A stretch of 64,000 nt of DNA, from NCBI GenBank assembly GCA_039621445.1, contig CP154954.1, positions 40,727,572-40,791,571 on the forward strand, given 5' to 3'. Positions 1-64,000 of this stretch are shown here, one piece after another. The first letter of the stretch is position 1; each line of letters begins with the position of its first letter. A model generated the notes under the pieces. That model was not told the DNA's origin. It saw only the letters and a list, made by a program, of their open reading frames with translations, and ran no database searches. The stretch comes from Euglena gracilis. Taxonomy: Eukaryota. Position numbers and translations under genes: made by a program.

Positions 1-182
1 CCCCCGCCCACCACCCCCGCTCCTTTGCGCGGTCCTCCCAACACTCCCGTTGGCTGGGGTGGGCCGGAGCTGCGACACAACCATCTGGACCAGGGCTGGG
101 CTTTGGACCATGCACGCATGCATTTATGTGCCGATCGGGTGGTAAGCATCCAACCCGCAATGGCGCAACCCGCCCGCCCCAC

Positions 183-737
183 CAGGGCAGAACGGGATTC
201 GGCCAAACAGCCAGGATGGTGTGTCGACCCCCCCCACCACCTCTTCCCGCATTTCTGGGAACATCAGTTTTTGGACCCCCAAGAATTTTTTCCCGGCGCC
301 TTTTGCGCCGGGTGTATTTTGGACCCATTTTGGGACCCATATGGGAGGTCCCCCACCAAACCCCCCCCCAGACCCCATTTTTTCACACATTCCAAAATCT
401 CAATATGTTCTCAAAATTTTGATTCTGAGAGGTTCTTGAAGCAAAAAATGCCATTGAAAATCCAAAAATCTTCTAAGACAAAAAAATGTCAGTAAATTTT
501 ACTTGCACCAAAATTGGTCGATTTTTTCGACCTTCATTTTTTCACCTTCATAAAAATTACCAATTTTAAAACCTGAATTTTTTGAGTTTTTTTTGTGAAA
601 ACCATCAAATTGGGTTCATCTTTCAATTTTTTTGAAAACTCTCCTGGCCAGAATCCTCATTTCCCCAAAATTGGTGAAACTGCTGTGGTGGGTGGGGGAG
701 GGTCGACCCCCCCACCAGGCCTTCCCGTTCTGCCCTT
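183..737. mobile_element. hAT-like MITE (CAG-type TIR, 8-bp TSD)
   Basis: TIR CAGGGCAGAACGGGA / TCCCGTTCTGCCCTT; flanks CGCCCCAC (175-182) and CGCCCCGC (738-745), 7/8 identical; non-coding AT-rich interior. Confidence 0.8.
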
Positions 738-1250
738 CGCCCCGCCCAAACACACTGCACACAGAACAGACAACACACACACATACTCACACAACCAATA
801 CGCACGCATGCACATGCTCATCGGTCCCCTATGCACCATGCCCAGCCTTGCCGCCAGTCCTTCCGGCTGACCTCCTCCCATCGCCCGCTGGCCACGGCCA
901 CCCCTTTTCGGCCCATCCACTTCCCACCCCCGGCCCACACGATGCGTCCTATGGGACAGAGGGGGGCCGTGCCTGCGTTCCACAGTTCCGGACGATCCAT
1001 CTCCGTCCCCCCCTTCCGCTGTCGGTCGGCGTCCCCTTCTGCGCGCCTGGGCTACGGTGTGCCCCCGCCCCGGCGTCCCCAAACCCCGGAACGGGCGGCA
1101 TTCCTGTCCCTCCCGCACCCCATCCTGGTTTTCTGCCGGATGACATGTGTTTCTGACATTGACACACGGTGCCAGGCTTTAACCCCCGCGGGTGAAAGGA
1201 AGCAGTCGGGGCGGGTGTGGTCTGTGCCCCCCCCCACCGCGCTCTCCCCA

Positions 1251-2030
1251 GAGGAGTACGCTTCCCCTCGATGGCTTGCGGAGTGGCGCCGCCGCAACCA
1301 CCCCGCCTCGCTCCACCCCGCCACCGCCGCCCTGGGGCACGCTTGGGAAGTGAGGGGGCGGGGGTTCCTCGGGCAGGCACCCCAAGGCACCAAGCACCAA
1401 CCCCCTGGGGGGAGGGTCGGGGACATTGGCCAACAGTGCCTCGGCACTCGGCCAAGGCACTTCGGCGCAGGGGCCGGATGGCCTGGGAAGCCCTGTTACC
1501 TGATTTAAGGCCTGCGGCCAGGCAGGCACCCCCAGGCACTGCACTTGGTCAAATTCCGCCTGTTGGGCAGCTGCGGGGTTTCCACACTTCCTTCTCAGCT
1601 AGATCTCCAAGAAGGTTGCCGCTTGTCAGGTTCAGCCGGCCCATTGATTTCATTTCTGTCCAAGCAGGGTGACCGGGGACAGCTCAAAGCTTCAGCCGTT
1701 CAGCTCCATTTTTGTTGCCTGGTCCACACAACGGCATCCTTATTCGGTGTTTGGGGGGGGGTTCAAGCCAGCAGCCCTCCCCAACCAGCCCAAAATGCCC
1801 AACCTCCACCATCCAGTCGTCACGGCACGCAGCAGTTGCCCATTTGTCCCCAACCATCCAGCGTGGCCAGCCCGCAGCGGCCCCCCTGCCAGCCCGCCGG
1901 CCCCGGAGTACGCCGCGCTGCTGCGCCGGCTGGCCGCCACCACCACCGGCCGCCGCCGTCGCACCCCTCCGTCGACCCGACGATACGGCACGATGCTGGC
2001 GGACTGGACCGACTCCTCCGCCTCACGGGG
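1251..2030 (+). CDS. Putative exon fragments of an upstream gene, function unknown
   Basis: AG/GT-bounded high-GC3 segment at about 1251-1349 (EYASPRWLAEWRRRNHPASLHPATAALGHAWE) and a high-GC3 segment at about 1860-2030 (PEYAALLRRLAATTTG...); not joined into a model, no recognisable domain. Confidence 0.3.
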
Positions 2031-2572
2031 GACTTCTGGGGCCGTTGGGGAAGGGGGTCGGTTGGGAGTCACACCGGACCAGTGGCGGGGCAAACCTCCG
2101 AATGCGCAGGCTGTCATTTGGGCCGGCGTTTGGGGGGTTGACGCGCTGGTGCATGTCATTCGCCTCTCCCGACGTCCGCCGTGGAAACTGACTAGGGTCT
2201 GCGATTCTGTGCCCCGCACACACTGAGCTCTGCTGCACCGCAAATCCCCCTGAACCTTCGCTAGTGGGCATACCCACTGCCTTCATGCACAGCATGCACG
2301 CTATCAATGGAATTAATATTTGCCCGTCCATTTCGGACGTGGTACTCCACCCCCAGCTGTTGCTGCCTCCCGTGCGCATGCCAGCATCCAAGAAACCTGG
2401 CGGGTCAGACCCGCCCCGGGTGGTCATTCCCCACAGTGCGGAAGCGAAGTGGCCTCCAAGGGTGCAGTTTCCTCTTCACCCCCCCATTTTGCCCGTCAGG
2501 TCCGCCACTGCCAACAGAGGCGTCAGCGCCAGTGTAACCCCCCCCCCAAATAACCTGGCAGGGCCCTTGCTC

Positions 2573-3009
2573 CAGGGTTTGATATAAGGAGGGCATACAT
2601 GGTTTAGGTGGGGGGTGTCCCCCCCCCCTCCTGGCCCGCAGGGGGGGGTCCGGACCACCCCCCCCCCACCCACCACCTGCCAGGGGGGTCCGGACCGACC
2701 CTCGGGGGGGTTCCCGAGACCCCCCCCCCCAAAAAGGGTCAATTTTTTCCTCCGGCGCTTCGCACGGAAAATTTTTTTGCATTTTTGGCACATTTTTGCC
2801 CAAAAAGTGCCCAAAGTGGCACTTTTGGTCGATTTGGGGGGTCAAAAATTTTCGGCCCGGCGCTTCGCGCCGGGCCGAAATTCAGCCACCCTGACCGCGC
2901 ACCTGTTTAGGTGGGGGGGGGGTGTCCCCCCCCACCCCCCCCCCTCCTGGCCCGCCGGGGGGGGGGGGGTCCGGACCACCCCCCCCACCTGTCCTTATAT
3001 CGAACCCTG
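2573..3009. mobile_element. hAT-like MITE, family shared with 33075-33189, nested in an older element (about 2530-3216)
   Basis: TIR CAGGGTTTGATATAAGG / CCTTATATCGAACCCTG; TSD CCTTGCTC / CCTTGCTT. Confidence 0.88.
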
Positions 3010-3967
3010 CCTTGCTTCTGGACGTGGCCAAATAACTTGGCAGGGGGAGGAGGGGCAAAAAAGGTGGTTCCAGTCACTTGGCACCCCCCTTTTGGCAAAG
3101 TTCATTTACGAGGCTGAAAAAAGGGCCCAAATAACCTGGCAGGGGGGGGGCAGGGCCAAAAGTTGGTTCCAATGACCTGGAACCCTGCCACGTTATTTAT
3201 TTGGCGGGGTTGCACATATTTCTTCGCATCGCATTGCTCTCAACCCGCGGGGCCGGAACCAGCGTCAGCATTGGGGAGGGGAGCAGCCCCGTGGGCCGCC
3301 TCCCTGACCTGAACTCCTTTCCCTCGGAACATCCCAGGGGGCCTGGCCGACCGGGGGTCGAGGGCGAGAGTGGCTCGGTGGGCAGAGGGCAGAGCCTGGT
3401 CCACAAACTGCAACGTCTGCCCCACTGCTGCACCCCCTCCCTGGGCCACCACAGGGCCGCGGCCCAACCCCATCCACCTTTTCCAAGGGTTTCCAAGACT
3501 ACTGGGTGTGCTTTATTGTTTGCACGGCTGCCCTTCCTCTGCACAGGTATCGAACTGGCATATAGGAGCAGAGGAGTGAACGACAGGGTCGGCCTTTTTA
3601 TTCGGGTGTTGAGATACACCAGACGACCCAGTCACCGGCCTCCTGCTGGCAAGGGGGCACACACAGTCGTTTTCTTCTTTGCGCTGTTTGCACCTGTCGA
3701 TTTCTGTGAAAATTTGCTCTTTCGTTTTTCTTTTGCATTTTTTTGTTTCACCTTTTGCTTTTTTGCGTTGTTTTTTTTCCCCGAGGTCCATATCCCCCCC
3801 CCCTGATCGGTGGGACCCACAAAGGCACCATCCTGGGATTGAAGGTTTGCCCCGCGGACCCATCTCCTCCCCGGACGTTGTTGGCGTTGCATTTGCCCCC
3901 CCCCCCCCGACTCCATTCCGCATAAAAGCCCGCCCTGGGGCGGCCTTTGCCTCGGGGCCCTCCTCCA

Positions 3968-24723
<20,756 letters not shown>

Positions 24724-27700
24724 TGGCTCCTCCCCGCACTTCAACAAAATTTCTCTCCCCTTCCCTCCTCCCCTGTCTTTGTGTGCATGAATGGAGGGTG
24801 CCGTACAACCCTCCAGATTGCGGCTGGCCACCATCCTCGCAAAAACTCCTGTTTTGACTCTGTGCTGTGTGGTTTTTACTGAACATGTACTCGCACATTG
24901 CAGTGCCGTTGTGCTCCAATGTTGTGGCTGTGGGTGTGGATGTTTGTGTGTGTGTGTGTTGTTTGGGTGTGTGGGTGTGTGTCTGTGTGTCTGTGTGTCT
25001 GTGTGGGTGTGGGTGCAGGGTGGCCTAGCATGCTGATGGTCATGTGACGGCGATCTATATCCTCCCCTTGAGTGTTTTTTTAAAGTTGTGTAAGCACCCT
25101 GTGGAGGTTTTTGAGGTCGGTCACAAAAGGGCTGCATTTTCGCACAACAAGCAAATGTGATAGTTAGAAACGGACTGTTGGAGAACTGTGGAAATTGTGG
25201 GTGGAGAACCAGTCAAGTTCCATGGCGGGTGAGCCACATCACCCATTCGCGTTGAGCCTCTGGGACAGACACATAGTAGCAAAAAGCAAAGTCCATTTGC
25301 GCACGTGGCCCACTTGCACAATCACGCAAAAAGGCCACTTCAAAACCAACCAACAGCTTCCAATCCCAGACTCCTTGGAGCTAAAAAAAAATTGATGCAG
25401 AATTGTGGTGCTCCCTCTCCTATGTTGCCCTGTGACGCTGGACCCCCCCTTGAATATTGCTCTGTTCGTTGAATGGTCCATTTGCATTTGCACAGTTGCG
25501 CAAATGATCACAAGAATGGTTCATTTGCACATTTGTGCAAGGGGATTAAAATATTCTTTCTTTTGGAGCCTTTAAAAAAGCTTTAATAAGTCGCTGACTT
25601 CTGACTCAAGGGTTTCCCAAAGTGGAGGTGTTGCGCAGCATGTGTCCCCAAAAATTTTGTCTGGGCATTGCGCTACATCCCCCTGAACGCCGGAGTTTTA
25701 CTAAGTGAATAAATCCAACTATTCGCAGCAATAAATCCACTGTGCTTCATTTCTGGACCGGAGGAGCTGGGGGTGAATGGAAATCCTTTTTTTTCCAAGG
25801 ATGCATTTAAGTAATGTTTATTTTGATGTTATAGGGTACAAAATTTTCCCACAGACTCAATTGGTGATGCCTGCATGAGGGGGGAATTGATAACTTCAAT
25901 TTTCCCACAATTTCCCGCAATTTTGTGCAATTTCCCTAAATTTCCTCAATTTTCCGCAGTTTTTTCCCGCTATTTTTCCACATAAACCTGAAAATGAAGG
26001 CAAAATGATGTGCGGCCATTCCTTGAACGTTTTACCAGGGAACCCAAAGTGCTTTTTTTTTGCTGGTTTGCTTCTTGCCAAAATTTCCCATATTTTGGCA
26101 ACATTTTGCAGCTTCTTGGCTTTTTTTTTTAAAAAAAAAACCCCGACCAGATTTTTTTTACCTAAATCCTTCGTCAATTTTTTGTCATTTTGGATTTTCA
26201 GCCCAAATTCCTTACTTCTGAAATCAGTGCATTCCCAAAATTGCAAAAAATCATGTTTTTGGTTGTTTTTTTTGTTCGAAAGAGTGTGAATACCAGTTCA
26301 AAAATACACACCAATGTTGCAAAATGGCAAAAAATGTGAATTTTTTCTAGGGTGTGCACATTCCCAAAACCGCAATTTCCGCAACTTTTCTGCAATTTTT
26401 CTGCAATTTTCCCCAAGACCTGCGATACAAATCCCCCCCATTGTACCTGAATGCTGGCCCAGAAGGCTTTTGTCACAATCCATTTTTTTGAAAATGAAAT
26501 TCAATGTGTTAAAATTTTCACACAATTGTGCAAACCCATCGTCTGAATGGACCCCTTGCACAGTTGTGCAAATCGTCCCAGCAAAATCCCAGGTGGATGA
26601 GGCGTTGGAAGGTCCCCAGCACACTCGTCTGATCTCTGAGTGGATTGTGATTTGGATCTCGAGCAGAAACGACGTTCGTAAAACGTCTATTTTTTTCTGG
26701 TTTGATTATCTTTTGACACTGATCAAAAAGCCTCCTCACAAACTCAGGATTCATCGGAAAGGATTCTTAGAACGGAGCTTTTATGCGTGTGCCAAACAAT
26801 ACGTTTTTTTTGCAGGCATCAGCTTCATCCCTCACAGAACTGCTCTGAGTGGTGTTTGCTTTGATGACTCAAAAACCCTTCTTCTATCAGCAGAGTTCCC
26901 CCCCCCCAATCGCAGCAAACAACGCCCTGCTGTCAGACGCCTAGGTCGGTCCGCAGTTTTATGTGAAAAAATAATTCAGCCTGCTTTTCAGAGCTCTGCA
27001 GTTTCGTTTTATCATATTTTTTCTTCAGGACTGATCTCTGCTGTGAACTAATACACAAATGGATCAGCAATGATGGGGACATTTTCTGCATTGTGGTGAT
27101 TTAAGGGGAATCGAACCACGTGAGGGTTATTATTTAGGCAAACTTTTCAACCTCAATATATGACCCTCACAGCAATTTACGATTTCCTCTGGACCCAATT
27201 TCCCCCACAATTCTGGGCCTTGGCTGCTTCGCTGCTTCGTACCACAAAAACTGATCACGGGAATCCTGGTCAGTGAACGGGAGGGGGCCCCCTAAATTTA
27301 CTCCTAACGGCCTAAATCCTGACCCTAACCCAAACCCTGTTCCTGTTCCTGACCTTTTCCCTATTAAGAACAGGTGAAGAAGTGTCCCTGGTTGACTGAA
27401 AGGGTCCGGACCCCTTCACCCTCCGCCTCACAGGGCAAAACTTTTCCTTCGCACTGCACTGTGAATTTAATTTTTGGTCCAATCCCAGAACGGTGTAGGG
27501 CTGTTTTGGCTGGGGTTCTCACCCTAAGAAAATAATGGAAATTTGACAAATGTTCTTTCTTTCTTCCTCACTCTGAAAATGGCGGCCCATTCTGAATGAA
27601 AATGGCGACCCCACATACTTGTTGAAACAACTTTGCAGGCTGTCAGATATTGTCTGTAGCTTTTTTGTGCCAGGTTTGTATGTGTGTGTTTTCAATCCAC

Positions 27701-27949
27701 AACTGGCAGCCTTGAGTGCGGAAACTCTTCCAGAACGTGCAAATTTATTTATTCTGTGGCATTTTTTCCTGCAGTTTTTGCAGTCCAGGCTTTTGCCTGC
27801 CGATGTGCCTCTTTCCTTCACCCCCTTTCAACCCACTTTTGGGGGGTTTGGGGGGTACACCCCCCCCCCCGCCCAAAAACCTCGAAGGCACACACATTGC
27901 GGAACCCCCACACCACCATGCTCGCGCTTCGGGGAACGGCCGGTGCCTC

Positions 27950-27968
27950 ATCCGCCTCTTCTTTCCAG
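27950..27968 (+). promoter_or_regulatory. Putative spliced-leader trans-splice acceptor
   Basis: Pyrimidine tract TCCGCCTCTTCTTTCCAG ending 9 nt before the ATG at 27978; could instead be a 5' UTR cis intron acceptor. Confidence 0.5.
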
Positions 27969-27977
27969 GGCCACGCC

Positions 27978-30900
27978 ATGGCTGAACCACAGAAGGAGCC
28001 GCGGGAGTTCCTCATCGCCGCTGGGACCTGGGCATTGCCAAATGGGTCAGGGGTGCCCGCGGTGGCATTCATCTCACCGCGGTGGCATTCATCTCATTCG
28101 GTTCGCCTGCAGTGGATTTCTGAATCCGGAGCAGAACTTTGAATTTTGACATTCCGTTCAAAAAAGGCACCAAAAATTGGCTCAGCCAGCCCAGCTGGGC
28201 TGATCTGGACCCAATTTTTTTCATATGACACCTGGCTGGGAGCCAGACCTCCATTTAGTGTGTATCACCCAAATATTTTTACGTATCACATGGATCACAG
28301 CCTAAAAATTAATGTATCACAGATGCGTTGTAATACGCACTAAATGGCGGTCTGCTGGGAGCCTCTGGCCGGAAAAAAGGTGCTGGCTGGCTGGGCATCT
28401 GGGGGTAGGTCCCCCAGGACCTTTTCCAGCTGGCTGGACCGGACCCCCGGGTCCTTAAAAAATCCCGTGTTTCTCCTGTGGGCACCAAAACAAGGTTTGT
28501 GGTTCGTTTGCAAACACCAGGAAAGGTGTTGCGGTTCACATTTTTTTTGCAAACCATATTTAACTGATTGTCTGGACTAGCCAGTCATTCTTTCCCAAGA
28601 CTTGGGCTGCTCGGCAAGGGCCAGGCTGGGACGTATGACGGCTGGTTCTCAGGCTGGCTGTGGCAGGTCTGTCCCGCCAGCCATCCTTGGGGTGGGGGGG
28701 GATCAATTTCATCATCGCCATGAACTGGGCGCATTGGCTTCCCCTCTTCCATGGAGCCTGTGGAGCTTGTTGAGCTTCTCACTCAAGGCCAGAAGCTCAG
28801 ATTTCCACAGGAGGCGTTGGAACTCCTCCTCCGTTTTCGATCGCAAACGGATGGCCTGCATTGGCCTCACCCCTCAATCCCTCCGGCACACGAGCATCTG
28901 CTTGCAGCAATCGCATTGCGGGTCTCCCGCCCGAGATCCCCGGGTTCCTGGAAGGGCCGTGGCCAGCGCACCGCCGCCAAATCTGTCGGCTCGGCGGCCA
29001 ACCTTCCTGCGCCGCCCCGCAGCCGGACACCCAGGGGCTGATGGAGCGCTTCGCGGTGACGGACCACGCCGGCCCCGTCACGGCGGTCGCCGTCTGCTCC
29101 ACGTTCCTGCTCTCCGGCGGCGTCGACGAGAACATCCGGTGTGTCCGTCCGTCGTCATGTCGCCATGGCCCCAGCGGAATCCGGGGCCTGAATGGCCACC
29201 ATCCTAGCCATCGCCCCAGGCAAGAAGAGGCAAAAAAAAGTGGTGGCAAAGAGTGCTCAAAATTGAAAATTGCTGAAGGAGACCCAGAAGATTGCCAGGG
29301 GAACGCACAGAAGCACGGCGGAAAGAGCCTTGGCGAAGGTTGGTCTGTGTCGTCGACAGCAGAAGGGTGGAACCATCACAGTATTTGCATGTTTTGTACT
29401 TTAAGTTTGACCCCAAGGCACGTCGAGTCCAGTGGCAGTTGGACGTTGGTGCCGATGAAACAGTATCAAAGCAATTCTAACCAAATCAATCATCCCAACC
29501 TAAAAAAGGGTCGAGGAGCATTTTTTTTTTACGACGGTACACCCTCTGCCACTCACCTCCCGCAGGGTCTACCACGCCAAACTCTTCCGCGGGTTCGGCT
29601 TCCTCGCCCAGCACAAAGGTCCCCCCCCCCCAAACCGTACCATTGAGCACCGTTCCATTCCATGGGCCAAACAGCCTGGCACGTCCCAGCGAGGCGTGTG
29701 CCGGTCGGGTGTCCATCCTCTCGCAGCGACCATCACGTGCATGCGCTTCTCGGGGTCCACGCACCTGGCCAGCGGGGACCGCAGCGGCGTCGTCATCTTC
29801 AGCAAGTGCACCCCGAAGCGCCTGGACGAGCTCGCCACGATGCAAGTGCACAAGTCTGCCCCTGGTGTCGCAACCTGACGACCGCGAAGGAGAATTGACC
29901 AAGGGGAAAAGAAAGGCCAACCGGACAGCCCCAGACAGACGTATGGGAGAACCATTTGCAATAGCAGAGTGGAGTGAACTGAAGTTATGATTCGAAACAA
30001 AGACACAACAGATGCAACAAACCTTTCCCAGCATGTTAGATCATGCTGCCGCGTTCCCCGCTGCCCAAGTTCAACCGCTCTTCATTCGCCCGTCTGTCCA
30101 TCCTCGGCCGTGCCCACCATCTCTGTGCCAGCGTGGTGCGGACGCTTTGCCGTTGCTCCTGCCAGCGGGGCGGTCAACGACTGCGACCTCTACCCGCGGG
30201 ACCCGCTGCTCGTCCTGTCCGTCGGGGCGGACCACCTCCTCAAGGTCACCAACTTCGGCAGCCAGCGCACCGTCGACTCCCGCAAGTTCGCCGGTGCGTC
30301 GCCCCTGCCATCCCCCACCCGCCCCTCTACCCCTCTGCCCCTCTGCCCCCAAGCCCAAAGAAATGGTCTCTGACCGGGGGGGGGATTCTGTGAGAAAGAA
30401 AAGCGTGTGAGTTTGGTGTGAACCCCAAATCATTTTTGTCCGCCGTGGTATTTTTGGATATTTTTGCACTTTCGATTTTTTGAAGACCCGGTTCAACCCT
30501 GGGTCGGGCCGAGCTCCATCCCAGGACCCCAAGGGGGGGGGGTCAGCCAGCAGCCTTTTTTCCAGCCAGCAGCCAAATTGTGTGAGCCCCCAGCGCTGTT
30601 AAGCAGCCCCAGGGGGGCGACACTGGCATGGTCCGTGTGGGTTTGCCCTGACGAAGACCAGGGCCCTACCGTACCTCGGTGCCTCAGTGCCTCGATGCCT
30701 CGCCCGGCAGGTGAGCCGCTCTACTGCCGGTACTCGCTGAGTGCGAAGACCTACTGTGTGGGATTCGAACGCAAGGTCGCCGTCTACGATGCGAAGGTGC
30801 CCCCCCTCCCTGCCCGGCCCCGACGCCGGCCCTGCAAGTGCGGGAGACGTCCCCGGCCCATCAATTGGGAAGTGGAGGGGCAGGCCGGGAGATGCCCAAG

Positions 30901-33900
30901 TCCCCCCGCCAAAGTACGCAACACCCGGTGAAGCGGAACCGGCAAAGTGCAATTCCATTGAAAGCCTTTGTGGGGCATCGTTCTCACCACAATCTGCCTC
31001 CCTTCTTGATCATTTGATCCAATTGTCAGAAAATTCTGATCTCACTTACCCTCTCCCCACTCCCAGATTCGCGCAGAACCCCCAATCGCAGAGTACGTCT
31101 CAAAGGAGCTCATCCACTCGTTATCTTATATTGACGTGTGCCATTGTTGCATAACCATATGATTCGCATGTATTTATGTGTATTTTTTGTGTTTTGTTCG
31201 TTTTGTTTTTATTCAGCTCGTTTTGAACTGCCACAAATTCTGAGTCCTGAAGGCATTATTTTTTCTATTGTTATAAAATCCCTCTTTACCTCAACATTGT
31301 CACCTGAGTATGGCTGGATATGTTTTTTTCTGCAGCCTTTAACTACTGGGCCCCCCCAGGGGGTGAGGGCCCAATGGTTGAATAATGGGGGGGAGTCATT
31401 CTCTTAAACACCAGCCAGTGGGGGTTTTGATGATATTTTTCGATTTTTTCCTTGTTGTTTTTTCGGAGTCGAGTTAGTGTTATGATTATTGTTAAGAAAG
31501 GGATTATGGCCAGGTCAGAATCAGGAGGTAAGGCCAAATTCGGGCCTGAATTCGGGCCTGAATTAGGCCCAATTTTAGCTTAAATTGCTATAAAAAAAAA
31601 GCAGGCCTAAAAACCAAACCCCACCCAACTTCAAACCCTGACCCTAACCCCATCCATTTCAATTACCCCAAACCCCAATCCTATTCCGAGGCACACTGCA
31701 CTCCACTTTTGACCGGGCCACCTCCCGCGGACATGGTGAAAGCGCAGTCAAATTTGGGTCGGGGCACACCTCTTAAACGCAGAGGGGTCCGAACCCCCCT
31801 CGTTTAACTGCTTGGGGGGGGGGGCAGTCAAACGAGGTATATAGGAACTGGAGGGATTTTAATGCGTAACTCCCCCCGGGGGGTGTTAAAGGCTGGCGGG
31901 TTTTTTAAAAAAAATATGGCATGTATTGTTTTTTTAGTGTACGTAATATGTTTAGATGTTCTTGAAATGTCACCTCATCCAATATGTGAATGATAAATTA
32001 TCAATCATCTTCATTGCATGATGCATTAAATTTCACATTTACACTTTGCTGACAGATTTGCAAATGTTCAACAACCTTTTCCAGTGCTTCTCTTGAGAAG
32101 TTTTCACTGTATCGTGTGAGGAGCTTTCCACGGACCTGCTTCATTGTACTGTAGCACCTTCAACTGAGCTCTTCAAAGATCCAGGTGACTGGTTTCACGC
32201 ATCAACCCAGTTGTTTGATTAAAATTTTGTTGCAGGCGCATGGAAAATGTCAGGGGTGGTTGCGAACGTTTTTGTCAGGACCCCTGGGCGGGGGATTGTC
32301 TCCTGACAAATTGGGGTTCACGGGCGATTGATTCACCAATTGTCGGTCTATGCAATCGCAGAGGGATTACATGGTGCGTTCAACCAACTGATACGGGAGG
32401 GCTCGGGGTGACCGAGACTAACACTGCGGGGGGTATTTCCAACGTCCAGATTTTCTCGATGAGATTCTTCCATTCGGATCCGCGGGGGTTTTTTCCTGTG
32501 CAGCGCCATAGTGAGGGTTGGGTCCCCGTTGAAGTGGGGGGTACCGGTCCGCCGGGCAGCCCGGTCACCACCGCCGTGGGCGTTGCAGGACGCCATGATT
32601 GCCATCGGCTGCGACAACAAGGAGGTCCGCATCATCGACTCGCAGCGGGGCCACGTGCTCTGCACCCACGCCCACCACCTGAACCGGTGTGCGCCGCCGC
32701 AAGGGGACGGGGGGCCCTAGCAGCCCTTTGGTGACGACCCCCAGTCAGGCTTCTGCTTAAGGGATTGCAGTACCCCCCCCCCCCCCGGGGGGGGCTGGAC
32801 TGCAGCTAGTCCAAATTTGGCTAGTGGGATTTCTAGCAGACCCCCCCGGCGTGCAGCGCCGGATTAAAATTTTTTTTCCAGTTGGGGAGACCCCTGGACC
32901 CCCCCCCCCGGGGGTCTAGCTAGTCCATTTTTTTCCAGCGTCTAGCCAATTGCCTAGCCAGTACCCCCCCCCCGGGTCCTTAAGCAAAAACCTGCCCCCA
33001 GTAGAAAGCGAGGGTTCTGCAGGGCGGGGTCGGCATGGAAACAAGCGTAACTTTCAGAAATGGAGAGCTGGGAGCAGGGTTTGATATAAGGAGGGCGTAC
33101 ATGGTCTAGGTGGGGGGGTGTCCCCCCCCCCTCCTGGCCCGCAGGGGGGGTCCGGACCACCCCCCCACCTGTCCTTATATCAAACCCTGGCTGGGAGTCC
33201 GACCCTCCCACCCCCGTCCCCCCCCACACCCCTTCAGGGTGAAGGCGGTGGCCAGCGGGTACAACGGGGACCGCACGTACACCATCGCCTCCGTCGACTC
33301 CGACGGACGGTGTGTACCGCTGCTGTGGGCGGCGATGGGCATTGCTGTTTCCGGGTGGCTAGTCGGGATCTCCGACTGTGTCCCCACCCCCCAGTGCGGA
33401 GGGATGGAATGGACGTTCCCGCCCACCTCTTCCCCTTCCTCTGGGCTGAGGAGCCCTGCAGACCCCCCCCCCCGGCCCAGGCCAGCCGGTGGCAAACTTT
33501 GAGGGCCCACCCCCCTCACCCTCCAAGGCTCACCGTGGCGAAGCTCCAGCGCGAGGCCGCCGCTCCGGAGGGGCCAGTGGAAGCGGCCGGGACAGACGCG
33601 CCGCCGCCGCCGGCGGCGAAGAAGCGCCGGAAGGGGAAGGCTGCGCCGGAGGTGTCGCCCTCCCCCACGCTCGCCACCTCCCTCTCTGTGTTGGCCCGCA
33701 TTTGGTGAGGGTTGGCATACCACTGGTGTGAGAGAGGGCGGAGGGCTCACACGTTCCTGGGGCACTCATTTCACAGGCGGAGGCCACCCCTGCGGAGGCA
33801 TCGGCTGGGGCCTGGCAGCGTGACCTCAAGGGGGTCTTTGTGCCGTACGCCAGCGACGTCTCGGCCCTCATCGAGGAGGCGTACCGGTCTGGGGCATCCA

Positions 33901-34068
33901 GGTGTGTTGGCATCCCCCGGCACTGTGGGACACCTTGGGCAGCACAAGGGGGTGGGCAACGGCCCGAGGGTGGCAGGTTTGGCGGGGTGGGGGGGTTGTA
34001 AGGGATGGACGGTTGTAGGTGGGATGGGTGATATGGTGGTTACGCATTCGCTGATGTGCTTTTCAAAT

Positions 34069-34163
<95 letters not shown>

Positions 34164-35424
34164 GCCTCCAACTAAAGGGACCCCCGGGGGCCCTTCAGTT
34201 GGATCAGGGGCGGCATTTTACGTTAATGATGGAGTAGGGTTAGGGTTCCGAATTCGGCCTAATTTCAGGCCTAATTTGTACACTTAACACTAATCTATAA
34301 GTTAGGCCTAATTCTAACCCTAAGCCGTAACCCTAACCCTATTCCTTCAATAATGCCAAAAAATTTTGCCGCCCCCTGATCCAATTATATTGACCCCCCA
34401 GGGGGGGTCCCTTTAGTTGGAGGCTGCCATATATAGGTACGACACATGCCATATTTTTTATGAGCACCTGAATACTCTTATCTATGCATATTCAGGTGTT
34501 GAGGCGTTGGCAATGTTGCGGTAAAGAGGGATTTCATAATTCAATGCAATGCAAAAGTTCATGATTTCAAGACCCAGTTATGGGAGCCCATAACTGCTCG
34601 GGGAGCGGGAGTGCCCTACCTTTAAGAAAATCCCTGGTACCAACTGAAATGCTGAATGAAATGCTGATGCATACTGCACCTCCTGGAGCCTTGCCACTGC
34701 AGCCTGCAACCTCCAACATGGCTGCATAAAACCCCAGCAGGGAGGGCCAGAAGGAGAGAGACAACTAGAGGGAGTGTCGATTGACCATTAACACCATCGA
34801 CACACCCTAGGATAGGACTAACTATCTGGACCCCTTGGACGGGTCCATATCATTCTTGGCTGCCATGTACACATGGATTCATTTAACACCTGTGTGACCC
34901 TGGGGGGTTGGTGGGTTTTTGAGAGTGGGTGGGTGGGTTGGGGGCCTCTTGACCCCCCCCCCCCCCCGGGAGTGGGGTGGGGAGTGCCACGGGTCAGGTC
35001 TTGGCCCAGCCAAAGGGAGGGCCAGAGTTTTTCAAGAAGGGTTTTTAGCTGATTTTGGCTGGATTTTGGGTGGGTTGGTGGGTGGGTGGTTGACCCGGGG
35101 GGGGGGGGGTCGTGGGTTGGTTGGTTTTCGAAAAAGGGGTGGGTGGGTTTGGCCCAGGGGAAAATGCCCTCCCAGGCCACTAAGTGAATCTGTGCTCAAC
35201 TTTTGTGGACCATACCCAACCCAAACCCTAAACAACTTTTTTCCCTCCTTCCCTCCCTACCTCCCACCTTCTCAGTTTCGAGTTGCCTGACACGGGGAAA
35301 GCGCGCTTTGTCCTTGATTTCACTAAAATGACACAGTTCAGGCTCGTTCTCGTTTTTTTCCCTCCTTCATGGACAGAATAAATGGTAGCAGCCTGAACTA
35401 GCATGCTCATTCGCATACACCGCG

Positions 35425-35457
<33 letters not shown>

Positions 35458-35839
35458 GTGTGACGGACGCACGCACACCTGCACACACAGCCGGTGTGGG
35501 CTGTGTGTGTACACACATACAGAACACACAAAACAACACAGCACAGCACAGCACAACACAACACAATGCACACACACACACACACACACTCACACACATG
35601 CGCGTGCACACACACGCTCACATGCACGCACACACACTGACACACAACGTGGTGTATCACCCTTGGTGCTATGTACATTCCAGCGACAGAGGCGCCTGTC
35701 ACCAACCAATATGACAGCCAAACCCATCCGTTCTCGGGCAATTCAAAGAGTGTCCCCGCCCTCTGAATCAAAGCAGAGTCAGGTTTGCCTGTGTGTTGTT
35801 GTGTGCGTGTGTGCACACGCGCTTGTGTGTGCCTGTGGC

Positions 35840-35870
<31 letters not shown>

Positions 35871-36190
35871 GGGTGGGTGGGTGGGTGGGTGGGTGGGTGG
35901 GTGGGTGGGTGGGTGGGTGGGTGTGTGTGGGTGGGTGGGTGGGTGCTGTGTGTTTGTATGGGTGGGTGTGGGGATTTATGTCCTCTCGTCGCAAAAACAG
36001 TCCATCAGAGCGCACCTCTCCTTTTCCCCAGGGTGGGGCTCAGCAGGGGCCCCTCCGGCCCTGGCACATCACGCCGGTGAAGACCCGGAAGATCGACCTG
36101 CGCTTCACGTGTCTGGCGATGACGCTGCACAGCGGGGGCCCTCCGAAGGGGAAGCAGCAGCTGGGGAAACGAGGCCGGCCCACCGGCTGA
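27978..36190 (+). CDS. PAK1IP1: PAK1IP1/Mak11-like WD40 ribosome-biogenesis factor with inserted NLS and WWE domain (459 aa, 15 exons)
   Basis: Exons 27978-28024, 28630-28666, 29023-29138, 29566-29618, 29727-29853, 30166-30293, 30711-30796, 31067-31135, 32589-32686, 33238-33309, 33528-33651, 33777-33901, 35276-35335, 35704-35782, 36032-36190; total 1380 nt, phases consistent. Motifs collinear with PAK1IP1/Mak11 as I recall them: IAAGTYDG, DHAGPVTAVAV..FLLSGGVDENIRVY, QHKATITCMRF..THLASG, LVLSVGADHLLKV, HHLNRVKAV, IASVDSDG, DLRFTCLAM. Confidence 0.9.
28025..28629 (+). other. Intron with perfect 8-bp TSD (non-conventional reading; slides to GC-AG at 28020-28624)
   Basis: GCTGGGAC at 28020-28027 and 28625-28632; IR CTGGGCATTGCC / GGCAAGGGCCAG. 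Confidence 0.88.
32746..32994. mobile_element. hAT-like MITE with perfect 8-bp TSD
   Basis: TIR CAGGCTTCTGCTTAAGG / CCTTAAGCAAAAACCTG; TSD CCCCCAGT on both sides. Confidence 0.92.
33075..33189. mobile_element. 115-bp hAT-like MITE with perfect TIR and TSD
   Basis: TIR CAGGGTTTGATATAAGGA / TCCTTATATCAAACCCTG; TSD GCTGGGAG on both sides. Confidence 0.93.
34069..34158. repeat. (TA)n microsatellite
   Basis: Directly visible. Confidence 0.97.
34159..34429. mobile_element. MITE inserted in (TA)n, carrying telomere-like repeats
   Basis: Perfect TIR TGGCAGCCTCCAACTAAAGGGACCCCC; internal TAGGGTTAGGG and CTAACCCTAA runs. Confidence 0.9.
34872..35194. mobile_element. MITE, sibling of the intron-forming element 24360-24683, lying inside a GT-AG intron
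   Basis: CATGGATTCATTTAACACCTGTGTGACCC ... CACTAAGTGAATCTGTG; collinear interior; no clear TSD. Confidence 0.87.
35336..35703 (+). other. Intermediate intron (GT...CC) with CAG/CTG pairing
   Basis: +4 CAGGCTC pairs with GAGGCGCCTG; removal gives the WWE motif FVLDFTKMTQTNMTAKPIRSRAIQR. Confidence 0.82.
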
Positions 36191-37078
36191 CAGCCCGGCA
36201 CAATACACACCTCGGTGAGGGGCGGCGGGTGTGTGCCTGTGGCACCCCCGTACCCCACACACATATGGGTGGCACCCGCATTCCACCACCGCTGTTCTTT
36301 CCTGCCACTGCATTGCTGTCTGTGTCCACTGGTGCTGGGGCATTTCGCATTCCACAACTTTTGTGTCTCTTAACATTCACGCCTGCATCCAACCCCCCAC
36401 CGGGGGCTCCAGCTAGCATCTTTTTTTTCCCCGCCCCCTGACAAGTTCTTATCGTATCATTAACCCCCATTGACTAACCCCTTGGGGTCAGTACGATCTG
36501 GTTTGCTTGGGCTGAAGCGGAGGCGGGGGGTTAGTAATTGGGGGGGGGGGGGTTAGTTGGTCAAATCCGACCCCCCAAAATGCCCCAAAACACCCCTATG
36601 CAACGCATTTTTTGGCAGAATTCGAAAATGGCATTTTTCATGATGATTCTTGGGAACACAAAAATTGACAAAAATCAGTTTTTGGGGGTGTCTTGCAACC
36701 AAATAAATCGTCCCCGGCGTCTTTTTCATTTTTCTTCACCCGGGGAGGGGGTGGTTAGTCAGTCGTCCTTTGGTTGGTTGGCCCAAGGGGGGGTTTGTAG
36801 GTGGGGGGGGGGGGTTGGTGGGAGAAGTGGGGGGAGAGGTGAGGTTTAAACCGGGGGCCGGTGCGGGGGCCTGACAGTTTCCCCGGTGCGACCCTGACAG
36901 GTTCTCTGGCGTCACAGTTTCCCAGGAGGGTGAGGGTAGGATTGCAATCATCATTTGCACCCATTCCCAAGTCCTCCCGACCAGGGGTTTTCTCCTGGGG
37001 GGAGGGTCCCGCAGGCCGCTTCTTTTAAACTCAGACCCCCCCCCCAGTGGGTGGGTTTGGGGCCGGACCGACCCAGGG

Positions 37079-38277
37079 ATTTGGATTTGGATTTGGTATG
37101 CCTCGCACGCAACGCCCGCGGTCAGCATTCAAGGCCGAAACCCCAAAAGCTGCCGCGGGGCGGACCCGAGGCCCGGGAAGCAGGAGAGAGTGTCGGAGAA
37201 GGAGGCGAGTCGGGACGGCCGCCGCGCAGAATGCCCGCAGGACAGGAAGCGGTGGGCGAGGTCGGAGAAACATCGAAGAGGCAGGTGCCTGCATAGGAAC
37301 TGGGGAAACAGAAGGAGAAAAAGGAGAAAGGAAAGAGAAAAAGAAGGGGGGGGTAGAAACCAAAACGGGGGGAAAAAAACAGAAGAAAAGAAAAGAAAAG
37401 AAAACAGTTCAAGGACAGTGGCTGCTCCGTGGAGAGGATCAGAATAGACAGCTACACACTGGGTAGTCATGATAAACTGCAAGGCAACGGGATTCCCTAG
37501 GACGCTATGCCAGAACGATGCTGCGTGACATCAAGACACAGCATGCCGGTGTGACGGTGGTGGCCACTGGAGAGCGGGAGAGCTAACAGGCAAAGGAGCT
37601 AAACCAGGCTATGATAGGTCCCAAAAGTCTAAAGGTGTGCAGGGGAGCGGTGACCAAGCAGAGTGAGCAAACTGAGCAAGGCACAGATCACAGGGTCCCC
37701 AGGGGGCTCTTCAGGCTGACGCGTCCCCAGGGCTCAGGTGCGAGGTTTCAACAGAGAAGATGGGGGAAGCGGGATTTGAGACAGGAACCTACAGGCCCAC
37801 AGTGCGAGAGAGTGGGGAGGGGGACCGGAATAAAACAAAACGAAAGCGAACCAAGGCAGAAATAGCACGGTAAGTGAAAAGACCCAAATGGACAGACAAA
37901 TAAGCAGAACAACAACGACACACCCATACACCAATTAGAAAGGAAAAAAAACAACAACAAACAAACAAACAGAGGCACCAGAATGAGCTAAACCCTGTTA
38001 GGATTGGGTACCGGCGGCCGCAGGAGACAACAGGGGCGGCAGGTTGGCGTGGGTGGCCAACGAGGCCCAGGCCATCGTGGCGGTGATATTTGTATCAAGG
38101 GGACAGACCAGGGTTGGGAGCGGGGGGAGGGGGGTGATTCCATGCCTGCAAAGAACCAGGATGCGATCCAACACTGTCAAACGGGTAGAGAACAGTCGCT
38201 TCTGGGGTAAAGAAGAAAGAAGAGAGGGAAATGAAACAAGCAAAAGAAACTCAGTGCAAGGAGGCAAAATAAACAAA

Positions 38278-38360
<83 letters not shown>

Positions 38361-38636
38361 ACACATAAATGAATAATCAGTAAATAAATAAATTAGTAAA
38401 TAAAGAAATAAATAAGGAAATAAATAAATAAAAAATAAATAAATAGATAAATAAACAAACAAACAAATAAAAAAAATAAAATAAATAAGATAAATAAATA
38501 AATAAATAAATAAATACAAATAAATGCATAAAGTTAACAAAATAAAACTAAATAAAATAAACTAAAATAAAAATAAATAAATAAATAAATAAACAAAACA
38601 GACTGACAAATTGGAGTCCCCACACGTGCACACACA

Positions 38637-38678
<42 letters not shown>

Positions 38679-40963
38679 TTACTAGAGGGGGAAAGAAATT
38701 GAAACGGGGAGCTGGTCTGTCTATTCGCTCAACTCAGCTCGACCAGGTCGGTGTTATCGAGGAAGCCATCGAGGTCATCTGGGTCGATGATGGACGCCGT
38801 GGAGACTGAGGAGGGAGGTGGGGAGGCTGTCGGGGGCTGCTGAGAGTCCCCCGAGAGGGGCGAGGGCCCAGGAGGCAGTGGTAGGTGGGGTGTCAGGGCC
38901 TCAGTGGATGAGGATAAAGATGAAAACCAGGGTTCGAGGTTCAGGTACACGTCAGGGGGAGGCAGCAGGACATCCAGGAAGCGACGAAGGACGGCAGGAA
39001 GGGCAGCAACAGGACCAGTGAGACACAAGCGTAGGGGGAGGTGCAGCAACTGCAAGGCGGCTGGAACGGTCCCGGGATGGTCGTGGAGGAGGCTGATGGG
39101 GGTGGGGGAGAGACCGCGGAGGAGCTCTCCGCAGCTGAGGATGATAATGGGGAGGTGGAGGGGGTCTGTCAAGGGCCGGGGGCGCAGGCAGCCGACCGAA
39201 GTTGCCCACGGACCAACCACGGCGGTGGAGGGCAGCTGCAACAGATGCCGGAGGGCGGTGGCTGTGATCAGGAGGGCGGGGGGCGGCAGGGGTGTAAGGG
39301 GCATGCTTTCACAGAGGGTAGTCCAACCTTTCAGGAGGGTGGGAAAAGTGGGGAAATTCGAGTATAAGAGTGCCACAGAAGTGCTCTGACATTAGAGAAC
39401 TCAAAAAAAAAACAATTAAAAATAATAAAAATAAAAAATAAAAAGTAAAAATAAAAAATAAAAAATAAAAATAAAAATAAATAATAATTAAAGACAGGTA
39501 AACAGATGATAATAAGAATAACAATAATACTGACAAGGTAAGAAGAATTAAATAGTAAAGACTCAATAAATGAGCCTAAAAGGAAATAATAAACGAGCAG
39601 ATTAAAGAAAAGAAGTGAAACCAGGCTTTCCTTTGACGAGAGAATGCATAAATGTATATATATATATATATGTGTGTGTGTGTATATTTTATATATGTGT
39701 ATATATATTCTGGTGTGCGTGCGAATGACTGCCTGTAATGAGATTTTTTTTTAAAAAAGAGAATCAGAAACCAGTCTGAGATATAGGAAATGAGAAACAG
39801 TTTTTCATCAGAAGAGGAAAAAGAAAAATAATGGAAGGAAAAAAAATTGTGCGTGTGTGTGAGGGAATGACTGGCAGTTGAGATATATGCAGGTGCGTTG
39901 TTTGGAAGGAACATTTGGGATTGTGCGGGCAAATTTTGAAGGCATGTTTGAGGGCTGTTCCAATAGAGAAAACGACGTGTGCTGCAGCAAATCCCATCGC
40001 AGCGGCGTGTCGGCCGAGATGAACTGGTCGAGGGCGGAGAGGAAAGCGCTGGACAAGCGGCAGTGGTCATCGAAGGGCAACCAGAGGCCCATTGGCAACC
40101 AGATCAGGCCGGACCAGGTGACGATGGCATCCGTGGAGTCATGGCTGTCTGGGTCAGGAACGAGATGCCAGCAGCAGGGCAGTTGACCATGGCGGCAGGC
40201 GAGGAAAGTGGTTGCGGAACGCCAGGACACGACGAAGCCCAGGTCGAGTAGACAACGAGATAGCCGAGAGAATGCATGGCAGAGGGCGACGGCCAGCAGC
40301 GGACAGTCATCCAGAAGGTGTATACCCCAGCCTGAGCATGGAACACCACAGACAAGACAGTGGAAAGCCTCGCTCTCGGTGACGGCAAAGAGCGGTGCTG
40401 CTCGGATCAGGGCCGCGAGGCGCAGAGCACTGGGCGTCAGGATGTTGGATTCGACGATGTGAGCCCAGTCGCGGTAGGCCGAGATGGAGGTAGGACGTCG
40501 AGGGAGGGCCTCCACAGGTGGTTGGTGGGCCTCGTTGTAAATCACATCAAGCGTGGCCGGGACGCTCAGGACCAGGGAGCCGTGCCGAAACAGCAGGACG
40601 GTATCGTCGGCAAGGTCCAGGAACGGGACACAGCCCGCACCGGCAGAGCGAGCACCTGCGGCAGCCAGCGCATCGCACCTGGCCTGCAAGGCGGCTACAA
40701 CATGATTCCAGCAAGGCGGCCCAATGAAACGAAGAGGGAGAGAAGAAAAAGGAAGGAGGGTAAAAATAAATAAGTAAATAAAAATATAATAAATAAATAA
40801 ATAAAAATACACACACGCGCCTTGTTGACAGCTTCAAGTAGCTGGTTGAACTGGGAGAAAAGGGGGGAAAAATAATAAGTAAATAAATAATATCAACAAT
40901 ATCAACCAAATGAGACAGATAAAATAATTATAAACAAAAAAAATTAGCTAAGTAAAAAAACTT
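37079..40963 (-). mobile_element. Degenerate, 5'-truncated non-LTR retrotransposon remnant
   Basis: 27-bp direct repeat TGGGTTTGGGGCCGGACCGACCCAGGG at 37052-37078 and 40964-40990; (CCAAAT)3 tail on the minus strand; ORF 39808-40812 contains ARCDALAAAG (RNase H tail-like) and CLVC-x9-H-x4-C zinc knuckle; no RT core visible. Confidence 0.65.
38268..38600. repeat. (AAAT)n microsatellite
   Basis: Directly visible. Confidence 0.96.
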
Positions 40964-41006
40964 TGGGTTTGGGGCCGGACCGACCCAGGGGTGGGTCCCG
41001 GCTGGG

Positions 41007-41464
41007 TCCCCCCCCCCCCCGGGCAATTGACGCCCCCGGGCAATTGTCACCCCTGGCTGTACCCGCCAATTTGTCACCCCAGGAAATTGTCACCCCCCTC
41101 CGTGCTGCCCAATTTGTCACCCCCACACAGAAGATGTTTGTGAACTTTCTTTTCGCTGACACGACTCGATTGATCTTCTATTTCGCTACAACGTGCTGAG
41201 AAATGTCACATACCAAATGCTCTGCACAATATCACAACCATAGCTGCATTTTTGCGTGTTCACTGGTGTTTCAGATGGTGTTCTTGGTCATTTAGATTAA
41301 ATGTGGTCTACATCGGTGGGCAATTGACCCCCCCCAGGCAATTGACGCCCCCGGGCAATTGACGCCCTTGTCACCCCCCTCTGTGCCGGCCAAATTGTCA
41401 CCCTGGGAAATTGTCCCCCCCCCCTCCGTGCTGCCCGATTTGTCGCGCGACAATTGCCCGGGGG
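41007..41464. mobile_element. MITE, GGCAATTG(A/T)C family
   Basis: Highly similar to 62943-63436; TIR CCCCGGGCAATTG. Confidence 0.9.
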
Positions 41465-42802
41465 TTTTTGGGAAATACCCTCAGACGGCCCGATTTTAAT
41501 TAAAGATCGTATTTGGACCCACTTTGAATCCATGAGCGCAGAACAGAATTTGAGCTTCGGCCAAGACGAAATAGGCCATGTGTATACAATTTTGCATTGA
41601 TTGTATCAAGGTGTGTAGTTTTGGATGCCAGACTTCGAGAAAAAGGGAAGTAATCTGGGGCCGAGCAGGAAGATATGCGTAAGATGTTCTTTCAAAAACT
41701 GCGGACGGGCCATTTTTTCCAAGTGAGCCCAACCATATTATGGTTGGGTCTGACATTCACACCAATGTCAATAATAATATTGGTTTGGGTCCATTGCTCT
41801 TCTAGATGCATGCAGTGTAAACCAAAAAGTCCAGTTTTGGGGGGTGAACCTGCATATGCACACACACACACACATACACACACGCACACATCTTAATATA
41901 CATGTATATTTAACACATAATACACATTTGAATACATGCGCACATACACATTTGAGAATTTCAAAAGCACAAATCTCTGTATTACCCATAAAAATTAATT
42001 TTGGGTCAAATCAATTTTTTTTATTAATGGACCCGTCACATTACTCCTGTCCCAATGTTCGCACACCAATGCTATTGTGGGTTTTTTCCGAGTTAGCATG
42101 CAGCACTGTCCTCTCCACCTGGGAAGGGGGGGCATCGATCGGACACAAGAGACCCAACATTTGGATTTCATTGGGGGAAGCAAAGACTAACACATGAAAT
42201 ATGCATTATCCAGTGCTTTCTTTTCTTGGTTCATGTCCTCATGATTTCCAGAAGTGGGATGAAATTGCCACAGCAACAAGGCTTTTGTACTATTGGAGGG
42301 CCCCTTTGCGGGCCTCCAGTCATTCAGGGCAATTGTCACACCCCATTCAGGGGACAGGAGCCAAACAAAGTAAGTTTTTTTTTGCCAGAGTGTTTGCCTT
42401 GGCCGCTTGTCTGCAGAGTTTTGTCGCTTTCTCTCGTGGCCGCCCCTTGCCTTCGGCGCCAGCGACTCCCTGGTGGATGTGCCGGGCCCCCGGGCAGGCC
42501 TTTGCTGAAGGTCTTTTCCCCCAAGGGAAGCATTTCACTGCCTTGCTGGGCCAGGGCCAGGATGGGCTGGAAGTGGCCAGGAAGCCCCCCCCCCCCCCGC
42601 TGGGCTGCAAACGGGTCGACTTCGATGGTTTGGCGCCTTTCCTTGGCCACCGCTTTTCATGGCGGGTTCTTGGTGCCCCCCCCCCCCAGATTTCAGGGTT
42701 GGGACAGCACGGCCCGGTTCCCACCAGCCCGAAAGCCGACCGCCCCAGAGATGGCCCCCGGGGCCAGTCCGTGCAGCAAAGGCCGGCAGGTGGCCACACG
42801 GG

Positions 42803-44896
42803 ATGTCGGCAGACCCGTTCCCGCCGCTGCCGCCGGGCTGGGAGTGCCGCCTCCTGACGAGCGGCCGGTACATCTTCCTGGACGAGGCGTCGTCCACCAC
42901 CACCTTCAGCCACCCAGGGAGGGCGCTCACATGCACGTGTGCGCACAAACACACACCCGAAAGAAATGATTCATTCCCTTCTTGTGACTGCTCTCAATCG
43001 CTTTCAACTTTCCTCAAGTAGATGGAGTGGCTTCTTTGTTCCAGATTTTTGGCCCAGATTTGGGGGTGAACCATTCGACCAAGTTAGCTTCTGTTGGTCT
43101 GTAAGGAGCGCCTGCATCGCTCTCCCGGCGCATTTCGATGGCAAACCTCTCCTCATTCTGTTGTTGGCATTTTGCGTGCCATAGCCCCCCCCACAGGGAT
43201 GTATGGGAAGCCCGTTGGCATTGAGGGAGGTAGGTACAACTCTCCCACCCCCTAGATGTTGGGAGGGGCTGGACTCCCCCAGGCATAGATGGGAAGCCCT
43301 TCGGTTTTGAGGTGGGTGGTAGGGGGGGGGGGGTCCGGACCCTGGGGGGTGAGGTGGTTGGGGGGGGGTCCGGACCCGCTCCCCTCCCACTGGATGTTGG
43401 GAGGGGGAACCAGACCCCCCACCCCCCCTCCTTGGCTGGTTCCCTCAGCGCCAGAAAATGCAAGAAAATTTTCTCTTTTCGCTCACTTTTAAACACATTG
43501 CACTTTTTTTTTTTGATGGTTTGGTGTTTTCCACACAAAAAAAGATGTTCAAAAATTAAAAAATCACAAAGAACATTATTGGATTTTTTTTTCAAAGAAA
43601 AATCAGGAATTCTTCAAAAAACTGGCCTGGTTTCCGGAACCATTTTTCATAGAACCAAAAATTTTCCCAGCCCCTTTCGGGTTGGGGGGGGTCCAGACCC
43701 CCTCCCCAGGGCTTCCCACACATCCCTGCCCCCGCCCCCCCCCCACCCTGTCACCACCCGACCACGCGCCAGGAGTACCACTCGCCCAGCAAGCCGGGGG
43801 TGGGCCGGGCCGCCCTCGTCGCCTCGGGCCCGGCCGCCCCCCGCCCGGCGACGGCCTCCGTGGGGCTGCGGAAGCCATGCAGAGGGGAGGGGTTTTGCAA
43901 CGACCCTGTTCCGTGGGTGCTGTGAGGTTTTGACGGTGTTTGCAAAGGTGATGGGACAGACTCAAGCGTTTGAAACTTGTGAACAGTTTGGATTTGCCCA
44001 CAACCTTGGGTTGAAACAGATCTATTTTTTCTGTCCCTTGTCGTATCTTTTTCTTGAAATGCTTCTTTTTTTCAATTGTAAGTCCTGTTTCTGATGTTTC
44101 CCCAAACCACATCTTTGCGATGGGAACGGATGAAGGCAATTTGTGCACAAACATGCGAAACTACGCATTCAGCCACATATGAACATACTGCTTTCCTCAT
44201 ATTTCCGTACACTCGCCTTTCTATTTATACTTCTCTGCGTATTCTCCCCCATTCACCATGAAGTTTCCCATCCTCCCGTATCATCTTTCTTCCCGTTCAC
44301 TCAAACAGCCCGACGCCGCCGCAGCGCCACGCCGCCATTCCCCGACCTGCCCCCCGGCTGGGTCTACGGCGTGGAGGGGGCGTTCTTCGTCTTCCACCAG
44401 CTCGGGTCCGCGGTGTGCCAGTCCCGCCACCCCCTCACCGGCCGCCAGTACGCCGCCCCCCACGGCATGGGCAGCCCCGCCGGACCCCCCAGAGCGTTGC
44501 CTCCCGCCCCTCCCCCTTCCCGCCTGTGTCCCCGCCTGGCGGTTCCGTTGATGGTCGGTGCTCTGCGGCCAGCCCGAGGCCATGTGCCGAAGGCCACGGC
44601 GGGCCCCTCCCGCGGCCGGACGCCATCCGACCACAACTCCCCCCGCCCCAACGCGGCCCCGGCCCAGTTGCGGCCGCCCGCCCCCGGCAGTCCGATGGGC
44701 CGAACCGCCACCCCGGACAAGGTGAGGACCAGCACTGGCCCCACACATATGCGCAGCCTGGGAGCGAAAGCGAGAGTGAGAGAACTAGAGAGAGAGAGGT
44801 GTGTGTGTGTGTGTGTGTGTGTAGGTGTGCTTGTGTGCGCGAGTGGGTGTGGGTGTGTTTGTGAATACACACACATGCGCATGCAGGCACGCACGC

Positions 44897-44944
<48 letters not shown>

Positions 44945-47900
44945 CGTTGTTGGGGTTCTCCGCTGGACCTCTTGCCGCCATTCCCCTGGCCTCCCCCCCC
45001 ACCTCAACGCACGGGCCCCGCGCTGCTGCGAGCTCGCTCCGCGGAGCGCAGCGCCCGCCCGGCCGGCAGTCTCCTCATGAGCCGCACCCAGGGCTGCCCA
45101 GGACTCCGGCAACTCCACGTAGCCTGTCGTTCGAACGTCCATTTTTTCCCATTTGTTTCTCGCCGGGAAGGAGTTGCTCTTGCAAGCTTTGATACAGGTT
45201 GGGGTCCCCCCCCCCCGCCTCCCGAATGTCCGCCCCCTCCCCACTGACCCCGACTGTTATTTTCATATTTTTGTGTGGTTGTTCATATTATTATATAGTC
45301 GTTTAATTTCATGTATCACACGTAGTTGAATCACAGTAACTTTTTGTATGCACATGCATTATATTAACCCCCCCCCCCCAAATACCCCCCCCCCCAAATA
45401 ACACCCCCCTTGGGGGCCGAATTCGCCCAAATAAGACACCGAGACCCCCACCCCCCGTGCACAACGTTCATAAGCAGATGTATTTCTTGTCCAGGAGTGC
45501 TCACGCAGACATGGTTTTATATATATACATATATACATATATATGTATATATTTGAAGGTCAGAACCGATTGACGGAGGACCTTAGACAATTTGTTCTTT
45601 GGGTTCATTGCTTCGTGCTCCAAATTGCTCATTTTTCAAAAATGGGCTGACCGCATTTTGGCGGCGCTTTCCAGATGCCAGGGATGCACTCCTGGACAAG
45701 GTATCCTCCACGCTGATATCGGACATTGTTCGGGAAGAACCTGTTCAGGCAGCAGTGCCCAAATACCCCCCCTGGACCCCCAGTTTGGGTGCCCAAATAA
45801 CGGTATAAATCGGGGGGGGGGGGCGTGATTTTCACAGCCAGATTGCCTCAATGCCAAAAATGGGGGGTGCCAACAAGTGCAACCAGCCCCCGGGAACAGG
45901 TCAGCTGGGCAAACACCGGGGGGGGGGGTTGGGGGGGTTGAATGGCGCACATATCCATGGATACTGTGGGCTTGTTATGCAGAATTTGGCCCCCACCCCT
46001 GCCCGGCTTTCCGGCTCCGCCCTGGCCCCGTGCCGGCGCCCCCCGGCAAGCCCGGCGCCACGGCCCTCCCCTGGCGGCCTGGCGCTGGGGGCCTGGGGCC
46101 CGCCAGGGGTCTCACGTCCCCCAAGGCGCAGCCCACCACCCCGACCAAGAGCCCCGGCCGCGCCACCGCTGCCCCCCTGCTGGGCCCGCCCCCCGTGCCC
46201 CCCCCCCCCGGCAACCCTGTGGTGCTGCCCCTCCCTCTCCCCGGTTTTCCAGGCCCACAGGTTTGTCTTCAGTTTTCTTTTTAGTGACAAAAGTATTTTT
46301 CTCTCGCACAGCACCATCGTCGGTGGGGGCTCGACCCACCCAGGCTGTCCCCAAGCATGACTTGCGCCGCCGGGGCGCCGGCTGGCGCACGGGGGCGACG
46401 GCGGCGCTCCCCGGCACTGCTGAAGGCCCGGCTGAGCCCCGCCCCGCCCTCCGCGTCCGTCCCTGACGCCCTGGCAGACTTCCCCATCCACGGCCAGCCC
46501 GCAGCTGTCCGGTACAGGACTGCGCTCCCCCATCCTCAATGTGCCACAGTGCCAACGTGTATGGACAGCATGAAGTCGCTTAAGCTGAAGGAAACCCCAC
46601 CCCTGGGGTCCAGCCAGCCAGCAGTCTTTTCACAGACAGCTTCTTTCCAGCCCTGGACCCCCCTTTTTCCCCCCATCGACAAACTTTCATGCTTCCCCTT
46701 CCGCGAAGGTGCCAAACTGGGCCATAATTGGTCTGCTTGACTTGTTGGTCTGCCTAACTGAAGTTTTGGGTCTCAAAATCAATAGGTTGCATAACTGGCT
46801 AATTTGGGCTTTTCTGCCTTTTCAATTTGTGGTGGAACTTTCAGTTGTGGTCGATCTGGTTGGACCCAGTTTTCGGCCAGCTTCAGCATGGGTCCCCACC
46901 CCGGGAGGGGGGGTCAGCCAGCAGCCTTCTTCCACTCAGCTCGAATTTCCAGCCTCTGAGCTGACCCCCCCCCCAAGGGGGGGTCACTAAGCGACGTCCC
47001 AGTGGCCAACTCTAGCATTCGACCCCAGGCAGCAAGCACCCCCCAGAGGGACCCCATCGCACACCGGTGCCCCCCCTCCCGACTGCCCTGCCCCGCCCGG
47101 GACCCCCTCCCCGGCTTCCCGCGGTCCCACAGCGGCTCGTCCCTGCCCGGCAGCCCCGCCGCCCCCCGGGCCCCGCCACCCGGGGCCGACCCCCGCCGCC
47201 CCACCACCGCCGCCGCCGCCGCCGCCGGCCCGCGGCCCACCGCCGGGACCGCGGGGGCCGGCCCCCCTCGAGGGGGGGAACTGAAGGCCAGCGCCGGTCC
47301 CCGTCGCAAGCCCACCGGACGGGAATTGTGGAAACCCGATGGGTGGCGGGGGGCCCACCCCGGGAGGGTGGGACGGATCCGACCCCCCCCCCACCTCCCG
47401 AGTGCCGGAGTTGACCTCTTGCACCGGGACGTCCCACGCAGCCCTGGGGGGGGGGGTGGCTTAAAGGGAGGCGGCGCTGCCGGGGACCAGCTGGAGCTCC
47501 ATCCAGCAGCTGGCCGCGGAGCAGAATCGCCGCCGGACGCCGGACCGCAACCGCTCCCTGCGGCGGGGCTCGGCCGGGACCCGAACCCCCGGAAGCCCCG
47601 GCCCGTCATGGCCCACACACAAGTGCACACACACTCACAGACACCTGCCGTGGCACATTGACACAAGTGATACATGCGCATACCCCACCCGACCCACACA
47701 GCAATGGACGCTGTTGGGCAAGGGGCGGATCACGAGCCCGGCCAATCCTCAACCGCCTCCCCCTGCCCAGGGCTCTGCCTGTGCCAATCGCAGGCAAACG
47801 GCCGCATTGTGGGTGCCCCCCCCCCCACAGCACAGGGTTGGGCTTTCCCCCACCGGCGCGGCACGCAGAGCCCTGCCAGGCGACGAGTGGCGGGGGCTGC

Positions 47901-48133
47901 TCCAGGCTGGGGGTGGCTACTCTGAGATTTACGCCTCCCCCGACAGCCCCACCCCGCCGTCCCTGTTCCTCGGGGAGTACTACCCCGCCGCGCTGGCGTC
48001 CCCCCACCGCTCCGAGCCTGCCTCCGGCCGGCTGGGGGCCGCCGGGGCCGGGGCGCCCGCTGCCCCCTACCCTGCCCCCTCCATGGCCCAGGGCACGGGC
48101 AGGGCGCGGTTTCTCGACGGTGCAACGTTCTGA
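42803..48133 (+). CDS. Multi-exon protein with two WW-like domains and a Pro/Ser/Ala-rich tail
   Basis: Exon 42803-42911 MSADPFPPLPPGWECRLLTSGRYIFLDEASSTTTFSH joined to 43756 (PTTRQEY); second repeat at about 44310-44465 PFPDLPPGWVYGVEGAFFVFHQLGSAVCQSRHPLTGRQY; further high-GC3 segments up to a TGA at 48131-48133; 3' exons not resolved. Confidence 0.68.
42912..43755 (+). other. Non-conventional intron
   Basis: +4 CAGGGAGGG pairs with CCCACCCTG; TSD remnant CAGCCACC / TCACCACC; C|A at both junctions. Confidence 0.8.
43194..43728. mobile_element. hAT-like MITE nested in a non-conventional intron
   Basis: TIR CAGGGATGTATGGGAAGCCC / GGGCTTCCCACACATCCCTG; C-rich flanks. Confidence 0.85.
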
Positions 48134-48789
48134 CAATTGGGTGCTTCGGGGAAAACACCATGACGGACCATAACCCGAATCCTAACCCTGACCCTATTCT
48201 TGTTGTTCTTAGCCCTCCCGCGCAAAAAACTACCCAACGTGCTTTGGTTGTCGAAGGGAATATCATGGGGTCCAAGTTATGCAACGCAAACCCTGTGTCG
48301 TTTCGCCATCCGGGGGGGAATGGAAGCAATGCAAGGGATGGCAGCGACGCTGCCAAAACATTAGGATTTTTCGTCTATTTTTCAAATTTGTGCCAAGACC
48401 TGCTAGGCATGGTTGGGCGTATTCCATAGTTTCCCCGCAGGATGGTTATCAAAGAGCTGCGGTCATCTGCAGGCAGGACGACTTCTTCTTCTCCCCGGCT
48501 TCCTCTTGGGCTGTCCGGCACTAACCCAACTGCTGAACCAAACCAGCATGGGGGGGAAAAAAGATTGGGTGCCACGGGGCAAATCTGAGTTGGCCAACAA
48601 TGGCCCCCGCCCCCATGTCTCACCACAACCTATTTTTAAATAATAAAAAAATAACACTTATTTGTTGTAAAACATTGGCTATGATGCCAGTATAGTAATC
48701 TACCGTAAACCACTAAAAAACACCGTTTCAACTTTTTTTTGACGACCAATAATGATTATTTGTAATAAAAACACATATGGCACAAAGTG

Positions 48790-51725
48790 GGGCCCCCATA
48801 CCTGGGGTATGGGGGTGGTATGGGGGTGGTATGGGGAGATATGGGGGGGGTATGGGGGGTATGGGGGTGGTATGGGGTATGGGGGGTTTGGGGGGTTTTT
48901 TGGGGGGGGTATGGTGGGATAGTGTTTGGGGATATTGTTGATGTGGTTGGCTGAAAAAGGGAGATCCTGCAATCCCTCACCCCCCGGGCCACTGGAAAAA
49001 TTTCATATATCGCGCTATTTGTCCGCAAAATAACTTCGGAGACAAACATGAGGTTTATTTTTTTTGCCGGGGGGGGGCGGGGGGGGGGGGGCGGGAGCCC
49101 CCCCCCCGGCACTCGAACAGTTTCATACGTCGCGCGATTTGCCCACAAAAAAAAGTCGGTAGACAAAGATGAGGCTATTTTTGTTGCCGGGGGGGGGGGG
49201 GGGGGGGGGAGCCCCCCCCCCCCCGGGCACTGGAACAGTTTCATACGTCGTGCGATTTGCCCACAAAAAAAGTCGGTAGACAAAGATGAGGTTATTTTTG
49301 TTGCCGGGGGGGGGGGGGGTCCGGGGGGGGGGGCGGGCGGGAGCCCCCCCCCCCCCTGGGCACTCGAACAGTTTCATACATCGCGCGGTCGAAAAATGCT
49401 CATTTTTGGCTCAAAAACAGGTTTTCCGGGTCTGGGGGGCCAAAAACCATGGTTTCGGACAAAAAATTTTTTCGCATTTTTTCGTCTTTTTTTGCTCCGT
49501 TTTGGACCCAAACACCGAAAAAATCTCAAATTCGGCGCAAAACAAGTTTTCCGGGTGCGGGGGAAACATTTTTTCGGGCAAAAAAAATTTTGGGGGTATG
49601 GGGGGGGGTATGGGGGGGGGTCGCTGAGCTCTTATCCCTTTATGGGTAAGAGCGAAGCTTACCACTGGGGGAAAACCCCTCCCCCCCCCACCCCCCCCCC
49701 TCGGGGCCACCTCGGGAACCGGCGGATTATCACCATGATCCCGGCCCCGTTCCCGAAATTTTTTTTTTCAGTCGCGAGCGACTGGATTCCTAGTTTCCGA
49801 ATCACCTGGGTTTGACCCCCAACTCCCCGCCAGGCCCGAGTTATTCACGCGCGAAGGGGTCCAAACTGGGTAGGATTGGCCAACCCCCCCCCCCCTTTGG
49901 ACTCTGCCATTTCGGCCAAAAAATGTCAATTTTCAAAATATCTTCAAAATGAAGCAAAATCAAAGGAAATGTCCGGCGACCTAATTTGAAGCCCTTGGAA
50001 CGCCCCATCTGCCGGTATTTTGATTTCCCCGCAACTCCCCGCCTGGCCCGAGATACGGCCGTTTTCGGCCCGGATGGCCGTTTTGTACACTTTTTCCACT
50101 GTCCGACTTAGCCGTTTTCAGCCAAAATTCGGCCAAAAATCAATAGTTTCAAAATTTTTCCAAAATGAAGCAAAATCAAAAGAAATGTCCGGAGACCTAA
50201 ATTGAAGCCCTTGGAACACTCCATCTACCGGTATTTTGATTTCCCCACAACTGTTCGCGTATCCCGAGATACGGCTGTTTTTCAGCCGATTCTGGCCATT
50301 TTGTACACTTTTTCCACTGGTGGACTTAGCCGTTTTCGGCCAAAAAAAGGCGAAAAATATCGAAAATTTTTTTTTACCCAAAACCATGCTTCTTGGCCTC
50401 CCGGACCCGGAAAAGGGTTTTCGAGCCGAAAATTTTTTTCGACCATCATGGCCATCATGGCCATCATGACCCGTGATGGCCATGATGCGCATCATGACCC
50501 ATGATGGCCATCATGACCCTGATGGGCCATGATGCCCATCATGACCCATGATGGCCATCATGACCCATGATGCCAATCATGGGTCATGATGCCCATCATG
50601 ACCCATGATGCCCATCATGACCCATGATGGCCATCATGACCCATGATGGCCATCATGACCCATGATGGCCATCATGACCCATGATGGCCATCATGACCCA
50701 TGATGGCCATCATGACCCATGATGGCCATTATGACCCATGATGGCCATCATGACCCATGCCGCCCATTATGACCCATGATGGCCATCAGGACCCATGATG
50801 CCATCATGGACCCATGATGGCCATCATGACCGATGATGGCAATCATGACCAATGATGGCCATCATGACCCATGATGGCCATAATGACCCATGATGGCCAT
50901 CATGACCCATGATGGCCATCATGACCCATGATGGCCATCATGACCCATGATGCCCATCATGACCCATGATGCCCATCATGACCCATGATGCCCATCATGA
51001 CCGAGGATGGCCATCATGACCAATGATGGGCATCATGGGTCAAAAAAGTCGAAAAAAAATCGAAATAATTTTTTTGCCCGAAACGATGTTTTTGGGCCTC
51101 CCAGACCCGGAAAAACTGTTTCTGAGCCGAATATGAGTGTTTTTCGACCCTCCAGCGCCCCGTTTTGGGCCGCCAACCAATTGACTTTGGGCCAAAACCG
51201 GGTCAAAAAAGTCGAAAAAAATCGAAAAAATTTTTTTTGCCCGAAACGATGTTTTGGCCTCGCGGACGCGGAAAAACTGCTTTGATCCGAAAACGAGCGT
51301 TTTTCGCCGCCGGGCGCCGGCCGGGCCGCCCGCCCCCCCGCCGGGGTCAAACCCCGGGCCGCCGGGCCGCCGGCCAAAAAATCGAAAAAAACCGCCCCGC
51401 CGTTTTTGGCCCCGCCGGACCCGGGCCGCCCGCCGGCCAGAGCCCGGGCGGCCGACCGCCGCCGCCCCCCGGGCCGCCGACCCAGTGACTTTGGGTCGCC
51501 CGGGTCAAAAGTCGAAAAATCGAATCGAAAATTTTTTTTTTTTTTTGCCTCGGACCATGATTTTTTTTTGGCCGGATCCTAGGGGTAACGGACGTAAGAG
51601 GACCGCCGATACCGACCGCGGGAAAGGGGTGGGGGGGGGGTGGGATATGAATGTCATGGGGGTTTAAAGAACTATAAAACCTGGTATTATGGGGGTATGG
51701 GGTGGTGATGGGGGATGGGGCTTTG
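48790..51725. repeat. Composite repeat element with internal direct and inverted duplications; partial sibling at about 19060-19530
   Basis: (GGGGGTAT)n ends; roughly 120-bp triplication at 48980-49390; roughly 215-bp duplication at 49940-50370; 49390-49520 is the reverse complement of about 51050-51200; boundaries uncertain. Confidence 0.6.
50443..51041. repeat. 19-bp tandem satellite of self-complementary units (CCATCATGACCCATGATGG), about 30 copies
   Basis: Directly visible; each unit is an 8-bp stem with a 3-nt loop. Confidence 0.95.
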
Positions 51726-52130
51726 GCCACGATTATGATGATGATGATGATGATGATGATGACGACGATGATACAACAATAAAAAAGACTTCTGAAAAAA
51801 ATTGCTTATTTTGATGGTCGGTCAGGGTTTTGTGGGCGATTCCGGCCCACCCAAGGCCGAACTTGGGCCAGGTTTGAGGCTTTCCATGTAAGCCTGGGTT
51901 CGGCCGAAGTATTCTCCCACATCGGTGCGTGCCCTGCCCCACCCCTCCGCCGGTGGTGCGGCTGCCCCGCCCTCTGGACGCGCCGGACCGCAGCCCCAGT
52001 GCCGCGGTGGCGGCGGGGGCCGCCCCGCTGGATGCAGCCCCGGGTTTGGAGGCCCCAGCCACTGGTCCCCCCCCCCCCGTCTGGTCGGAGGTGCCCACTG
52101 CCCTATGTGTATGAGGTTCTGATCAGGCTG

Positions 52131-53128
52131 ACCTCCCCCCCATTGTCCAACGACTGGCCTTGTCCAACCCCCCCCCCCCAGTCAGTAGCGATCTCTTTCC
52201 AGGTGATCTTTTTTTCCCCAGACATTCGCGTTTTTGACCCCAGTCTTGTCTAACGACCACCCCCCGGTCAGTAGCGATATTTAGCGGTCGTTGGACAAGG
52301 GGGGGGAGGTACCTCCAATTCAGAATGCCACAGGGGGGGGGGTAGCTTGTGTGGGGGGTCCGGTACGCCCCCCCCCCCGCTTGACGGTTCCTTAGACGGC
52401 CGGGAATGCACTTTTCATTTTTGGTGGTTTTTTTGCGCACCTGCGCATTCTTTTGTGACCAACTGTGTCGCCATCACTTGACGGGGCGGCCGACCCGTCA
52501 CCTGAAACCCCTGGTACCAAAATGGGTACCTCCCCCCCCCCCTTGTCCAACGACCGGGCTTGTCTAACGACCACCCCCCCCGGTCAGAGACGATCTTTTT
52601 GTATACGATGTTGGTTCGGCCAAAATTGCTAAAAGTTGGCTAAAAACAGTCAAAAATAGCCCAAAATGGCCTAAAATGGCCAAAGGATGGCCAAAAGTTC
52701 ACAAAAAGTTGCCAAAAATAGCAAAAAATAAGGCAAAAATGGCCAAAAGTAACCAAAAACAGCCTAAAGTGGCCAAAAATGGGCAAAGGGGGCCAAAGTG
52801 TGGCCAACAGTTGCCAAAAGTGGCCAAAAGCGACCAAACATGGCGAAAAGCGGTCAAAAATGCCTAAAAATTCCCAAAAGTGCCCCAAAAATGTCCAAAA
52901 ATGGCCAAAAGTGGCCAACCGTAGTCAAGGAATAGCATAAATGGCCAAAAACAGCCCAAAAATGGCCATATACCCTATCTATGGTAAATTTTCCTCCGAT
53001 TTGGGGTCCACCCCCCTTGTCTAACGACCACCCCCCCTGGTCGGAGACGAACATTGGCCATTTTAGCGACCGCCCCCCCGGCCGGAGACGAACATTAGTG
53101 GTCGTTGGACAAGGGGGGGGGGGAGGTA
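52131..53128. mobile_element. Two adjacent TA-type MITEs (about 52131-52310 and 52529-53126) with TGTCCAACGAC repeats
   Basis: TIR TACCTCCCCC..TTGTCCAACGAC / GTCGTTGGACAAGGGG..GAGGTA; related to 60899-61305. Confidence 0.8.
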
Positions 53129-56100
53129 CCACTACTTTCGACCCCCGGGTTTTTTTCTGGGCAAACCGACTTTTTTTCGTTTTGAAATGGTGGTTTTCCA
53201 CCTCCGCCGACCGGGGGAAAACCCCCGTCTGCCGAAGTAGGTGCGACACAAAACACTGTTTTACGAGGACGAACCCTCGTCAGGTGAAGGCGTTGTACCT
53301 GTCGCTGTCCCCCCTGTTTTGTGGTGTCCAGTGAATGCGCAGGTGCGCATTCACCCCCCTCCCCGTCCCGGCCTTTTCCCGAAGTTCTGGACGGTTATTG
53401 TGGCTCCCGGGGGTGGTTGTGGGAAGGGGGCACTGTTGTCTCTGCGGTTTGAGTGGAGAGGAGGTTCTGTGCCCTGTGCTGGAAGCAGGGCACGAGGGGG
53501 CTCTGGCGAGTGTTTGGTGTGTGCGTGTAGTCTGCATTCAGAGAGTGGTGGGGTGTGTGTGTTTAAATCCACACCAGATGTGTGTTGGGGAGGGCTCGTC
53601 ACCCTCCTCAGGCTGCCTGCTGTTTGCCATCCCACACGGTGCACTGCACCCCTCTGTGACAGTTGCAGGCACAGCATCCCTCCAGTGGCGCACGCAGTCT
53701 GCTCCGCATGTGTCTTCTCATAGGCACCACGGCACATCACCATGTGCGACCACCTGTGTTTAGGTGTGACGTTTGGGATGGGCCGCTGGGTATGGAAGGG
53801 GGGGGGGCTGGCTTGCACTCCTCTCCTGTGTGTCACTGGTTTTAAAAGCTACGGAGCGGAGCCCCACTTCAACCCTTTTTGCCACAGACAACACCCTCCA
53901 GAACAGCCCTCACAAACGATGTAAATGGCTCCTCTCCGAGGTTGCATGAGGCACAAGAATGCGCACGTGCGCATTCTTGAGGCCATTCCTTCGCTGGCTG
54001 ACTATGATTCTATCTGCAGGAGAGCAGGAGGGGAGCAGCGCTGGGCATCCACAAGAGTGCGCACCTGCGCATTTCATGAGGGGGAGTGCGCAGGTGCGCA
54101 TTCTCTGTGCTGTGGGGAGCTGTGTCTCGCACTCCTGAACCCAGTGCCAGCACAGCATTGTGGCAGGGCCACCCCCATGGTGCACTGCTGGCCTTTTTGT
54201 TAGCGATTTCAGAGGCATCTCATTGCACAGGTGGATGCCGCCAGAGCAGGGTGGACGTCTCCCGGGGTGTGCCTCCACCTTGTGTGCTGAGTTGTTTGGC
54301 ATGGCCCTGTACAGCAACCTCCTACCAGGGTGCTTTAAGGGGAGACACAAGAAGGGAATGCGCATGTGCGCATTCACCCCGATGTGCCATGTTTGACTGC
54401 AGCCATTGCGGATGAGGTGTGGAGAAAGTGTGTTTGCTTTCCTTGGTCTTCACAGCCGCCAGGGGTTGTGTAGTTTGCAGTGCTGGAGCGTTGACTCTGA
54501 GTACATGATAAAAAGTGTTCTATGTGGTGGGTGACGTTTGTTGCCAACAAGGCCACAGGTGGTGGTCATCCTCTGCCGTGTTTCGCTCCAGGGCTGCTTC
54601 GTCCTCGGACACCATTGGATCCTCACAGGGAGGTCTGCACTTCAACTGTGTGGTTTCAAACCCAGGCCAGGCAGGGGGAGTTGGCGTGGGTGGTGGCATA
54701 CCCACCTGGGAGTGCAAATATTCGACGGAGTGGCTGTCATTCAAAGAAAGGCACAGGACGATTTTTTGCGCATGTGCGCATTCACTGGCTTTTCACTCAT
54801 GCCATGAAGGACTGCTGACCGCATTTGGGAATTAGGGTGCCCGTCACCGAGGAATTTCCTCGGGCACTGAAGTCCCTTTCTCATCCGTATGCCCTTGGTA
54901 CGACACAGTGTAATACACAGAAAAAGCAGAACGGAAAAACTTCCTGGGTTTATCGGCAAGTTTTTGTTGTGATGTGCTTGTGCTTGTCTCACGATATCAA
55001 GGGTCTGGAGAAAATTTGGGGCAAGGACTAACCAGTGGTGTTCGCTTCTTTGAGTCCATTTGGATTGTGAATTAATTCTGTGTTTATAGACCGTTTTTGG
55101 CAATAATGCCGAAGGTGGTGACAGGCGTGTTTCGCTCTCGAGGTGCCAACCCCGTGTGCACTGTGTGTGGAACCAGACACAACCCCCTGCGTTGACCCTA
55201 ATTGTGGGGCGCAGTGCTCCTGGCACCGTGCACTGCAGCCCAACATAAGGTTGTTCAGGGAGCCAATTGGCTGTGTGCTGCCATGCACGCTCTGGGGCGT
55301 GGGGTCGGACAACGCTGGCAGCAGCCTCCCTATCACCTCCCCCAGGTGGGGGACGGTTGCATGTGCGTTGTGACTTGCTCCACACGTTCATTAGAGCAGC
55401 GTAAGCTGGGCTGGGCACTGGACTGCAGCGGGTGAAGTGGAATGCGCAGGTGCGCATTCTGATTTGTTCGGTGACTTACGCTGCAGGAGGGCAGTTCCCC
55501 TGTCACTGAAGGACATGAATTTGTGCCTTGACACCTGCCGTCGCCGAGCCCAGGGTTTTCCATGCTGCTGCGGGTGTGGTGTTTCAAGGTGTGGTCTGGT
55601 ACAGCGACATGATTGCCCAGGGTTATTCTCTTGGTTCAATTGCCCCTCACACACCCATGTTCTGCAAGCCCGAAACCACATCACAGCGGTGCACAGCTCG
55701 CATTCAAGGCAGGCAAACAACAGGCCATACCCAGTGTGTCCTTCAACATCAATGCGCGTGTGCGCATTCCCCCTTCCCACAGCCTGTGTCCATTCCAAAA
55801 AATGCGCACCTGCGCATTCTTTTGGGTTTCCAAAAAAATGCGCAGGTGCGCATTCTTCGGCCCTGATACTCAGTGACACCCCCATTGTTTTGACCTTGGG
55901 AGGGCTGTGTCTCTGTGGCTGCAAGGTGTTCCCTCCCATGCTCATCCCGGGTTCACCAGGCCCTGCCCCCAGAAGCCATCAGCACGCATCGGTGAACACA
56001 AGGTGTCACCCCCACGTCCAGGCTTCCCTGCGTCACCTGTGTTCCGCATGCCGTGTGGAGTGTGCTGAGCGTGTGTCCATCCACGCACTGTACCACAGTC

Positions 56101-56285
56101 GTCGTGAAACAGCTGTAAACAGCATGATACGTGGTTGAAGCAGAATACTGGGGGGTGGTCCCTGTGGTCGCGTTAAATCCAAACAGCTCATTTTTATGGT
56201 GTTTACCCCCAGTCTGGAAGTGGCATCAAACCATGCAAAATGCGCACCTGCGCACTCCGCGTCCAAAATGCGCGGATGCGCATTT
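52435..56285. repeat. Dispersed 20-bp palindrome GAATGCGCA(NN)TGCGCATTC, about 13 copies
   Basis: Copies near 52435, 53333, 53957, 54055, 54084, 54356, 54766, 55440, 55751, 55801, 55837, 56238, 56266. Confidence 0.9.
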
Positions 56286-58099
56286 TCACTAAAACTGCCT
56301 AAATTTTGTGACTCAACAAGAAAAGTGCATTCCCGGCCGTCTAAGGGTTCGCAAGCCAGCGCACCCTGAAACAGGGGTTGCCGAAAATTTCTGGCAAAAA
56401 GTGCTGGATGAGAGAATGGTGCTTTGAGGCATTTTTGAAGTGTTTGGTGATCTGAGGCATTTTTTTTTGAAATGTTTTGTGCCCCTCCCCTGATCCAATT
56501 AACTTCCTTCACCTCATAAGATCTGTAACAGAGTGCAGCACAGTACAGTGCGACTCCAGTGAAAGAAGTTTGTCAACCAACACTCAATACAGTCATTTAA
56601 AGTCCCCCAAAGAAGCTTTGAGGGGCAAAGCCAAAACTAAACCAGTTTCAGCAGGTGGCACTGCTGAACAAGGTCTGCAAATCACCAAACTGCGCCAGGT
56701 GCATGCGAATTACTGTTTTACCTAACTGACTTATGGCTTAACTAATTTTCGAAACTGAATTTCATACACACATGCAGAATTGTAAAATTTGTAGAAATTC
56801 TCAAATCACAAAATCCTAGAAATTTCACAGGGAAGTTGGTCCTGGAAGTTTCACAAGGGCTCTAAAGGTCTGGGGGAAAATGGGGTTTTTATGGAGGTAT
56901 TTTGCAGAATGCGTATACCAGAACAATCATATGATGCCAGCGGTCGTATATGATGCCAGCGGTCGTCAGGAACAGCAAAACCATGCAGTATGGAGTATTT
57001 TTTAAACAAGCAATGATCCGACATGTTTGGGGATGTGGTGGTGACAATTTGGGCCACATTGGGTGACATTTTGGGAAAATGGGCCAGAACAGCCCGACAG
57101 CATGGTGCTTCCAGGCTGTCTTTAGGAATATTATGCATCGTGGTTGTAATTTGCACCCACAAAATTTCCCAAAATCCACACTAACGTGCTTTTAGGACTG
57201 AAATTCAACAGACAAACTTTTTTTACGGGGCAACATTCCGGAACATCGGAGATCTGGTGCTGGAACATTGGGTCAAAATGCGAAAAAAATTGCCCTGAAA
57301 AGCCCCTATGTTCTTAAAAGAACATATAATCCTGGGAAGGTTGCTTTCCCATCTTTTGTTTCTTTGCCCTTCTTCTTGGGTCTGGAAGTCCTGCCATATA
57401 CAACGGCGGGGTCTGTACTCCGGGTGGGTTTTTGCATTCCCCCAGCCTTTTGATCCGAAGAGATGCGCAATCATGCCAAGCGATGAATGGAATCCGTGGG
57501 ACGTTTGCTGCATTCCGTTGGTCCTTTCAGCTCTCTGGCTTCCCACCGGCTGCATCCGTCAAATCCAGCGGCTGGCACGCAACGCAACAACCGCCTCGTG
57601 GGATTGGGTCGTGTCCTCACCTGATCCGCCCACTCCAGTGAAGCCGCCGCTCGCAACGGACCACACTTTTCTTGCTCCTTTAACTCAGCCGCAAGTTTCC
57701 CCGGTATAATCGTTTAGTCATTGCCTCTGGAGTTTTTAAATTACTGTCCCCCGCGATGGGCCCAGTTTTTAACCAGCGGAACCCACTTTTTTAATTGCAT
57801 GCTGATGGACATTTTTAGGTATTCTGTTACTTTTAGGGACAGGGTTTGGATTGCATTTGTCGTCAAGAAAGGGGTGAGGGTCGGAATTAGGCCAAAATGA
57901 GGAAGTTATGATGAGATTGGGCCCAATGTGCCCTAACCCTAACCCTGTGTTTAACCCGAAACCTTCAATAGGCTAGCCATATTACACACTAGCCATTGGG
58001 TGTGTATCCCGCAGGTCAAACACCGGAGCCCCCCCCCCCCCCGGTAATTTTCTGCCTCCCGGGGCCGAAACAGGTTCAGGCTTGCGCTCCACCGACTTT

Positions 58100-60786
58100 C
58101 ATCAATTGTGCAAGTGACGCCCATGGCGACAGCCTCCCGCCAACCTCGCCCGCCGCCGCCCCTCCCCCTCCCCCTCCCCCCCCTGAGTCGCGGCCCGCCA
58201 GCCCCCCGCTGCCCCTCCCGGCGCTCCAGGCGCCCATCGACACCGACGAGCCGCCACACCCGTACGTGCGGAAGGGCCCCGCCCCCGGCCCAGGGCCCTG
58301 GCCCGCTGCGCCTCTCCTCGCGTCGGTTGCCCGAACTGGAAGCGGCTCCGTCCAGGCGGAATCGGAAGGTGGTTGGGGGGGCATGGCTGAAAAAAAAAAA
58401 GCTCGCCGCCGGCACTCTTGTACAGGACGCACCAGCAGCTCAGGGAAAACACTCCAGGAGGCCCATTTTTGCCCTTTGTGTCGGTAGGTCTGTAGCTGAT
58501 TGTGCATGAGCCGATTATGTGTTTTGTTTGCTGATTTTTCGGAAGTGGGTGATGCTTCTTGCTGCTTCTGGCTGCCTTGACTGCTTCTGGTTACTTTTGG
58601 CTGCTTCTGGTTGTTGTTTTTCAGCAGTCTCCGATTGTTTCTGGCTGCTTTTTTGGCTATTTTTGGCAAAATGTTCAAAACGGTCGAAATTGCCGAATTC
58701 GCCAAAAAATGCTCATTTTGTTTATATTGGCATACCCTTCACCTGCAGTCAATCATTTGCTGACCAGGGCCGACCAGGGCAGACAAGAGCACCAACCCAG
58801 GAAGCGACTGTTCGTGCCTGCCACCCACCCACCCCTGTGGATGCACACCCAAACCCACAACCACACACACGTACACAACCCTGCGCACCACACACAACCT
58901 TGGAAGGGGCCGGCCCCCTGCCCACAACGGCAGCCGCCCACCATGTCCCAGCTGCGGATCTTCGCCGCCTCCATCACCCGGACATGGGCGGCCGCGCCTC
59001 ACACCCTTGCTCTCCCCTCCCTCCCCTTCCCTCTCTATCCCTTGCCTGGGCCGCCGATGGCCCCGCGCGGACCCTGCCACAGAGGACGCCTTCCAGCGGC
59101 GGCCATCGGGCGGCGCTGTCTCCCCAGCCAGGGGGGGGGGGGGGCTGGACGGCCAACCCCATCGGAATCGGGGTTGGGATTGGGCGGTGGAAACATTGCT
59201 GCGCCTGCCGACTTTTCAGGGGGGGGGGAGGGGTGACTGGTACTTATGTCGACCACAACACCCGAAGGTTTCACGCCAATACCTCAGGCCACGCCTTTCC
59301 AGAGATGGGGGCCTGGGGTAGCAATAAGCCAGCGTCACTGCCTTTCGTCCCTGGGTTTGTGCTGGCCCCCCCCCACCCCACCCTCTGGCGGCAACCATGC
59401 AGTTGCTCTGGCACCCCGAGGAGCTCACCATGGGCACGATCTCCCCTGACCAGATACAGACTTAGGTGGGAGGTCACGGGAGGTTGGTTCGTGTGAGTTC
59501 CCACCGCATTGCATCCCAACCAATCCTGTTCAACTCCATTTTTTTCCCACGGCTGAGAGCCGCGGCCCAATCCAAACCGCAAATCGATCATAAAAACAGA
59601 ATTTCTGAGGTTATTTGAAGAAATAGGGTAACAGGGCTCGGCGATCCAACCAATCGGCCTCCCAACCTCCCGCAAAATGACCACCTGCAAACCCTCGCCA
59701 CTCTGGAGGTTTCCAAGAGCCGGCAGCTTCTCCACCTGGTTTTGTTGGGCATGGATTGCCTTGCCCTTGTTTTTTTCTGTCGCTTTTTCTTTCTCAGTGC
59801 TTTTGGAGAAGACTGGGGGTTGCACAGGCCCCTGGGGATGGGTGAGTCCACCCCCCCAGCTACGCCTTGCTCTGACAAAAGCCCTGGCGCGTGTATGGGG
59901 GGGGGGGGCACAGTCGGGGGGAGGCCGTGGCGGCGGCACAGGAGTCGGACCAGCCCAGGCTGCCGGCGACGTGCGACCAGCTGTCGGTGGAGATGGAGTT
60001 GCCCCTCGTGGTGGACCGCCGCTCCTCCCCACTGCTGGCCCCACCCGCCCCCTCCCCCGGTCCCGATTTCGGGGCTCCCGACGGCCAACGCCCGAACCAG
60101 CCCTCCCTCTCCGATGGCCGACCGTCCCACCTTTTGAGCCGAGCAGCGTACTTGTGTGGCAAGGACGCGGCTGGCTTCGACAGGAAAGGATGTGATTTGG
60201 TGTAAAAGGACAACGTGGAAGGGCAAGGGCCTCCTCCGTTCCGGTTTTTCCCTCCGCTGCGCCAAGAAGCCTTCAGTCCAGTCAGCAAAGCTTTTCTTTT
60301 CGCATTCAGTTCCGTGCAATGACAAAGGTCTCTTAGTAATGAAGTCCTGGGCGTTGTTTTAACCCCAAATTTCAACACTAGAGGTGAGAATTTGAGCTTT
60401 GGCTGAATAAAACATACACAAACTGCAGACCAACCAATATAATCGGCCCGCATTATTTTCGAGGTTCGTGCGTTTCTTTGCAAGTGTTGTGTGGAGCCAG
60501 AGTGGGCGGCTGTGCCCGCCTCCCCGCCCGTGCCGCCCGCCATCGCGCAGCCGTCCCCCACCACACCGGTGGGGCAGCGGCTCCAGGCGCGGTCCCCGCT
60601 GCACTACCATCCCCTCGTCCCCGACTCCGCCCGCTCCCGGCCACCGGCGGGCCCGCCCGGCACGCCAACCCTCTCCTCCCACTGTGGGGTGCCCGCCGGC
60701 GGGGCCAGTCCCCCGGGGAGTACGTCGACGCCCTCCACTCCCACCGCCACCTCACCATCCAGCAGTACGCCCGCCTGGGAGCCTGA
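58100..60786 (+). CDS. Putative multi-exon gene of unknown function
   Basis: High-GC3 segments LPALQAPIDTDEPPHPYV (about 58215-58270), QPPTMSQLRIFAASITR (about 58925-58985), AVAAAQESDQPRLPATCDQLSVEMELPLVVDRR (about 59925-60030), GEYVDALHSHRHLTIQQYARLGA* (to 60786); start not defined; segment 51940-52050 may belong. Confidence 0.45.
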
Positions 60787-60898
60787 GGCCCCGCGTCCCC
60801 CTTCTGCCTGGCCCAAATATACCCCGGGAGGTGTGCTGGCACAGGCGGCATCATTTTGTTTGAACTCTGCCCTCCAAATTTGAGCAATCCGTTGCTTA

Positions 60899-61305
60899 CC
60901 CCCCCCCCTATGTCCAACGACCCCCCTATGTCCAATGACCACCCCCCCGGTCAGAGGACACCTTTTCGGAGGTTTGACCAAATTTTTGGTCCCGGCGCTT
61001 CGCGCCGGGACGAAAAATTTTGCCCAAAAATTGGCCAAAAATTTGGCCAAAATGCCATTTTTGACACTTTTTGGACAAAAATTTGTTGAAATTGCCCAAA
61101 ATTTTCGCCGCGAAGCGCCGGAAGGGAAAATTTGGGCATTTTTGGGTGGGTAGGGACCCGGGTACCCACCAACTTTCTTTTGACCCCATGTCCAACGACC
61201 ACCCCCCCGGTCAGAGGACACCTTTTTGGTCACTACCCTATGTCCAACGACCACCCCCCCGGTCAGAGGACAGAGGTTACCGGTCATTGGACATAGGGGG
61301 GGGGG
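60899..61305. mobile_element. TA-TSD MITE (Tc1/mariner-like)
   Basis: TA|CCC..CTATGTCCAA ... TTGGACATAGGG..G|TA; TGTCCAACGACCACCCCCCCGGTCAGAGGACA repeats. Confidence 0.87.
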
Positions 61306-62942
61306 TAAATTTGGCTTCGGCTTTCTGGGAAATTGGGGGGCGTTATTGAACCAAAACCTGACCCACACTCCGTTCATTGATACGCACTCCTTCTGTGCCA
61401 GTGCCTTGGCTGCCACCCGCGACCTCGCGGACTCTCGTGCGACTCTTCACAGCTGGCTCCTTCTGTCTCCGGCTCCGACAACGGCGCAGCCCCCGACACA
61501 CAGCCCTTTCTGGCGGCCTCTCAGCCCGCCGATGCTCCCTCCTCCCAGAGCTATCCTTGCTCCCACCCCCCCACAAGTGTTGTTATGATGCTGATGCCCA
61601 CCCCTCCCCCGGGGAAATGCCATGATCACCCCCCCCCCCGGGGACCAGGAGCTTCCAGAGTCGCTCCGGGAGATCATCAGGGTCGTTGGCACAACCCAAT
61701 GGGCCAACTGCAAGTGGGCATGGCCCTGAGGGCCAGCCTGCCTGCTCGGGGGACCGATCGCAGGAGGGGCAGTGGGTGGGTGTCGACCCAACCCCGGTGC
61801 GGGTTGGAGTGCGGTGGCAGGCGGGCAAGTCAGGACAGGGGAACGCTCAGCTCCTCGGCTGGTCTCTTGTCCACCCCCCAAGACCTCCAGCCTCGAGGGC
61901 GGTGTCTGGCGACTGCCATCAGAACCCCCCCCCCCCGAACACCATAACTACAATTTGAGCCAAGACTCAAAATCGCAGACCCCCCCCCCAAATACTGTAA
62001 AACCAGGCCCTCCCGAATAGTGTCCCAGCACCACAGACCTGCCACCCGTACACCGAAAACATTAAAGTAGCCCATCTTCTGATTTTAATGGTCCCCGGGT
62101 TTTCTGCACCGTGACCAAATAGTTGCCCCCAGGGGGCTTCTGATTGAGGGGTTCGGGTGGCAGGGAGCATCCCCACAACACGTCCCCAACAGGAAGCGCG
62201 GCACCTCCCAGGCAGGGGTGTCCCCCCCCCATCAGCCCCACAGACACCCGGCCCGAGCCGCCAAACCGCTGGGCAGCCCTGCGCAGCATCTCGCTTCTCC
62301 TCTGTTCTTTTGGGCTGCCGCCACGTGATTTCTCATTCCTGGGTTTCGCCATATCACCCTAGGGTTTGGCGGACTGGTTTTTTTTTCCAGAGTGACTGAG
62401 CGTTTGGGGGGAGGCTGTCCACGGTGGGCCAGGGACAGCTCTGTCTTTTTTGGGAAGCAGAGTTCACTGAAGTTCACCCTTACTTTTTTTCAATACAATA
62501 GCCAACTTGGTTCAGCAAAAAAAGACCAAAAATGACTGGAGTGTCTTTTTGAATGCAACCCTGATTGCCGGGTTGCGCTCTGCCTGTTTCCGGCTTCAGA
62601 GCTGGCGGTCATCTGGCGGCAGTTCCTACCGCACCCTGAAGCCCCCCAGGGAACCCCAGCCATGCCCGTCCCGGCCGCCGCCGACCTCTCTGACAGACCG
62701 TCGTCCCCGCCCACCGATGGGGTCACCCCTAAACTCCGGGGAGCGCCCCACAGAGGTGGTTGCTGTGGCACGACGGGGTGATCCCCAAAGCCACGCATCT
62801 TCGTGCCCTCCGTCAGGGCTGCTGCGGTTTGGGGTTTGGCCATCGGTGCTGATCCCCCTTCAACTTCCATTTCGTCCATTTGACATCCCATCCCAGCCAC
62901 CCGCCTGCAGAAGCGTACATTTTTAGGTGGGTGGGTGGCATA

Positions 62943-63436
62943 CCCGCCCCCCCCCCCCGGGCAATTGACGCCCCCGGGCAATTGACGCCCCCGGGCAATT
63001 GACGCCCCCGGGCAATTGTCACCCCTGGCTGTGCCGGCCAATTTGTCACCCCGGGAAATTGTCACCCCCCTCCGTGCTGCCCAATTTGTCACCCCCCCCC
63101 CTACAGAAGATGTTTGTGAACTTTCTTTTCACCAACACGACTCGATTGATCGTCTATTTCGCCACAACATGCTGAGAAATGTCACATACCAAATGCTCTG
63201 CACAATATCACGACCATAGCTGCATTTTTGCGTGTTCACTGGTGTTTCAGATGGTGTTTTTGGTCATTTGGATTTAATGTGGCCTACATGGGTGGGCAAT
63301 TGACGCCCCCGGGCAATTGACGCCCCCGGGCAATTGTCACCCCCCTCTGTGCTGGCCAAATTGTCACCCCGGGAAATTGTCACCCCCCTCCGTGCTGCCC
63401 GATTTGTCACGCGACAATTGCCCGGGGAGGGGCGGG
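62943..63436. mobile_element. TA-TSD MITE, GGCAATTG(A/T)C family, most intact copy
   Basis: TA|CCCGCCCC..CCGGGCAATTG ... CAATTGCCCGGGGAGGGGCGGG|TA. Confidence 0.92.
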
Positions 63437-64000
63437 TACGAGGGTGCCTCCCATGACCAGGGAACAGAGCACAGTTTTTTGAGGACCCGGGGGGATCCAG
63501 CCATCTGGCTGGAAAAAAGGTGCTGGCCGGACCACCCCTCTGAGGGTGGGTTTAACCGGCTGCCAGCCTGAACCTGGATGGCACCCGAAAACAGGCAAAA
63601 AAAGCTCAAATCCAGCTTGAGTTTTTTTCCAGCCAAAACTTTGAGGTGAACCCCAAAACTTTCAAAACGGACATCTGCTGTCATTTTTGACCCATTTTTT
63701 TTAGAAAGCTTTTGGCGCTTTATGCCAGTTTTTTTTGATCCAGCCCAGCTTCACCAGGCTGTGAGAACTTTATTTCCACTCGACCCCACTCCCCGGAGAG
63801 AGGGGTCCGCAGCCCAGATGGGAGCTGCTGGCTGGAAAAAGGCCCTGGCTGGCTGAACCCCCCGTCCCCTCCCGGGTGGGGTGGGGCCCGGCTTAATGAA
63901 TTCCCTGCCTGTGGCCATGGGGAGCGAGGAGAAGTGGAGGTGTTCAGCTTCAACGATGTTGAGTGAGACATTCGGGGCCACAAACCTGGTGGAGAAACTG

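Follow-up and report, generated by a model that had tools for sequence, protein, structure and literature searches.

The first intron (intron 1) of a Euglena gracilis WD40-repeat gene whose mRNA receives a spliced leader by trans-splicing is probably a nonconventional intron that derives from an inserted element and is removed nonconventionally; we give this reading a probability of about 0.7. The intron lies on the forward strand of the window, that is, of the whole 64-kb stretch of DNA analyzed here, and the parts of the intron and of its gene described below are on this strand. It is a real intron, since RNA reads of four runs join position 28019 to position 28625.

Intron 1 and its host gene

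The AG acceptor for trans-splicing of the spliced leader is located at 27967-27968, just before the first base of the mRNA body (27969), and the start codon ATG occupies 27978-27980. Before 27968, reads display a loose end, ATTTTTTTTC (24 reads in run X21 and 28 in X22), which we take to be the end of the euglenid spliced leader. The gene itself may be PAK1IP1/MAK11. Its single exons gave only sub-threshold WD40-type matches in Pfam, and the comparison of one exon with the PDB returned a designed WD40 protein (E = 7.7e-4), while a homologue search with a single 41-residue exon, limited to longer proteins, gave no match. Exon 1 (27969-28019), delimited by RNA read depth, the RNA joint and the gene model, can extend up to 28027 depending on the register in which intron 1 is cut. 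By the same token, exon 2 starts anywhere from 28625 to 28633, and the rest of it (28633-28666) as well as intron 2 (28667-29022) were placed by RNA reads and the gene model. Intron 2 is the first of ten GT-AG introns, which served as an internal control set and are the only other introns seen in the gene by RNA reads (10/10 spliceosomal GT-AG).

We used RNA data from three raw runs (X21, X22 and X24) and a contig from a fourth run (X15). The joint from 28019 to 28625, where 605 nt are skipped and 8 nt fit either side, was observed in 35 reads of X21, 44 of X22 and 7 of X24, and also in one X15 contig with a depth of 175. Intron 1 is precisely absent from the mature mRNA in the four runs aligned (4/4), and no read depth continues from exon 1 into 28028-28089. 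In the gene model, the joined frame over exons 1 and 2 encodes IAAGTYDG. No back-joined reads of the kind that a circle or a lariat would give were listed in the RNA runs, whose libraries are probably unsuited to detect them. Reads from the interior of the intron cluster at about 28280-28465 and differ from the window at 28325 and 28332, where the difference is either fixed or split; such reads could derive from pre-mRNA, from the excised intron or from further copies of the element nested in intron 1 that is described below.

The intron measures 605 nt in every register. Two copies of the 8-bp direct repeat GCTGGGAC, the sole forward ones in the 64-kb window, are situated at 28020-28027 and at 28625-28632 and have the form of a target-site duplication. 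Between the two copies lies a 597-nt insert (28028-28624) with imperfect terminal inverted repeats at both ends. It starts with CTGGGCATTGCC (28028-28039) and finishes with GGCAAGGGCCAG (28613-28624), the reverse complement of its end being CTGGCCCTTGCC, so that ten of the 12 nucleotides of the inverted repeat match, starting with CTG...CAG. A preliminary description of this DNA had reported a perfect duplication flanking a CTG...CAG inverted-repeat insert, and the figures obtained here (8/8 for the repeat, 10/12 for the inverted repeat) agree with it. The insert also contains a perfect 20-nt tandem duplication (28057-28096). An Rfam search with intron 1 returned a single match, to a miRNA model, which was far below the threshold (22 bits for 81) and was rejected.

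Elements with 8-bp duplications in the window

We scanned the window for inverted ends starting with C[AT]G and flanked by an exact 8-bp repeat, and obtained five non-low-complexity elements where 0.17 were expected. When the C-N-G requirement was dropped, microsatellites and tandem arrays dominated the output, and we did not use that scan. In the histogram of flank lengths, 8 is the sole peak (5 observed, 0.13 expected), with none at 7 and none at 9-12. Besides the insert of intron 1, the four other elements of the window display exact 8-bp duplications and CAG...CTG ends; one of them is nested in intron 1 and two are inside a GT-AG intron. The nested element (28244-28354, or 28236-28362 with its two duplication copies) is MITE-like and 111 nt long, with ends CAGACC...GGTCTG, 25-nt arms that are 88% complementary and a duplication of its own, CTGGGAGC. 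It shares with the element at 17676 the end CAGR-N4-CATTTAGTG, which has five matches for 0.11 expected. The family of the element at 33075 has a second copy of 437 nt at 2573-3009, with a different duplication. In addition, reads of diverse upstream sequence stop exactly at 32746, where another element begins. Within a few kilobases of intron 1 there are multicopy elements of this same architecture, outside coding sequence.

The presence of these sister elements in the same window gives good support to a transposon-type origin of the insert, and the fact that some of them are multicopy supports an origin that is MITE-like and hAT-style. Elements of the hAT superfamily produce 8-bp duplications and have inverted repeats of 5-27 bp, and the ends of Mar from Drosophila willistoni start with CAG. 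The insert resembles hAT-superfamily MITEs in its 8-bp target-site duplication, perfect over 8/8 positions, its short imperfect terminal inverted repeats, its sub-kilobase size and the absence of any obvious coding capacity. Like Mar, four of the five window elements start with CAG, whereas the element of intron 1 starts with CTG. CTGGGA is common to three of the six duplications, which points to a target preference; this GCTGGGA-like motif would differ from the hAT target consensus. A Pfam scan of ten open reading frames of at least 278 aa, taken from the 32 of at least 230 aa, detected no domain and no transposase. These ten are not strictly the longest, as one of 280 aa was taken and one of 290 aa, spanning an exon of the host gene and the following intron, was omitted. 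Our literature search returned no paper on euglenid MITE families with 8-bp duplications; supplements of the cited papers may hold distributions of sliding distances that would show how unusual 8 nt is.

Another origin for the 8-bp repeat would be a scar of double-strand-break repair or of filler DNA capture rather than transposition. Milanowski 2016 raised this possibility for intron 4 of gapC from E. agilis ACOI 323, a nonconventional intron of recent gain whose direct repeat is also 8 nt long. It would also suit the outer 597-nt element, of which the 64-kb window contains no second full copy. When metagenome contigs were scanned with the first 20 nt of this element, only nine loci came out, and we read them as chance matches and not as copies, since they match over 20-21 nt only; the element is therefore no more than a candidate repeat family. 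Against a repair scar speak a length of specifically 8 in five independent elements that all have inverted ends starting with C[AT]G, the elements present in several copies with different flanks, and the target preference suggested by CTGGGA. We regard this origin as improbable.

Two registers of one intron

The direct repeat allows nine cuts, from 28020/28624 through 28028/28632, which all yield the same mRNA. In this survey, offset 0 gives GC...AG ends, offset 5 fits the nonconventional rule, with CTG at +4 to +6 and CAG at -8 to -6, and the other seven of the nine offsets fit neither rule. This upholds what the preliminary description had stated, namely that the cut 28025/28629 obeys the +4/-6 rule, that sliding to 28020/28624 produces spliceosomal-type GC...CAG ends, and that both cuts give the same mRNA encoding IAAGTYDG. 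The joint is ambiguous by 8 nt, and the RNA data do not separate the registers.

The noncanonical splicing code of Euglena, 5'-N3CDG-/-CH'GN5-6|R, has been defined genetically by knock-in mutagenesis (Nomura 2025, PMC12501133). It covers the CTG-CAG variant, with a strict 3-nt spacer on one side and a 5-6-nt spacer on the other, and is sufficient for splicing in vivo (same reference). Only one of the nine registers matches N3-CDG/CH'G-N5|R, the offset 5 (28025-28629), which reads GAC-CTG...CAG-GCTGG / G and is the reading that we prefer. At its 5' end, exactly 3 nt, GAC, precede CTG (28025-28030), which belongs to the left terminal inverted repeat; at its 3' end, the CAG of the right terminal inverted repeat (28622-28624) is followed by the 5-nt GCTGG (28625-28629), and the downstream exon opens with a purine, G, at 28630. 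Further agreement with the model of Milanowski comes from the G/C at +7/-9, the purine at intron position +1 and the G-A-C opening of the downstream exon. Two weaker features depart from it, a G being the last base of both the upstream exon and the intron, two positions where 49 of 55 introns have a pyrimidine. We also folded the intron ends alone. With 10 nt from each end linked by U7, the energy was -9.4 kcal/mol vs 0 to -6.4 for the ten GT-AG introns of the gene, and with 20 nt from each end it was -17.3 kcal/mol vs 0 to -11.4; this terminal stem appears in such ends-only folds but not in the minimum-energy fold computed for the full 646-nt region. According to Guminska 2021, as cited in the review PMC11282704, nonconventional introns are released as a full-length circle without a lariat. 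Altogether, a nonconventional removal of intron 1 is likely.

The register 28020-28624 is the only one with GY...AG terminal dinucleotides and lies 5 nt upstream of the nonconventional one. Its AG is that of the right terminal inverted repeat. Beyond these dinucleotides, its splice-site context is weak. The 5' site reads GCTGG where the E. gracilis consensus is GTGTG, and departs from the sequence expected to pair with U1. With a matrix derived from the ten GT-AG introns of the gene, the 5' site scored -9.3 vs 3.2 to 13.1 for these introns, and the 3' site -9.4 vs -5.1 to 10.5; among the GY and AG sites of the window, they rank at the 57th and 47th percentiles, respectively. The tract preceding the AG contains 45% pyrimidine and 25% C vs 55-85% and 30-75% in the ten control introns, and does not amount to a C-rich polypyrimidine tract. 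In addition, about 17% of random 8-mer duplications would yield a GY...AG register for a CTG...CAG element, and therefore no selection is needed to explain the GC-AG ends. Intron 1 falls within the intermediate (C/I) class of Milanowski 2014, defined by conventional junctions at any position allowed by the direct repeat together with a stable structure joining the ends, a class that is descriptive and no proof of dual excision. The GC-AG reading looks like a coincidence of an already published type.

One would wonder, nevertheless, whether the two registers could both be used, the spliceosome cutting at 28020/28624 in part of the transcripts and the nonconventional machinery at 28025/28629 in the others, with the same mRNA as a result. 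Both registers are formally present and cannot be distinguished in the RNA data, the G at +5 of the GC register is the sole prominent position of the published GC-AG logo of E. gracilis, and excision in both ways has been argued to be possible for such introns (Milanowski 2014, 2016). However, the scores of the two sites are at the level of random GY and AG sites of the window, there is no C-rich pyrimidine tract, formal GY...AG ends arise from duplications at the above rate without selection, and hybrid introns, which make up 0.8% of introns, were judged likely to be processed by the nonconventional machinery (Nomura 2025, PMC12501133). The spliceosome probably does not use the GC...AG register, and a dual use of intron 1 is unproven and, in our opinion, unlikely. 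From the proposal of the preliminary description that a transposon-derived intron could pass between the two splicing modes, the transposon-type origin and the two formal readings stand, but the spliceosomal reading comes down to the GC and AG dinucleotides alone. Moreover, the terminal AG lies in the CAG stem triplet, so that AG and stem cannot be mutated separately.

It could also be argued that no splicing takes place at all, the joined RNA being transcribed from an insertion-free allele or paralogue while the copy with the insertion is silent or its transcripts degraded. Indeed, a perfect target-site duplication makes the empty site identical to the spliced product, and two expressed alleles are visible, for instance at 27986, where about half of the reads have C instead of A. 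Yet the window's own base at this position, 34 nt from the joint, is found in about 45% of reads (13 of 31 in X21), and none of these 13 enters the intron. Furthermore, a 186-nt X15 contig covering 28280-28465 with two differences indicates that another data set contains the element as well, and the element fits a code that is sufficient in vivo (Nomura 2025, PMC12501133). We regard the absence of splicing as very improbable. Least plausible of all is an ordinary spliceosomal GC-AG intron with accidental terminal pairing: the ends at offset 0 and the ten spliceosomal neighbours would agree with it, but the site scores and pyrimidine tract are weak, the code would be fitted by chance in about 1% of cases over nine registers (as estimated from base composition), seven more pairs are found in the next nine stem positions, and the terminal fold energy is outside the range of the ten GT-AG introns.

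Proposed origin and meaning of intron 1

We propose that intron 1, as a nonconventional intron, originated when a nonautonomous DNA element of 597 nt, bounded by short terminal inverted repeats, entered the coding sequence at GCTGGGAC, an insertion that would have duplicated these 8 bp. In the pre-mRNA, the ends would pair through CUG at +4 to +6 and CAG at -8 to -6, in a stem extending to 12 positions with two mismatches. The nonconventional machinery would then cut 3 nt upstream of CUG and 5 nt downstream of CAG, before a purine. Along with the element, such a cut would take out one duplication copy and no more, since 3 + 5 = 8, and in this way would restore an uninterrupted reading frame. 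The GC...AG register would be a by-product, its AG coming from the CAG stem triplet and its GC from bases 1 and 2 of the duplicated target.

With the nonconventional introns of euglenids (Nomura 2025, PMC12501133; Milanowski 2014, 2016), intron 1 shares CTG at +4 to +6, CAG at -8 to -6, the 3-nt and 5-nt spacers, an exon starting with a purine, a predicted extended terminal stem and a junction that slides along a direct repeat. It differs from most of them by the minority CTG-CAG variant instead of CAG-CTG, by a direct repeat that is a full and perfect 8 nt, and by a G instead of a pyrimidine at the end of the upstream exon and of the intron. Nonconventional introns that also show GC-AG ends include intron 5 of E. 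gracilis tubA, whose direct repeats create four registers, one of them GC-AG (Milanowski 2014), and intron 9 of hsp90 from E. agilis ACOI 323 (Milanowski 2016). As in tubA intron 5, the GC-AG ends of intron 1 require sliding along the direct repeat and come without a typical polypyrimidine tract. On the other hand, the registers are 5 nt apart here, a distance that is 1 nt for tubA intron 5 and zero for hsp90 intron 9, and unlike in both of them the AG is that of the stem triplet itself. The 8-nt direct repeat at the junctions recalls gapC intron 4, read as a recent gain in Milanowski 2016; unlike in that description, sister elements outside coding sequence are seen here in the window.

A parallel can be drawn with introner elements and MITE-derived spliceosomal introns of Micromonas and others which, according to the review PMC11282704, are insertions of short elements whose duplication helps to define the junctions. 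Intron 1 would similarly have arisen when a short element with inverted ends inserted and duplicated its target site. Introners bring along or recruit GT/GC-AG signals and depend on the spliceosome for their removal, whereas the signals of intron 1 fit the euglenid nonconventional pathway.

A broader hypothesis, which we advance tentatively and consider unlikely, is that the 8-bp duplication of a still-recognisable hAT-like MITE family provides, in two parts, the 3-nt and 5-nt spacers of the code, nonconventional splicing being the excision by the host of the element plus one duplication. As the preferred GCTGGGA-like target starts with GC, formal GC-AG ends 5 bases out of register would then be present from the start in every CTG...CAG insertion, and intron 1 would be a young example with its duplication intact. 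If this were true, the formal GC-AG ends present at birth would offer a built-in entry point for a later capture by the spliceosome.

A route between splicing modes has already been hypothesized in print (Milanowski 2014, 2016; Nomura 2025, PMC12501133), and the dual reading, the conversion of intron type and the MITE origin have all been put forward between 2014 and 2025. We regard intron 1 as a clean further instance of an already known kind; it adds one case to known classes and therefore changes nothing on its own. Nonconventional introns represent a large share of Euglena introns, those that can be read both ways being roughly 1%, and in the literature the origin of nonconventional introns is still called unclear, with MITEs only suggested. 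The value of intron 1 is that of a clean specimen in which the spacers of the code, 3 nt and 5 nt long, are filled exactly by a perfect 8-bp duplication. A genome-wide version of the element scan, looking for the 8-bp peak, shared end families and the GCTGGGA bias, would directly test the suggestion that MITEs gave rise to these introns.

Joint and registers of intron 1

RNA from three raw RNA-seq runs (X21, X22 and X24) and from one run available as contigs (X15) was mapped to positions 25100-34060. A joint from 28019 to 28625, which skips 605 nt and is ambiguous over 8 letters, was observed in 35 reads of X21, 44 of X22 and 7 of X24, as well as in one X15 contig of depth 175. The 605-nt sequence is a genuine intron (intron 1). 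Its 597-nt insert (28028-28624) is enclosed by the 8-bp direct repeat GCTGGGAC (28020-28027 and 28625-28632), which does not occur elsewhere in the window in forward orientation. The insert starts with CTGGGCATTGCC and its end, reverse-complemented, reads CTGGCCCTTGCC, so that the terminal inverted repeat spans 12 nt, 10 of them matching, and begins CTG...CAG. The perfect duplication and inverted ends described from the sequence in the preliminary description are thus both present. A perfect tandem duplication of the 20-nt unit CCGCGGTGGCATTCATCTCA also lies inside the intron (28057-28096).

The 8-bp repeat allows nine cuts, from 28020/28624 to 28028/28632, each of which removes 605 nt and yields the same product. 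When all nine were enumerated, offset 0 (28020/28624) gave GC..AG ends and offset 5 (28025-28629) placed CTG at +4..+6 and CAG at -8..-6, as had been claimed for these two cuts, while the seven remaining offsets satisfied neither rule.

According to the accessible text of Nomura 2025, the nonconventional code, established through knock-in mutagenesis, is 5'-N3CDG-/-CH'GN5-6|R, with a strict 5' spacer, a 3' spacer of 5-6 nt and a next exon beginning with a purine; pairing past the triplets is required and the CTG-CAG variant is functional. The register 28025-28629 matches this code in full (GAC-CTG...CAG-GCTGG|G). With the 55-intron model of Milanowski, in the part available, intron 1 shares G/C at +7/-9, a purine at +1 and a downstream exon starting G-A-C, whereas it has G at the end of both the upstream exon and the intron, where the model has a pyrimidine. 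Folded after Gao et al. 2024 (10 nt + U7 + 10 nt), the intron 1 ends reached -9.4 kcal/mol, against 0 to -6.4 in the gene's ten GT-AG introns; when 20 nt were taken from each side, the values were -17.3 against 0 to -11.4. On the other hand, the terminal stem is absent from the minimum-energy fold of the entire 646-nt region, which counts against end pairing. Altogether, intron 1 is a well-preserved, RNA-confirmed nonconventional intron with a transposon-like build.

The GC-AG register was compared with conventional introns of E. gracilis, which have the 5' consensus GTGTG and carry a C-rich pyrimidine tract. Its 5' site is GCTGG. In the 20 nt upstream of CAG, pyrimidines make up 45% (55-85% in the ten controls) and C alone makes up 25% (30-75% in the controls). 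Rough splice-site matrices, built from these ten GT-AG introns only, gave -9.3 at the 5' site (controls 3.2 to 13.1, leave-one-out) and -9.4 at the 3' site (controls -5.1 to 10.5), and the two sites rank at the 57th (5') and 47th (3') percentile of all plus-strand GY and AG sites in the window. The spliceosome may remove intron 1 in some transcripts, which G at +5, the sole prominent position in the published GC-AG logo, would favour, but the weak scores at both sites and the poor pyrimidine tract argue against it. The proposed dual reading therefore holds on paper, where both registers exist, but, given this weak spliceosomal context, probably not in the cell. Moreover, since the AG belongs to the CAG stem triplet, it is enough for a CTG...CAG element that its duplication begins with GY, and 17% of 8-mers sampled from the window yield some GY..AG register. 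The GC-AG coincidence is cheap: the dinucleotides are present, and little else. As for the idea that the joined RNA may stem from an allele without the insertion, at position 27986, which lies 34 nt from the joint, 13 of 31 X21 reads have the window's base and not one enters intron 1, which argues against it.

The host gene

Reads carry a loose end, ATTTTTTTTC, directly before 27968. We take it to be where the euglenid spliced leader ends, so that a trans-splice acceptor would lie at 27967-27968. The gene has its ATG at 27978, ten more introns, every one GT..AG, were mapped with the same RNA from 28667 to 33776, and the gene extends beyond 33901. WD40-type matches obtained from single exons were sub-threshold only, and no homologue turned up when one exon was used as query; the protein may resemble PAK1IP1/MAK11. 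The spliced-leader end, together with the mixture of intron types and the fit of intron 1 to the nonconventional code, indicates a euglenid nuclear genome.

Intron 6 shows two joints one base apart (30292->30710 and 30293->30711), which reflect either an alignment ambiguity or two acceptor/donor pairs offset by that distance; the latter, if real, would shift the frame. A second base is present in about 1/3 to 2/3 of the RNA reads of all runs at 27986, 29055, 29121, 30751, 31079 and many other exonic positions, suggesting that two alleles, or near-identical paralogues, are expressed. At 33106, 33182 and 28332 all reads differ from the window, in what looks like a strain difference. Long simple repeats lie elsewhere in the window: (TA)45 at 34069-34159, about 80 AAAT units at 38267-38597, and an array of period ~19 nt based on CATGACCCATGA/ATGGCCAT at 50532-50995.

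Elements with 8-bp duplications in the window

The whole window was scanned for exact 8-bp direct repeats around ends starting C-N-G with at least 9 of 12 positions matching. Six matches were found, including one low-complexity G run; in 100 simulations under a second-order Markov model, the mean was 0.17 matches and the highest count was 1. When all CDG-initiated inverted-end pairs were scored for exact repeat length (15 simulations), length 8 was observed 5 times for 0.13 expected, length 7 never (0.47 expected) and lengths 9-12 never; lengths 4, 5 and 6 occurred 13, 9 and 2 times for 6.3, 2.4 and 1.0 expected.

Besides the insert of intron 1 (28028-28624, duplication GCTGGGAC), a MITE-like element of 111 nt is nested in the same intron (28244-28354; 28236-28362 with its perfect 8-bp duplications CTGGGAGC), with ends CAGACC...GGTCTG and 25-nt arms that are 88% complementary. 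This nested element would by itself meet the nonconventional code, if transcribed. Two others, with CAG...CTG ends and perfect 8-bp duplications, lie in GT-AG intron 9 (32687-33237), of which they occupy ~380 of 551 nt: 32746-32994 (32738-33002 with duplications CCCCCAGT) and 33075-33189 (33067-33197 with duplications GCTGGGAG). Reads of unlike upstream sequence (agreement 0.54) end exactly at 32746 and X15 contigs across intron 9 are several times deeper than the gene's exon contig; the intron 9 elements are therefore multicopy. A second copy of the 33075 family, of 437 nt, is found at 2573-3009 (2565-3017 with duplications), with ends CAGGGTTTGATATAAGG...CCTTATATCGAACCCTG and its own 8-bp duplication CCTTGCTC / CCTTGCTT, matching at 7/8 positions. 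The fifth element covers 338 nt at 17676-18013 (17668-18021 with duplications GTGCTGGC) and has in common with the 28244 element the end CAGR-N4-CATTTAGTG, matched 5 times in the window for 0.11 expected. The fifth copy of this end, with 1 mismatch, is solitary (18910-18926).

CTGGGA occurs in 3 of 6 duplications (GCTGGGAC, CTGGGAGC and GCTGGGAG; 28020, 28235 and 33067; P ~4e-8 against random window 8-mers), and duplication copies account for 6 of the window's 9 forward GCTGGGA sites. These sequences suggest a target-site preference. A motif near GGAAAAAAGGTGCTGGC was also noticed at 28371-28387 (right arm of the intron 1 element), 63511-63527, 63819-63855 and 17660-17675, the last being the insertion site of the 17676 element.

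Origin of intron 1 and published precedents

A duplication of 8 bp around short inverted ends is the signature of hAT elements, and the ends of the Mar element begin CAG. The outer 597-nt element occurs only once in the window, a 20-mer scan of metagenomes gave no copy (its 9 matches being due to chance), and no transposase domain was found in 10 ORFs of the window scanned (at least 278 aa, from 32 of at least 230 aa). Judging from its architecture, this element would nonetheless have been mobile. Beside the observed joint, code match, end pairing, weak spliceosomal context and sister elements, we propose that an 8-bp-duplicating transposase inserted the element, that its ends would pair within the pre-mRNA and that the nonconventional machinery would cleave at 28024|28025 and 28629|28630. 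Excision would remove the element and exactly one duplication, since the cut takes 3 nt from the left duplication and 5 nt from the right one, 8 nt in total. In line with the accessible passages of Guminska 2018 and of a review, cleavage would follow the removal of conventional introns and intron 1 would be released as a circle.

The dual reading, the intron-type transition and the MITE origin are all three already published. In the available part of Milanowski 2014, the direct repeats of E. gracilis tubA intron 5 give four positions, one of them GC-AG; this intron has no typical pyrimidine tract and was judged nonconventional, with GC-AG arising 'by chance', and an intermediate-intron transition and a MITE origin are proposed. 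The route between splicing modes suggested for intron 1 thus agrees with a published hypothesis, but spliceosomal use of this intron is improbable with such weak sites. Likewise, the accessible text of Milanowski 2016 describes a nonconventional hsp90 intron with GC-AG ends and a recently gained gapC intron carrying 8-nt direct repeats. In that of Nomura 2025, slidable introns account for 84.4% of all introns and hybrids, likely handled by the nonconventional machinery, for 0.8%, and the origin of nonconventional introns is called unclear. Inverted ends and duplication-like repeats are described in the part consulted of a 2024 review (PMC11282704). In the literature searched (supplements excepted), no account was found of MITE families in euglenids that carry 8-bp duplications and lie outside coding sequence. 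Elements of the same architecture, with an 8-bp duplication and a common target motif, merit a genome-wide follow-up.

Follow-up and report, generated by a model that had tools for sequence, protein, structure and literature searches.

The WWE domain is a module that reads ADP-ribose in other proteins, and the locus described here, within a 64,000-nucleotide stretch of Euglena gracilis DNA (the window), raises the question of whether such a domain has been built into a WD40 β-propeller, and what it might do there. The original prediction was of a PAK1IP1/Mak11 homologue whose last blade is interrupted by a WWE domain and a nuclear localization signal (NLS). The reading that best accounts for the data is a PAK1IP1/Mak11-like propeller with a ligand-reading WWE insert, to which a probability of about 0.55 is given; the domain insertion itself is considered real, conserved and lineage-specific.

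On the + strand, positions 27978-36190 can be assembled into a 15-exon model (Table 1) with an open frame of 1416 nt, encoding 471 residues with zero internal stops. Judged from its sequence, the locus is a single nuclear gene of the euglenid type, coding for a WD40 β-propeller protein. The 459-residue product first proposed gives way to this longer one, in which exons 1, 2 and 8 are included. The predicted limits, 33528-36190, held, the former being the first exon base after an AG acceptor and the latter the last base of TGA, and the four peptide stretches quoted at the time were found on the + strand, in their place and, once spliced, in one reading frame. Much of the comparison involves a 428-residue relative, P0001, retrieved with exon 6 as query among 1.84 billion representatives. 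Its source is a single 1339-nt contig, and because the whole 428-codon frame lies in that one contig, the latter is taken to be intron-less and transcript-like. The parts of P0001 follow in the same order as those of the window protein, the two align end to end with 231 of 424 aligned positions identical (54.5%), and tblastn with P0001 on the window recovered every exon in colinear order. At this level of identity, orthology and paralogy of P0001 are both conceivable.

Table 1. Features of the gene model in the window (positions of the window; a slash marks the border between intron and exon).
Feature	Position	Strand	Observations
Exon 1	27978..28024	+	ATG 27978; N-terminal propeller strand begins; tblastn to P0001 2-15; in frame
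Intron 1	28025..28629	+	Non-conventional, GAC-CTG ... CAG-GCTGG / G; slidable over direct repeat; code fits one sliding position
Exon 2	28630..28666	+	tblastn to P0001 12-25, E 0.001; then GT donor
Exon 3 (WD40)	29023..29138	+	tblastn, 75% identity to P0001 25-64; AG/GT borders
Exon 4 (WD40)	29566..29618	+	tblastn; GT-AG borders and phase
Exon 5 (WD40)	29727..29858	+	tblastn; gene model
Intron 5	29859..30170	+	Non-conventional, CCC-CTG ... CAG-CGGGG / C; slidable by 1 base; code fits one position
Exon 6 (WD40)	30171..30293	+	Query that retrieved P0001; 68% identity to P0001 125-165, E 6.4e-8
Exon 7 (WD40)	30711..30796	+	tblastn; GT-AG
Exon 8 (WD40), small	31067..31135	+	tblastn to P0001 193-218, E 0.027, colinear; AG acceptor, GTGTGC donor, phase 0
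Exon 9 (WD40)	32589..32686	+	tblastn, 57% identity
Exon 10 (last blade, strands through ..SVDSDGR)	33238..33309	+	tblastn; GT-AG
Exon 11 (strand LTVAKL, then low-complexity linker)	33528..33687	+	In-frame GT donor 33688; most likely 3' end, less certain border
Basic patch KKRRKGK, exon 11	33619..33639	+	
Exon 12 (linker end and first WWE part; WWE from 33813)	33777..33901	+	Pfam WWE match
Exon 13 (middle of WWE, ..FELPDTGKARFVLDFTKMT and CA of Gln codon)	35276..35335	+	tblastn to P0001 340-363
Intron 13, within WWE	35336..35703	+	Non-conventional, GTT-CAG ... CTG-TCACC / A; not slidable; exact code fit
Exon 14 (last WWE part to 35749, second linker begins)	35704..35782	+	tblastn to P0001 358-381
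Exon 15 (second linker, closing segment, basic tail)	36032..36190	+	tblastn, 50% identity; TGA 36188-36190
Closing segment PWHITPVKTRKIDLRFTCLAM, exon 15	36059..36121	+	14/21 identical to P0001

Eleven of the 14 introns are of the GT-AG type. The remaining three each match, at exactly one position, the experimentally defined code for non-conventional introns of Euglena, N3-CDG ... CH'G-N5-6 / R (PMC12501133). The code fits none of the 11 GT-AG introns, and 473 of 200,000 random position pairs. One departure concerns the purine expected at the exon start, which after intron 5 is a pyrimidine (C). The join across intron 5 reads H-K-S-A-V-N-D, colinear with H-A-G-A-V-H-D in P0001, and it is this colinearity with the relative that argues for removal of the three non-conventional introns. 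The 3' end of exon 11 most likely lies at 33687. The join ..ARIW/AEAT.. of the original prediction was abandoned, as it needs a non-GT donor, the in-frame GT being that at 33688; a further GT at 33705 was rejected since it is out of frame and leads to a premature stop at codon 397. The linker that holds this exon end is not conserved, so P0001 is uninformative on the border.

The identity of the inserted domain could be established by several routes. In P0001, Pfam PF02825 (WWE) matches residues 311-375 with 4.6e-9 and 37 bits, well above the curated cut-off of 21.1 bits, and covers profile positions 5-67 of 67. The window domain has support of its own: the translation of 33777-33899 alone gives a partial match (E 7.3e-4; profile 5-30 of 67) at 20.3 bits, just under that cut-off, and the domain shares 58% identity with P0001. 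A search of PDB sequences with the WWE part of P0001 returned the Deltex tandem WWE as the sole match (E 0.0011), with both repeats aligned. The AF2 single-sequence model of the same part, of middling confidence (pLDDT 62.4), displays elements in the order E-E-H-E-E; its last 16 residues fall below pLDDT 50, and the C-terminal strands are not resolved. With this model, the first 15 Foldseek matches shown (ranks 1-17) were to TRIP12, HUWE1, RNF146, DTX1 and ZAP, the best with E 0.012 and TM 0.52 and none reaching E 0.001. VIA-align, run against 48,161 chains, gave 17 rows at Z of at least 2, and rows 1-11 were WWE-bearing entries (Z 6.1-4.0, in a range of 4-6 that the tool grades as common; next 2.6). 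The predicted β-β-α-β-β core is consistent with the WWE fold, and the WWE domain postulated at the outset is upheld.

One may ask whether the domain reaches the protein at all, as exons 12-14 could be cassette exons or lie outside the main mRNA, the main product then being a plain WD40 protein. GC3 is unusually low in exons 13 and 14 (0.55 and 0.48, compared with 0.73-1.00 in 12 of the 13 other exons), and exons 12-14 amount to 264 nt, divisible by three, so that skipping all of them keeps the frame. This account is nevertheless highly improbable. The transcript-like contig of P0001 has the domain with the same joins, every exon border offers a usable splice signal in the correct phase, and the pattern of conservation points the same way: 38 of 65 WWE positions are identical in P0001, with 65/65 aligned gap-free, which equals the 58% of the WD40 part, while the two linkers drifted to 30% and 28% (34 and 2 gap columns) and the closing segment stands at 67%. 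The WWE domain, conserved as well as the propeller, thus appears to be under selection, and exons 12-14 are probably included in the mRNA of this organism, as the relative and this conservation suggest.

The position of the domain within the propeller was addressed with ESMFold2, given residues 1-283 and 385-428 of P0001 as separate chains. The pair scored 0.94 in three of three runs, with 0.02 for the best of three controls, at a partner pLDDT of at least 71, contact agreement of at least 96%, and pLDDT 92 for chain 1-283. For eukaryote pairs, the mark is reached by 39 of 65 solved pairs without a like older complex and by 2 of 126 unrelated pairs; here the chains are two pieces of one propeller, and the pass mirrors likeness to solved WD40 folds, which is the very point tested. 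The contacts of least error connect residues 275-278 with 401-404 and 10-14 with 408-413. The conserved segment following the WWE domain is accordingly predicted to supply the strand beside ..GKLIL.. as well as a strand pairing with the N-terminal strand. Because the C-terminal segment re-enters the propeller in this test, the WWE domain is placed in a blade loop, inside the last blade and not at the propeller end, as had been anticipated. The insert, of about 145 residues, would lie in the loop joining strands three and four of the last blade and comprise a poorly conserved linker with a basic nuclear-targeting patch of the classical kind, the complete WWE domain, and a short second linker. 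Thereafter the chain would return to the propeller and provide its last two strands, including the one that completes the ring by pairing with the N-terminal strand, such that the WWE domain would hang off the propeller at its rim and leave it otherwise intact. The predicted NLS, too, finds support, in that the WWE domain is preceded by a basic, NLS-like patch in both proteins.

Which WD40 family the host belongs to is a separate question. P0001 carries WD40 and many β-propeller Pfam matches over residues 8-275, in accord with a single WD40 propeller; human PAK1IP1 and yeast Mak11 likewise have one WD40 propeller and are of similar size. The proposed assignment to PAK1IP1/Mak11 finds weak backing in the language-model neighbours from the Atlas, where six of the ten listed nearest clusters bear one of these names in both queries (scores of 0.94-0.95 for P0001 residues 1-285, 0.87-0.88 for the whole protein), matches that come without alignment or E-value and serve as leads. 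It gains nothing from HMMER with P0001 against PDB sequences, whose best 60 of 284 matches are generic WD40 proteins only, with no Mak11 or PAK1IP1 among them, nor from the exon queries, in which Mak11 was missing from every list of matches down to an E limit of 10. The host could instead be another, perhaps lineage-specific WD40 protein, a view in keeping with these generic matches, with EED as the closest match of exon 6 alone (5.5e-6), and with WDR55 in one of the ten Atlas rows; in that case the insertion would stand while the connection with 60S assembly would be lost. This is unlikely, however, in view of the six rows, which represent PAK1IP1/Mak11 clusters of plants, fungi and chordates, and of the ANAPC4_WD40 sub-match carried by most such clusters and also present in P0001 (21.7 bits, cut-off 22.9). 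Family-specific Pfam propeller models, among them WDR55 (42 bits versus 200), THOC3, CDC20 and Prp19, all remained far below their cut-offs. A word-index search over 7331 candidates had P0001 itself as its sole match. The WD40 host is probably the local PAK1IP1/Mak11. Motifs presumably shared with human PAK1IP1 are taken as a lead only, and PAK1IP1/Mak11 presumably also have a conserved C-terminal strand past the last repeat, which would be a further resemblance. The euglenid proteins differ in the large insert ahead of the closing strands, followed by a short basic tail only.

As to ligand binding by the WWE domain, PMC11269756 describes an adenine-pairing glutamine common to every solved WWE complex, names a C-terminal arginine as a ligand-site residue, and has Tyr/Arg in contact with the proximal phosphate. 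Both proteins retain the glutamine (T-Q-T-N) and the arginine (R-A-I-x-R), aligned with l-t-q and s-i-r-r of Deltex. The first signature tryptophan and the glutamate (I-E-E-A) are present as well, but the second tryptophan is Phe in the window protein and Tyr in P0001, aligned in one pairwise alignment to d-w-r-p-y of Deltex, and ..V-L-D.. is preceded by an aromatic Phe, against Tyr in Deltex. Full competence for the ligand can therefore not be taken for granted, and the odds that the domain binds an ADP-ribose-type ligand seem about even. It is conceivable, if rather doubtful, that the architecture is real and the domain no longer reads ADP-ribose, serving instead for contacts with protein or RNA, or simply as a structural appendage of the pre-ribosomal factor. 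The two aromatic replacements (Phe or Tyr for the second tryptophan, Phe and not Tyr/Trp before V-L-D) would fit such a loss. So would the variation in ligand preference among WWE domains, with specificity set by the edges of the site according to PMC11269756, and a literature search that yielded nothing relevant on a PARP or PARG of Euglena and documented no ADP-ribose writer or eraser there. On the other hand, neither protein has lost the adenine-pairing glutamine or the C-terminal arginine, the domain is gap-free and conserved to the level of the propeller core, and Phe or Tyr may be able to stack on adenine.

In the reading preferred here, the WWE domain would bind an adenine-containing ligand of the ADP-ribose type. 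The ligand might be a free nucleotide, or else ADP-ribose, in poly or mono form, attached to a protein of the nucleolus or the ribosome. Depending on the state of ADP-ribosylation, the factor would thereby be recruited to pre-ribosomes, held there or released. Mak11/PAK1IP1 appears in a table of nucleolar pre-60S 'B' factors in the review PMC10068337, and a coupling of the WWE domain to 60S assembly is put forward tentatively. A tie to the fragmented LSU rRNA of the lineage, also raised in the original prediction, would be more speculative still.

With the WWE domains (PF02825) of RNF146, HUWE1, TRIP12, Deltex/DTX1-4, PARP11/14 and ZAP, the present one has in common the profile, as matched in P0001, the predicted core and, as aligned with Deltex, the Gln and Arg residues; the second signature tryptophan, here Phe/Tyr, sets it apart. 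The hosts described in PMC11269756 are E3 ligases (RING, HECT), PARP catalytic proteins and a small number of others, whereas the present domain belongs to a WD40 propeller without an enzymatic domain, and a module that is otherwise separate is predicted to be inserted in a blade loop. As the original prediction supposed, the architecture does not seem common: WWE is absent from the Pfam families (up to three given per cluster) of the nearest listed PAK1IP1/Mak11 clusters, and the literature search found no paper pairing 'WWE domain' with PAK1IP1 or Mak11. A WWE domain together with a nuclear-targeting patch within the last WD40 blade, apparently kept in the transcript of a relative, thus seems to have no description elsewhere in the sources searched.

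A last feature concerns the codon of the ligand-contact glutamine, CA/A, which is divided between 35334-35335 and 35704 by intron 13, a placement that distinguishes this intron from the known non-conventional introns of Euglena; apart from this and the pyrimidine noted above, the three introns are ordinary for their kind. The predicted join ..MTQ/TNM.. was reproduced, although not as a GT-AG intron, and yields T-Q-T-N as in P0001. The GT-AG alternative, 35346-35683, would insert 10 residues absent from P0001.

The arrangement encoded by the 15-exon gene, a WD40 propeller carrying a WWE domain, is a real, conserved and lineage-specific variant, kept between two euglenid-type sequences. The second of these, the relative P0001 (428 aa), was the best match when the 42 residues of exon 6 were run in a full HMMER pass against 1.84 billion representatives (E 6.4e-8, 68% identity across the exon); five proteins were returned at E ≤ 0.001, the other four being unrelated multi-repeat WD40 proteins. 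P0001 stems from a single 1339-nt contig in Logan, which barely suffices for 428 codons and is thus an intron-less, transcript-like assembly. A tblastn search of P0001 against the window recovered all exons in colinear order and brought to light the two 5' exons and one small exon (31067-31135). Over its full length the spliced window product aligns with P0001, 231 of 424 positions being identical, both following the order propeller, basic patch, WWE and conserved C-terminal segment; P0001 could be either orthologous or paralogous to it. Word-index protein searches with the translations of exons 12 and 15 gave no match at E ≤ 1, and with P0001 only P0001 itself was recovered; since this organism's protein is absent from the searched collection, the blank exon searches are uninformative on splicing. 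Scanning metagenomes with the open frame that surrounds exon 12 yielded one irrelevant locus (L001), whose match was confined to the intron-derived part of the query. When the 15 exon translations were aligned to P0001 by MAFFT, most of them were misplaced.

The WWE family and fold of P0001 can be regarded as established. The Pfam WWE profile matches residues 311-375 with E 4.6e-9 and 37 bits (cut-off 21.1), covering positions 5-67 of 67, and window exon 12 alone reaches 20.3 bits against the same cut-off (profile positions 5-30); each of the two short exons after it gave no Pfam match by itself. Once spliced, the window domain is identical to that of P0001 at 38 of 65 positions without a gap, which, together with the above-cut-off match of P0001, bears out the WWE domain of the original prediction and, by close homology, lets its family and fold be taken as established in the window protein as well. 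Among PDB sequences the WWE part of P0001 found only the tandem WWE of Deltex (E 0.0011), with both repeats aligned; a DARPin match of exon 12 was a repeat artefact. The single-sequence AF2 model of this part (pLDDT 62.4) displays a strand-strand-helix-strand-strand order with a weak tail. When it was compared with 350,542 chains by Foldseek, entries of TRIP12, HUWE1, RNF146, DTX1 and ZAP made up the first 15 matches listed, the best with E 0.012 and TM 0.52, and none reached E 0.001. VIA-align against 48,161 representatives returned 17 chains at Z of at least 2, of which the top 11 are WWE-bearing entries (Z 6.1-4.0), followed by a chain at Z 2.6. The AF2 model of whole P0001, run with no alignment, was unusable (pLDDT 33.4).

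With regard to position, P0001 residues 1-283 and 385-428 were folded by ESMFold2 as two separate chains, giving a score of 0.94 in three runs versus at most 0.02 in three controls, with a pLDDT of at least 71 for the partner and 92 for the other chain and a contact agreement of at least 96%. For eukaryotes, the mark applied was reached in 39 of the 65 solved pairs that have no like older complex, compared with 2 of the 126 unrelated ones; here the chains are pieces of one protein, and likeness to solved propellers surely contributes to the pass, such likeness being the very question asked. The surest contacts join residues 401-404 to 275-278, the strand following ..DSDG, and 408-413 (R-F-T-C-L-T) to 10-14 in the N-terminal strand. 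The model thus reads the segment after the WWE as the missing last propeller strands, so that the WWE and its linkers are predicted to be inserted into a last-blade loop, in agreement with the position originally proposed for the domain.

Features of the gene in the window, with conservation of protein parts relative to P0001
Feature	Window position	Identity to P0001	Gap columns	GC3
15-exon gene model, + strand (end = end of TGA stop)	27978-36190			
Intron 1, non-GT-AG	28025-28629			
Direct repeat at intron 1 ends	28017-28032; 28622-28637			
Intron 4 (108 nt)	29619-29726			
Intron 5, non-GT-AG	29859-30170			
Small exon	31067-31135			0.57
G/C-run palindromes, introns 8 and 9	33100-33180; 32760-32990			
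Exon 11 (3' end most likely, border unsure)	33528-33687			
Element in intron 12	34153-34435			
Its terminal inverted repeats	34153-34185; 34403-34435			
WWE exon before intron 13	35276-35335			0.55
Intron 13, non-GT-AG, inside WWE	35336-35703			
Rejected GT-AG alternative to intron 13	35346-35683			
Microsatellites, introns 13 and 14	35400-35640; 35800-35950			
WWE exon after intron 13	35704-35782			0.48
G/C-run palindromes downstream	36520-36800			
Propeller part		58%	3	
First linker (with basic patch)		30%	34	
WWE		58%	0	
Second linker		28%	2	
21 residues after second linker		67%	0	

The host propeller is probably PAK1IP1/Mak11, an assignment to which we give a probability of about 0.75. It is favoured by the Atlas language-model search, in which one of these names is borne by 6 of the 10 nearest clusters listed, whether P0001 residues 1-285 (scores 0.94-0.95) or the whole protein (0.87-0.88) served as query. 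Against it, a HMMER comparison of P0001 with PDB sequences gave only generic WD40 proteins among the best 60 of 284 matches, and exon 6 alone lay nearest to EED; this part of the original prediction is favoured by the Atlas neighbours and not by the PDB sequence matches. The other single-exon searches of PDB sequences met only generic WD40 or designed repeat proteins, and Pfam models of other propeller families fell far under their cut-offs on P0001. A review table (PMC10068337) counts Mak11/PAK1IP1 as one of the nucleolar pre-60S factors.

The gene lies in GC-rich DNA (55%) with microsatellites and many short exons, and its model comprises 1416 nt and 471 codons without internal stops, 11 of the 14 introns having GT-AG borders in the correct phase. 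All four peptides of the original prediction occur in this product, and the outer limits of that prediction coincide with the start of exon 11 and the end of the stop codon; its join at 33705/33706 lacks a GT and was given up in favour of the in-frame GT that most likely ends exon 11, the GT at 33705 being out of frame. GC3 is 0.73-1.00 in the 12 exons for which the table gives no value, and two of the three low-GC3 exons are the WWE exons on either side of intron 13. Intron 4 is open and in frame with the adjoining exons, so that retaining it would lengthen the protein by 36 residues with no stop. Eight long open frames in other parts of the window yielded no Pfam family.

Homology requires three joins without GT-AG borders, and these agree with the code for non-conventional introns established in Euglena by knock-in experiments in 2025, namely three bases followed by C-D-G at the 5' end and, at the 3' end, a complementary C-H-G, five or six bases and an exon starting with a purine (PMC12501133). 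All three match the code at exactly one position each, one of them having an exon that begins with C instead of a purine; the code is matched by none of the 11 GT-AG introns and by 473 of 200,000 random position pairs from the window. Intron 13 splits a Gln codon (CA|A) of the WWE, and its removal yields T-Q-T-N, the same as in P0001. The GT-AG alternative is in frame, but it adds ten residues absent from P0001. The gene is a clean worked example of a published splicing code giving the right exon joins, as verified by homology, with a functionally critical codon lying across one of them. Both ends of intron 1 carry the 8-base direct repeat GCTGGGAC, which makes this intron slidable across nine positions; repeat-flanked, slidable borders are reported for most Euglena introns (PMC12501133).

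WWE domains are mainly known for the recognition of ADP-ribosylated targets by ubiquitin ligases and PARP-family proteins. According to PMC11269756, every solved WWE complex has its adenine paired with a conserved Gln and stacked upon by an aromatic residue, with Tyr and Arg holding the proximal phosphate, while preference among iso-ADPr, ADPr and ADP is decided at the edges of the site; HUWE1 and TRIP12 have Trp at the first signature position, RNF146 has Tyr, giving iso-ADPr preference. The Gln and a C-terminal Arg are retained in the window protein and P0001, and the second signature Trp is replaced by Phe or Tyr in the euglenid-type proteins, one aromatic being Phe. On our own reading of the motif, their first signature position holds Trp as in HUWE1 and TRIP12, in contrast to the Tyr of RNF146. 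With Gln and Arg kept and Trp in place of Tyr, an ADP-ribose or ADP-type reader would be expected rather than a strict iso-ADPr reader, a preference to which the residues lend about even chances.

Carried on a blade loop in an enzyme-free propeller of the ribosome-assembly type, the WWE would be a reader directly on a pre-ribosomal factor, whose recruitment or release might be coupled to ADP-ribosylation. The ADP-ribose in question could sit on a ribosomal protein or an assembly factor; alternatively, an ADP-ribose-like or adenosine-bearing mark on pre-rRNA could be read. Either would serve as a checkpoint or as a tether while the euglenid LSU rRNA goes through its unusually complex processing. 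This rRNA consists of many pieces, and a link of the WWE to its fragmentation is speculation. That ADP-ribose signalling is built directly into early nucleolar 60S assembly in euglenids through such a mark-reading step in LSU rRNA processing seems improbable as a whole. The literature searched gave no relevant report on PARP or PARG of Euglena. If the WWE does bind ADP-ribose, it would offer a testable handle on ADP-ribosylation control of ribosome production in a deep-branching eukaryote. The domain could be deleted or point-mutated, knock-ins being workable in this species (PMC12501133).

Propeller and WWE are each of a known kind; the fusion and the insertion within a blade had no counterpart in the nearest Atlas clusters or, supplements aside, in the literature searched. 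The families listed for the PAK1IP1/Mak11 clusters among the listed nearest Atlas clusters include no WWE, which gives no sign of a common architecture; literature pairing 'WWE domain' with Euglena, or with PAK1IP1 or Mak11, was likewise not found.

Several introns carry repeats. The element in intron 12, which looks like a small MITE-type element, has perfect 33-nt terminal inverted repeats and lies where a long (TA)n tract ends. The 217 nt between the repeats form a core that contains telomere-like runs (TTAGGG/CCCTAA) and, further inside, an imperfect palindrome of 65 nt. Introns 13 and 14 are taken up by long microsatellites, (CA)n/(ACAC) and (GGGT)n. Palindromic stretches of G/C runs, e.g. 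GGGGGGGTGTCCCCCCCC ... GGACCACCCCCCC, are repeated in introns 8 and 9, and stretches resembling them occur downstream of the gene, possibly as one dispersed repeat family.
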